Below the pieces are notes generated by a model. That model had not been told where the DNA came from. It saw only the letters and a program-made list of their open reading frames with translations, and ran no database searches. Positions 1 through 61,332 of a stretch of DNA of 61,332 nucleotides are shown here, piece by piece (within the stretch, counting starts at the first letter, position 1; each line of letters begins with the position of its first letter). Position numbers and translations under genes: made by a program. Source of the DNA: Octopus bimaculoides (taxonomy: Eukaryota); contig NC_069000.1 of assembly GCF_001194135.2 (NCBI RefSeq), positions 13,192,268 to 13,253,599 on the forward strand, given 5' to 3'.

Positions 1-482
1 ATACACAAAAAGACTTCATACTAGTTACTTAAAGAAATCTAGTTTCAGAGAATCAGGTAAGTTGCACTTAGATGGACGATATAATATAGATGAAGTAGCT
101 GTATTGAACATTTCATAAGATACAATAACGGCCTACATTTTTAAGAAAATATATTGAATTCTTAAAAGGTTCACACTAGTTATATGGATTTCCACTTAAC
201 GAGTTCACCACCTACAAACTTCAGTGAGATATTACGTACTGAGACAATTAATAACAATAAAAAAATGTATAATAAATAGGCTCTCAAGCTATTACATGTG
301 AGGATATATTGCACTGTGTGATTCTATGGTCTGATTCATTTATTACGGACTGTAGTAAATTGTGTTGTGTTTTACGGTTGTATATAATAAACTGTGGAAA
401 ATATCTACACGTCTCTCTTTCTCTATTATTCTATCGTATGATATATACGTGTGTTTGTGTGTTTGCGTGTGTGTATATGCTC

Positions 483-626
483 GCGTAGGCTTGGTTCCAA
501 ATCATAGGGTTCCAAGTTCAGTCCTGTTGCCTGACAGTTTGGACAAGTGTCTTTTACTATAACAAGGGTCCTGCCTAAAACCTGGGTGGATTTGGTACAC
601 GGAAACTGAAACAAGCACGTCGTATA
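483..626 (+). mobile_element. SINE family A, degenerate 5' half
   Basis: Homology to 58566-58975 (GGATTTGGTACACGGAAACTGAAA). Confidence 0.65.
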
Positions 627-999
627 CACACACACACACGCACAACACACACTTACACACACACATGGTCAAATCAAATACATGAATTTTAGAAATAACA
701 ATAACAAACAACAAGAAGACGTGCACATGGAATGTATTAGTTTGACGATGAGTAAATTGAGAGAGTTTTTGACGTTTCGAGCAAAGTTCGTCGGAAAGAA
801 AAATGACGAAAGGGAAAAGTTCAAAAGAGGAAGAGAAATGTCTAATAACACGTGTCTAGTTATATAATACATAAGTAAGTAATTTTCCAGAATAAAGACA
901 TGCTACAAGTAGGATGAGTCTGCAACATATAAGAATTGAACAAAATGAGAAATACATACTGAAACGCACATAACTACACACACACACACACACACACAA

Positions 1000-1198
1000 A
1001 CAAATACTCACACATACACACATATATATATAAATGCAGACATACATACGTACATATGTATACGTATACATATATATACGTATATACATATTTATATACA
1101 TAAATATATACATATACACACAGATACATACATATCTATCTATCTATTTATATATATATCTATCTATCTATCTATCTATATATATATATATATCTATA

Positions 1199-1266
<68 letters not shown>

Positions 1267-1320
1267 TATAGATATATATACACACATTTATATATATATA
1301 CACATACCTACATACGTACA
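1000..1320. repeat. (TA)n/(CTAT)n/(CA)n compound microsatellite
   Basis: Direct reading. Confidence 0.95.
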
Positions 1321-1690
1321 TGCATACGCCCGTCCATACATACACATTCGGAATCACACATGTGTACGACTCTTTTACATGAACGAATCTAATGGAAATC
1401 AATAGCTGTATCCTTTCAGGCTTCTGCATCCCTCACGATCACCACCATCCCTTGGCAAAATGCCTCACCATTCAATTACTAGAACACAATACTAAGACTG
1501 TTTACCTAGGCTCACCTTAATATTCATCAATATCCATTCTGCCAATTCCTGAGACATCTGTTAACAGTATTTTGAATCAACAGGAGTTCAATATTGTTGC
1601 CATAGTGCCTTGTAATTTATAGAAATTTCGCCATTATGAACGAACGTTAAACATTATTGTCATCAAGTCTAAATTATTTCTTCAACAAAA

Positions 1691-1762
<72 letters not shown>

Positions 1763-2906
1763 CCTATTAATTTTTTAGATTCTTTTCTTCCTTTATTTTA
1801 CGTTTTTTTGCAATTTCATCTTTCTATTTTCTAATGTTTGCTATATGCAAATTTATAACATTTGTTATGAACACAACTTTATAATGTTTACATTAGCTCT
1901 TCGCGTTTCTATTTTATATCTCTTTTAATAAACTCCCACAGTTTACATTTTATAGGGCTTGCAATAAACCTCTCTACTGTTTGCTTTTTATAATATTTGC
2001 AATAATATTTCCAATAAAACATCCGAATTTTCAGTTATGTTTGCAACAACCTCACTGCTTCCTTTTCATTCAGCTTTTGTTGAAACATATTCTTTGCTCG
2101 AAGTATTCGCAATATAATTCCATATTTCTAAAGCGGGTTTAATAACTATGGTTTTGCATCCAATTTAAAATATCTGAAACGCTTCCTTGTTACGTTGCTC
2201 TATTTCAAATAGGCTTCTATTTGTTTCGGTACAATACAATCTATATCATACGAATATGCTCTGTTTCCAGTTTGTGACACGAAGACAGGCAGGTATAATG
2301 AATAGATGTATGTGTGTGAGTGTGTGTGTGGAATATATATATAATACATGTACACATAATATGTATATATATATATATATNNNNNNNNNNNNNNNNNNNN
2401 NNNNNNNNNNNNNNNNNNNNNNNNNNNNNNNNNNNNNNNNNNNNNNNNNNNNNNNNNNNNNNNNNNNNNNNNNNNNNNNNNNNNNNNNNNNNNNNNNNNN
2501 NNNNNNNNNNNNNNNNNNNNNNNNNNNNNNNNNNNNNNNNNNNNNNNNNNNNNNNNNNNNNNNNNNNNNNNNNNNNNNNNNNNNNNNNNNNNNNNNNNNN
2601 NNNNNNNNNNNNNNNNNNNNNNNNNNNNNNNNNNNNNNNNNNNNNNNNNNNNNNNNNNNNNNNNNNNNNNNNNNNNNNNNNNNNNNNNNNNNNNNNNNNN
2701 NNNNNNNNNNNNNNNNNNNNNNNNNNNNNNNNNNNNNNNNNNNNNNNNNNNNNNNNNNNNNNNNNNNNNNNNNNNNNNNNNNNNNNNNNNNNNNNNNNNN
2801 NNNNNNNNNNNNNNNNNNNNNNNNNNNNNNNNNNNNNNNNNNNNNNNNNNNNNNNNNNNNNNATATATATATATATATATATATAGCCAAATGATAGAGA
2901 CGGTAA

Positions 2907-3012
2907 ATGGAATATATTAGAAATGTTATTCCTCTCAACGATCGTTTGGACACCTCCTGCATTGAGCCCTTGCAGGTGGGATACTGTGCAACTGGTTGTG
3001 GTGTACCCAACG
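2907..3012 (+). CDS. Probable upstream exon of the single-pass membrane protein (…NVIPLNDRLDTSCIEPLQVGYCATGCGVPN). 5' boundary uncertain: ATG 2907, or acceptors before 2921 or 2976
   Basis: Open Cys-containing frame ends in a good donor (ACG|GTATGA, intron from 3013) in phase 1, matching the phase-1 acceptor of the TM exon at 5813. A gap lies just upstream. Confidence 0.45.
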
Positions 3013-3247
3013 GTATGATACATCATTTTATTCTTGACAGTATGTTTAAACCGCTGGGCTTAAACGTACTGTCACTAATCTGTTTCCTTTATAAGAGCAA
3101 TATATTTTATGATCATTTTACAATTTATCAAATGTTACTAAAGAAAAAATCTTTGTCTTCTTGACCCATTCAGAATTATATAACCACCTTATTTGGATCG
3201 CGTTCCATACCTTCTTGCATAGTAGAAAATGTAAAGTTTCTTCAAGT

Positions 3248-3482
3248 GTCATATAGACGCATAGGACCGGTTTCCAGGTTTCCATGGCGTATATATTCCC
3301 CTCGAGGACGAGACGCCGGTCCCCATCGTAGGTTTACTAATTTTTGGCAGCTGAGCGAACCGAAGCAACATGAGATGAAATATTTTGCTCAAGAAGAAAA
3401 TGCATCGCCCAGTCCTGGAATCGAAACGACAATCTTACAATCATGAATCCAACACTCTAACCACCAAGTCATAGGCCTCCAC
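3248..3482 (-). mobile_element. tRNA-derived SINE, family C (CORE/V-like central region)
   Basis: On -: GTGGAGGCCTATGACTTGGTGGTTAGAG head and GTTTCGATTCC B box; its 3' part recurs at about 10905-10985. Confidence 0.7.
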
Positions 3483-5812
3483 ACCCTCTTGTATAATACA
3501 TCGTAAAAGTGGCTCGGCTGATATATAGGATCCAAAGATTTGTAGCATGTATCTTCCATTACTCTGTGGTATCAAAAATCCATATGCGTGTAAGCGTATC
3601 AGAATGAAAACTGGACAGATTGATAATATATTTCTTAAGCAGTCACTGTCATTTTCCACACTGATCCACTTCAAATACTTTACCTGCTTGTTAATTATTG
3701 AGCAGTATTGAAGGAGAAAGCTCGTATCTAACTGAAAGAATTCGTAATGAAATTGTAACACATTTCTAAACATCATTACTTTGTTGCGACATTAAACTAT
3801 GACACTGCACGAATGTTTCATTATTTGTAATCTCTTCGAAAACCTACTGACTTTGTAGGCAGAAAACATACCTCTTGAGACACTCTTGTTGCAAATCCGT
3901 TTTTTTTTTTTTGCTCCTTCTTTCTAATGATTTGTGCAAAGTGTCTAGCATCTGCTTATTCTTATATTAATCTTCCTTAAAACTGACAATACGAATAAAC
4001 TGGCTCCAGTTCAGCTGGGTTCAGGGTTTTAGGATTTAGTGTAGTGTTACCACACATTATCAGATTTCTTAAGTAATGTATTTACTTCAGATTATTTTAA
4101 ATGTTTTATTACTCCTTCAGATTTGTCAATAAAAGCCTACGAAGCGAGTGAAAAAGCAATAGTGGTTATAATACTCGTAGGTGAAATACTTCTCCAACAG
4201 AACTCAAGTCAGATTTTTCTAACGTTAAGTCGAACACGATGCGCAGTAGTGATAGTAAAATTTATTACTTATCGGGTTAGTTGGCGATGAAGTAATTTTC
4301 ATGGCAGAAATTGGAAGAGAAAGAAGGAATGCAGAAACAAGGAATTATTTAAAAGCATCAAAAGCTCTCGTGATGATGTCTCCGAAAATTAAAGTAGCAG
4401 AAACAATGGTGAAAAGGCTGAAGAGGATTAAAGAAGATAAGAATGCCATGTGTCACAGGCAGGTGAAGAAAGATTGGTTAGGGCTTAGATATTACAGTTG
4501 TCAATGTCGACCACTGTTCCGCGTGATTTAAGGAATTATGTGGCGGATAGAATTTGCCATGAATGCAGATTACGAATCAATAATGGTAAGCAACTTTAAA
4601 TCCAGCTGAAACAAAGTGTGTGTGTGTAACAATCTCTGTAAGGGTTTTCACTTCTATAAATTTATTTGTAGAGAAATTCAATGGCCAAATGGATTCAGTA
4701 TCGAAAACTGACAACTCAAGCTACAACATTACACTGTGTCCTTAAAAACAAATTTCTTACCGAAAAAAAAACAACTGCTTAAATATCTCTGATTGAAAAA
4801 TAACGTCAAAAGGTATTGATAGTAGAAAGATAAATAATCTTTTGGATTTCACATAATAAATGTGTGTCTGTGTGTCTGTGTAATATAAACTCAAAAACAT
4901 ACATGTATAAATATGAGACACTTGTTCGGTCTGACGCGGAGACTGAACCTGAAACGGCATCGTTAAAAAGCGAGGTTTCCTAAGTAGATGTGGTGCAGCG
5001 ATAGAGTTTTACTAGAATTTATATTTTGACCTAAGTTATCGAATACGCCGCACTAGAAATTTCTACACTATGCTAGTTTTCCCATATACACGCAGAAATC
5101 TCATAAAAGAGTCATTTTACTGAAGTACCACGTAATTTTCATGTTCTCGACATAGGTACTCATGTCAATGGTAATGAAAAGGAGTATTGCCTTGCCGGAA
5201 GATCAAACTAGATGTTATAAGTTTCATATCACTTTACTTCATGCTAAGAATTGTCTAACGAATACAAAGATATATTACTTATTTCACAATAAAATGGATT
5301 CTATATTCAACATATTAAAATCATGTCATTTCCTTTTCCTGTATTTCATCCCAGTTATATGCCATTTTGTTTTCAACAGAAATCGATTTCTCTGTTTTTC
5401 CAACAGAATTCAAATTATAATTTTTTCAATTATTTATCTTAAATTTCTGTTTATACTGTGTTTTTTTAAAATATTTTATTATATTTTTTGTGTCAGTAAT
5501 TTTCTTGTGCTTTGCTTTAAATGTTTTTCTTATGTCAAAATGTTATTTCCGTTTTAAAAACACTACTTCACGATCCCAATTTGTAAATTTTTTACCTTTT
5601 TCTTGCCTGATTTTGAGTTTCTTTCTTTATTAAATTCTTTCCATTTTGTATATATTTTCTAAAACTTCTTCAATTTTCGTTTGAAATATTTCAAATATTT
5701 TCCGATTCAGTTGTTTTCTAAGTTTTCTTTTATACAAAATCTTTCCACCATACTTTCTGTAATTGATTTCTAAAGTAATTTTTTTGTTTTTGTTTATTAT
5801 GACTCTTTTCAG

Positions 5813-6028
5813 ATAGCGTCCTAAATCGGTTTATGACTCTTGGAGTCACAGCTGCCGTCGCCATCACTGTTGGTAGCATCGTAATATTCATTGTCTGCAT
5901 TGTAGCCATTATTTGCTGCTGCAAGAAATCGGCCTGTAAAAAAGCGGATCCAAATAGTATCACAACTACAGCAACTTCCGTTGTGACGAACGGAAGTGTA
6001 ACACCTTTCCAAGGAAAAATAAATAAAG
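5813..6028 (+). CDS. Transmembrane exon of a single-pass membrane protein: (D)SVLNRFMTLGVTAAVAITVGSIVIFIVCIVAIICCCKKSACKKADPNSITTTATSVVTNGSVTPFQGKINK
   Basis: Pyrimidine-rich acceptor ctcttttcAG|; hydrophobic helix of about 25 aa followed by CCC-KK (positive-inside); symmetric phase 1-1, 216 nt; donor AAG|GTACCA. Confidence 0.8.
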
Positions 6029-6193
6029 GTACCAAGATGTTTTGTATCTCTTAATATTGCTAATAAAATACAAACGAAAGTAGCAATTAGTGAAAAAAAA
6101 ATTAGTTGATTCAAAGAATGACCATGAATGTACATCATTATGAGATTTAATTTGTATGTTCTGATTTCAAAATTTGGAAATTTGATACACATA

Positions 6194-6721
6194 GGCGCAG
6201 GCGTGGCTGTGTGGTAAGAGGTTTGCTTCCCAACGACATGGTTCCAGGTTCAGTCCCACTGCGTGGCAACTTGAACAAGTGTTTTCCAAAATAGCCTCAT
6301 GCTGATCAAAGCCTTGTGAGTGGATTTGGTAGAGAGAAACTGAAAGGGGCCCGTTGTATACATGTGTGTACTTTCTCACTTCCCGAGCGTTAAACTAATA
6401 CATCTATTTGTTGTTTACACACCTGTCTTCGTCTTTTGTTTAATTTTTGTAAATTCTCACTATAAATGCGGAGTAGATAAAACAGGGGACGACTGATGAA
6501 GGGAATATTGTTTATGTTGCCTGTTTCTCAGTCTGTTTCTCTGTTTGTTTTTTTCTTTCGTTGTTCGAAAAAAGTTTTCTATGTTTTTGTTTTTTATGTT
6601 CTCGTTTCTCATTTTGTCTACGTTGTTGATGTCCTGTACCCATATATGCATGTATATATACATATATATGTAGGTATGTACATATATGTATGTATATATG
6701 CATATATTTATATATTGTTTA

Positions 6722-6768
<47 letters not shown>

Positions 6769-7038
6769 NNNNNNNNNNNNNNNNNNNNNNNNNNNNNNNN
6801 NNNNNNNNNNNNNNNNNNNNNNNNNNNNNNNNNNNNNNNNNNNNNNNNNNNNNNNNNNNNNNNNNNNNNNNNNNNNNNNNNNNNNNNNNNNNNNNNNNNN
6901 NNNNNNNNNNNNNNNNNNNNNNNNNNNNNNNNNNNNNNNNNNNNNNNNNNNNNNNNNNNNNNNNNNNNNNNNNNNNNNNNNNNNNNNNNNNNNNNNNNNN
7001 NNNNNNNNNNNNNNNNNNNNNNNNNNNNNNNNNNNNNN

Positions 7039-7080
<42 letters not shown>

Positions 7081-7412
7081 TATATGTCTGTAAGTGTATA
7101 TATATATGTATGTGTATATATATATATATATATGTATGTGTATATATATATATATGTTTGTATATATATATATGTATATGTGCGTGTGTGTGTGTGTGTG
7201 CGTGTTTGTATTTGGATTTGTCCCTCACTACCACTTGACAACCGGTGGTGGTCTATTTACGTCCCCGGAACTTAATAGTTCAGCAAAAGAGACCGATAGA
7301 ATAGGCTTTGTGCACAAAATAAGTCCTAGGACCGATTTGTTCGACTAGAACCCTGTTCAAGGTGGTGCTCCAGCATGGTCGCAGTCAAATGACTCAGACA
7401 ACTTAAAAGAAA
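6194..7412 (+). mobile_element. SINE family A split at its internal microsatellite: 5' half 6194-6360, 3' half about 7200-7412, with a nested unknown repeat and an assembly gap between
   Basis: Both halves are collinear with the 58566-58975 copy. Confidence 0.75.
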
Positions 7413-8339
7413 AAAGCTACTCAAGCTGAGAATTAGTCTTCGAGGCGAGATATTGACAGTAAGAAATGTCACACGCCAAATGGAAGTATAAATTATGTTT
7501 TCGTTCACGCAGTTTCATTAGATAATCGAGGAAATTTAAAGCATTTTGTCAGTTATAATTATTGGTTATCTGGAAAGGTAACAACAAAGTTAAAATGTCA
7601 ACGGGTCTCCAACTCAAAAATTCTTGCGAAGTCCTATTTATAAATAATTGTTGCCTTATTTTGAGAATTTTGGTTTGCTAGTTCCCAAGAAACTTAACTT
7701 AATCAGCCATTTCATTATTTATTACCTCTCTCCTCTTCCTCCTTCTTCCCTCCTCCCTTCGTCCTCTTTCTCCTTCACTCCCACCTCTTCCCCTCTCTCT
7801 ATTTCTCACATTTTCTCTATTCTTCCCTGTCCTTCTCTTTCCTCCTTTGTTGTTTACTATATATTTTCTCGCTTCTGGATGTTGTTTACTATATGTATGT
7901 AGAACAGCTACAACCAAACATCTTAAAGAGAAGTTTGTTTTCATTATCCTTTCCATTTATCTCATTAGGAAGATAACCTCATGTTTAGATGTTCACAAAC
8001 GGTGTCTGATAACAGCGTCTCACCTCAATCGTACAAAAAAAAACAAACAAAAAAAACAAAAAACAGAAGCTCACTACTCATTTGATCCCAAGGTCATTGA
8101 TTTTGTGTGTCACGACTCTGAAATAACTGAGTCCATGCATCTGAAAACTAGGAACCAGTAAATCACTTAAACCATAACAAAATTTATAGAGCGTCCGTCT
8201 TCATAACTGTAGCCTTCAGAGTCAGAAGTTGTGTCAAGTTAATTTCGTCGAATGTACGATAATGAGATTAACATGAAGAAAGAAGGAACTTGACTTGACA
8301 TGCATGACATCCTATTGTCGTGTTAATTAATAATTGAAC

Positions 8340-8506
8340 AGGCGCAGGAGTGGCTGTGTGGTAAGTAGCTTGCTTACAAACCACATAGTTCCGGGTACAG
8401 TCCCAATTCATGGCATCTTGGGAAAGTGTCTTCTACTATAGCTTGGGGCCGACCAAAGTCTTGTGAGTGGATTTGGTAGACGGAAACTGAAAGAAGCCCG
8501 TCGTGT
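8340..8506 (+). mobile_element. SINE family A, 5' half
   Basis: GGCGCAGGAGTGGCTGTGTGGTAAG… head, near-identical to the 58975 copy. Confidence 0.85.
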
Positions 8507-8713
8507 ATATATATATAACCTTTTTTCACACCATATTATGTATCCTGTTTCTTTGTAACTGGGATGGGAAAGAATCCTTGACACCCTCGTAAATCTGTAC
8601 CCACCTCCCAAAAGCCGTTCCATTTTTCATCGCTCACGGGAAGTTTCTTCTCTTTGAAACGGATTGTGTCTATCTATCTNNNNNNNNNNNNNNNNNNNNN
8701 NNNNNNNNNNNNN

Positions 8714-8749
<36 letters not shown>

Positions 8750-11700
8750 ACTTAGATATGTTTCGACCAAAGATTGGTCCGGGTATTGTCATACTTCATA
8801 ACACCACCTGATAGGATTTGATAAATCCTTTTTAAGTCAAGAATGTATATTCATATATACGTATTTATATGTGTGTGCTTTTATGCACCAAGTGTCTATA
8901 TGAGAGGATTTCTCAAGGCTAATAACGCAATATTTGGTGTTCTACCAAGTCATTCATATTAAGTTGGATATAAAGCTTACTACAAATATGTACATGACTA
9001 CATCTTCCCCTATATCTCTCTCTGTAGCTATATATGTATATATGGATATGTGTGTGTGTTTTAGTGTGTGTATGCGTGTGTGAGCACAAGTGCAAATTCG
9101 CAGCACACTTCCAGTTGCATGATTTCATTTTTTTAATGTACTGTGGATTCGAAAAATATCTTTAATATGAAATTACAAATGAACACTGTAAATGATAATA
9201 TGTAAATACTCAAGATGTTATTGCTATATTGTATTGCAATATTGTATTGCTATATTGTCATATAGCAATATTTACATAGAATCCTAATAGAAACGGTTAT
9301 TGAATTTCCATGTGATTTTCCAATTGCTTCCAGCTATTGCTAGTGTAAATGCCATTGTAAATTAGTATTTGTAGAGTTCTAATAGTAGATGTCAATAAAA
9401 AATTTAATACATGAACACTTTATTTAAATTAAATTTCTATTTTGGATTATGCCCCCTGAAGACGCATCATCATAAGAGAACGTAGACTACGAAGTGAAAA
9501 ACATCATGCAGATTCAAGCATTGCCTTTACGTGTTATAAAGCTGCTACATCCAAAGGAACTAGTGTTGCTTAGTTGTAGGACGCTTGGAATACTTCGTTG
9601 CTCCCAGAACATTCCGAACTTATTTCTGAGTATGCTACCAACAGGCATGCTTTAACTGCTTTAAAAATGCTTTTATTAAATCTGTTATTGTTGTCTTAAC
9701 GTCACACACACTCGCTTCTTGTAAACAAATTATATGAAATGCTATCAATATATGCGTAGGTTATCCTTAGAAATTCAAGTTAAACCTCAACTTTAAAAAG
9801 CTTCTGGGCTTACACCTTTAAGATATAAACATGTTAGTGACTAATTCTTTCAAAATTGAAATCTTTTATATTCATATATACAACCAGCTATTGAAAAATA
9901 AATCTCTAACTTTATCTTTAATCGTAAATTAGGCTCGGGTTCTGGAAATAATCTTGGAAGCTTCTCGGGTCTAAATGTCTGCTTTTCAAGGAGAAAAACT
10001 GACAGTAGCAACCGTGGGAGTGGATTAGGAAGAAATTTTCGATTCTGAAGCAAATCAATTCTTAAATCCTCTCAATGAATCAGCCTTTCACGAATCTTGT
10101 CCGAGAGAGCTCGTTGATATGGATAGTACCGAAATTTCATTAATGAAATCATTTGCGAGTGACCTAAGGTCTGCAAACTAAAGAATAGGAGAATGTGAAA
10201 TCAATGCTTCCAGCTAGTTTAGCAACACCACTTGAGATTTATTGAAAGCTTAATGCTAATACCGGTCGTAAGCTCAAATACGTTTCCAGCTTCCCTTTGC
10301 TAATTGACTACTGCTCAGAAATTATAAATGTTACTCCTTTTTTTAAACAAATATTCAATGGCACTACTACACCTGGACTTCGAGGTTGCTGTGTGCGTCC
10401 TAATTAGAAATGTCTCTGAATCATTTCTAATGTATCATAAGATGTTAAACTCGTAAGAATTGAAATTTCACAAGTTGAACATCATCTGATATAAAGCTTA
10501 TTAAATCATAACTACGCAGAGTTCCCAACGAAGATATTGTTGACTACAGTGATTCACCATGGCGTTCACATGTAGAAGACCCTAATGGTAACAGCAAAAA
10601 GGGTTTGTAGTTGACTATTCCGAAACATTTTATAATCTTTTTTCGACACATACATATTCGTTGCCCAACTCAGCAACTTAGCATAATATCTTCTTATATA
10701 GCTATTCAAATACCATAGACTTCATAGGACATACTACTTTGCTGGGTTGATAAGGTATTTATCATTTCCAAAGTAGATGATGAATTGTCTCAGTTTAAAC
10801 GTCATAGTCTCGGTCTTATAAACGATGTTGTATGTTTCCAATTTCATTAGAAATTAGTTGAAAGATACTTCCTCCTATGTACATGAATAAACTTCCTTTA
10901 CGAGTCATATAGACTAATAGGACCAGTTTCCCGGATTCTCTGGCGTATATATTCCAGCTGGACTGGACGCCTGTCCGTCACAGTGCCTGTAAACCTCATA
11001 TGATGCGTGATAGCGGTAAAAGTAAATATCCAACTAAACTATTTCTATTCTAGGTTATGAAAATAGCCATAATAAATTACACCCATGTTTAATTCCATTT
11101 AAAGAAAAAAATCTGTACCTAGTAGTAGACAATCTTCACCTCGCATTATTGAATCACCACGGTGATCTGCAATTAGTATCTGCCTTTCCTGTTTTCTAAA
11201 AAGTCTTGCCAGTAAATGTTAGAGGAACTTTTAATAAATTAATATCCTATTTTAATTGTCTTTCCTCTTGGGATATTCACACTCCCTACAACATCTTTGT
11301 TTATAAATTAACATTTTTTCCCCCTTTTTCAAGTCTAGTTACAAATTTTTGGCAAAACTTCTTCAGGGAAAAGCTTTCAAGTTGTAGTCTTCTTTTATCT
11401 CGTTTAATACGCACGAATTTGGAATTCGTAAAACTATTACGAAATGAAGGCTATTCATTTCAGTCAACATATAAGCTTATCAAGTATTTAATCTTTCGTC
11501 ACTGAACGACTGAAAATTTGACTTTGAGAAATCGACTTCTGACTTATTTTTCAGAAGCGAGCTAAATTACATCGATTATTTCCTGTTTGAGTTTAACCTG
11601 GAGACTGTCCAAATGATTCGATCGATCTGTCTTTCAAGTGTTGTCTGAAATATTTATCCAAACTTAGTGAAATAGAATACATCGCCGACTTAAAATGAAA

Positions 11701-12548
11701 AGGTGTCTGTTTAATCCACCTCAAGTGCAGTTATATTTTAATTCGATTTAATAATTAAACAGCTAAAACTAGCCTTAAAACTATCATAGAAAATGAAAAG
11801 AAATGCAAAAGACTGGAAAAAAATGTGATGCCGGAGCCAGCAAATCAACTAAAAATTATCTAATGCTAACTTTAGTTAATGCTGTTTGATCCTTTGTTTC
11901 TTTCTGATTTTAAAGTCAAAAATAAGTCTTCAAAGAGAGAGAAGGAGAGAGAGATAGACAGAGAGAGAGACAGAGAGAGAGAGAGACAGACAGACAGAGA
12001 TTGATGAAAATAAATTCAGATAGCATTTTCAACTTATTCTTGTAAGTTTAGTTTTAAGAACAAAATTGTTCTTCATATTTTCGTTTGTAGAGCTTGAAAT
12101 AATTTCGCCCGTGTNNNNNNNNNNNNNNNNNNNNNNNNNNNNNNNNNNNNNNNNNNNNNNNNNNNNNNNNNNNNNNNNNNNNNNNNNNNNNNNNNNNNNN
12201 NNNNNNNNNNNNNNNNNNNNNNNNNNNNNNNNNNNNNNNNNNNNNNNNNNNNNNNNNNNNNNNNNNNNNNNNNNNNNNNNNNNNNNNNNNNNNNNNNNNN
12301 NNNNNNNNNNNNNNNNNNNNNNNNNNNNNNNNNNNNNNNNNNNNNNNNNNNNNNNNNNNNNNNNNNNNNNNNNNNNNNNNNNNNNNNNNNNNNNNNNNNN
12401 NNNNNNNNNNNNNNNNNNNNNNNNNNNNNNNNNNNNNNNNNNNNNNNNNNNNNNNNNNNNNNNNNNNNNNNNNNNNNNNNNNNNNNNNNNNNNNNNNNNN
12501 NNNNNNNNNNNNNNNNNNNNNNNNNNNNNNNNNNNNNNNNNNNNNNNN

Positions 12549-12826
12549 AGACGGAAACTGGAAGAAGCCCGTCGTATATATGTTTATATATATATATGTG
12601 TGTATGTGTGTGTATATGTTTGTGTGTCTGTGTTTGTCCCCGCAACATCGCTTGCCAACCGATGCTGGTGTGTTTACGTCCCCGTAACTTAGCGGTTCGG
12701 CAAAAGAGACCGATAGAATAAGTACTAGGCTTACAAAGAATAAGTCCTGGGGTCGATTTACTCGACTAAAGGCGGTGCTCCAGCATGGCCGCAGTCAAAT
12801 GACTGAAACAAGTAAAAGAGTAAAGA
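12549..12826 (+). mobile_element. SINE family A, young copy with its head lost in a gap
   Basis: High identity to the reverse complement of 58566-58840. Confidence 0.85.
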
Positions 12827-12866
<40 letters not shown>

Positions 12867-12963
12867 ATATACATGTACATATATATTATGTATGCATGTC
12901 TTATAAGTACATATATATGTGTGTGTGTGCGTGCGTGTGTATGATATATGTATATATATCCGA

Positions 12964-13046
12964 AGCTTCTATATACTGACATGCTTCTATATACTGACAT
13001 GCTTCTATATACTGACATGCTTCTATATACTGACATGCTTCTATAT
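12964..13046. repeat. Minisatellite, 18-bp unit GCTTCTATATACTGACAT, about 4.5 copies
   Basis: Direct reading; units are identical. Confidence 0.95.
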
Positions 13047-14369
13047 TTTGCCTATGTGTGTATATTTCAACTTCATTATTTAGTAATGCACACGTGTGTT
13101 TTTCAAGTTTAACTTTAGCGTTTGTCAAATAGTTAATCTGCTGGTTATTACCACTTTACTCCCTCAAAGTTAGACCTCATATTTATCTTGTTATATACCC
13201 AATCCATATGCGTAATTTAAAATAGAATAAGCGAACTAGCAGTTTCAGGAGAGGAACATTTGTACAGTATTTGTAAGATCGTCAACTTGTTAATAATTTT
13301 CAAAAATTTCCAGCAGCGGAAGATACAAATCAGTAAAAAGTTTTAAATCGAATAATGCAGAATTGTATGTCTCACTATTAGCGTTGATCACTGCCCAAAA
13401 GCAGCCATCTTGAATGCTAATAAATAAAGAGTATAATTGAAAATTCCCTGAGGGACTAATTTTCTAGAAATTTAATTTACGTTTGTTAAAAAGATACAAA
13501 CCGAATTAGTGAAGTAATAAAACTTCCACATGAATGCTGAATTTTAGTTTATTTGAATGTTAATGTTTGTATTATGTGTAGCTAACTCGACAAAAACAAA
13601 CTGACGAAATAAAAGATTAAGTAATGTAAATACGTCACTCGGCTGAAAATATTTTATTGTTTCCTGTGAGGTGTATTGAGTGAATGAATAACAATAAACA
13701 TATGCTATAAACTAATGGTAATATTGGTTTACAAATAGACTGGTGACTTATGGACAATAAAACCAAATATATAGTAGTCTCGCTCTATAGAATGGAGGTT
13801 GAATATAATTTTGGATATAACTTTCGTTCCGGTTATACTTAAGAGTAGAAGTTCTCTTGTTAGCATTACAAATTTCTGATTCGAATACCAAATACTTTAA
13901 ACAATGTTTCTCTCAATAATATTTTCTTGTAATTACTCTTCTGTTTAATCGTTCTATGCAATTGCAGAAAAGGAAATAATTTTACTTTGCTTGTTAATCT
14001 TAATTAAACAGCTGCATTCAGTCTCGAATTTTTCGTATTCTACTGGTAATGTACACACTAAAGCCAGTTTCGAGAATAAAAATATATCCGAACGTATAAT
14101 TTATTAAGTCAATTCGTCTCTTCTTTCATCGCTACAGAACTTGCATATATACATATGTACATACAATGACGTGTTAACGATGTGGCTGTTGGACGAACAG
14201 TAAGAATTCTGCACCCTAAGTACAAGTATGGTAGCGTGTAATACATACAATTCAATGAGCTGGAAAATTTCTATGTCCTTAAATTATCTATGAAATTCGT
14301 AGAAAAGTCTTTAAATGCAACACAATGTGTACAAGTGTCACAACAGTTTGCAATGGCAAAATTTTTCTG

Positions 14370-14822
14370 CACCCCACACGTAATTATCAAGCGGGGTGCA
14401 GTCTGTCGACTTAGGTGGCCTGATGTTAGGGGTGATCTGGTCGCAGAAATTATCTGACAGTTATGACTGGGTTTTTTTGCTAGTGTGACATGGTGTAGAG
14501 TCCAGTTGCCAGATATAGGGTCTTCTAACCGCCACCCTCTTCAACCAGGTCAGCACTATTTCCTCCGGGCACTTGATGTAGGCCTCCGTGTTGAGTCTGA
14601 GACCGTGTGGGAAGATGAATGGTAGTATAACTTTGAAATCAGTAGATGTCCTCAGATTAACACCCAAACACTCTAAAATGTTTGGATTGGAGCTTCCGGC
14701 GCGAATGCCAAGCAGTACAGCATGTCGTTTCCAAACTTCTGAGAGAGTGAGTTGTGTCATGATGGTGTTTTTATCACAGACAGTGCCCAACTGCCTCTAC
14801 TATACTTTGTAGTTGACAAAAT
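14370..14822 (-). mobile_element. Internally deleted Tc1/mariner (maT/DD37D-like) transposase remnant
   Basis: Translation SEVWKRHAVLLGIRAGSSN…GVNLRT fused to …PFIFPHGLRLNTEAYIK…RPYIWQLDSTPCHTSKKTQS*LSDNF…PKSTDCTPLDNYVWG: degenerate versions of the mariner-type QQDxAPxH and WPPxSPDxNPxD motifs, with a stop. Confidence 0.85.
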
Positions 14823-14929
14823 TAAAAAACAAACAATGTGCATGTGCGAAATTAGAAATATAAAATGGCGGCAATTTACCCATCGCACCTTGTATATACA
14901 TATACGTAAATACATATGTATACATACAT

Positions 14930-15020
<91 letters not shown>

Positions 15021-15231
15021 CACACTCACACACACACATATACTTAAATATACACACGTACATTCATGCATGCATACATACACATTTACATACATACATA
15101 CATACATTCATACTCAACCGATCCCCTGTTCTTCTTCACTCTAATAACCGTGACAAAGCACAAAGCTTGCATGCGTTGCTATAGATACCTTATCAGCTTT
15201 GAATTATTTTGATGTTTCTATATTTTGGCAG

Positions 15232-15491
15232 CAAATCCACCCGCAGTGTTCACGCATGCTCACCAGGGCTATCATCCAATCCAACCCAGTGTTCCAGCAA
15301 TCGGACCAGCTTACACACCACTTACCCGGGAGTCGTACACCCAGTCAGCTAGTCCGTATTCGTCGCAACCTACATCATGTCATCGCTCAGCCACACCTAC
15401 AAGCAGCAAATCAGCCAAATCGAATCGTTCCAACCAAAGTGTTACTTTCAGCCAAGGCACGGAAAAACTCTCGCTTCCCGTTAATGTTTAA
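15232..15491 (+). CDS. Terminal coding exon (Pro/Ser/Tyr-rich cytoplasmic tail, ends …EKLSLPVNV*)
   Basis: Acceptor ttctatattttggcAG| in phase 1, in frame with the TM exon; 86 non-repetitive codons at higher GC than the flanks; TAA at 15489-15491. Confidence 0.75.
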
Positions 15492-15626
15492 GACGAAATT
15501 TTTCCACCATAACACACTCGCACGTTAACGACGTTGTTCTCACAATATATGTATGCATACATAAATACATATACACACACACATACATCTGTATATAAAC
15601 ATAGATACATACATACATACATACAA

Positions 15627-15670
<44 letters not shown>

Positions 15671-16202
15671 NNNNNNNNNNNNNNNNNNNNNNNNNNNNNN
15701 NNNNNNNNNNNNNNNNNNNNNNNNNNNNNNNNNNNNNNNNNNNNNNNNNNNNNNNNNNNNNNNNNNNNNNNNNNNNNNNNNNNNNNNNNNNNNNNNNNNN
15801 NNNNNNNNNNNNNNNNNNNNNNNNNNNNNNNNNNNNNNNNNNNNNNNNNNNNNNNNNNNNNNNNNNNNNNNNNNNNNNNNNNNNNNNNNNNNNNNNNNNN
15901 NNNNNNNNNNNNNNNNNNNNNNNNNNNNNNNNNNNNNNNNNNNNNNNNNNNNNNNNNNNNNNNNNNNNNNNNNNNNNNNNNNNNNNNNNNNNNNNNNNNN
16001 NNNNNNNNNNNNNNNNNNNNNNNNNNNNNNNNNNNNNNNNNNNNNNNNNNNNNNNNNNNNNNNNNNNNNNNNNNNNNNNNNNNNNNNNNNNNNNNNNNNN
16101 NNNNNNNNNNNNNNNNNNNNNNNNNNNNNNNNNNNNNNNNNNNNNNNNNNNNNNNNNNNNNNNNNNNNNNNNNNNNNNNNNNNNNNNNNNNNNNNNNNNN
16201 NN

Positions 16203-16320
16203 GGAAGGATGAAAGGCAAAGTCGGCCTCGGCGGAATTTGAACTCAGAATGTAAAGACAGACGAAATGCCACTGAGCATTTCGCCCGACATCCTAACGAT
16301 TCTGCCAGCAGGCCGTCTTG

Positions 16321-16401
<81 letters not shown>

Positions 16402-16558
16402 TTTCCAAAGTTTGGCACAAAACAAGCAATTTTGAGGGCAGGGAGCAAGTTATTAGATCGACACCAATGCTCAAATGTTGGACATTTCAATGATAGAACT
16501 GCACTACGAAATGCCGCTAAGCATTTTCTCCGACATGGGAACTATTCTGCCAGCCTTT
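16203..16558 (-). mobile_element. Two SINE family B copies (16203-16319 and 16402-16558) separated by (GTA)n(ATA)n
   Basis: Reverse-complement heads (TTCTGCCAGC) and cores. Confidence 0.8.
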
Positions 16559-16709
16559 ATATTAATAGCAACCTTCATAATAATGATAATAACAATATTG
16601 ATAATAATGATTTTCGGAAAGAGACACAATGAGACCTCTGACAACAGGTCACTGTCCGCTCTCGCAGAATCAACCTGAGCATGTAAGACCGAGTGCTCTG
16701 AGAAATAAA

Positions 16710-16754
<45 letters not shown>

Positions 16755-17292
16755 TGACGATGATGAGGATAAATATAACAACAACAATGATAATAATAAT
16801 AGTGTGTTATTTGGTTCTAATCTCATGCACACGAGATCATTATGGAGGCATGATACTTGAATATGCATTGCCGCATTTTTCACGCATTTCTGAAAGAATG
16901 GCCGCATAGTTACATAAGTACCTACACACAAAGGTGCATGGTCCTATACTTCTGCGTATATACCTATTATTACCGTACGTGTGAGTAAGAAGCATACACA
17001 TAGAAGCAATGAAATACATATACACCGACTTCTAGCAAAATATCCATATACATAAAACCCAACGATGCATGCTATAATTGTGCATATGCGACTTGCACTT
17101 TTAGCCTGCTCTGTCGTCTGCATGTAAATTAATATATATATAGAGAGAAAGCATGCATTCTTATAAAATACGTATATGTGCATATGCATGTGTATTTTAA
17201 AATGTCAATGATATATGTATGCATCTATATATGCATATTTCTATATATGTATGTATGCACATATATATTTATAAACACGTATATATAAAACA

Positions 17293-17337
<45 letters not shown>

Positions 17338-18125
17338 NNNNNNNNNNNNNNNNNNNNNNNNNNNNNNNNNNNNNNNNNNNNNNNNNNNNNNNNNNNNNNN
17401 NNNNNNNNNNNNNNNNNNNNNNNNNNNNNNNNNNNNNNNNNNNNNNNNNNNNNNNNNNNNNNNNNNNNNNNNNNNNNNNNNNNNNNNNNNNNNNNNNNNN
17501 NNNNNNNNNNNNNNNNNNNNNNNNNNNNNNNNNNNNNNNNNNNNNNNNNNNNNNNNNNNNNNNNNNNNNNNNNNNNNNNNNNNNNNNNNNNNNNNNNNNN
17601 NNNNNNNNNNNNNNNNNNNNNNNNNNNNNNNNNNNNNNNNNNNNNNNNNNNNNNNNNNNNNNNNNNNNNNNNNNNNNNNNNNNNNNNNNNNNNNNNNNNN
17701 NNNNNNNNNNNNNNNNNNNNNNNNNNNNNNNNNNNNNNNNNNNNNNNNNNNNNNNNNNNNNNNNNNNNNNNNNNNNNNNNNNNNNNNNNNNNNNNNNNNN
17801 NNNNNNNNNNNNNNNNNNNNNNNNNNNNNNNNNNNNNNNNNNNNNNNNNNNNNNNNNNNNNNNNNNNNNNNNNNNNNNNNNNNNNNNNNNNNNNNNNNNN
17901 NNNNNNNNNNNNNNNNNNNNNNNNNNNNNNNNNNNNNNNNNNNNNNNNNNNNNNNNNNNNNNNNNNNNNNNNNNNNNNNNNNNNNNNNATATGTATATGT
18001 GTGTGTGTGCTATTAAGAAACTAGAGCAAACATATTCTATTCTATAGTATAATAATTTATACTAGTCTCCATGACCACAAGGTCATCAGACAGGTGAAGT
18101 TATTATTATTATTATTATTATTATT

Positions 18126-18175
<50 letters not shown>

Positions 18176-18197
18176 AATTATCATCATAATTATTATT

Positions 18198-18368
18198 GAG
18201 ACGGTGATGTGGCAGAGCTGTTAATGTGCCACACAAAATTCTTTTTTGTCGTTTCAAGTTCGAATCCCACCGAGTTCAATTTTGGCTTTCATCCTAAAAT
18301 AGCTGTAATCTGCCATTAAACTCCCCCACCTAAAATTACTGGTTATGTACCAAAATTTTAAGCAATTA
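18198..18368 (+). mobile_element. SINE family B, degenerate
   Basis: Head remnant, AAGTTCGAATCCCACCGAG and TTTGGCTTTCATCC. Confidence 0.65.
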
Positions 18369-18477
18369 AAAGTGATTATCAACAGCACGCACACGCACCC
18401 CCATCTTTATATATATATGTATATATAGTTTGTAGAAATAAATAAGCACACTCTAAGATGTGGAGCTTTTAATATTA

Positions 18478-19128
18478 TAATGGGGTAAGCCAGTTTATTG
18501 GGTTACCCTGGGTTGCTTGCTTATAAGGGATTTAGCCTTACGACGTGTCTTCAGACCTCACACGCCGCTGGTCTGAAACCTTTAGGATATGGCGGAGGAA
18601 AAGGCTCGCTTTAAAGGTTGATTATCTCCTAGTTGATTATCTCCCTTTATCATTGTCCATCGATCTTAGGCCGTGCCGCCATCTTGCAGTCACCCAAGCG
18701 CCACGAAGATAAAGTGTAGTCTCCCTTCGGCCGTGACTTTTGCTGCACTGCGGATTCCAAAAGGCCAGCAGGAATTTTCTAAAATGCAAGCATAGCCCGA
18801 AAATCTCCATCCCGGAGCTCAGAATGCCCCCTGGCATGAGCGAGTCTTTAAGGATCCTCGTGCTTTCGGCAATGCATACTTTGCATCGTTTCGTCCCGTT
18901 GATGTAGAGGCTTGGGTTCTTGACTATATTCCATGCGATCGAGTATTGAACCTCTTCTGCCGAAGATCGATGGACAATGGCAAAGGGAAATAATAATAAT
19001 CACCTAGGGTTTTACCTTTAAAACGAGGTTTTTCCCAAGCTGTGTTTGGTGCCTGAAGATACGCCGTAAGGCTAAACCCCTTATGAGCGAGAAACCCAGA
19101 GTAACCCCATAACCGGCCTACCACACTA
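18478..19128. mobile_element. About 650-bp non-autonomous DNA element with long (about 170-190 bp) diverged terminal inverted repeats
   Basis: 18478-18667 is the reverse complement of 18963-19128 (e.g. TTAGCCTTACG/CGTAAGGCTAA, CATTGTCCATCGATCTT/AAGATCGATGGACAATG), with indels; flanked by TA; GC-rich non-coding interior. Confidence 0.75.
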
Positions 19129-19510
19129 TAATATATACATACATATGTATGTATATATGTATTTTAGTGTTGTAAGAAAGGTGAACAGAAGACGAAAAAA
19201 ATTTATTTAAAACTGAATTATTTTTCTAACAACCTGCGTTTCACGTCACTATGATAATCCGACGAAGAAGGTCGTTCGTACTTTGTTCTGGTTTTGCCTA
19301 CGATGGATTACAATCCTCCATTTGTGCATCCCGCTGCTGAATGGTTGAATAAATACGGTCAGAATATATCAGCTTGATAATCGCACTGAAGTGAAAATGA
19401 AGTAACTTATATACGTGTAAACGTACATATTAACACATGCATTATGCCCAAACTCACACACAAATATATACTCACATTCAGACACATGGATATATATTTA
19501 TTTACATATA

Positions 19511-19677
19511 GACGCAGGCGTGGTTGTTTGGTTAGTAGCTTACATCCCAACCACACGGTCCGAGTTCACTCGCACTGCATGGCACCTTAGGCAAGTGTCT
19601 TCTACTATAGCCTCTGGCCGACCAAAGCTTTATGAGTGGATTTGGTAGCCGGAAACTAAAAGAAGTCTGTGGTATTT
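19511..19677 (+). mobile_element. SINE family A, 5' half, followed by long (TG)n
   Basis: Head and CCTTAGGCAAGTGTCTTCTACTATAGCC segment. Confidence 0.8.
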
Positions 19678-19688
19678 GTGTATATATA

Positions 19689-19772
<84 letters not shown>

Positions 19773-20726
19773 TATGTGTGGTTCGTGTGTTTGTGTGTGT
19801 GTGTGTGATTGTGTAAAGCTAGGTATGCTGTTAACCAAAGAATTGATGATAATAATATTAATAATAATGATAATAATAACCACATCAACATTAACAATAC
19901 TACTAATAATAATAAGAAGAAGAATGTCTTAAGTTGACACGATGTAAAATTTTGGTGGGGCACAGTTATTGTAATTTCTAATTACAATTAGTACTTTACC
20001 AGGCCCGGTGAAATTTTGAATACAGAACGCTAAGGGTCATAACTAAGAAAACAACAGAGGATAAGTATAGATATCTATCACTCGTACCCCGTGTCATCAA
20101 AAATGGCAAATGTTTTATCAATTATTGAAAATTAAGAGGGGTGCATTCGTTTCAGATGATGAGTTAAACCATTAATTAATATATATGCGCTAAAATTTTA
20201 TTTAAGATTTCTCGACCGCCCCTTAATTGTGACAGAAAACAAATCAAAAAGCATGAGAGAAAAAAATACACAAATATATTACCTGTTACGAATTATTTTA
20301 TTTATTCAATAGAAAAGTTTTCAGGTGACTGCCATTTGTGTAAAAAGAAATATTCGTTAGTTCATAGAATCGTGATAGAAATACCATGTCAAAGAACGTA
20401 TAAGGTTGTTTGTATGTGAGAGTGTATGTATTTAGCTCTTATTTCTAGCAGTGTAGGTGTTCTAACACCCTCAGTTGTATTTAATGAGATTTATTGTTTT
20501 GCTTTTTGATGAAACTCTGCTAACTAGCTGCCTCATTTAATTATATATATATATATGTATATATATACAAACACATACAGCGAGCCATAGCTTGATCGAT
20601 CGATAGAGAGATAGACAGAGAGATAGATAGATAGACATACACACGAACATGTATATGTGTGTGTGTCGATGTATATAAATGTATATGTATATATATATAG
20701 ATATAGATATATATATATATATATAT

Positions 20727-20763
<37 letters not shown>

Positions 20764-21709
20764 GCATATATAGACATATATATGCATACAGATACAAATG
20801 TATATATTCATATCAATATATATATATGCATATATATATATATACATAAGTGAGATATATATACATATATATATATATCGGGGAGAAGGTGCAAAGATGA
20901 TTTCTGAGTGATTGCAGATATTTATATGGACGTTTGCATGTATATATAAGAAAGTATACGACTTTATAACGATACAAGAATTTTAAGAATAAACTACATT
21001 TGTAAAACTTTCTGGAATCATTCATTCATTGAGATGAAATCTACTCTTTCTAACTCATTTTGCCCCGCTAAACGAATTTACGTGTGTGCTTACGCACACG
21101 TATATTTGTTTGTATGTTTGACGGGGTTTAACATACAGCATCTATCTTTTGACTGCAAATATGTTAGTCTGTAGTCTTTTTTTTTCGTCGCATGTGGTTA
21201 TGACTATAAAGTTACTCACGCTTGTTTCGCTTGGGAATGAAAACAAGCTAGCAATTAGATGAAGTGTTGAAAAGCAGATCTGGTTTCTGATCTCCAGATA
21301 TACCACATATGAGATAGTTTCCGACAGTAGACTACAGCCGTCTCCACCTCCTGGAGAGTTCCTATTTTGCATACGATCTAATGAACAAACCACCGAAGTA
21401 GCACAGCTTAACAAGGTACCCACACCCAAACCTTCCACGAAAGGATGTGAATTTTCTTTAGTATTATACATACAACTAACCATGTTCGACTGAAATTTCT
21501 GAAAATTAAAGAGACTAAATGAAAGGAGTCCAATTTCATTGTACGCTTCAAGCTTAAAAATAACTCCGTTATTTTCTTTGTTTCTCCTGAGAGTTTAAAA
21601 TATATACATACACATGCACATGCGTATATACATGTATATCCATATACATACATGTATATGTGTGTGTGTATGCACATACATATGCAAATGCATATATACG
21701 TTTGTATAT

Positions 21710-21744
<35 letters not shown>

Positions 21745-22584
21745 NNNNNNNNNNNNNNNNNNNNNNNNNNNNNNNNNNNNNNNNNNNNNNNNNNNNNNNN
21801 NNNNNNNNNNNNNNNNNNNNNNNNNNNNNNNNNNNNNNNNNNNNNNNNNNNNNNNNNNNNNNNNNNNNNNNNNNNNNNNNNNNNNNNNNNNNNNNNNNNN
21901 NNNNNNNNNNNNNNNNNNNNNNNNNNNNNNNNNNNNNATATATATATATATATATACATACACTACGCCAACGATAGCAAGAGGAGCGTGCTCAGCACAT
22001 TTGGTAAGAGTTACATATATTATCTAGTAATAGTTTGACACAGCTCCAGTTTCGTAGGCTCGTCAGACGAACCGATCTCGTCAGGCTTGTAGACACAGAA
22101 TAGATAAACTTATTTAATCATTTTCTCTTGTGTTTTCAATTCACAACTACTATAAGCCGATGCATAAAATTTTAAAAATCATAAAATAACTTACTCATTT
22201 GTTAACCGATATATATAATACTTCTTATAAATGTTCAACTTTGTGTCTTTATTACAACTGTCTGTGGATGATAAAATACAAACCCCGGCTTGTTCTTTAC
22301 ATACACTCAGAGTAGGAAACTAGCCGAGTTTAACTTCGCTTTTTATCCATGCAGTGTAACTAAAATAAAGCTCCAGCTTTATATTGGGAGTCCATTGCAA
22401 CGACGGTCCCCTTCGTCTCAGTACTGGTGACCTTGAACGAAATCAAAATTAATTATTTCGATTATAAATTTCCAAATTATCAGAGTTGTTTTGAAATATA
22501 GAAAAAAATGCTTACTCGACTATGAAGTTCTTTGTTAAGGATCCATGTAACTGAGAGCTTCCATTGTCTCTCAGCTAATTCAAG

Positions 22585-22940
22585 AGTCTACTACTACTCT
22601 TAATACCACCACTACTACTACTAATACTATTACTACCACCACCACCACTACAAATACTCTTACTCCCACCACCACCACCACTACTACTCTTAATACCACT
22701 ACCACTACTAATACTATTACTACCACCAACACAACTACTACTACTACTGCTACTATTACGACTACTACTACGACTAATACTGTATTCGGGATGTCTGATC
22801 CATACCGCAGTTTATTAATTAGTGTCTTCTCCAAATGTTTTCCAATGGTAATCAACAACCTTCTCCACCACCACGTTCTCATGATCATCCTCAACATTAT
22901 CACCATCATTGTCATCATCATCGTCATCATCATCATCATC

Positions 22941-22971
<31 letters not shown>

Positions 22972-23010
22972 TCATCATCATTATTATCGTCGTCGTCGTT
23001 GTCAACAACA
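22585..23010. repeat. (CTA/CCA)n followed by (CAT)n compound trinucleotide tract
   Basis: Direct reading. Confidence 0.9.
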
Positions 23011-23068
23011 TCATTATCCACACTTGATAAAATGCTTAACGAAATGTTATTTTCTTTTCCCTTTTTTT

Positions 23069-23215
23069 TACGTTCTGCGTTCAAGTTCCGCCGAGATCGA
23101 CTTCACTTTTCAAGGTTTCGTGGTCAATCAAATAAGTACCCACTGAGCATTGCAATCGATGTTATTGACTAGATCCACCCAACAAAATTTCGGGCATATT
23201 GTATAAAAGGTTAAT
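23069..23215 (+). mobile_element. SINE family B, head-truncated
   Basis: ACGTTCTGCGTTCAAGTTCCGCCGAG segment. Confidence 0.65.
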
Positions 23216-23418
23216 CACTTAAGAACAACAACAATATACATATACCTCTACACACCAAACTCATACACGCACACACATCTATACATATAGAAATAGTGAT
23301 CCAGATACACACGACAAGGTTTGATATATATAAATATACATACATATATACAAATAGCTATATATATAGGGATATATGAATATACATACATATATACAAA
23401 CATATATANNNNNNNNNN

Positions 23419-23553
23419 ATGATGATGATGATGATGATGATGATGGTCGTCGTCGTCGTCGTGGCCGTGGTGGTGGTGACGAGGGTGGGGGTGAAGCAAA
23501 TGAGGATGATGAAATTATAATGATTATGATTATCACGGCGGCAGCGGCGCCGG

Positions 23554-23626
<73 letters not shown>

Positions 23627-23680
23627 GATGATGAGGATGATGATGATGATGGTGATGATGGTGGTGGTGGTGGTGGTATG
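23419..23680. repeat. (GAT/GGT)n trinucleotide tract
   Basis: Direct reading. Confidence 0.9.
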
Positions 23681-23769
23681 TCGGAACAGCAAATAGCGCG
23701 AAGAAGTCGTGATGGATTAATCAAATCCAACATTATCCATTTTTTGTCTCTTTATTCGCTTTAAAGGGT

Positions 23770-23930
23770 TTAATCGAGGAAATTGACCCCAGAACTTACT
23801 GTTTTAAGTTTGGTACTTATTCTATTATTCTTTTATGCCGAACCGCTAAGTTACGGAGACGTAAACAAACAAACACCGATGTTCAATCAGTGAGGCAAGG
23901 GACAAACGCAGACACGAACACACACACACA
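23770..23930 (-). mobile_element. SINE family A, 3' half
   Basis: GCCGAACCGCTAAGTTACGG segment shared with the other copies. Confidence 0.7.
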
Positions 23931-24287
23931 CAAAAGCTAAATATATGCAGAAGCATAAAAAATACGTACAATAATATAGATATTTATATATATGGACAAA
24001 AAAATTAATTTTACATGAAAATGAAAGAAAGAATGACTACAGAAAACTAAGGTGGGAATGAATAGGTTTTTAACTCGACAGTTGTTTCTAGAAGCTCAGA
24101 ATTACGTGTTAATTGTAATGTCCATATTTAGCAGATGAAATATCCAGAAAGTACGAAATATGCAACCAATAGATGATCGCATAGCAGCATTACCGTAAGG
24201 TCGACTTCTGTTTTCAGAGGGAAAAATTGGCAAATACCTATACATATGTGTGTGTGTGTGTGTGCGTGTATACTTGTGAATGTGGGC

Positions 24288-24323
<36 letters not shown>

Positions 24324-24803
24324 ATACATGTAGTATCCATTTGTATGCTTGTGTGACGGTATAACAATAGGTTATTAAGGCTATGGCAATCACAACCGGA
24401 TATTAAAGTGGCTCCTACAGAGTTGCCACCCTTGGCTTGCCATTTCCAGTTGTAGTCAACTAGTTTTTATACACCTCTCACTTAAGCACGGCATCATCAG
24501 TGGACGGCAAAAGAATCTAGAGTGTTATTGGCATGTTCACTGCTGTATGTCTATCTCATTCGTTACATTTTCTAACCCATAATGTAACACTCAAAATATG
24601 TAAGTTTAACACATACAGTGTGCATTCATGTACGTGTAGGAATATGTACACCTGGAGCTTATATACATATAGATATGTATGTATATATGTAAGCATACAT
24701 AAATATATACCTGTAGGAGGTATGTACTGTTGCAGCTTTACATATATATATATATGTAGAGAGAGAGAGAGTGGGTGGTAGGTAGATAGATAGGTAGACA
24801 AAT

Positions 24804-24871
<68 letters not shown>

Positions 24872-27800
24872 GCATATGAATGCATGCATATAAATATGTA
24901 TAAATGCACATTATATTATACACACACATATATATATATGTATATATATACTACTTAAGTGAATATATATGCACGCGCGCATAAATACACTCACATACAC
25001 ACAAACACGCATAAACACACACTCACACACACAAACACATACACAGATGTATGCATGTATGTTTACATACACATTTTATTGTTCGCTTTTATTTATCGTT
25101 TTGTTTTTGTACATTTTCTACACTTTATATTACCGACTTTTCACATTGCCACAAGGCTGCATTCATTCGTAAGGGTAAGGCATAATGGAGTCTATATTAC
25201 GTAACATTTGTTAGGTGTGTAATGTAGTGGAGAGTGTATTATATAACAATAAAAGTTAATGGTTTCTTTAAAAACATTCATTTCAATAGACAGCTCGGTG
25301 AATGCTGAAACGATAACTTTGTTCCTAAGCACAGATGGATACTTTCACGTGTATATGTGTGTGTGTGTGTGTGTCTGTGAACGTGTGTTTGAGTGTTTCT
25401 TTCCTATGTTCAGCTATGTATACGTATACACATTTCCCTGCTCACAGACGTACATATACATATGTGTGTGTGTATATAAGAGAATGTATGTATATACATG
25501 TTCATACATATATTTCTGTGTGTATGTATATATAAATGGACGTGTATACTTATATATAAACATGTATATTCATTCGTATGCATAATGCACACACACGGAC
25601 ACACGCACACACACATGCACATACGCATATATATATGCATATAAATTAGAGAGCATGTAGGAACACATAAATATATATTTATATATTTATATGTGCATAT
25701 ATACATTGATATATNNNNNNNNNNNNNNNNNNNNNNNNNNNNNNNNNNNNNNNNNNNNNNNNNNNNNNNNNNNNNNNNNNNNNNNNNNNNNNNNNNNNNN
25801 NNNNNNNNNNNNNNNNNNNNNNNNNNNNNNNNNNNNNNNNNNNNNNNNNNNNNNNNNNNNNNNNNNNNNNNNNNNNNNNNNNNNNNNNNNNNNNNNNNNN
25901 NNNNNATATGTATGAATATATATGAGTATGTATATACATACATATACATACGTATGTGTATATATGTGTGTATATATATAAATATATAATTATATATATG
26001 TATACACACACACACAAACATATTATAATTAGCACATTTAATTTCTAAAGGTAAGGATTACTTGAATTCACTGTCAACTACCGAAACAGACTACAATAGG
26101 GAAGTTAGCAATTTTTTTTCCCCTAAATATGTAGGCCCACTTCCTTGTCATAGATCGTTTTTCAACCTTTATATAGTGATATTGTTGCATCTTGTTAATT
26201 ATATGTCTATAATTAAAAATGCTTTCATTTTCGGTTTTACCTTTCACTACACCCACTATACTCTAACCTGCCTCCCACTGCTATGTTTCAGAAGACTACC
26301 ATGTGCACGACAATCGACAAATATAACATTTAATGGTACCATTCATATGTTGGAACTATTCAGTAGAAGACATTTAGCTAAAGGTTAAAATATGTGGAGT
26401 GGGATAAATTGAAAGATCGTAAGACGGAATATGGACCTATTATATAATGCCTTGACTTATAAAAAAAATTAAAACAAGAAAAAAGCAATTTGCAAGAATA
26501 AAATCTGTACTGTATGCACTGCATTACTTTATTTAGCTTTGACCCTAGAAACATATATTTACAATATGCTCACACTCCTGACAAATACCCATTCATAAAG
26601 TCAACATAGATAAGCAGTCACATTTTCATTATAACGATTACTACATGATATGATTTTTTTTTTTAATAAGCACGAACAACACCGTTCATATTTCAGTAAC
26701 TGTTGAGTTGGTCTGTTGTCTGAACCTATACTGCCACAATTTTAGTATCATTGCTCTTGAACAAATTAAATATACAAATTAAAAACAAACAAAAAGAGTG
26801 ACCGGATGGCTGTGGTAAAATAAATATTGTATTGCATAAATCTTAAACAATTCAAATTTTAAAAAAAGATGCGAGGCTGAAAATTTAAAATGTATGAGAA
26901 GTTGTTATATTGTTCAACTTGATTATTTTGTTTTTCGTTTTGTTAGTTACACTCAGCAACCCTCTTAAGTGAATTCCACATACAGAAGTAGAATCACCAT
27001 TGTGCCATCCTAGCTTGGAATTCCTCCTATAACTGATGAAGATTATATATTTATTATCTTTTTTAAAGAAATTGCTTCATAATTATTCTTGTATCTGATT
27101 ATCTCTTTGTCAGTAGATTTTTATGAGAACATTTTCAATGAAATTGTTTGCAGTAATCTGTTTTTTGGCAATGCCAAGAAGTTCTGCTTGTTTTGTTTCC
27201 CTTTTAAACAATACATCAAAAATTTTTCAATGAGAAAACGTTAACCTATCCCCACCGATCTTATACTAATTGTGGCTAATAGTGATCTGAAAACTATTTC
27301 CCAAGTATTAAAAAGCAATATCGATTAAGGCAAAAAGGCACAGTGCTAACTCTAACCTTCTGGTTAAAATGTATTCAGATATGACTGATATTCCAGCTCG
27401 TAAGGTGGCGCTGTAAACAGTACAAAATACCGTTCACTTAACTTTTGATGTGTACTGGTGATATCAGCTTCGTGATTAAGGAAAAGCAGAGAAAATTCAA
27501 ATAAGTAGCTATGACGAAATCAGTCGAAAAGAATGAAAAGAGCAGCCGGTATTGCTTAATCTATAAACGTCTATCAAAGAGATCATCTGAAATTGTAGAC
27601 TTAATCAGATAAGATATGAAAGAAATATTTTTAAAGTAATCTTATCAATCGTAGATTGAGCTGTTCTACAGAAAAGTTGACCGACTGAGCATCATTACGA
27701 TACTATAATTTGTAGCTGAAAAGCGATGACTTGTACCGTGGGTCATTACATCACAATGAAAATGGAACAGTAGGAACCCTGCTGAGGCATAAAGCAAAAC

Positions 27801-28630
27801 TTGAAGTAATTAGTTTCAATAAAACAACAATCACTGTGGAAATGAAAAATATACCAAACTGAATGTTAAGAAGTAGCTGCTGTGTTAGATTCATAACAGC
27901 GATAAAATTAATCCAAATCGTGCTACAAGCACTGCGTTGAATCATGGTTTGCCTGATATTCAAGCGTAATAAAATGAACCAAAGTCAATACTTATTCCAA
28001 CAGTAACATCAACGCTATTATCATTAACATTACCAACAGTAATGTGCTATAAGAACAATTATCTTTATGAACTAAACAATACAGTAAACACCGGTTCGTT
28101 GTGGGATTGTGTGTTCTATTAAAATTACCTACTCTAGATTATTGTGTTGGAACTTCTTACTCCATGTACGGATCTATATTTTTTACTCCCTCTCCAAAAT
28201 AAAAATTCACTACAGCTATTTATTACAGTTTTTTTCTTTCAGAATTATTTTTTGTCTTTTTTTTTTTATTTCTTCTTCGGTAGCCAAATTATTTCATTGT
28301 AAAAGATATTAAAAAAAAATATATGAATTTACTGAACAGAAAGCCCATATATTGATTATTTTCTTGTAATTGTCAATACAGTTTTAAATCGTCTTCCTTT
28401 TTGTTCCTTATAAATATATATATTATATTTTTTTTTAGGTTGGTATTTTTTCCAGTGTTAAATTCAATTTGCTACGTATGTTCATCTGCATAGAGTTATA
28501 AAGCAATTATCAAGATTTTATATGTGTGCCCAGTGTGTTTTTATTTGTATACATATTGTTAATTTTTATCATCTTCACAAGTCATCATGATGGTTATAAT
28601 TACCACCATTTTTAACAATATTATCATTAC

Positions 28631-28666
<36 letters not shown>

Positions 28667-28689
28667 CATCATTATTATTATTATTATCA

Positions 28690-28720
<31 letters not shown>

Positions 28721-28722
28721 TT

Positions 28723-28938
28723 AAGACGGCGAGCAGGCAGAATCGTTAGCACGCCGGACAAAATGCTTAGCAGTATTTCGCCCGCCGCTACGTTCTGAGT
28801 TCAAATTCCACCGAGGTCAACTTTGCCTTTCATCCTTTCGGGGTCGATAAATTAAGCACCAGTGAAACACTGGGGGTCGATGTAATCGACTTGTCCCCTC
28901 CCCACAAATTTGAGGCCCTGTGCCTCCGGTAGAAATTA
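28723..28938 (+). mobile_element. SINE family B, full length, embedded in (ATT)n
   Basis: Collinear with 42471-42686. Confidence 0.9.
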
Positions 28939-29733
28939 TTATTGTCATCGTTATCATTATTATTGTTAATATTATTTTCAAATAATATTCTGTTTTTTAC
29001 CAGTATCATCATCATTACCATTTTTATTATTATCATCATCATCATTATCATGTTTATCATGACTATTATTATGATTATTTTTTTTTCTATTTTTATTATA
29101 ATAAAAATCTGTCTTAAATAGCAGCAGCAGCAACAACTATAACAACAACAACAACAACAATAGTGACCGCAGCAACAACAGCAGCACAAATTGGCTGCAT
29201 GATATAGCAGCGGCACTGTACTGTACAAGTTGCCCAGACTTCTATGCGATGATAAATGAATGACTAAAAATTTAATCAACGACTTTATAAAACACTCACG
29301 TGCAATTAAGCCAATATCCACATACACACACACATACACACGCACACACACACACACACGCACACACACGCACACACACACATACACGAATACAAACAGT
29401 GATTCCCTTGCATACGCAAACACCCATCCATCCACACACACAAATAGCATACAAACGTTGGCAATTACTGAACTGCATGGTGATACGCATTAAGCACAAT
29501 CAAAATTGCTAATGCTAACTACAACACACACTGAAATAAATTAAATGAAACTATTGCTTACACTCGCACACACTCGTAAAGACATAATCATACACATACA
29601 CACAAACACTCACACACGAGCGCGCACATGCATGCACACACTAAGCACGCGCATGGAAATACACTGCTAAAGAGAATAATTGACACTAGAGAAACCATCA
29701 TGCAATCATACACACCTAATGTGTATGTATGTA

Positions 29734-29776
<43 letters not shown>

Positions 29777-29827
29777 CATATGAGTGTGTGTATGTGTATA
29801 CACGAAACAGTTAGATATATAACACGA

Positions 29828-29864
<37 letters not shown>

Positions 29865-30681
29865 AATGTGCATACGTGCATTCATGCATACATATATTAT
29901 ATACACGTGCATACACTCACAAACGCACATGAACAAACATGTACCGATATGCTCATACATACAGCTATCAGACATTATATCCAGATTTAATTTATAAATC
30001 TTTCACACTCTCCCCCTTTCTCACTCTTTCTAAGTACATACATACCTACATATATATATATATAACCAATATTTACACGTAATACATATATATGTATATA
30101 TATTTATATATATATATATATATATATATNNNNNNNNNNNNNNNNNNNNNNNNNNNNNNNNNNNNNNNNNNNNNNNNNNNNNNNNNNNNNNNNNNNNNNN
30201 NNNNNNNNNNNNNNNNNNNNNNNNNNNNNNNNNNNNNNNNNNNNNNNNNNNNNNNNNNNNNNNNNNNNNNNNNNNNNNNNNNNNNNNNNNNNNNNNNNNN
30301 NNNNNNNNNNNNNNNNNNNNNNNNNNNNNNNNNNNNNNNNNNNNNNNNNNNNNNNNNNNNNNNNNNNNNNNNNNNNNNNNNNNNNNNNNNNNNNNNNNNN
30401 NNNNNNNNNNNNNNNNNNNNNNNNNNNNNNNNNNNNNNNNNNNNNNNNNNNNNNNNNNNNNNNNNNNNATATATATAACAGGTATTTTCAGTCGTAAATT
30501 TAAAGGTATATTATTTACCTGAAATAATCTCCCTCGACACACTAGTACATTGAATTTGCTCATGCATGCACAAGACTGCACACACAACACCGACCTCCTA
30601 CAAACAAATTCAAAAATTTGTGAACTCAAGCTCTCACCCATAACACAGATATAAACATTTACAAATTTTGTAAAATCTCAG

Positions 30682-30712
<31 letters not shown>

Positions 30713-32875
30713 TTCATACACGAAAAGATGGACACATCTTCAGTTTGACAGTATTAAAATACATACACGCACACACAAACACACTCAAATGCTAATACAC
30801 AAAATACACAGACATTCTGATATTTTAATAGAATCCTGTAATAAAGATGATGATTCGACAATTATTATAATTTCTGGTGTGAAATTCGTTTTTCTTTCAA
30901 TATCCAACCGTTTTGTTACTGCATATATTTACATTACACCTAACACACATCCATCTTGTTATGCTTCGTTGTTTTCGTCATACTCCGGTCCTTCACACTA
31001 ATGAACACGTAAGCATTCATAAAGTCTAATTCTGCGTGTATGTGTGTATATGTGTGTGTTCGTGTGTGTGTGATACATGTATGTTCATATGTTTGCATGT
31101 ATGTTATATGCGTATGTTCATATGTATGCCCAAACTATTGTTTTAGAAACTCTAGTCACTTGATGATTGCACGGAGATGGCGTCAGAATTATCACCAATA
31201 AGATTTGTGACATTAAATAATATATTATTACTTAAAGCATAGGATTACATTCTCCTAAGTGTAAATTGTTTGTTGTGTGCGTATGTAAATATGCTTGTAT
31301 ATTTGATGCCTGAATTGTGTGTGTGTGTTTGCGTGCGTGGGGGGGGGGCACCATCTGACTAGAAATAAAACTTCACATCTTCAAGGACTTCTTGAAGGCT
31401 TTGGATGACAAATTGTCGCAGCAATTTTTCCAAAAAAATCTGCACACTAATGGGATTCTCAGTCGCACATAATGATTTTAAAATGTTATATATATTATTA
31501 AAACTGCTTCTCAAAAATTTGGGGTTTTCTTGAAACAATGTTTATCGAGCTCTGTGACTTTGCGGCACACTGTACACAAAAAATAAATTTCTAGTGAGCT
31601 CTGTATGGGAAATTAAAATTACTGATACTTTTCGCAAATGAAGAATAAGAAAATGGTGCTTTCTTAAAATTAAGAAATGCGGGTAGACTGACTCTGTGAA
31701 CTACAGGAAAGCTGAATGCGTTACTAATCAACTTCATTAATTGTCATATCTAAAAGTTCATTGTGGTAAACCAGAATTCTGTAAGATACGTTCGACAATT
31801 TAGCATAGTCAATGGTATCAAGACGATAGATCTAACTTTCGATAAAATAATTCCCAATTTACGTCTATCAAACACCTGACATGTTCAAATAATCCTAACG
31901 TAAATTTCTACCACAAGTGTATACTAATGCTGTATAATGTTGGTTTCGTAATCATGGTGTGTAAAACAAAATTGTGACCGACACATTTTTCAAGATGTTC
32001 AAGAAGGAGTATGAAATTTAGAAAACCTTAACTAATATTTTTTTAAATAAGTGATGCACCTAGATACAATTCTAGCGCACAGTTTGCTAACTATTGATCA
32101 GTTGCTGGTGCTCTACAAAGTTGATGTAAAATGCGCAATAGAATAATGTTTGCAGAAATGAGAAGCTAAGGGCGGAAGCTATGTTGTTACCTACAGAGAC
32201 CTGAACATACATCCGTTTAAGTGGTTGCTAACATTTCACTTGTCAGCAAACTACAACCTCGCGCTCATAAATATATTTCTCCTCTCTTTGTCTCTTCCAG
32301 CGACATTACAACTGCTTCTACTCTTCTGATTTAGCTTGTTTACACATTCTAACAAGACAAATATTTCCTCCCATTTTCTTGTGTCAACCCTGCTAGATCA
32401 CACTTACATTATCCCACCCTAAACTCTTTTAATCATTCTTCTTAATAAATGCAAGCTTCTGGGATTCTTTCCCTCATCACCTACTTTTTCTTGCAGGCGT
32501 TACTCTACAGATTCTTAAACTGAACCTCATCTACATTATATTCCACCACTATTAGAGGGCATGCAACGTCCAAATTTCCTTTTCCTCTGATTACGTAGCA
32601 ACCAAAACTTCCAGAAGTCAGGCAACAGCGAGAGACTTGACATGACAGAAGACGATTAACTTGGAACAAATTGATAGAGGATTTTACAAGAGTATCTTAT
32701 ATTAATAATATGTGAAACAAATTCGTATTCAGTATGTTTTAATAGACTGGAGGCAATAGATTAATTGGAACACTAACGGGCATCGAAATATTAGAAGGCG
32801 CATAATACGTGCAAATATATAAGATTTCAAAGAAGCAAGATATTGTTGGTGGCATAAATTTCAGGTGTTATTGAA

Positions 32876-32953
32876 GTAAAGAGTATGGAGAGGGGTAAAG
32901 AGTATGGAGAGGAGTAAAGAGTATGGAGAGGAGTAAAGAGTATGGAGAGGAGT
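32876..32953. repeat. Minisatellite, 19-bp unit GTAAAGAGTATGGAGAGGA, 4 copies
   Basis: Direct reading. Confidence 0.95.
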
Positions 32954-33340
32954 CAGTTCAGCTTGCTTTACTTTCATCAGTTTTCTTTCATTTGTCACTC
33001 ACTCGTGTCTCATTTACTGGGTGGTAGTCATACTGGACCACAGACTTCAAAGAATTTTTGTCGATTCTATGTCGACCCCCTGTAAACTGACTTGTATTTA
33101 TCTCATTGTTTTCGTAAGATAAACAATTTAGAGTACAGAACTAAACTCAGTCGAAAATGGATACCAATATACGTGTGTGTGTGTGTGTGCGTGTGTTGTG
33201 AGAGAGAGGGGGAGAGATAGAAAGATAGTGTAACAGACACAAATTTATATATTTACAGACATGTATATAGACAGACAGGCGGACAAACAAACAGAGACAA
33301 CTATATGACAGACAGACAGGCAGGCAGACAGACAGACAGG

Positions 33341-33380
<40 letters not shown>

Positions 33381-33713
33381 CTAACATACAAATAAGGCTG
33401 AATTTCGTTTAACGTTTCCGACCACTAGTGTTCGGTTGTTCGATCAATTGAACTGTCAAGTTCATTACATTCGCGTGTAAAGTGGCTTAGTGTTCTTCAG
33501 ATGCGGAATTAATGTGACAATATGTGACAAGACTGAACCATTAAATTACAGGTACATCCTTCAATACAAATTATTCAATACAAATTTTCTCTTTATATCC
33601 GCTCAACAAGTTTGGGTTATAGAAAATGACACTAATCTAAGGTACCAAGCAGTGGAACCGAAACCGAGACATCTTCGTTACAAAGCGAAATTTTTAGTCA
33701 TTCGGCTATACTG

Positions 33714-33762
<49 letters not shown>

Positions 33763-34649
33763 TCTTCGAAGCAAGTTTGTTAACCATGCAGCTATGGCCG
33801 TGTCTGTTATGGATGCATTTATTTTTATTAACTTCGAGATGGCTAAGAAGGACACCTTCGTTAGACGTTAATGCTCGGGAAGATGCAGAACAATAAAGAA
33901 GCGGCATAGCGTATTTTAGTATACGTCCGAGCCAGTTATCTGATGTGAGAATTTCTAACGTAAAAGGCGATAAAGCACTTGATATGAAAACAATATATGT
34001 ACTAAAGATCAGTTTTCGTTTGAAATAAAATGTCTTTGAACAGCTTTATTACAATTTATTACAGTTTTATCTTGAAAAACGTTCATAAAAGTTTGATGTT
34101 GATCACTTTCTAATAATTGAATTAACATATAGACTTTTACACAGTAAAACCACATATAATAAAAATGTTGTTCTCCTAACATTGTTCTTCGACAATGCTT
34201 AAATAAATATTGTGTAAATTCTCAGAGAATAAGTAAATACATCGACGTTATGTAAATATTCTGATAAATATATAGACGTTTATTTGTATAGTTTTATTTA
34301 ATATGCATACAGTACAGAGCTCGTCTGGTGATGCTTCTCTGTTAATATATTCCATCCTACACAGACCAGATAGAAAAGTGGTTGGATTACTGGACACGAG
34401 ACAACGAGACGGCATTTATATGTTGCTCGATATGTTAGACGTAGCAGGTAAATTTTTTGTCAAACCATTCCCTGCTGTATTAAATAAGACAAGTAAACAT
34501 CAGATAAAATAGTTTTACAAAACCTCCTAAAAGGAATGGATGATCACAGCAGTATCGTACTTAACCATAGCTCGGATCGATCAGGGATGACCTGAGGTTA
34601 AATAAAAAGACTAAATACCTTGAACTGAATTCACAGGAGGGAACACTTC

Positions 34650-34760
34650 AGTGGTCACTCGACCGATTAGAAACAGCAGCCAAATCCACTTCAGTCAAAT
34701 CGTACCGTCTTAAAAATGCTACACAGGATAATGTGGTACAGAGTACATCCTATAAAAATG
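34650..34760 (+). mobile_element. Unclassified interspersed repeat (second copy at about 44695-44770)
   Basis: Shared GAAA(C/T)AGCAGC(C/T)AAAT … ACCGT(C/A)TTAAAAA. Confidence 0.5.
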
Positions 34761-35326
34761 GCAAGATTGTATGGACATAGCTGAACTGTCGTTCATAATG
34801 GGTTTGCTTGATCAATTCTATATTGGAGTAAAGAAAACTACTAAGAGCAGCACCGAATAATTACTACTAACAGCAGCACTTAATAATTATGTGGTTTCAG
34901 AACAAATCAGTCTTCAACTCCTGCAGTTTTCAACTCCTTCAGTCTTCAACTCCTGCAGAGTCAGAAGGGGCGCTGTTGTGGAATACAGTACATTTCTAGA
35001 AGCCCATTCGTTTCTATGTCCAGTCACAGCCGATTATTTTTTTCAGAAAGACAGAGACAGACAGATAAAGAATAAAAGAGGAGATTCAACATCATTTACC
35101 GACCCCGAGAGGTTGAGAGGTAAATATTAAACTCAGAGCGACAGAACCATTAAATGATTCCATTTATCACCAATCAGAACATTATAAACATTCTCATAAA
35201 TAATTGGCTTATGTTAACTCTACCGCTGTGGCAATTTTGTGATTCTTCTGAAATTTTAGCATTGCCGCACATTATTACAATGTCTTTAGAATTGAATCAT
35301 AGCAATATATCGTGGCTATTAATGCG

Positions 35327-35517
35327 ACGAATTGGCAAACTCCTTAGTACGCCGGGAAAAATTGTTATTGTCTTTAAGTTCTGAGTTCAAATTCTACCGA
35401 TGTCGACGTTGCTTTCATCCTTTCGGGGTTGATAAAATAAGTATCGTGTGGTCGATGTAAACGAATAACCCTGTTCCCCCAAATTGCTGGTACTGTGCCA
35501 AAATTTGAAACCAATAT
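35327..35517 (+). mobile_element. SINE family B
   Basis: Core GCTTTCATCCTTTCGGGGTTGATAAAATAAGTA and tail GTGCCAAAATTTGAAAC. Confidence 0.8.
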
Positions 35518-36112
35518 TTCGTAGATATTTATCTTAATCCAAACAAATGTTGTCAGCAAAGGGCATCACTCGAGATTAATTTCTCTAATCTAGTAAGTAC
35601 TACGCTTTCCTCTACCCCAGTTTTAACTCTTAAACATCCGACAAGTTTAAATTAGCGTAAAATTGTGTATTATACAAAACAGATGTGCATAATTCTACTA
35701 CTTTTCAAAACCTACAGTGAGATGGATAAAGTTGTTGAGTTGACACCAGATTTTGGATCTATGATTCAATTTTTGAGCAAAGCCTGCCGCATATCTGAGC
35801 TTAGAACAAGCCTCACCAAGAGTAAAAGTCTAGCTACGAGACTACTTTAATAACACAGAAAAAAACATGGCAAATAACACATAATCTAAACCAGTACCCT
35901 GCAACCTTTTCCCACTAGAATTGAGCTCACCTCGTATTGTAACATTTAGGGTCGACGAAGGGAATTATAACAGTTGTAGATTTTAAAATATTGCTCTTAC
36001 CGTTTGATACAAAAACAATCTCCATATCTTGATCAACTGACCACTTTGTATCGATAACACTGGTTGTCTTACCCTGGCTGTTATACGATTATATAGGTTC
36101 TAACTTTTTACC

Positions 36113-36450
36113 TTTTATCTTTTACATATTTCAGTTATTAGACCGCGGTCATGCTGGAGTAGCGCCTTGAAGAATTTTTAGTCTTATGAATCGACACCAG
36201 TATTTATATCTTTTAAGCTTGGTACTTAGTCTACCGGCCTATTTTGCAGACCCGCTAAGTTACGGGGACGTAAACACGCCAACACCAGTTGTCAAGTGGT
36301 GGTGAAAGACAAACACAGACACATAAACACACATACATACCTATAAACTCTTACATTTATATACAACGGTCTTCTTTCAGTTTCCGTCTATCAAATCCAC
36401 TCACTTTGGTCGGCCTGAGAATATAGCAGAAGACACTTGTTCAAATTGCC
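36113..36450 (-). mobile_element. SINE family A, head-truncated
   Basis: Collinear with 58566-58900. Confidence 0.8.
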
Positions 36451-36833
36451 AGACACAGCCGACTCCGCTCCAACAATTAAATTCACAGTAATATATTGCA
36501 GTTGAAAATTAAGTGAAGATTTACAAATTGCACCAGCACCCATCTCACCAAGCTGCTATCCCGACGAATTCATTCTATTGACAGAAACGAGTCTGACAAT
36601 AGCTAAAGACCGTATTGTGCTTGTTAACATTTTATCAACATTTACATATAATAGTCGACATCTACAAATGATTTCTGTATAATCGACATTTATCGCTGTG
36701 TATAGCAAATTAAATGGTGTGTCCGTCTCCTAAAATCGTTTGTTTATAGTTCACACACACACACATACACACACACACGTACACACATGCATATATGTAT
36801 GTGTGCACATATATATATACATGCATGTATGTA

Positions 36834-36875
<42 letters not shown>

Positions 36876-36896
36876 TACATATGTATGTATGTGTGC

Positions 36897-36958
<62 letters not shown>

Positions 36959-37705
36959 GTTCATGTATGCATGAGTAAATTGTATTTATTCGGTACATTG
37001 TTATGGTATGTATGTCTTTATTGTAAGTAGTCAGTCAGATTCTAAAAATTATCTATCTCGTTGTAGAACAACTATTTAAAGAGATTTTGTATCCAATTTC
37101 TTGCCTGTTGTTTTCATCTATAGTGAATCCGAGATTTTTCTTTACTTCATTTGATTCAATAAATGTTTCTGAATTTAATAGCCTCAGGGACTCTCTTGTC
37201 AACTAAACGAATAAAACAAAATATTTTGCCTGTTGTAATTGATTTGCTATTTTTAACAAGTCTTATCTCTATTATAAATTCTATCATTCAGTTTCTTATT
37301 GTTCATATACCATTTTGCTTTTATAAATCTATTGAATTACCTCTATTTTCACTTTTCCAAGTTTTCCCAACTTCTCCGTCCAACTCTACCAAAGTAAACA
37401 TTCTTGGGAAATTATACTTTGAGCCATGTATTCGTACTTATATTATGAACATATTCAGAATCTCAGAATCAGAAGATTTTCTTTTAAACTACATTAAATA
37501 TTCCAGGAAAGGTTTAAAAGGTTAGCTGTAGGAGAAAGCTAAATGAAAACTTTTACCTGAATAAATTCCCAGTTGCTGAATGCTTGAATAACAAACTATC
37601 AAATCTACAATTATATAAAATGCTAGTATGAGAATTGTTTAACCCTTCCTTAAATACATTGTATGGCAAAGAACTGTAGGAAGCGATCATTTCTGTTGTT
37701 ACTCG

Positions 37706-37748
<43 letters not shown>

Positions 37749-38134
37749 CCTCTCTCTCTCTCTCTCTCTGACGTCCTGAGAATGCTGGACTATCTATAGT
37801 CTATTCACTTTGATCAGAAATCTAAATATGATTCGTTAACCCCACTGAGAAGATTTCTTGCGAACATCAGATATTTCAATCGGAGTCCTAAGTACTAAGA
37901 TTATATTTCCGTGTGTATGTGTGCGTGTGTGCGTGTATGTGTGTGTGTGTGTGTGTGTGTACGTATATGTGTGTGCGTGAGGGTATCCTTGCATATGTGT
38001 ATATGTATGTGCGTATGTCTGCTTGCATGCATGTATGTAAGCCTGTGTGCATACAAGTATGCAAACATAAGTATGTCCATATATGTATATATCTTATACA
38101 TATGTGTGTGTGTACGTATATACACAAACACATA

Positions 38135-38191
<57 letters not shown>

Positions 38192-38776
38192 TGTGAATAT
38201 CGCAAGCACAAGATATACTTTCATAAGGAGATTCAAGACATGGCCTTCAAATGTTAAATACAGTGTTTATTAACAGACACGTATAATCTATCGTATTTTG
38301 GTTATTTCAACAAATATAAGCCATTTACATATATACTGCGTGCCTGGAAGATAATAGTATATGTTTTGAGATTGCATTATCTACTTTCCTATAAGTGTCA
38401 TTACGATGCGAAATTGCAAAAGAATTCGATGCAAAGCCCATTAAATGAATACGCTATTAATCCACATCTCTTCATTGCTAGCAGGCTTTACATTGATTAA
38501 AATTCATATTTTTATTGATAAAAAGATAAGAAGATACGAGACTTTCGGAAATACGTTGCATGGAACCAATATTACCGCGAGCGTTTGTTTTCATAGCTAT
38601 GTCCCTGGACGTCATTACAATAACATGTTGAAGGAAATAATTTAGATAAGAATTTGAGAAAGATTCTCGGCATTCTTTGTACAACAACGGTTCACCCCTT
38701 TGTAAAGAAACAACATCGATCGCACGCCAAAAAAAAATTCCTATATTTCCTGTCTTTCTGATGTTTTTTCGAGTTG

Positions 38777-38816
<40 letters not shown>

Positions 38817-40756
38817 CTAAGACACACCGACTTGAACTTATTGATATATTTCTCAACTGTAAATATATATTCAATAGTTTCCACATCCTGTATGAATATA
38901 GAAATATATGGATCTATCATTCTGGCATTCTATCCCAGTATACCAAATACATTACCCACCTACCGGTGTATTAAATCCTTCAGTAATTTCACGATTTACG
39001 ACACATCATCGCATTCATCGTTAATATTTATATCATTTCATAGTAGTGATAGAATATAATCTTAGGATCAAGTCCATTATATTACCTGTAGCTTTTTTTG
39101 TTTCCATTTTCAATCGACTTCATAGAATGAAAAACAAGCACAAAATCACCAGATTCCAAAAGCACTGATACGAAACTAAATACTACGTTTTTCCAATGAG
39201 CAGAATATCATCTTACAAAAATGATTTAGTAAATTAGCTATTATCTATCACTCACTTTTCTCATGAAAAATCAGCACCTTTTCTAGGATAACACTACAAA
39301 CGTATAATTCTACGTTAAAAGACGTACTGAAATCTATTCAAGAAAATTTGTCCACAAACAATTAAATTTCATCTCAGCTAATTCAATTAACCATTTCGAT
39401 GCTTTTTTTTTTTCTTTTACAGTTGGCACCAATTACGTAAATTCATCACAAGGAAGAACCTCACGGAACCCGTTACAGATCATTCAAGCGCAGACACTTT
39501 CCCATCCAAACCAAGCATTCAACTATTCCTGCCAAATCTACAAATGATTCACCACTTCAATACAATCAATCACAGACAGAAACTCTCTTTAAGAGTCAAA
39601 TTCATCTGCAACAATTACTCGTATGCTCTGTAGCTGATTTTGTAGTTGCTTAATGCTTGTTGTTGGATGAGCCCAATCAATTCCGCTTCAACAGGTCAGT
39701 CATATTGAGGTTGCTTATCGTGCGAAGGAGAACTGGTGATCCAAAACCTGCTTACTGTGGACATCTTGTTTTTTAGATATAGAACAGGTGCACCACCCAT
39801 ATTAATGACGGGAGAGAGAGTTCAAAGACAGACATTTCGCTGTCATAATGAACAAATTGGTCGACCATGTTGCAGCTCCCTCATACTTACTTGGTATGAA
39901 GAATGGACCTTGATGCTAATGGAAAATGTGACGTTCACGCTTTCGAGAATTAGTAAATTTAAATGTTTGTCTTTGGGGATTGATGCTGTGTTTTTTTTTG
40001 TTTTTTGTTTTTTTTTTCTTTTTTTTTCATATTTTATTTTATTTACCTGACACTGTCACAGGGCGAAGAGTAGCACCCATGAAAATATTTTCAGAACTTT
40101 TAAAATTGTTAAAAGGACGGACGGATTAAAGTTACCCTCAAACTGGAGACCCAACTAAAATGCTCAGAACCGATTGCTCCCTGATAAGGGGCTCCCAAAT
40201 ACCTTGTGGCGTGAAAGTGGGAGACAGATTAGTTGTGTTCTAACCAGGAGCATGAATAATGCAACTTACTACCGATAGACGTTTATATACTTAACGTCCC
40301 TAACATCTGCCAAATTTTACCCCATGCACTTTGCCCAAATTTAGGTTATGGTAGAAGTACCACACAGTAAGATTGAAGCGGAAATCGCGTAGATTTGAAG
40401 CGAATTTATTATCTACACGACCATACCTTTTCAGTTTACTAGATACTAGCTTCTACTGTTTAGCAATCACTATAACTATATGGCGTGTGATGTAGACTTG
40501 TCATAGTTATAATAATTGTTGTGTTTATAAGAATTAATATATCTATGGCAATTTTATTTATAACATGCATTGATTTTGTATCGGTTTCCCAGTTGCATCG
40601 ATTTCATTGACATTTACTCTCACATTGCACTTTAGGAAAGATTGTAATTTATTAATCATAGTAAGGAGGGCAAGATCGTTACAATTTTCCACTAAATTAT
40701 TCAAAATGCATGAAGGTTGAAATTTCCTAAAGGTATTTCCTCGCGTTTTGTATAAT

Positions 40757-41192
40757 GAGGCAGCGATTTGGCAGAATCATTAGCGCCTCGGACAAACTGC
40801 TTTGCTACATTTCTTCTAGCTCTTTATGATTTAAGTTCAAATTGTACTGGGGTCAGCTTTGCCTTTCATCTAATCGGGATCGATAAAGTAAAGTACTAGT
40901 TAAGTGCTGGGTCGACGTAATCGGATTTCCCCGAAAGAATATGCTTAAACAAAATAATATTAATACAAGTAATAAAAATTGCGACGAACAGGCGGAATCA
41001 TTAGCACGCCGGACAAAATGTTTAGCGGCATTTCATCCGCCTTTACGTTCTGAGTTCAATTTCTGCCGAAGTCGACTTTACCTTTTATCCTTTCGGAGTC
41101 GATAAAATAAGTAACAGTTTAGAAGCGGGATCGATGTAATCGACTCAGTTCCTTCCTCGAAACTTGGCCTTGAACCAAAATTTGAAACCGAT
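40757..41192 (+). mobile_element. Two tandem SINE family B copies (40757-40932 and 40981-41192)
   Basis: Both have head, B box and core. Confidence 0.8.
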
Positions 41193-41232
41193 GTAAACAA
41201 TAATTTAATTAATCATGGTTCGACATGTTTGT

Positions 41233-41392
41233 TATTTCTTTATTGCCCGCAAGGGGCTAAACATAGAGGGGACAAACAAGGACAGACAAAGGGATTAAGT
41301 CGATTACATTTGAACTCAGAACGTAACGGTAGACGAAATACCGCTAAGCATTTCGTCTGGCGCGCTAGTGTTTCTGCCAGCTCACCGCCTTA
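41233..41392 (-). mobile_element. SINE family B variant with the core deleted, flanked by a 19-bp direct repeat
   Basis: Junction GTCGATTACAT|TTGAACTCAG; CATGGTTCGACATG(T/C)TTGT at 41214-41232 and 41403-41421. Confidence 0.8.
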
Positions 41393-42470
41393 TGCACACA
41401 AACATGGTTCGACATGCTTGTGTGCAAAATGCAAGCGGACAGTACGTTGAACTTGTGATTCTACTTCGTTTCTAATCAAAGCCATTTCACTTCACTTTCA
41501 TCATTAATACATTATGGATTTTATGGACATAACACCTATACTATTTTTTTCACCTCCTAAATGATTAATCGATATAAATTACGGACAATTTCAATCTTCG
41601 ATTTTATTTTGGTTCGCAGTTTTTTGAGTCTTTTGGATTTTTTTTATTTACTTAATCTCCTTTCAGAAGTTGAAATTCACGTAATCTTATTTCTACCCTT
41701 CTTATTTGAGACCTTGCGTCAATGTAAGAAATATACAATCCTATAAATGACAAGGATTATAATGCACCGCTATTCTGTTATGCAAAGTAACCTTTACTTC
41801 TCTTTCAGTCGCAATCCCATGGGAAGTTTATATTGGGCGTCATCCGAGGTATTTAATATCAACCCAGATAAATAACGTTCAGTATGTATTTTAACAATAA
41901 AATCAAAAAAAGTACAAAAACAATAACACAATGTAGTAAAGGTCATTTAATACTATCCGACCAATAATAAGGCAAAACGTATTTCAGTAATTTAATTGAT
42001 TTAGATAAGGTTATTTATGAACATTTCCATGTCATCTGGAATCAACGTTGTTTAACGTTTGATATCGTCGTCTGGGATTTGAAAAGCCATCAAGATTATT
42101 ACTACAGTTTGAAATGGAACATTTTTATGATTGGACGTAACATACTGAATGTATATACAAGGGATTTGAAATTTGTGAGATAGAGAGACAGGGCCGGAGA
42201 GACAGAGCCAGAGAGAGGTTCTTATATAATATGATCACAATATGAGGAATTAACTGTGAAACAAAATGGAGGTTTATGTGCAGTAAATAGTGGGAATGCG
42301 ATCGAAGAAACAGGTAAAGGTCCTTCATCTCAAATGTCTGAACCAACTTTTTAAAGGAAATGTGATAATTCAGTGATAAGAATCTAAAACATTCATACAC
42401 TATTAAAATGTAATAATTGGACGTGGCGGGCGCAGTGCTTATTTTTAATTAAATATCATTTAGTCATACC

Positions 42471-42686
42471 AAGGCGGCGAGCTGGGAGACTCGTTAGCAC
42501 GCCGGGAGAAATGCTGAGCGGCATTTCGTCCGTCTTCACGATCTGAGTTCAAATTCCGCTGAGGTCGACTTTGCCTTTCATCCTTTCGGAGTCGATAAAA
42601 TGAGTACCAGTTGAGTACTGGGGTCGATGTAATCGACTTACCCTACTTCCCCGAAATTGCTGGCCTTGTGCCAAAATTTGAAATCA
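42471..42686 (+). mobile_element. Full-length tRNA-derived SINE, family B (about 215 bp)
   Basis: AAGGCGGCGAGCTGG head, B-box-like GAGTTCAAATTCC, conserved TTTGCCTTTCATCCTTTCGGAGTCGATAAAATGAGTACCAG core; many copies in the window. Confidence 0.9.
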
Positions 42687-42765
42687 TCTTATTTGGTCAT
42701 ATCATATAATTCTGAGTGTACTACTGGAGTTCATCTTGAGATTTCAAACATTTTCTTTAGACGAC

Positions 42766-43041
42766 TCGGATCTTTTTCCTTTTCATGGGCAGCTCGATTA
42801 ATTAATTTTCTTTAACTAAACACTGTGAAACTTCGTATACTGGTAGAATGTGTCATATAGAATATCTTTTACTCTTAGCGTTGTTGAGAAAAGTTTCTAT
42901 TTACAAAGTTATTTCGTGTTAAAGTTGTCGTATTTCGATAAGATATTCTATATGACACATTCTACCAGTATCCGAAGTTTCAAAGTATTTAGTTAAAGAA
43001 AATTAATTAATCGAGCTGCCCATGAAAAGGAAAAGATCCGA
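42766..43041. repeat. Near-perfect foldback (about 103-bp arms, about 70-bp spacer)
   Basis: 42766-42868 versus 42940-43041 inverted; 4 differences counted by eye. Confidence 0.9.
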
Positions 43042-43302
43042 TGACTCCATATAAGAGAAATCTAGAACAAGTTTTTGACCGTTTTCTTATTGTTCGACGT
43101 AACAACGTGAAAATGCCGGATGGGTTTCAAATCCTGTCGAGATTTGCTCTGCTTTTCTTCCTGCCAGTGTTGATCAAACCGAACCTTGGTCAAACACTGA
43201 GCTCAATTTTAGCTCCCACTGTTGTTTCTTCAACCAAAAGACCAAGTCTGAAAATCTCGAACGAGCCCTGGACAACTTTTAGAAGCTTGTATTTTAAGGG
43301 CT

Positions 43303-43460
43303 GATGGTGAGGATAAGCTGGCAAAATCATTCGTTTTCAGCTTTGCCTTTTATCCTTTCGGGTCGATAAAATTACGTACCAGTCGAATACTGGAGTTGCT
43401 GTTATCGAATATTCACTCTCCCTTAAATATGACTTGCCTTGGACCTTCACCAGAAACAAT
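43303..43460 (+). mobile_element. SINE family B, internally deleted
   Basis: CTTTGCCTTTTATCCTTTCGGGTCGATAAAAT core. Confidence 0.7.
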
Positions 43461-43677
43461 ATTACGGAAAATTAGGGTTTAAATCCCCTCTGCCACAGTA
43501 TTCTTGTGTGGAGCAGCGATCCTCAGGTATTAACTATAAAAAGAGAACCTCTTTAATATGATGTTTTGAATTGTAAGATAATCGGGAGTTTGTATCACGT
43601 GACTGATGTTGAATTGTCTCATGTAAAAATCACAAAATAAAATCATCTAACTCGCTTGTAATGCGACTTTGAGTTAT

Positions 43678-44033
43678 CTTTTACTTGTTTCGGTTATTTG
43701 ACAGCGGCCTTGAAGGGTTTTAGGCGAACAAATGGACCTCAGGACTTATTTTTTAAGCCTGGTACTTATTCTACCGGTTCATTTTTGCCGAACCGCTAAG
43801 TTACGGGGACGTAAACGCGCCAACACCGCTTATCAAGCGGTGGTTGGCGGACAAAGTGACACGAAGACACATACACACACATAGACATATAAGTTTATAC
43901 GACCGGCTTCTTTTAGTTTCTGCCAACGGAATCCACTCACAAGACACTTGCCCAAGGTGCCACGCAGTGGGACTGAACCTGAAACCATGTGGTTGGAAAG
44001 CAAGCTTCTTACAACACAGCCATGCCCGCTCCT
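43678..44033 (-). mobile_element. SINE family A, near full length with small deletions
   Basis: Head GTGGGACTGAACC and tail CTTTTACTTGTTTC both present. Confidence 0.85.
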
Positions 44034-46114
44034 ATGTTTTTCTAGATGTTAATCAAATATTTATATCAGGATAAATAACAACCATCCGTAGTCCATGTTA
44101 TAATCACGGCCCCCTTGTAAAGAGGATCGTATCAGGTAAGACTAAAAGGAGATTCGGTGGGCAAGCACTTATCTATTAACAGAAGCTGATTAGTTATTTA
44201 CAGTGCCAAGTGCAAATCTCACACACAAAAATAGAATGTATTAAAAACAATTTTAAGAAGCAACGAAGCAGTGTTATTAACATCGATTTCTCAGTCTCTC
44301 ACCAGAAAAATCAATAATCGGTATGACTTCAACGTACTGTCTAACATTACAAACCTCAACTACTAAAGTACATGTCAGTACATTTAATATTACGAGGAAT
44401 AAATGACTAAACGACCATTAATAAATGTCTTTACAGGTTTCTATTACACTAGAGTGTTCTTTAATGATACAGAAGTGGTAAGACATTGTACAGTAGAGGG
44501 ATATTTCCAGGTGAACTGACTCCGTGCTCATGTTTCGATTCCTTCTTGCTGCTTCCTTACGCTATTAGTGTTCTGGAGAAAAGTTTGTAACCTTGCAACA
44601 TTCCATTTACTTTTTATCTGTGATGTTATATCGATTCCTAAACCAAATATTTCAACTCGGTAAGACTATTAATTCATTAATTAGTACCTCCATTAATTAC
44701 TTGAGCTGCTTGAAATAGCAGCTAAATATTCCTTCTAATGCCAATCCACCGTATTAAAAAACATGAAGGCAACGTAGTCGTTTTTTTTAAACGATGTGCA
44801 TCTGGTGGGGCGGTTGTAGACCGAAAGTTAAAGATAATAAAAAATTCAATGATGGTGCACTTCTTAAAACTGAGAAAATAAGCAAAATGATATGCTTTCG
44901 AGTAGCATTACTTAGTTAAGCCTGCTAAAAGAAACATCTTTAACATGTGTTAAAGAATGCTGTAAACATGTATGTACCTAAATAAACCATTGTGGTTAAG
45001 GTAATCCTTCATACGCTTCATTGCAGAAGTCTATTGGGAACTGACGATTTGGCATTCAACCTGCTTTGGAGACAGTGTATTTTGGCGCCGGAAGCAAGAC
45101 ACACAAGCGCGCGCGCGAGCAAGAATATACGCATATAGATAGAAACAGTGCGAGAGAGAGAGAGGAGGAGAGAGAAATGTTACAATTTATCAATTCAACA
45201 CAATTGGCATAAACACTTTCCCTCTCCTCGCAGAGATAGAGAAATATGCTTATATGCATAAACAGAGAATGGATGTGTCTCTGAAAGAGAGAGAGAGAGA
45301 TTGAGTGTCTATGTGTGTGAGAGAGGCAGACAAACAGACACAAAAAAGGTGGGATAAAACGAGAGAAACGTTAAAACGCCTGATAAAATAATCCAGTGTC
45401 GAATCAGCAACGTCAAAACGATTATGGTATAACGTATAATATCATTTTGATTTTAGATCCACACGGTCAGACTTTGCCAAGAACGAAACAACAACAAAAC
45501 ATGCATAAAACATAGCTTTTTAATTTTTTAAATCAAAGATTATTCGTCTGTGTATGTGAAATATAATGTCGGATCAGTCAAAACAGCAGTAATTATAAGA
45601 TTTTCAGAAGATACATTTATGAAAGGACAACTAAGAAGAATTAGAACTTTATCATAGACTCAGTTTCGTCAGTAATTTTTGCATCACCTTACCATATTTG
45701 CCAATCATGTACGTGTTGCCAGGGCTGGAGAATAGGTAGAAATATCTAGCTAATACAATGTCAAAATTTAATGATAACACAGTGTTAAGAATCGATAAAA
45801 ATAAGTAAAAGATATAGAGTTAGAATCACTCGGTGAAACCTGCTGAAAGAAACATCTTGCGTTGAAGAAAGCTATAAACCTATATGTATATAAATATTGA
45901 TTTATTTCGACCAGACACAAAACCTCTGTGTTTAAGAGACGAAGTTGCAGTGTTTGTCTATTTGCAAAGGTCATTAATTGCGTAATCAATTCAACCCAGT
46001 CAACCACGATTCCGTACCTAACAGTATTATTGATCTGCACACAAAAAATATTACTTTAAATTCAAATTTACAGTGCTCTCTCGTGCATCCAGATATGATT
46101 ATGTTATAGTTTTT

Positions 46115-46480
46115 GTGCAGCGAGCTGACAAAATCATTAGAGCGTCAGAAAACTGCTTTGTTGTATTTGTTTCGTTGCTTTCCATTCTGAGCTCAAATCC
46201 CGCTGCGGTCAACCTTACCTTTCATCCTTCGGGTACCAATAAAATAAAGTCAAGCTGTGGGGTCGATTGTACAGACTAACTCCTACTTTGGGGTATTTGT
46301 TCGCCACTTTATATTTTCAATTCAAATGCCACTACCATCAATTTTACCTTTTTTTATCTTTCATCCTTCAGAGATTGATAAAATAAGATAAGGACCAGTT
46401 AAGCACTGCTCTGGGATCGATTGTACTGACAAAGCCCTTGCCCTCAAGGCTGGAGGCCTTGTACCTAAATGAGAAACAGG
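46115..46480 (+). mobile_element. Two degenerate SINE family B copies
   Basis: Core TTTCATCCTTC(GGG/AGA) occurs twice. Confidence 0.65.
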
Positions 46481-47016
46481 ATTATAAGAGTGAGTTTAAC
46501 TCGTTATTTTCGTTAAACTAGAGCTCTAGTGGGTATTAGTAGAATTTTATTTTTCAAAATTTCTCACATGTGGCGCAACTGATGCGAAACCTCGTCACCA
46601 ATTATAAAACACTTAATTATTGCACGCCTCTGCAAATTTACTTACAAACAAAATGTAACTTTCTTGCTTTGTCCAAGCATTCCTCGAAGAGAAGTGAAGT
46701 GAATAAGCGTCAATAAAGGGTTTTAGTTGCACAAGTTCTCCTTGACTGTGTCGAGAGAGATGAAAACTCTTTGAAAACTATGCGCAGGCCTCTCAGCAGG
46801 TATCGCCAAGCTTTTGGCAAAATTTGATGCAGATTTTCTATTCAACTCTATCTGTCATAGTCAATGAGACGATCACACACCTTCCTTCCAAGCACTGCCG
46901 TAAACAGTGAAAGTGAGATAGAACGTTAAAACTTTGTGTGCATGCGCAACAGAGTTTAAGGTCAATCTATACCAAGCGGGTCAATACGATGAGAACTCCA
47001 TCCAATGAGAGTTCAA

Positions 47017-47098
47017 TATTACTAAACATTTCAACTACATGTACTTATCGGGCCATTTGTAATACGTTAAGTACATGTAGTTGAAACATTTGGTAATA
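47017..47098. repeat. Short inverted repeat (about 31-bp arms)
   Basis: TATTACTAAACATTTCAACTACATGTACTTA … TAAGTACATGTAGTTGAAACATTTGGTAATA. Confidence 0.8.
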
Positions 47099-47201
47099 TA
47101 TATATATAATTATTAAATAGTGCAATACAGTAGGATTACTTCCCTGTAAATATTGGTGCTTTGTTGTACCACTATCCTATATATATATATATATATATAT
47201 A

Positions 47202-47315
47202 CAGGGTGTCCACACAGACTGGGTACATGGAGTAAATAAAATCATAACATAAACAATTAAATATAAGAAATAATAATTTCTTAAAGTATGTGTTAATCCC
47301 CATGTGGATACCCTG
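47202..47315. mobile_element. 114-bp Tc1/mariner-type MITE
   Basis: 13-bp TIRs CAGGGTGTCCACA / TGTGGATACCCTG (1 mismatch), with TA on both sides. Confidence 0.8.
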
Positions 47316-48236
47316 TATATTAAAGCTGTCTCACCTGTTCATGTAAATATTTGTTAAGATACTTGTTATGAATATTTGTTTCAATGACGATTTTCTTCTA
47401 ATTCCACGGCGAATCGTAAACGAGCAGTAGCTGCAGCATTTTGCTCACTAGAAACATTTTCTTACAGAGTAAAAATCTGAAAACTTCTTCATTCTTCACA
47501 TAGCATAGGAAAGATATAACTCCTTAAACTAAGTTGCAGTAAACTAAGTTAAAACCTGATACAAATAGATGCTTTCAGTACCTCCATTATTAAAAAGAAA
47601 AAAATAATCTATACAGAAAATAATGTGATGTCCACCACCACCATTACCACTACCTTACAGTCGCGCACACACACTGGCGTCATTTTAATTAACAAATCAC
47701 AGTAGGAGGCCGGTTGGTCATTAATTCGAAGTCACAGGTAGTAATTTTCTAATTAAATAAGTAGAAATCTATAGTATAACATTATGATTAGTTGTAACAT
47801 CATGCTGGTTTTAACTTAGTAACTTTGGGGAATGGAATTATCAGCATATTCAACTATTCTCTATAGGGATTCGCAGACGTGGAGCAGAAATTGAGAAAAA
47901 CCTAAAACTTAATGCTACACAATTTTGATATGTAATTGTTGCCGCAGAGAAAACAAGGACGCTACCCTGCTATTCTTCCTCGTATAGAAACACAGAATGG
48001 TTGAAAAAGAATACTATAATTGATTAACTATACTTCCCGCAGCAAAAATATCTGGGTGCAGTTTCGATTTCAACTGGAAATTATCTTACTTTTCTTCAGA
48101 ATATATCAACATCACATTGAGATTTTCCTCCCGTACTTTCCTGTTTAATTTAACGAAACCCACATCATTAAAGCGGTGTGGTAGAATGCTGGAGAAAATT
48201 CCTTGCAGTATTTATTCCAGATCATTATGTTCCACT

Positions 48237-48487
48237 CTCAAATCCCATCGAAATCAACTGTGCCTTTCATTCTTTCGAGGATGGTAAAGGATATACCAAT
48301 ATATGGTGGTAGGGTAAGGCGGTGAGCTGGTAGAGTCGTTAGCGCGCCGTGCAAAATGCTTAGTGGCGTTTCATCCATCTTTACGTTCTGAGTTCGAATT
48401 CCGCCAGGGTTGACTTTGCTTTTCGTTCTGATGGAATCGATGAAATAAGTACCTGTTGAGTACTGCAGTTCATGTAATCGACTTAGC
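48237..48487 (+). mobile_element. SINE family B: partial copy followed by a near-full copy (48315-48487)
   Basis: TAAGGCGGTGAGCTGG head and GAGTTCGAATTCC B box. Confidence 0.8.
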
Positions 48488-50008
48488 ACACATAGAAGTT
48501 CATGAGTGAGTTTTGCTACGTTTGTATGCCATGCGAAAGAAAATGGTATACAACGATTTGGAGCAGCTCTCCTCTGAAAAATAGATGTTGTACGTTTGTG
48601 TGTTAGCCAAACACTTAATTTGTCTGAAATACACGACCAGAGATTTTCCAACACTGATTTACCTCATAGCAAACGTGGAGAAAACTATCAAAACAGTTTT
48701 GATTCACGATTGCATCATATTTATTTTATTTCAGATGGTAAAGGCTTTAATGTCACAGCCTCCACTCCTCTCTGTTTTCTGAATTATAATGTAATTTGTG
48801 TCTAGTTAAACGGAACAAATATTTGCAGTGAACCGCGTGGACTGACAAATCGGCGACTTTCTTGTTAATAAGCATTTCTCATTAATTTATCAATTAAAGT
48901 AAATAATGATTATCACATAATCACAATTTTCCAAACATTATAAATCTAAAAAAATTGTTTTTAACGAAATAAACGTTTTAACTTTTATATAGTAATGGAC
49001 ACAAAACAGGAATAATTTATATATANNNNNNNNNNNNNNNNNNNNNNNNNNNNNNNNNNNNNNNNNNNNNNNNNNNNNNNNNNNNNNNNNNNNNNNNNNN
49101 NNNNNNNNNNNNNNNNNNNNNNNNNNNNNNNNNNNNNNNNNNNNNNNNNNNNNNNNNNNNNNNNNNNNNNNNNNNNNNNNNNNNNNNNNNNNNNNNNNNN
49201 NNNNNNNNNNNNNNNNNNNNNNNNNNNNNNNNNNNNNNNNNNNNNNNNNNNNNNNNNNNNNNNNNNNNNNNNNNNNTATATGTATGTATGTATGTATGTA
49301 TGTATGCATGTATGAACTTATGTATGCATGTATGTGTGTATGTACGTATGTTTGTATGTATTTATGTATGTTTGTATGTATGCATGTATGTATGTATTTA
49401 TGTATGTATCTGTATATGTATGTAAGGGACACGAGGAACAGATAAGTTGGTAAATGTTATATGGTGAGTCATCTCTTCTACTCTAATAACAATATCACCA
49501 GCCATGTCACGGTATACATGACATCTATGTCTACTGTTGCCAAATGAAACTCTGCTGAGGCTAATAGAGAGATTGAACTTTCATCAACGGATCCTACAGC
49601 AGATTATTGTACTGTTGCTCTCAAATATACATATATTTAAATATACTGAAACAAAACTGCCGCACCGACATTTGCTAACGCGTATACAGAAAGTCATACA
49701 TACACAGCCACACAAATTCAGGATGAACTTGAAACAAAGACACATATTCATTTCTAGATATATTTCCACAGACACACAGCTTCGTAAAAGCACATACATT
49801 CAGAGAACAAGAGAAAGAGAGAAAAGAGAGAAAGAGAGAAAGAGAGAAGAGAGAGGAGAGAGAAAAGAGAGAGAAATAAAACTACTGAAAGAGAACGATT
49901 TTACGTAGTCACTCATGCACACAGAATTATGATTGATGAGAAGATATATATACATATATATAATGGAAAGATATATATATAGTAAAGATTTAGAAATAAT
50001 AATGTTTC

Positions 50009-50065
<57 letters not shown>

Positions 50066-51720
50066 GCACATACGCACTTTTGTGCATAGATTCTTGCACA
50101 CATTACAAATCTATTAAGATGCGATCCAACAGACCGACATTCAAACTGGCTCACAGACAGTGAAAGTCACTCTACAGTTAGCCGGGCTCTGATTGTTTAC
50201 CAAAGGTCAAGTTATGCCAAACGTTAAGTGATCCCTACATGGCAATAACTTAAAAGCCTGCTTACCATGGTACAATCTTCATTCTAGAAGCATATTCCTT
50301 TTCATCCTTCTGTCTCTCTGTTTTTGCCTCTCTTCTTTCTGTTTCTCTTTTACACAGAACTGTACTCACTCTCTCTCTCTCTCGCTTTGTCTTTATCTTT
50401 CTCTCTCCCACTTTCTTCTTATTTGAATCAGTGTATTCGACCATTTTTCAAAGTTCCTTATAAGAGGTCATTTGCTGACATGAAAAAGGTCAAAGGTGCA
50501 GTAAGTTAACTATATGTAAACACGCTACTTCTGATGAAACCATCAATTTGAAATGTCAGGAGAAATGTCAGACACGGAAGACATATGACGAATGCTCTAC
50601 GGAAGATAACAACAAATTCAACGAAATGGAAATAGAAATAAAAAGAATTTCACTTAGAAATTCCCATGTTCGATGTTGGCAAAAGACGATCGAAAGTACT
50701 GGCTTATGGCTTAAGGTATTTTCACCCAACGTTTATGTTTCCCAACGTAAATCGTCCAAATAAATATACATGGCTGCATACGCGCATATGCGTGTATATA
50801 TACACACACACAACACACATGTGTGTGTATGTGTGTATATGTGTGTGTAAATATGTATGTATGTATGTATGTAAGCTTACAGAGTGCGATGGGTAAATCG
50901 TCGCTATTTTAAATTGGATGTCTTGTCCCTTTCTTGTATCACCTAACTGTCTGGATGTTTTGCGTTCTTGTCCCATTTTGTATTATATATATAAGGATAG
51001 CATGTTCAGAAGGGGCCATGGGAAAACTCATTTAAATAAAAGTGTTGGGAATCGCTGATTTATGGGAATACTTAAACTCTTCCATAAAAATTATATTGCA
51101 GAAAAACATGGAAAACTCACACCTTTGAAACTGTTTGAATCGGGATGAAATACGCTGCAAAATCATTATTGGAAAGAACAATATGTTATCAACTAGACTA
51201 CGTCAGCCCCCGCATTATTCAAAACAAGAACTATTGCCATTGCTTGTAATATGACCACAAACTAATCGGTGGACATCAAGAACTTCGAAAATTTTTAATT
51301 GTTTTATCGTAACAAGCTTTGAAAGGTTTCTAAGCTTGGAAAGTAGTTAATTGCTAGCACTAACGTTCTCCGTTATATTCGGCGGTCATAACTGTTTCTA
51401 CTTAGCCAACGACTGGACATGATCGATATCACTGGCTGTATTTATCTGATCTAAAATTATGGGATGTTATTAAAAGCCATAATAACACTGTGCGATAATA
51501 CGTGAACGGGTTATATTTATCAATCGTTGCTGGAATAGTTAAATTACTCTTTGAATATATCAACTAATCTTTGAATATCTACGTGTATATTTGTAAGTTT
51601 AGACACACGCGCACTCATGCACGCACGCGCACACACACTTACACACACACACACACACACGCACTCGCACACGTATATAGACACAATCATACACAGATTT
51701 ATGCACAAATGGCTACTACT

Positions 51721-51769
<49 letters not shown>

Positions 51770-51777
51770 ACATACAC

Positions 51778-51808
<31 letters not shown>

Positions 51809-52759
51809 NNNNNNNNNNNNNNNNNNNNNNNNNNNNNNNNNNNNNNNNNNNNNNNNNNNNNNNNNNNNNNNNNNNNNNNNNNNNNNNNNNNNNNNNNNNN
51901 NNNNNNNNNNNNNNNNNNNNNNNNNNNNNNNNNNNNNNNNNNNNNNNNNNNNNNNNNNNNNNNNNNNNNNNNNNNNNNNNNNNNNNNNNNNNNNNNNNNN
52001 NNNNNNNNNNNNNNNNNNNNNNNNNNNNNNNNNNNNNNNNNNNNNNNNNNNNNNNNNNNNNNNNNNNNNNNNNNNNNNNNNNNNNNNNNNNNNNNNNNNN
52101 NNNNNNNNNNNNNNNNNNNNNNNNNNNNNNNNNNNNNNNNNNNNNNNNNNNNNNNNNNNNNNNNNNNNNNNNNNNNNNNNNNNNNNNNNNNNNNNNNNNN
52201 NNNNNNNNNNNNNNNNNNNNNNNNNNNNNNNNNNNNNNNNNNNNNNNNNNNNNNNNNNNNNNNNNNNNNNNNNNNNNNNNNNNNNNNNNNNNNNNNNNNN
52301 NNNNNNNNNNNNNNNNNNNNNNNNNNNNNNNNNNNNNNNNNNNNNNNNNNNNNNNNNNNNNNNNNNNNNNNNNNNNNNNNNNNNNNNNNNNNNNNNNNNN
52401 NNNNNNNNNNNNNNNNNNNNNNNNNNNNNNNNNNNNNNAAGGAGGTTGTTAAAATGAACAAGAAGAACAATAACAACAATTTATAAGGAAATTGTAAATG
52501 CAAAGATAATGTGAGCAAGAACAGGAAAACGAGACTGATTTCCGAAAATAAACGCTAGGTATGGCGGTAGCATCAGCCGATGTGGTGCGGGTGGGAGTGT
52601 TCTGTGGTCGTATTTGTGGCTGGTTGTATTATCAGTTGGGGTTCGACTTGTGGTGGTGGTGGTGGCTTTTTTTAGAAACTGAATAACTACTATCAGAATT
52701 GTCTTGTTTTTGTTTATTTGGTTTTGTTTTTCTCGGTGCCCTTGCTACTGGTTTCTGAG

Positions 52760-52880
52760 TCTCGAGCAGCAGAAAGCCGACCCGGGATGGTTTTATATAT
52801 GAGTTGTCACTGTTATTTTTTTTGCCCCCGTATCCGTGAAGGTCTAACAGATTTATAATAAAAGCGTTTCAACTATTGGC
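52760..52880 (-). promoter_or_regulatory. Candidate Pol II core promoter (TATA + CCAAT) directed leftwards
   Basis: TATATAAAA on - at 52791-52799 and CCAAT on - at 52875-52879; GC-richer downstream sequence with an A-rich leader-like stretch. Confidence 0.4.
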
Positions 52881-53544
52881 CATCCTATCTTTATTTCTGA
52901 TAATATATACTTTCAAGATACATTATCCAATGTGTCTTAGTTCAAAATATATTACTGCATCAGTTGAGTGATATGTGGCTGCTCTTTCTAACTGATCTAG
53001 AGATCACAATAAACAAGTTATTTTGGAGACACATCAAGTTTGTATAATGCGTAGCGGAAAGCAAAGATGCCGAAATGTGAAGTCTTTCTTCACAGAAGCG
53101 AGGTTTACTGAGCTCTAGGTAGAACAACTTTACCAATTTAATAGATATTCTGTTAACAAGGAACAGGACAGGCTATGATGTGAAAGAACGGATAGCTTTC
53201 GTGTCGTGCAATGTTAGAAAGTACTTCTTGTCGTTTTATAACAAACAATAGTGCAGTTGCTGCAATACTACGTAAAAGATTGGTTAGAGACTATGTCCTG
53301 TATTATAATTTGAATTTTAGTGAGGTGTGGAGAAAGAGAGCGTAAAAACAAACGGATAGCAGTTATTTATGTTACGTTTGGTATGACATTTATATATGAG
53401 ATAGTATTTTAAAACATACAGTGAAATTTTAAAAATTTAATACTGAATATATAATACATATTTCATTCACAATATTTTGTTCACAAATGTTTGTTTTCTT
53501 TTTGTATTTGTCTTCCGCATACAATAAGTTTTCTTCTGTTGTCT

Positions 53545-53581
53545 TGTCATTATCATCATCATCATCATCATCATCATCATT

Positions 53582-53648
<67 letters not shown>
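53545..53648. repeat. (CAT)n microsatellite
   Basis: Direct reading. Confidence 0.95.
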
Positions 53649-53871
53649 ATTTGTCTGATCTCTATATGGTGTCTACATATCAGAAACAAAGCAGATATTT
53701 TCCTTTAGCATTTCAGAACGAAGTATGTCTTGATATCAAAGCCCTGCTTTCATGTTTGCTATATAGCCTCAATCAAATACACATACGCCTCATGTTGCTA
53801 TGTGGACATGTATGTAGACATACATATAGACGTGCACATCTGGAACTATTCCTTTGTGTTCTTTTACGCTA

Positions 53872-54030
53872 TCAACTCAAATACCACCCGATTTCAGTAT
53901 GCCTTTTATCTTTCGGAGGTCGATAAAATAAGTATTGTAATCGATATAATTGTCTATATCCTTGAAGACAGTGACGCAGCATGATTGCAGTTCAATGACT
54001 GAAATCGGAGAAATAATAAAAGTGTAAAAG
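53872..54030 (+). mobile_element. Chimeric SINE: family B core with a family A tail
   Basis: GCCTTTTATCTTTCGGAGGTCGATAAAATAAGTA followed by GCAGCATGATTGCAGTTCAATGACTGAAA. Confidence 0.6.
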
Positions 54031-54058
54031 AAACAATAAAATAATAAGAGAGACAGAC

Positions 54059-54145
54059 AGGCAGACAGAGAATCAGGCAGACAGAGAATCAGGCAGACAG
54101 AGAATCAGGCAGACAGAGAATCAGGCAGACAGAGAATCAGGCATA
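54059..54145. repeat. Minisatellite, 16-bp unit AGGCAGACAGAGAATC, about 5 copies
   Basis: Direct reading. Confidence 0.9.
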
Positions 54146-54864
54146 CAGACAGAGAAACAGACATACAGACATACAGACAGACAGAGACAAAGGGATATAA
54201 AGAGAGAGCCAGAGAGAGATTTCCTTTTATATATGTACCATTCCTCCGAGAGAGCTACACATGTATTCAAAGAGATATGTGCTTACAAGAGAGACAATAG
54301 GTAGACGTATAGTTAGATAGGTAACATACATACACAAATACATATACATTTGAGGCTTGTAACATTATTCATTGTTTTTCCAATCGTCATAACAATGCGA
54401 CTACATATATCCATCCAGCTACCTAATAACTCTATTTATATTCATCATACACACCTACAAACGCAAGCATACACAAACACAAAGATATACATAAATGCAC
54501 ATATATGTATGTATTTGTGTTGGGGTACGTATTTTACTTCACTAAGAAATTAAATCTCTGCCAGAACACAACTTTTATTGAAAATAACATAAAGAAGAAA
54601 AAGCAACACTGACATTCATACATTAATGCTTGTTTTTGTTTTTGTTTTTGCTTTTGTTATTTAATGGTAGGCATTGAATATTAACGAGTCTATGCTACAG
54701 TACCAATATATACTACAAGAGCTTCAATATCATTTGTAGCAACACCAAGACATATGCAGAATACAATAGAGCAATGAGTTTAGAATATAGTATATAAGCA
54801 TAAAATCAAAACCAATAATGTTAATCTTAATAAAATATACTTAGCGTTCAAATAGCCACGGTAC

Positions 54865-54960
54865 ACATGGCTTAATTGGGTCTGTGTTGAGCTCACGATC
54901 ATAAAGTCGTAGGTTCCATACCTGAACAGAGTAATATATTTTTGTCCTTAAGTGTATTTT
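54865..54960 (+). mobile_element. SINE family C head; its continuation appears at about 55400-55470
   Basis: Degenerate tRNA-like head; TTTCATGTTGCCCCAGTCTACTCAGCT at about 55407 matches the family C core. Confidence 0.5.
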
Positions 54961-54965
54961 TGTTC

Positions 54966-55603
54966 TAAACCAGGACTGCCATGTTATGTTGGCAAACAAT
55001 CTTTACTACAAAATACTGTTGCTGAATATCTCACGTTGTGAGATTTAAAAATAGTAATTTTGAAATTTATAAATCAGTGACTAGTTGTCACTTTGAAAAC
55101 TATATATTTCTAATGGGAATTTGGCAGCGCCACATCCAGCCGAACAGTTATTCTGTGCTGACGAAGGGAAATAGCCCAGAAATCGCGATACACAGAAACT
55201 GTTTTGAGCTGAGTGGGGGTACTAGATTCCCTTGTTCGAAAATATAAGGGCACAGATCATGTCATATAGCCAGCTGAGGACGATGTCTCCTGAGGCTAAA
55301 TTACAGCAACATTAGTCTTAAACCAGGACTGCAAACAATCTTTACTACAAAGTTCTGTTGCTGAATATCTCACGTAGTGAGATTTAAAAATAGTAATTTT
55401 CATTTTATTTCATGTTGCCCCAGTCTACTCAGCTATAATGAGTTCCAACTATATTTTCGAGAATGTGCATAGAGTACTGGGGTGAAAACAAATAAGGGAT
55501 TCGAAGCCAATTGTAGTCGTAGACGTTAGAAATTCTCCAGAGGCTAAATTACAGCAACATTAGTCTTAAACCAGGACTGCAAACAATCTTTACTACAAAG
55601 TTC
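54966..55603 (+). repeat. Local direct-repeat block around the hammerhead
   Basis: 54966-55061 matches 55319-55400 (period 353 nt; first copy has a 13-nt extra segment); 55287-55355 matches 55535-55603 (69 nt, 1 mismatch). Confidence 0.85.
55143..55203 (+). ncRNA. Minimal type I hammerhead ribozyme motif
   Basis: Stem I AACAGT-(TA bulge)-TTCTGTG / CACAGAA-ACTGTT; core CTGACGA 55158-55164; stem II GGG/CCC with loop AAATAG; GAAA 55179-55182; palindromic stem III ATCGCGAT; AUA cleavage triplet (cut after 55190). Non-canonical A10.1-A11.1 mismatch. Confidence 0.75.
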
Positions 55604-55695
55604 ATATTTGGTTGATTAAAAAATGTAATGGCAAGTATTTATTGACCTTTTTCTTTCCTTTAAAAATCGGCACGAACTTTCCGGACAGCCCAATA
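55604..55695 (-). mobile_element. Mariner terminal inverted repeat end fragment
   Basis: TA followed by TTGGGCTGTCCGGAAAGTTCGTGCCGATTT on -, a mariner-type TIR sequence; no partner end seen. Confidence 0.6.
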
Positions 55696-55871
55696 TAATG
55701 CTAACACTTCCAGACACGGTTCAACTACCAGGTCTACCGATACTTCAGATTAGAGATCATACCAAAAGCTGAAGAATTGTATTTCTACGAATTTGAATGT
55801 TTAGCATCATAGCAGTATTAGAATTAATAGAATTAACATTCCGCAATCATCACTATGTAGAAGTAAATAAG

Positions 55872-55992
55872 TCGCCATTTCATGTAAGATGACGTCACAT
55901 CCAATGATGACTCGCCGGTAAATATGATGATAATGTGGTCTTTTAAACGTGGTCAGAGGTCAGCTGTCAGCTCAGAATGGACATTTCCGGGC
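55872..55992. promoter_or_regulatory. Dense transcription-factor motif cluster (candidate enhancer)
   Basis: CGCCATTT (YY1-like), TGACGTCA 55890-55897 (perfect CRE), CCAAT 55901-55905, TGGTCAgAGGTCA 55950-55962 (DR1-type), CAGCTG E-box, TTCCGG (ETS core on -). Confidence 0.35.
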
Positions 55993-56089
55993 ACTTAAAG
56001 ATAAAATATGGAATATAAGAAACCGAAATGGCATTTATCAGAATAAACAAGATAAAATAAGTATATTCCTAACTTGATAACTTGAATGA

Positions 56090-56146
56090 GACTACTACTA
56101 CTACAACTACTACTACTATTACTACTACTACTACTACTACTACTAC

Positions 56147-56183
<37 letters not shown>

Positions 56184-56485
56184 AATAATAATAATAATAA
56201 TAATAATATTAATGATAATGATAATAATAATAATAATGATAATAATAATAATAATAATTAACCACTACTACTGCTACTACTACTACTACTGCTACTACTA
56301 CTACCAATATCACCACCATTACTACTACTACTACTAGAGTTACTACTGCCACTGCTACTACAAATATCACCACCATTACTACTACTACTACGATTACAGA
56401 CACGATCACTACGATGAATACCACCACCATTATTACTACTGCTGTTGCTGCTACCACCATCACCTTCACCACCACCACCACCACC

Positions 56486-56527
<42 letters not shown>

Positions 56528-56570
56528 GCTGCTGCTGCTACTACTTCTACTACTACTACTACTACTATGC
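56090..56570. repeat. (CTA)n/(TAA)n/(CCA)n compound tract
   Basis: Direct reading. Confidence 0.9.
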
Positions 56571-56599
56571 TGCAGTTGTTATAGTCTCACGTTACGTAC

Positions 56600-56628
56600 C
56601 ATGGGACGAGGTTTAAGCATCGATCCAG
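56600..56628 (-). other. Candidate 29-nt exon CTGGATCGATGCTTAAACCTCGTCCCATG
   Basis: Very strong acceptor (…cttctttttcttttgttttttgttttgtcgatgtgcAG|) and donor ATG|GTACGT; together with the 10-nt exon it totals 39 nt (frame-preserving). Confidence 0.55.
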
Positions 56629-56721
56629 CTGCACATCGACAAAACAAAAAACAAAAGAAAAAGAAGTGGAATAAAAACGATTGCAATAGTTGTAAATGTC
56701 GCCTTCATCACACCCACTCAC

Positions 56722-56731
56722 CTTGCAATGT
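56722..56731 (-). other. Candidate 10-nt micro-exon ACATTGCAAG (may extend further 5')
   Basis: Acceptor tgttgcttttgcAG| and perfect donor AAG|GTGAGT; followed by a 93-nt intron (56629-56721) with a long polypyrimidine tract. Confidence 0.55.
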
Positions 56732-57764
56732 CTGCAAAAGCAACATTATGTCTTGTAATACAGTGCAAGTAGGAAGAACGATAGCATTATTTAGTAATCT
56801 ATATGTATTTCTACTCTTTTTTTCTTTCTCTTATTTATTTGTTTCTGCAATCAAACACATAAATACATACGAGTGAAATAGGTTTTATATATTTACGTGT
56901 GTGTGTGTGTGTGTGTGTGTGTGAGCGTTAATGTGTATGTATACAATATGTAAATATATATGCAATTTTACATATAGCTCATTGTACATATATTCATATA
57001 TTGTACTTCACAGATACGGACTGTTNNNNNNNNNNNNNNNNNNNNNNNNNNNNNNNNNNNNNNNNNNNNNNNNNNNNNNNNNNNNNNNNNNNNNNNNNNN
57101 NNNNNNNNNNNNNNNNNNNNNNNNNNNNNNNNNNNNNNNNNNNNNNNNNNNNNNNNNNNNNNNNNNNNNNNNNNNNNNNNNNNNNNNNNNNNNNNNNNNN
57201 NNNNNNNNNNNNNNNNNNNNNNNNNNNNNNNNNNNNNNNNNNNNNNNNNNNNNNNNNNNNNNNNNNNNNNNNNNNNNNNNNNNNNNNNNNNTGTGTGTGT
57301 GTGTGTGTGTGTGTGTGTATTGTGTTTGTAAGTCTAACACTGAAACAGAAGAAAATGGTTAAAGGAGATAATTCAGAGCTAGAGATAAATGAATAGAAAT
57401 AGGAACATATTAATATGTGCACTATTGAGTGAACTGAACTGTACACATTGGTAAAATATAACCTGGCGTTGCTGATAAGGCAGTTTAAACTACTAGAAAC
57501 ATGAGAAACATGCGTAAAATAAGAGAAGAGAAGAATTGCGTTTGTGTTTTCTTTCAATGACGGTTTAACTAAAGTAAAGGTCAATGTTGAAAAATAACAA
57601 TCGGTATTGGTTTAAAAGGAATCGAAATGAAATAATCTATGATATTATTATACTGATGCACGTCAAATACAAAAACAGTTGAATGAACGCCTCTTATTTC
57701 TCGTGTCCAAGGTACGTAACTCATGGTTGCATGCATTTGCGTTATTGTAATAAAAAAAAGATGA

Positions 57765-57921
57765 GCAGACATGTTTGTGTGCTTAAGAAACTTGCCTTGC
57801 AACCATTGATTTTGGCTTCAGTCTCACTGCACGGCGTTTTGGGGAAATGTCTTTTTCTCTAGCCTTGGATTGACCATTGCCTAATTAAGTGAATTTTGTA
57901 GACGGAAACTGTATTGAAACC
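57765..57921 (+). mobile_element. SINE family A, old 5' half
   Basis: Degenerate head and GTAGACGGAAACTG segment. Confidence 0.55.
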
Positions 57922-58488
57922 ATTATATTATATTATTATATGAATATAATATATTATGTCAATAAATTTTAATTTTTGAATTGTCAATTGCTTATCTCCA
58001 TTTTTCTTTTTAATTTTTATGAATTTAATATATACCCGTGCGAATTATAAGGTTTTCTTCTCCAAAATTAGGTATTAAACAGTGGAGCCAGTGAAAGATT
58101 GGATGTTTTCATCCCTATTTTCCTTGAATTTAATTATATATATATATATATANNNNNNNNNNNNNNNNNNNNNNNNNNNNNNNNNNNNNNNNNNNNNNNN
58201 NNNNNTGCATTCAATGCAAAAGAGTTCTAGAATAGAATGCAGTTATATGAACATATATATTCTGGAATCGGAGATTTTATCTTCTTTGTATTTTTAGGTT
58301 TGTTTTAACAGAGAGAGAGAGGGGGGGATTCTACATGTGCGGCTACTTTAAAATACAGTCGGTCGTTTAACACAAGTTAAGCTATGATGTCTATTGTATA
58401 CATAAGGTATTATTATGTGAATAAGTATATCGCTTCTAATATGTACATACATGCGCTCACACATGCTAACACAAATACACACGTGTGC

Positions 58489-58531
<43 letters not shown>

Positions 58532-58565
58532 GAGAGAGAGATACATATATATATGCATATATATA

Positions 58566-58975
58566 CTCTTTTACTCTTTTACTTGTTTCAGTCTTTTGAC
58601 TGTGGCCATGCTGGAGCACCGCCTTTTTAGTCGAGCAAATCGACCCCAGGACTTATTCTTTAGAAGCCTAGTACTTATTCTATCGGTCACTTTTTGCCGA
58701 ACCGCTAAGTTACGGGGACATAAACACACCAGCATCGGTTGTCAAGCGATGTTGGGGGGACAAACACAGACACACAAACACATACACACATACATATATA
58801 TATACATATATATGACGGGCTTCTTTCAGTTTCCGTCTACCAAATCCACTCACAAGGCTTTGGTCGGCCCGAGGCTATAGTAGAAGACACTTGCCCAAGA
58901 TGCCACGCAGTGGGACTGAACCCGGGACCATGTGGTTGGTAAGCAAGCTACTTACCACACAGCCACTCCTACGCC
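58566..58975 (-). mobile_element. Full-length young tRNA-derived SINE, family A (about 410 bp, internal microsatellite)
   Basis: On -: A box TGGCTGTGTGG, B-box-like GGTTCAGTCCC, CORE-like CTTGGGCAAGTG, internal (TA/TG)n, tail …GACTGAAACAAGTAAAGAG; many homologous copies in the window. Confidence 0.9.
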
Positions 58976-59203
58976 TATAACAGTATATGTATATATAAAT
59001 ACTAAGTCAATGTTATGTACATATATATATGTACATATACGTATACACACATATATAAACATATATATACATATATATTATACGTATATAAATATCAAAT
59101 ATATATATATATGTATATATATACATGCATATATACATATATATACACACACACACAAACAAACACACACGCATGCATATATGAGTGTGTGTTTGTTTGT
59201 GTG

Positions 59204-59242
<39 letters not shown>

Positions 59243-59824
59243 TTGTGTGTGTGCATATAATTATGTGCATACACAATACACATTATATCTGCGTATGTGT
59301 ATACAGGTGTTTGCGTGTAGAAAGATAGAAAGTGGGAGAGAGGTGGAAAAAACGTGTGTGGGGGCGGTCGGCGAAAGCGAAAGAGAGAATAAAAGATATT
59401 TAAATGTACTAATGTTTTGGCATCTTTTCATACCATAGTGAAATACTAATATTTTCCAGAAATTATCGGTGGCGGCTGCCTTTGATGTGAATAAGATTCA
59501 AACTGTGCCAGAGACACTACATTCACCAGTAGTTCTATTGATCCTTGTGTTTATTTATTGTTTCTGATTTCTGTATTTTTCACTTCCTCCAGTTTTTAAT
59601 CAAAAAAACGCTATTGATCTATTTTAACGGTATCTTTTTATTGAATTTCATTTGTCTTCGCTATAAGCTTTCAATGCCATCAAATAATAACTGTTTTCGT
59701 TGTGTTGTAGCCTTCTATAAACTTTGTTTATTCTCTAAACTCTTCGTTGCTATCATTATTGTAGCGTAGCTATGATTCTCTCTGTGACGATTGTCAGTCG
59801 TTATCGCAATCACGGATAAAGAGT

Positions 59825-59960
59825 GGTCGTAGCCGACGCCGTCGTCGACGTCATCATCGCCGTCGTCGACGACATCATCGTCGTCGTCGACGTCATCATC
59901 GTCGTTGTCATCGTCATCGTTGTTGTTGCTGTTGTTTTCATCGTCATCATCGTCCTCACA
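59825..59960. repeat. Degenerate (GTC/ATC)n tract
   Basis: Direct reading. Confidence 0.85.
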
Positions 59961-60082
59961 CCACTATCGTGCGCCCGACGAACACCGACACAACGACAGT
60001 CGTAATATAGTATTAGGCAATAAAGTATTAGGTTAGACTTAGTACGTTTGTAATTACGCAAGATATATATATAAATATATAT

Positions 60083-60171
<89 letters not shown>

Positions 60172-60234
60172 TATTTATGTCTTGTTTGCAAGACATATAC
60201 ATATATATATACATATACATATATATATACATAT

Positions 60235-60246
<12 letters not shown>

Positions 60247-60316
<70 letters not shown>
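60247..60316. repeat. (GATA)n tetranucleotide microsatellite (also at about 33345-33380 and 36899-36957)
   Basis: Direct reading. Confidence 0.95.
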
Positions 60317-60317
<1 letters not shown>

Positions 60318-60331
60318 GCTGTGTGAGCGTG

Positions 60332-60700
60332 TCTAGTGTTTGTTCTTGTCCACCACCACCGGTGTTGGTTTCTTTGCATCCCCGTAACCTAGCAGTTCGG
60401 CAAGTGTCCTCTACTATAGCCTCTGTGTGGATTTAGTTGACGGTAACTGAAAGAAACCCGTCGTGTATTCATGTATATACATGTATATATGTGTGTGTTT
60501 GTGTATTTCTGCTCTGTTTGTCCCACACTATCGCTTGCCAACCGGTGTTGGTTTGTTTTCGTCCCTCATAACTTACCTTTTGACAAAAAGAAAAACGATA
60601 GAATAAGTATCAGGTTTAAAATAACTTAATAAGTACTGGGGTCGGTTCATTCGATTAAAATTTCTTCAAGTTTGCGCCCCAGCATGAGCCCAGTCTCAAG
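60332..60700 (+). mobile_element. Rearranged SINE family A (3' piece fused ahead of the body)
   Basis: CCGTAACCTAGCAGTTCGGCAA joined to GTGTCCTCTACTATAGC, followed by a normal body and tail. Confidence 0.75.
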
Positions 60701-61323
60701 CATATAAAAGATGAAAGATACCAGATATCGATATAACACTAATTGGGATAACAATCTAACCCAATGTTCCCTGAGAAGCGCCCTTTAGATTGCAGCTATT
60801 CAGATCAAATTTTCGATCTAACATTTACTAGACCCTCTAAAACATTCAAGGACATTGCTCTTATTTCTTTGACTAAACTATTAAAAAGAGAAAAAAAACG
60901 TAATGAGGTCTTAATTTAGTGCAAAGCCATAAATTTCTAAAGAAAGACGCCATGACATTTTGCAATGTGTATATATCTTCCGTTACACAGACATAATAAA
61001 TATAAGTAAAAAGACATGTTGTGACATAACACACACACACATACACAAGAAAAAAAAATAGAAAAGGAAAAGAACACCTCGAAGATATTAGAGTCATAAG
61101 TACAGGGAATTACTTTCAAACAGAAAGGAAATTCATGTCAGGAGTTGGCTGGAAAAGAGCTTACATTTTGCTCTATGACACCCAATCGCTACAAATCACG
61201 CCAAACGTGTGATAAGGAAGTATTTCTTTAACTGGAAACAAATTGAAGTGAAACACAAACATACTTAAAATCCATTTACGTAATACTGCAAATGAAACCT
61301 TTATTTTTAAACTACGAACTTAC

Positions 61324-61332
61324 CGATCTGAT
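61324..61332 (-). other. 3' end of a probable - strand exon running off the window edge
   Basis: Minus strand reads ATCAGATCG|GTAAGT, a consensus donor; only 9 exon nt are visible. Confidence 0.4.

What the first reader, a model, noticed from the sequence alone, without database searches (positions are those of the whole stretch)
55143..55203. Minimal type I hammerhead ribozyme with a palindromic stem III (dimer-type)
Seen: intact core CTGACGA…GAAA, 13-bp stem I with a TA bulge, 3-bp stem II, palindrome ATCGCGAT forming stem III, and an AUA cleavage triplet (cut after 55190). Known: minimal type I hammerheads with a palindromic stem III are typical of Penelope-like elements and metazoan non-LTR retrozymes, and cleave as dimers; a stem I bulge can contact loop II. 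Inference: a self-cleaving RNA on the + strand, antisense to the probable host intron. The A10.1-A11.1 mismatch may reduce activity.
Basis: partly seen in the sequence, partly recalled or inferred. Interest (0 to 1): 0.85.

Follow-up and report, generated by a model that had tools for sequence, protein, structure and literature searches.

The report
Solo hammerhead ribozyme motif, octopus-like genome
A 61-base stretch has the sequence and fold of a type I hammerhead self-cleaving RNA of the kind carried by small animal retroelements ("retrozymes"/Penelope-like elements), but it is a single, slightly imperfect copy with no partner nearby, so it is most likely an ordinary retroelement relic.

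Summary
At 55143-55203 (+) there is a 13-bp helix I with a 2-nt bulge, CUGACGA, a GGG/CCC helix II on an A·A mismatch, GAAA, the palindrome AUCGCGAU and A17, with the cut after 55190. A relaxed hammerhead descriptor finds only this site in the window. A motif with helix I of at least 7 bp and helix II of at least 3 bp arose in 1 of 400 dinucleotide shuffles.

Two copies are predicted to form a textbook double hammerhead with an 8-bp helix III. The monomer misfolds, as do experimentally validated coral and axolotl retrozyme ribozymes. One of those (Ax353) also has a mismatch at 10.1/11.1.

The architecture is the "canonical" metazoan retrozyme type, not the "minimal" Penelope type. Helix I continues into a 117-nt hairpin (z -4.6).

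Evidence against:
- No Rfam hammerhead model matches, even at E ≤ 10.
- My own 4-seed model ranks the site first, but only at E 0.27.
- There is one copy only, with no tandem partner and no RT/endonuclease ORF.
- I could reach no relatives, so covariation is untested.

The "antisense to a host intron" claim cannot be checked.

Verdict: a probable retrozyme/PLE-lineage hammerhead relic in an octopod genome. It is a new member of a known kind, of modest interest.

The parts
55143..55157 (+). Helix I, 5' strand: AACAGUU, a 2-nt bulge (AU at 55150-55151), then UCUGUG
   Evidence: Sequence; pairing.
55158..55164 (+). Catalytic box CUGACGA (C3 U4 G5 A6 C7 G8 A9)
   Evidence: It is the only CTGANGA...GAAA match in the window that also has flanking helices.
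55165..55178 (+). Helix II and loop 2: A10.1·A11.1 mismatch, GGG/CCC (3 bp), loop AAAUAG
   Evidence: The validated Ax353 ribozyme has U·U plus 3 bp at the same place.
55179..55181 (+). Core G12 A13 A14
55182..55189 (+). Helix III: perfect 8-nt palindrome AUCGCGAU. As a monomer it gives A15.1-U16.1 and U15.2-A16.2 capped by CGCG; between two copies it gives 8 bp.
   Evidence: RNAcofold places an 8-bp intermolecular helix here.
55190..55190 (+). A17. The predicted self-cleavage site is between 55190 and 55191 (triplet AUA).
   Evidence: Position follows from the motif register. Cleavage itself was not tested.
55191..55203 (+). Helix I, 3' strand (CACAGA AACUGUU)
55115..55231 (+). Long imperfect hairpin that continues helix I (about 35 bp in all) and carries the hammerhead at its tip
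   Evidence: MFE is -48.6 kcal/mol with z -4.64, and 0 of 200 shuffles fold as well. The pair list includes 3 G·U pairs in the helix I extension that exist only on the + strand. The - strand gives z -4.45.
54959..55075 (+). Repeat copy A1. It matches 55312-55400, with 96% identity over 54992-55061. It carries a 14-nt insertion (about 54979-54992), and its 5' part has diverged.
55286..55400 (+). Repeat copy C+A2 (115 nt). With A1 it brackets the hammerhead-bearing segment B (55062-55285) at a 339-nt period.
55534..55603 (+). Third, 3'-truncated copy (C+A3'), 98.6% identical to 55286-55355. It is separated from copy 2 by an unrelated 133-nt spacer D that has no hammerhead.
   Evidence: B and D are unrelated. 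D is not notably structured.

Best explanation
The motif is a genuine hammerhead ribozyme, or the recent relic of one. It is of the canonical metazoan type I kind and sits on the + strand at the tip of a 117-nt hairpin. It belongs to a small non-coding retroelement of the retrozyme / Penelope-like pLTR lineage, inserted in a repeat-rich, non-coding part of an octopod genome.

Inferred mechanism. When transcribed as a single copy, the RNA misfolds, because half of the palindrome pairs with the catalytic core. When two copies meet, either in a multimeric transcript or in trans, the two AUCGCGAU palindromes pair into an 8-bp helix III. This frees both cores, and each cuts after A17 (55190|55191).

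In active relatives this cleavage releases unit-length RNA that is circularised and copied back into DNA. The 339-nt-period partial duplication around the motif (A1...A2, about 1.3 units) is what a more-than-unit reverse transcript of a circular or multimeric template would leave.

At this locus the element is a solo monomer. It has a weakened helix II (A·A at 10.1/11.1) and no partner, so it is probably inactive or only weakly active, with no host function.

Shown: the sequence motif, its improbability by chance, the predicted monomer and dimer folds, and the architectural match to validated ribozymes. Inferred: cleavage, retroelement origin and inactivity.
For: - All conserved boxes and the helix topology are present.
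- The site is the only descriptor hit in 61 kb. A motif of comparable quality arose in 1 of 400 shuffles.
- The dimer minimum-energy structure is the double hammerhead: -43.1 kcal/mol against 2 x -17.2 for the 61-mer.
- With 6-bp helix I versions, ddG of dimerisation is -8.7 kcal/mol, against -8.8 for the coral ribozyme and -10.5 for axolotl Ax353. The monomers likewise prefer a non-hammerhead fold.
- The layout matches experimentally cleaving retrozyme ribozymes (sequences). Mussel Mg353 has the 8-nt palindrome ACGCGCGU. Axolotl Ax353 has a U·U mismatch at 10.1/11.1, a 3-bp helix II, the 8-nt palindrome ACACGUGU and A17. Ax353 cleaves poorly as a monomer and well as a dimer.
- A covariance model built only from those four validated ribozymes ranks this site first in the window, aligned full length in the correct register.
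- Helix I extends into a stable hairpin (z -4.64) with G·U pairs specific to the + strand.
- The putative 339-nt circular unit is more structured than shuffles (z -3.55).
- GC is 37-42%, below the 50% noted for retrozymes.
- Solo monomers are a common state of retrozyme families.
- The host is an octopod-like mollusc. Molluscs are known to carry retrozymes and hammerhead-bearing PLEs.
Against: - No Rfam hammerhead family matches, even at E ≤ 10 on 86 nt.
- My own model gives only 12.7 bits, E 0.27.
- The otherwise highly conserved G10.1-C11.1 pair is replaced by A·A.
- There is only one copy in the window and no tandem array. The neighbouring repeat unit has an unrelated spacer without a hammerhead.
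- No RT or GIY-YIG ORF is present in the window.
- No related sequence could be retrieved from any reachable collection. There is therefore no covariation or copy-number evidence.
- The hairpin is almost as stable on the - strand.
Confidence: 0.68

Rival explanations
1. It is a chance look-alike. An ordinary genomic inverted repeat (hairpin) happens to have a 33-nt tip that spells the hammerhead boxes, and no ribozyme ancestry or activity is involved.
For: Curated Rfam models do not recognise it. My 4-seed model gives E 0.27. The 10.1-11.1 pair is broken. The relaxed descriptor does hit in 3.5% of shuffled windows. The hairpin is about equally stable on both strands. There is a single copy.
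Against: A hit of this quality occurred in only 1 of 400 shuffles, even without requiring the 8-nt palindrome or the 13-bp helix I. By my own arithmetic, the odds are far below 1e-6 that a given hairpin loop carries all of the following by chance: CUGANGA flush against the 5' arm; GAAA plus a perfect A...U palindrome plus a non-G flush against the 3' arm; and a helix II in between. The palindrome, helix lengths and A17 match validated retrozyme ribozymes.
Confidence: 0.1
2. It is a truncated pseudo-LTR of an autonomous Penelope-like element (for example the Hydra or Penelope/Poseidon clade) rather than a non-autonomous retrozyme. The hammerhead would be the usual pLTR ribozyme, left behind after the RT-endonuclease ORF was lost.
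For: Hammerheads sit in the pLTRs of canonical PLEs, and most genomic copies are solitary remnants of truncated elements. Mollusca carry hammerhead-bearing PLE clades. Retrozymes are reported to derive from pLTRs. The complex partial direct repeats around the motif resemble the partial-tandem insertions described for PLEs.
Against: Metazoan PLE hammerheads are typically the minimal type: long helix II, short helix I, an extra base after A9 and no helix III. This motif has the canonical retrozyme-type layout. No RT or GIY-YIG remnant was detected in any ORF of at least 50 aa in 61 kb. The hammerhead lies in the unique segment B, not in the repeated A/C segments.
Confidence: 0.15
3. It is an active or host-exapted ribozyme. 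It would cleave a transcript of this locus, in trans-dimer form or with protein help. Its role would be either as part of a live octopod retrozyme family that makes circular RNAs or as a regulatory element of a host gene.
For: The catalytic boxes are intact, including both CpGs of the palindrome and the CpG in CUGACGA. The 10.1/11.1 mismatch has a working precedent in Ax353. The fold is stable, with G·U pairs on the + strand. Retrozyme circular RNAs are abundant in other molluscs.
Against: There is no partner copy for dimer formation. No evidence of transcription could be obtained. No host gene was identified. Octopod CpG depletion is weak here (observed/expected 0.93), so retained CpGs say little about age or selection.
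Confidence: 0.1

Closest known systems
Canonical type I hammerheads of metazoan non-LTR retrozymes (coral Amil224, mussel Mg353, axolotl Ax353/Ax330; Cervera & de la Peña 2020, PMC7229834)
   Same: Same boxes (CUGANGA / GAAAY / RUH). Helix I is 6 bp before an interruption, and helix II has 4 positions with a 5-6-nt loop. Helix III is 1-2 bp capped by a palindromic loop, so the whole helix III region reads as a 6-10-nt palindrome. Like Ax353 it has a mismatch at 10.1/11.1, a 3-bp helix II, an 8-nt palindrome and A17. The predicted monomer misfold and double-hammerhead dimer are the same. The putative unit size of 339 nt falls within the 170-400-nt range, GC is low, and helix I continues into a self-paired stem.
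   Different: There is a single copy rather than a tandem array, and the adjacent repeat unit lacks a hammerhead. The mismatch is A·A rather than U·U. C is at position 7. Stem and loop sequences are unrelated (12.7 bits against a model of the four). No expression or cleavage data exist.
Minimal hammerheads of Penelope-like element pLTRs (Cervera & de la Peña 2014, PMC4209133)
   Same: Type I topology. The helix III positions are palindromic, implying action as a dimer. The motifs are mostly solitary and scattered in invertebrate genomes. Low intrinsic activity is expected.
   Different: PLE minimal motifs have helix II of 7-8 bp, helix I of 4-5 bp, an unpaired base between A9 and G10.1, a conserved G10.1-C11.1 pair and essentially no helix III. 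None of these holds here. No RT-GIY-YIG ORF or pLTR pair is nearby.
Newt/salamander satellite-2 and Schistosoma Sm-alpha hammerheads (classical dimer-type or SINE-borne type I hammerheads)
   Same: Type I with a weak helix III. The newt type needs a double-hammerhead dimer. The ribozyme is carried by short non-coding repeats. From memory only, not tested here: loop 2 shares the AAAUA string with the Schistosoma ribozyme, and a helix I bulge 6 bp from the core is where that ribozyme makes its loop-bulge contact.
   Different: Those families are present in thousands of tandem or dispersed copies and match Rfam Hammerhead_1. This site is a lone copy that Rfam does not detect.

Membership tests
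Hammerhead ribozyme, type I | Conserved core boxes CUGANGA ... GAAA, with A15.1-U16.1 and a non-G at position 17 | tested here: met
   CUGACGA at 55158-55164, GAAA at 55179-55182, U55189 and A55190. This fits the CUGANGA / GAAAY / RUH criterion quoted.
Hammerhead ribozyme, type I | Three helices around the core, with helix I open-ended (both RNA ends leave through helix I) | tested here: met
   Helix I has 13 bp with a bulge and is open. Helix II is a 3-bp hairpin. Helix III is a 2-bp, tetraloop-capped hairpin in the monomer or 8 bp in the dimer.
Hammerhead ribozyme, type I | G10.1-C11.1 (or at least a Watson-Crick pair) at the base of helix II | tested here: not met
   A55165·A55178 mismatch. 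The strict descriptor therefore gives 0 hits. A precedent exists: validated Ax353 has U·U at this position.
Hammerhead ribozyme, type I | Match to curated Rfam hammerhead covariance models | tested here: not met
   No hammerhead family is listed at gathering score or at E ≤ 10 on 1.5 kb and on 86 nt.
Hammerhead ribozyme, type I | Site-specific self-cleavage leaving 5'-OH and 2',3'-cyclic phosphate ends | not testable with these tools
   Needs in vitro transcription of the monomer and the dimer.
Hammerhead ribozyme, type I | Covariation supporting helices I-III across homologues | not testable with these tools
   No homologue could be retrieved. The window has one copy. Metagenome, viral and prokaryote-genome scans gave only chance hits or nothing. 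Protein-level searches for ORFs over the motif gave nothing.
Metazoan non-LTR retrozyme | Tandem repeat of 170-400-bp (up to about 1 kb) units, with at least two consecutive units each holding a complete type I hammerhead | tested here: not met
   TRF finds no array here. There is one hammerhead in 61 kb. The local repeats A1 / C+A2 / C+A3' bracket one hammerhead segment (B) and one unrelated segment (D). This is compatible only with the 'solo monomer' state described.
Metazoan non-LTR retrozyme | Non-coding, low GC (<50%), highly self-paired unit RNA | tested here: met
   No Pfam domain in the local ORFs. GC is 0.37-0.42. The putative 339-nt circle has z -3.55 and the hammerhead hairpin z -4.64. 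The unit boundaries are inferred, not shown.
Metazoan non-LTR retrozyme | Expressed as linear and circular unit-length RNA | not testable with these tools
   No transcriptome access.
Penelope-like element (autonomous) | ORF with an RT and a GIY-YIG endonuclease, flanked by pLTRs that carry the hammerhead | tested here: not met
   No RT or GIY-YIG hit among the 120 filtered (non-low-complexity) stop-to-stop ORFs of at least 50 aa in the window. The hammerhead is not inside the repeated segments.
Penelope-like element minimal hammerhead | Helix II of 6-8 bp with an unpaired base after A9, helix I of 4-5 bp, helix III absent or reduced to the palindromic 15.2-16.2 positions | tested here: not met
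   Here helix II is 3 bp plus a mismatch, helix I is 6+7 bp, and helix III is 2 bp plus a tetraloop (against the definitions).

The most novel reading that the evidence does not exclude
The motif is one member of a so-far undescribed octopod or cephalopod retrozyme family. Its hammerhead tolerates an A·A mismatch at 10.1/11.1, works only as a dimer, and produces roughly 340-nt circular RNAs in octopus tissues. Alternatively, this copy may have been co-opted to cleave a transcript at this locus. No paper in the searchable library describes hammerhead retrozymes in cephalopods.
Probability: 0.12. Interest if true: 0.5.

Novelty: new member of a known kind. Interest (0 to 1): 0.3.

Why it matters
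If it is real, it adds cephalopods to the animal groups that carry canonical type I hammerhead retroelements. It also gives a second natural example, after axolotl Ax353, of a hammerhead with a non-paired 10.1/11.1 position. That is useful for defining search descriptors, because both Rfam and strict descriptors miss it. For the biology of this locus it probably matters little: a lone, partner-less copy in repeat-rich non-coding DNA is most likely a dead retroelement insertion.

Tried and rejected
1. Rfam cmscan on the whole window, on 1.5 kb and on 86 nt gave no hammerhead family.
2. I looked for a second hammerhead in the window. The CTGANGA...GAAA pattern gave 7 matches against 2.75 expected. 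Only 55158 has helices. The double CTGACGAG at 22050-22084 (-) has no complementary flanks.
3. I searched for other copies of the hammerhead segment or its flanks in the window, using blastn with word size 7 and E up to 5. Only the local A/C repeats came up.
4. I tested whether spacer D is a degenerate version of the hammerhead segment B. It is not: the local alignment score is within the shuffle range, and D is unstructured.
5. I tried to reach family members through ORFs called over the motif. A word-indexed search with the 69-aa ORF found nothing. A full HMMER scan of 1.84 billion representatives found only multi-stretch hits to long repetitive proteins, which I judged spurious.
6. DNA pattern scans:
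   - Metagenomes gave 9 hits, all in GC-rich bacterial contigs without helix I, as many as chance predicts.
   - Viral contigs gave 0.
   - Prokaryote genomes gave 0.
7. I tried to identify the host gene and organism.
   - Pfam found nothing, first on 10 ORFs and then on 120 concatenated ORFs.
   - Only a mariner-like fragment gave a lead, to Octopus bimaculoides. Its 20-kb locus shares SINEs with the window but holds no hammerhead-related sequence.
8. A covariance model built from four validated retrozyme ribozymes ranks the site first but not significantly.
9. The supplementary files of the two PLE papers are not held, so no cephalopod PLE or hammerhead sequences were available for comparison.
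10. My reading of tRNA-like A/B boxes just upstream (54867-54925) is not backed by ARAGORN or Rfam.

Full report
**The observation**

The sequence at 55143-55203 (+) reads AACAGTT-AT-TCTGTG / CTGACGA / A-GGG-AAATAG-CCC-A / GAA / ATCGCGAT / A / CACAGA-AACTGTT.
- a 13-bp helix I with a 2-nt bulge;
- the CUGACGA box;
- a 3-bp GGG/CCC helix II sitting on an A·A mismatch at 10.1/11.1;
- G12-A14;
- the perfect palindrome AUCGCGAU;
- A17, with the predicted cut between 55190 and 55191.

**Is it more than chance?**

The bare pattern CTGANGA-N(6-30)-GAAA occurs 7 times in the window against 2.75 expected. I wrote a type I descriptor that also requires helix I, helix II, U16.1 and a non-G at position 17.
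- It gives no hit when 10.1-11.1 must pair.
- It gives exactly one hit, this site, when a mismatch there is allowed.

In 400 dinucleotide-preserving shuffles, the relaxed descriptor hit in 14 shuffles. A hit with helix I of at least 7 bp and helix II of at least 3 bp occurred once. That test did not require the 8-nt palindrome or the extension of helix I, so the real improbability is greater.

**Model-based checks are negative or weak**

No Rfam hammerhead family matches at gathering score. None matches at E ≤ 10 on 1.5 kb or on 86 nt.

I took four experimentally cleaving retrozyme hammerheads from the supplement of PMC7229834: coral Amil224, mussel Mg353 and axolotl Ax353 and Ax330. I aligned them, built a covariance model without the candidate and scanned the window with filters off. 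The candidate is the top hit. It aligns end to end in the correct register, but scores only 12.7 bits (E 0.27). With four seeds the model is dominated by their particular stem sequences. The result is consistent with the hammerhead reading but is not independent proof.

**Architecture**

By the definitions in PMC4209133, the two types differ as follows.

| Feature | Canonical metazoan type I | Minimal PLE type |
|---|---|---|
| Helix I | 6 bp | 4-5 bp |
| Helix II | 4 bp | 7-8 bp |
| Helix III | 1-2 bp, capped by a small palindromic loop | essentially none |
| Base between A9 and G10.1 | none | one extra |
| G10.1-C11.1 | – | conserved |

The candidate has a helix I of 6 bp followed by a bulge and 7 more pairs. 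Its helix II has 4 positions with a 6-nt loop, and its helix III is 2 bp (AU/UA) capped by CGCG. It is therefore the canonical, retrozyme-type layout, not the minimal one.

The validated ribozymes show the same design. Mussel Mg353 has the 8-nt palindrome ACGCGCGU. Axolotl Ax353 has U·U at 10.1/11.1, a 3-bp helix II, the palindrome ACACGUGU and A17. Ax353 cleaves 22% in one hour as a monomer and efficiently as a dimer. The A·A mismatch therefore weakens the motif but does not disqualify it.

**Folding**

Alone, the 61-mer prefers a fold in which U4-G5 and C7-A9 pair with one half of the palindrome (-17.2 kcal/mol).

Two copies together have as their minimum-energy state the classical double hammerhead:
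- an 8-bp intermolecular helix III;
- both helices II intact;
- both cores free.

This dimer has an energy of -43.1 kcal/mol, a gain of 8.7 over two monomers.

Trimmed to a 6-bp helix I, the candidate behaves like the validated ribozymes. Its hammerhead fold is -5.1 kcal/mol against a monomer MFE of -10.6. The dimer gain is -8.7, against -8.8 for coral and -10.5 for Ax353, with the same double-hammerhead structure. The "dimer-type" reading is supported at the level of prediction.

**Surroundings**

Helix I does not stop at 13 bp. The flanks 55115-55142 and 55204-55231 continue it into a 117-nt imperfect hairpin (-48.6 kcal/mol, z -4.64). Three G·U pairs in this extension exist only on the + strand. 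The - strand is nearly as stable (z -4.45).

Around the hairpin lies a local repeat structure. A 115-nt segment, C+A, occurs three times:
- at 54959-55075 (copy A1; its 5' part has diverged and it carries a 14-nt insertion);
- at 55286-55400;
- at 55534-55603 (3'-truncated).

The first two copies bracket segment B (55062-55285), which holds the hammerhead, at a 339-nt period. The second and third bracket an unrelated, unstructured 133-nt segment D.

Read as A-B-C-A, the first part is about 1.3 units of a 339-nt element. That size is typical of retrozymes. A more-than-unit cDNA of a circular or multimeric RNA would leave such a terminal redundancy. The putative circle folds with z -3.55. This reading is an inference, and the D-C-A' tail does not follow from it simply.

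The window has no other copy of B, no tandem array and no second hammerhead.

**Genomic setting**

The window is 32% GC, has a CpG observed/expected ratio of 0.93, is full of microsatellites and contains 4.3 kb of N gaps. A mariner-like fragment at 14464-14796 (-) has its best match in an Octopus bimaculoides protein (69% identity). The window shares SINE families at up to 93% identity with the O. bimaculoides locus around that gene. The source is an octopod or a close relative.

None of the filtered (non-low-complexity) ORFs of 50 aa or more has a Pfam domain. No PLE reverse transcriptase or endonuclease is nearby and no host exon was identified. The statement that the motif is antisense to a host intron cannot be evaluated.

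**Relatives elsewhere**

None could be reached.
- Searches with the ORFs that happen to span the motif found nothing relevant.
- Pattern scans of metagenomic, viral and prokaryotic collections gave only chance hits or none.
- No eukaryotic genome collection is searchable by DNA with these tools.

Copy number and covariation, the decisive computational tests, remain open.

**Interpretation**

The best explanation (confidence about 0.68) is a genuine hammerhead of the retrozyme / PLE-pLTR lineage, present here as a solo and slightly degenerate monomer. It would cleave after A55190 only when paired with a second copy. Such a copy does not exist in cis here, so this one is probably an inert relic.

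The rivals are:
- a truncated pLTR of an autonomous PLE (0.15);
- a chance look-alike in an ordinary hairpin (0.10);
- an active or co-opted ribozyme (0.10).

Type I hammerheads in short non-coding repeats are well known in many animal phyla, including molluscs. I found no paper describing them in cephalopods. The finding is a new member of a known kind, and its interest is modest.

Noticed in passing
window 14274-14917 (-): Fragment of a mariner-like transposase ORF. Its best match is an uncharacterised Octopus bimaculoides protein (69% identity). The DNA is 71-80% identical to the O. bimaculoides locus L010. This was the only clue to the organism.
   Followed up: partly
window, e.g. 12674-12826, 58570-58723, 43678-43814, 36119-36273, 8426-8517, 19590-19775: Many copies of at least two short interspersed repeat families are shared with the O. 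bimaculoides locus L010 at 70-93% identity. They generate recurrent pseudo-ORF motifs such as 'VVGKQATYHTATP' and 'GLNLEPCGW'.
   Followed up: partly
window 54867-54925 (+): About 220 bp upstream of the hammerhead is a stretch that reads like tRNA-type Pol III A and B boxes (TGGCTTAATTGG ... GGTTCCATACC). It is followed by a T5 run at about 54941. ARAGORN and Rfam do not call a tRNA here, so this is only my reading of the sequence.
   Followed up: partly
window 55009-55062 (and the copy at 55348-55400): The repeated segment A forms its own stable hairpin around ATCTCACGTTGTGAGAT (z -3.6 for copy A1).
   Followed up: partly
window 59837-59920: A CpG-rich 21-nt tandem repeat (CGCCGTCGTCGACGTCATCAT, 3.9 copies) stands out in otherwise AT-rich DNA. 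It gave the second-best, spurious hit of my hammerhead model. Whether it is coding or a promoter-proximal element is unknown.
   Followed up: no
window 54047-54187: A 16-nt minisatellite (CAGGCAGACAGAGAAT, about 6-8 copies) lies 0.8 kb upstream of the repeat cluster that holds the hammerhead.
   Followed up: no
window 5803-6051 (+): This stop-free frame encodes what looks like a transmembrane helix followed by basic residues (GVTAAVAITVGSIVIFIVCIVAIICCCKKSACKK). It may be an exon of a membrane protein or may be chance. The concatenated homology search found no match.
   Followed up: partly
window 22050-22084 (-): Two CTGACGAG boxes lie 18 nt apart and are followed by GAAAC. This resembles hammerhead core boxes, but no complementary helix I or III flanks exist, so I judged it a chance match.
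   Followed up: yes
L010 (O. bimaculoides CM046625.1, 17071316-17091856): 45% of the fetched 20.5-kb locus reads as N, so sampling octopod DNA through gene look-ups yields little usable sequence.
   Followed up: no
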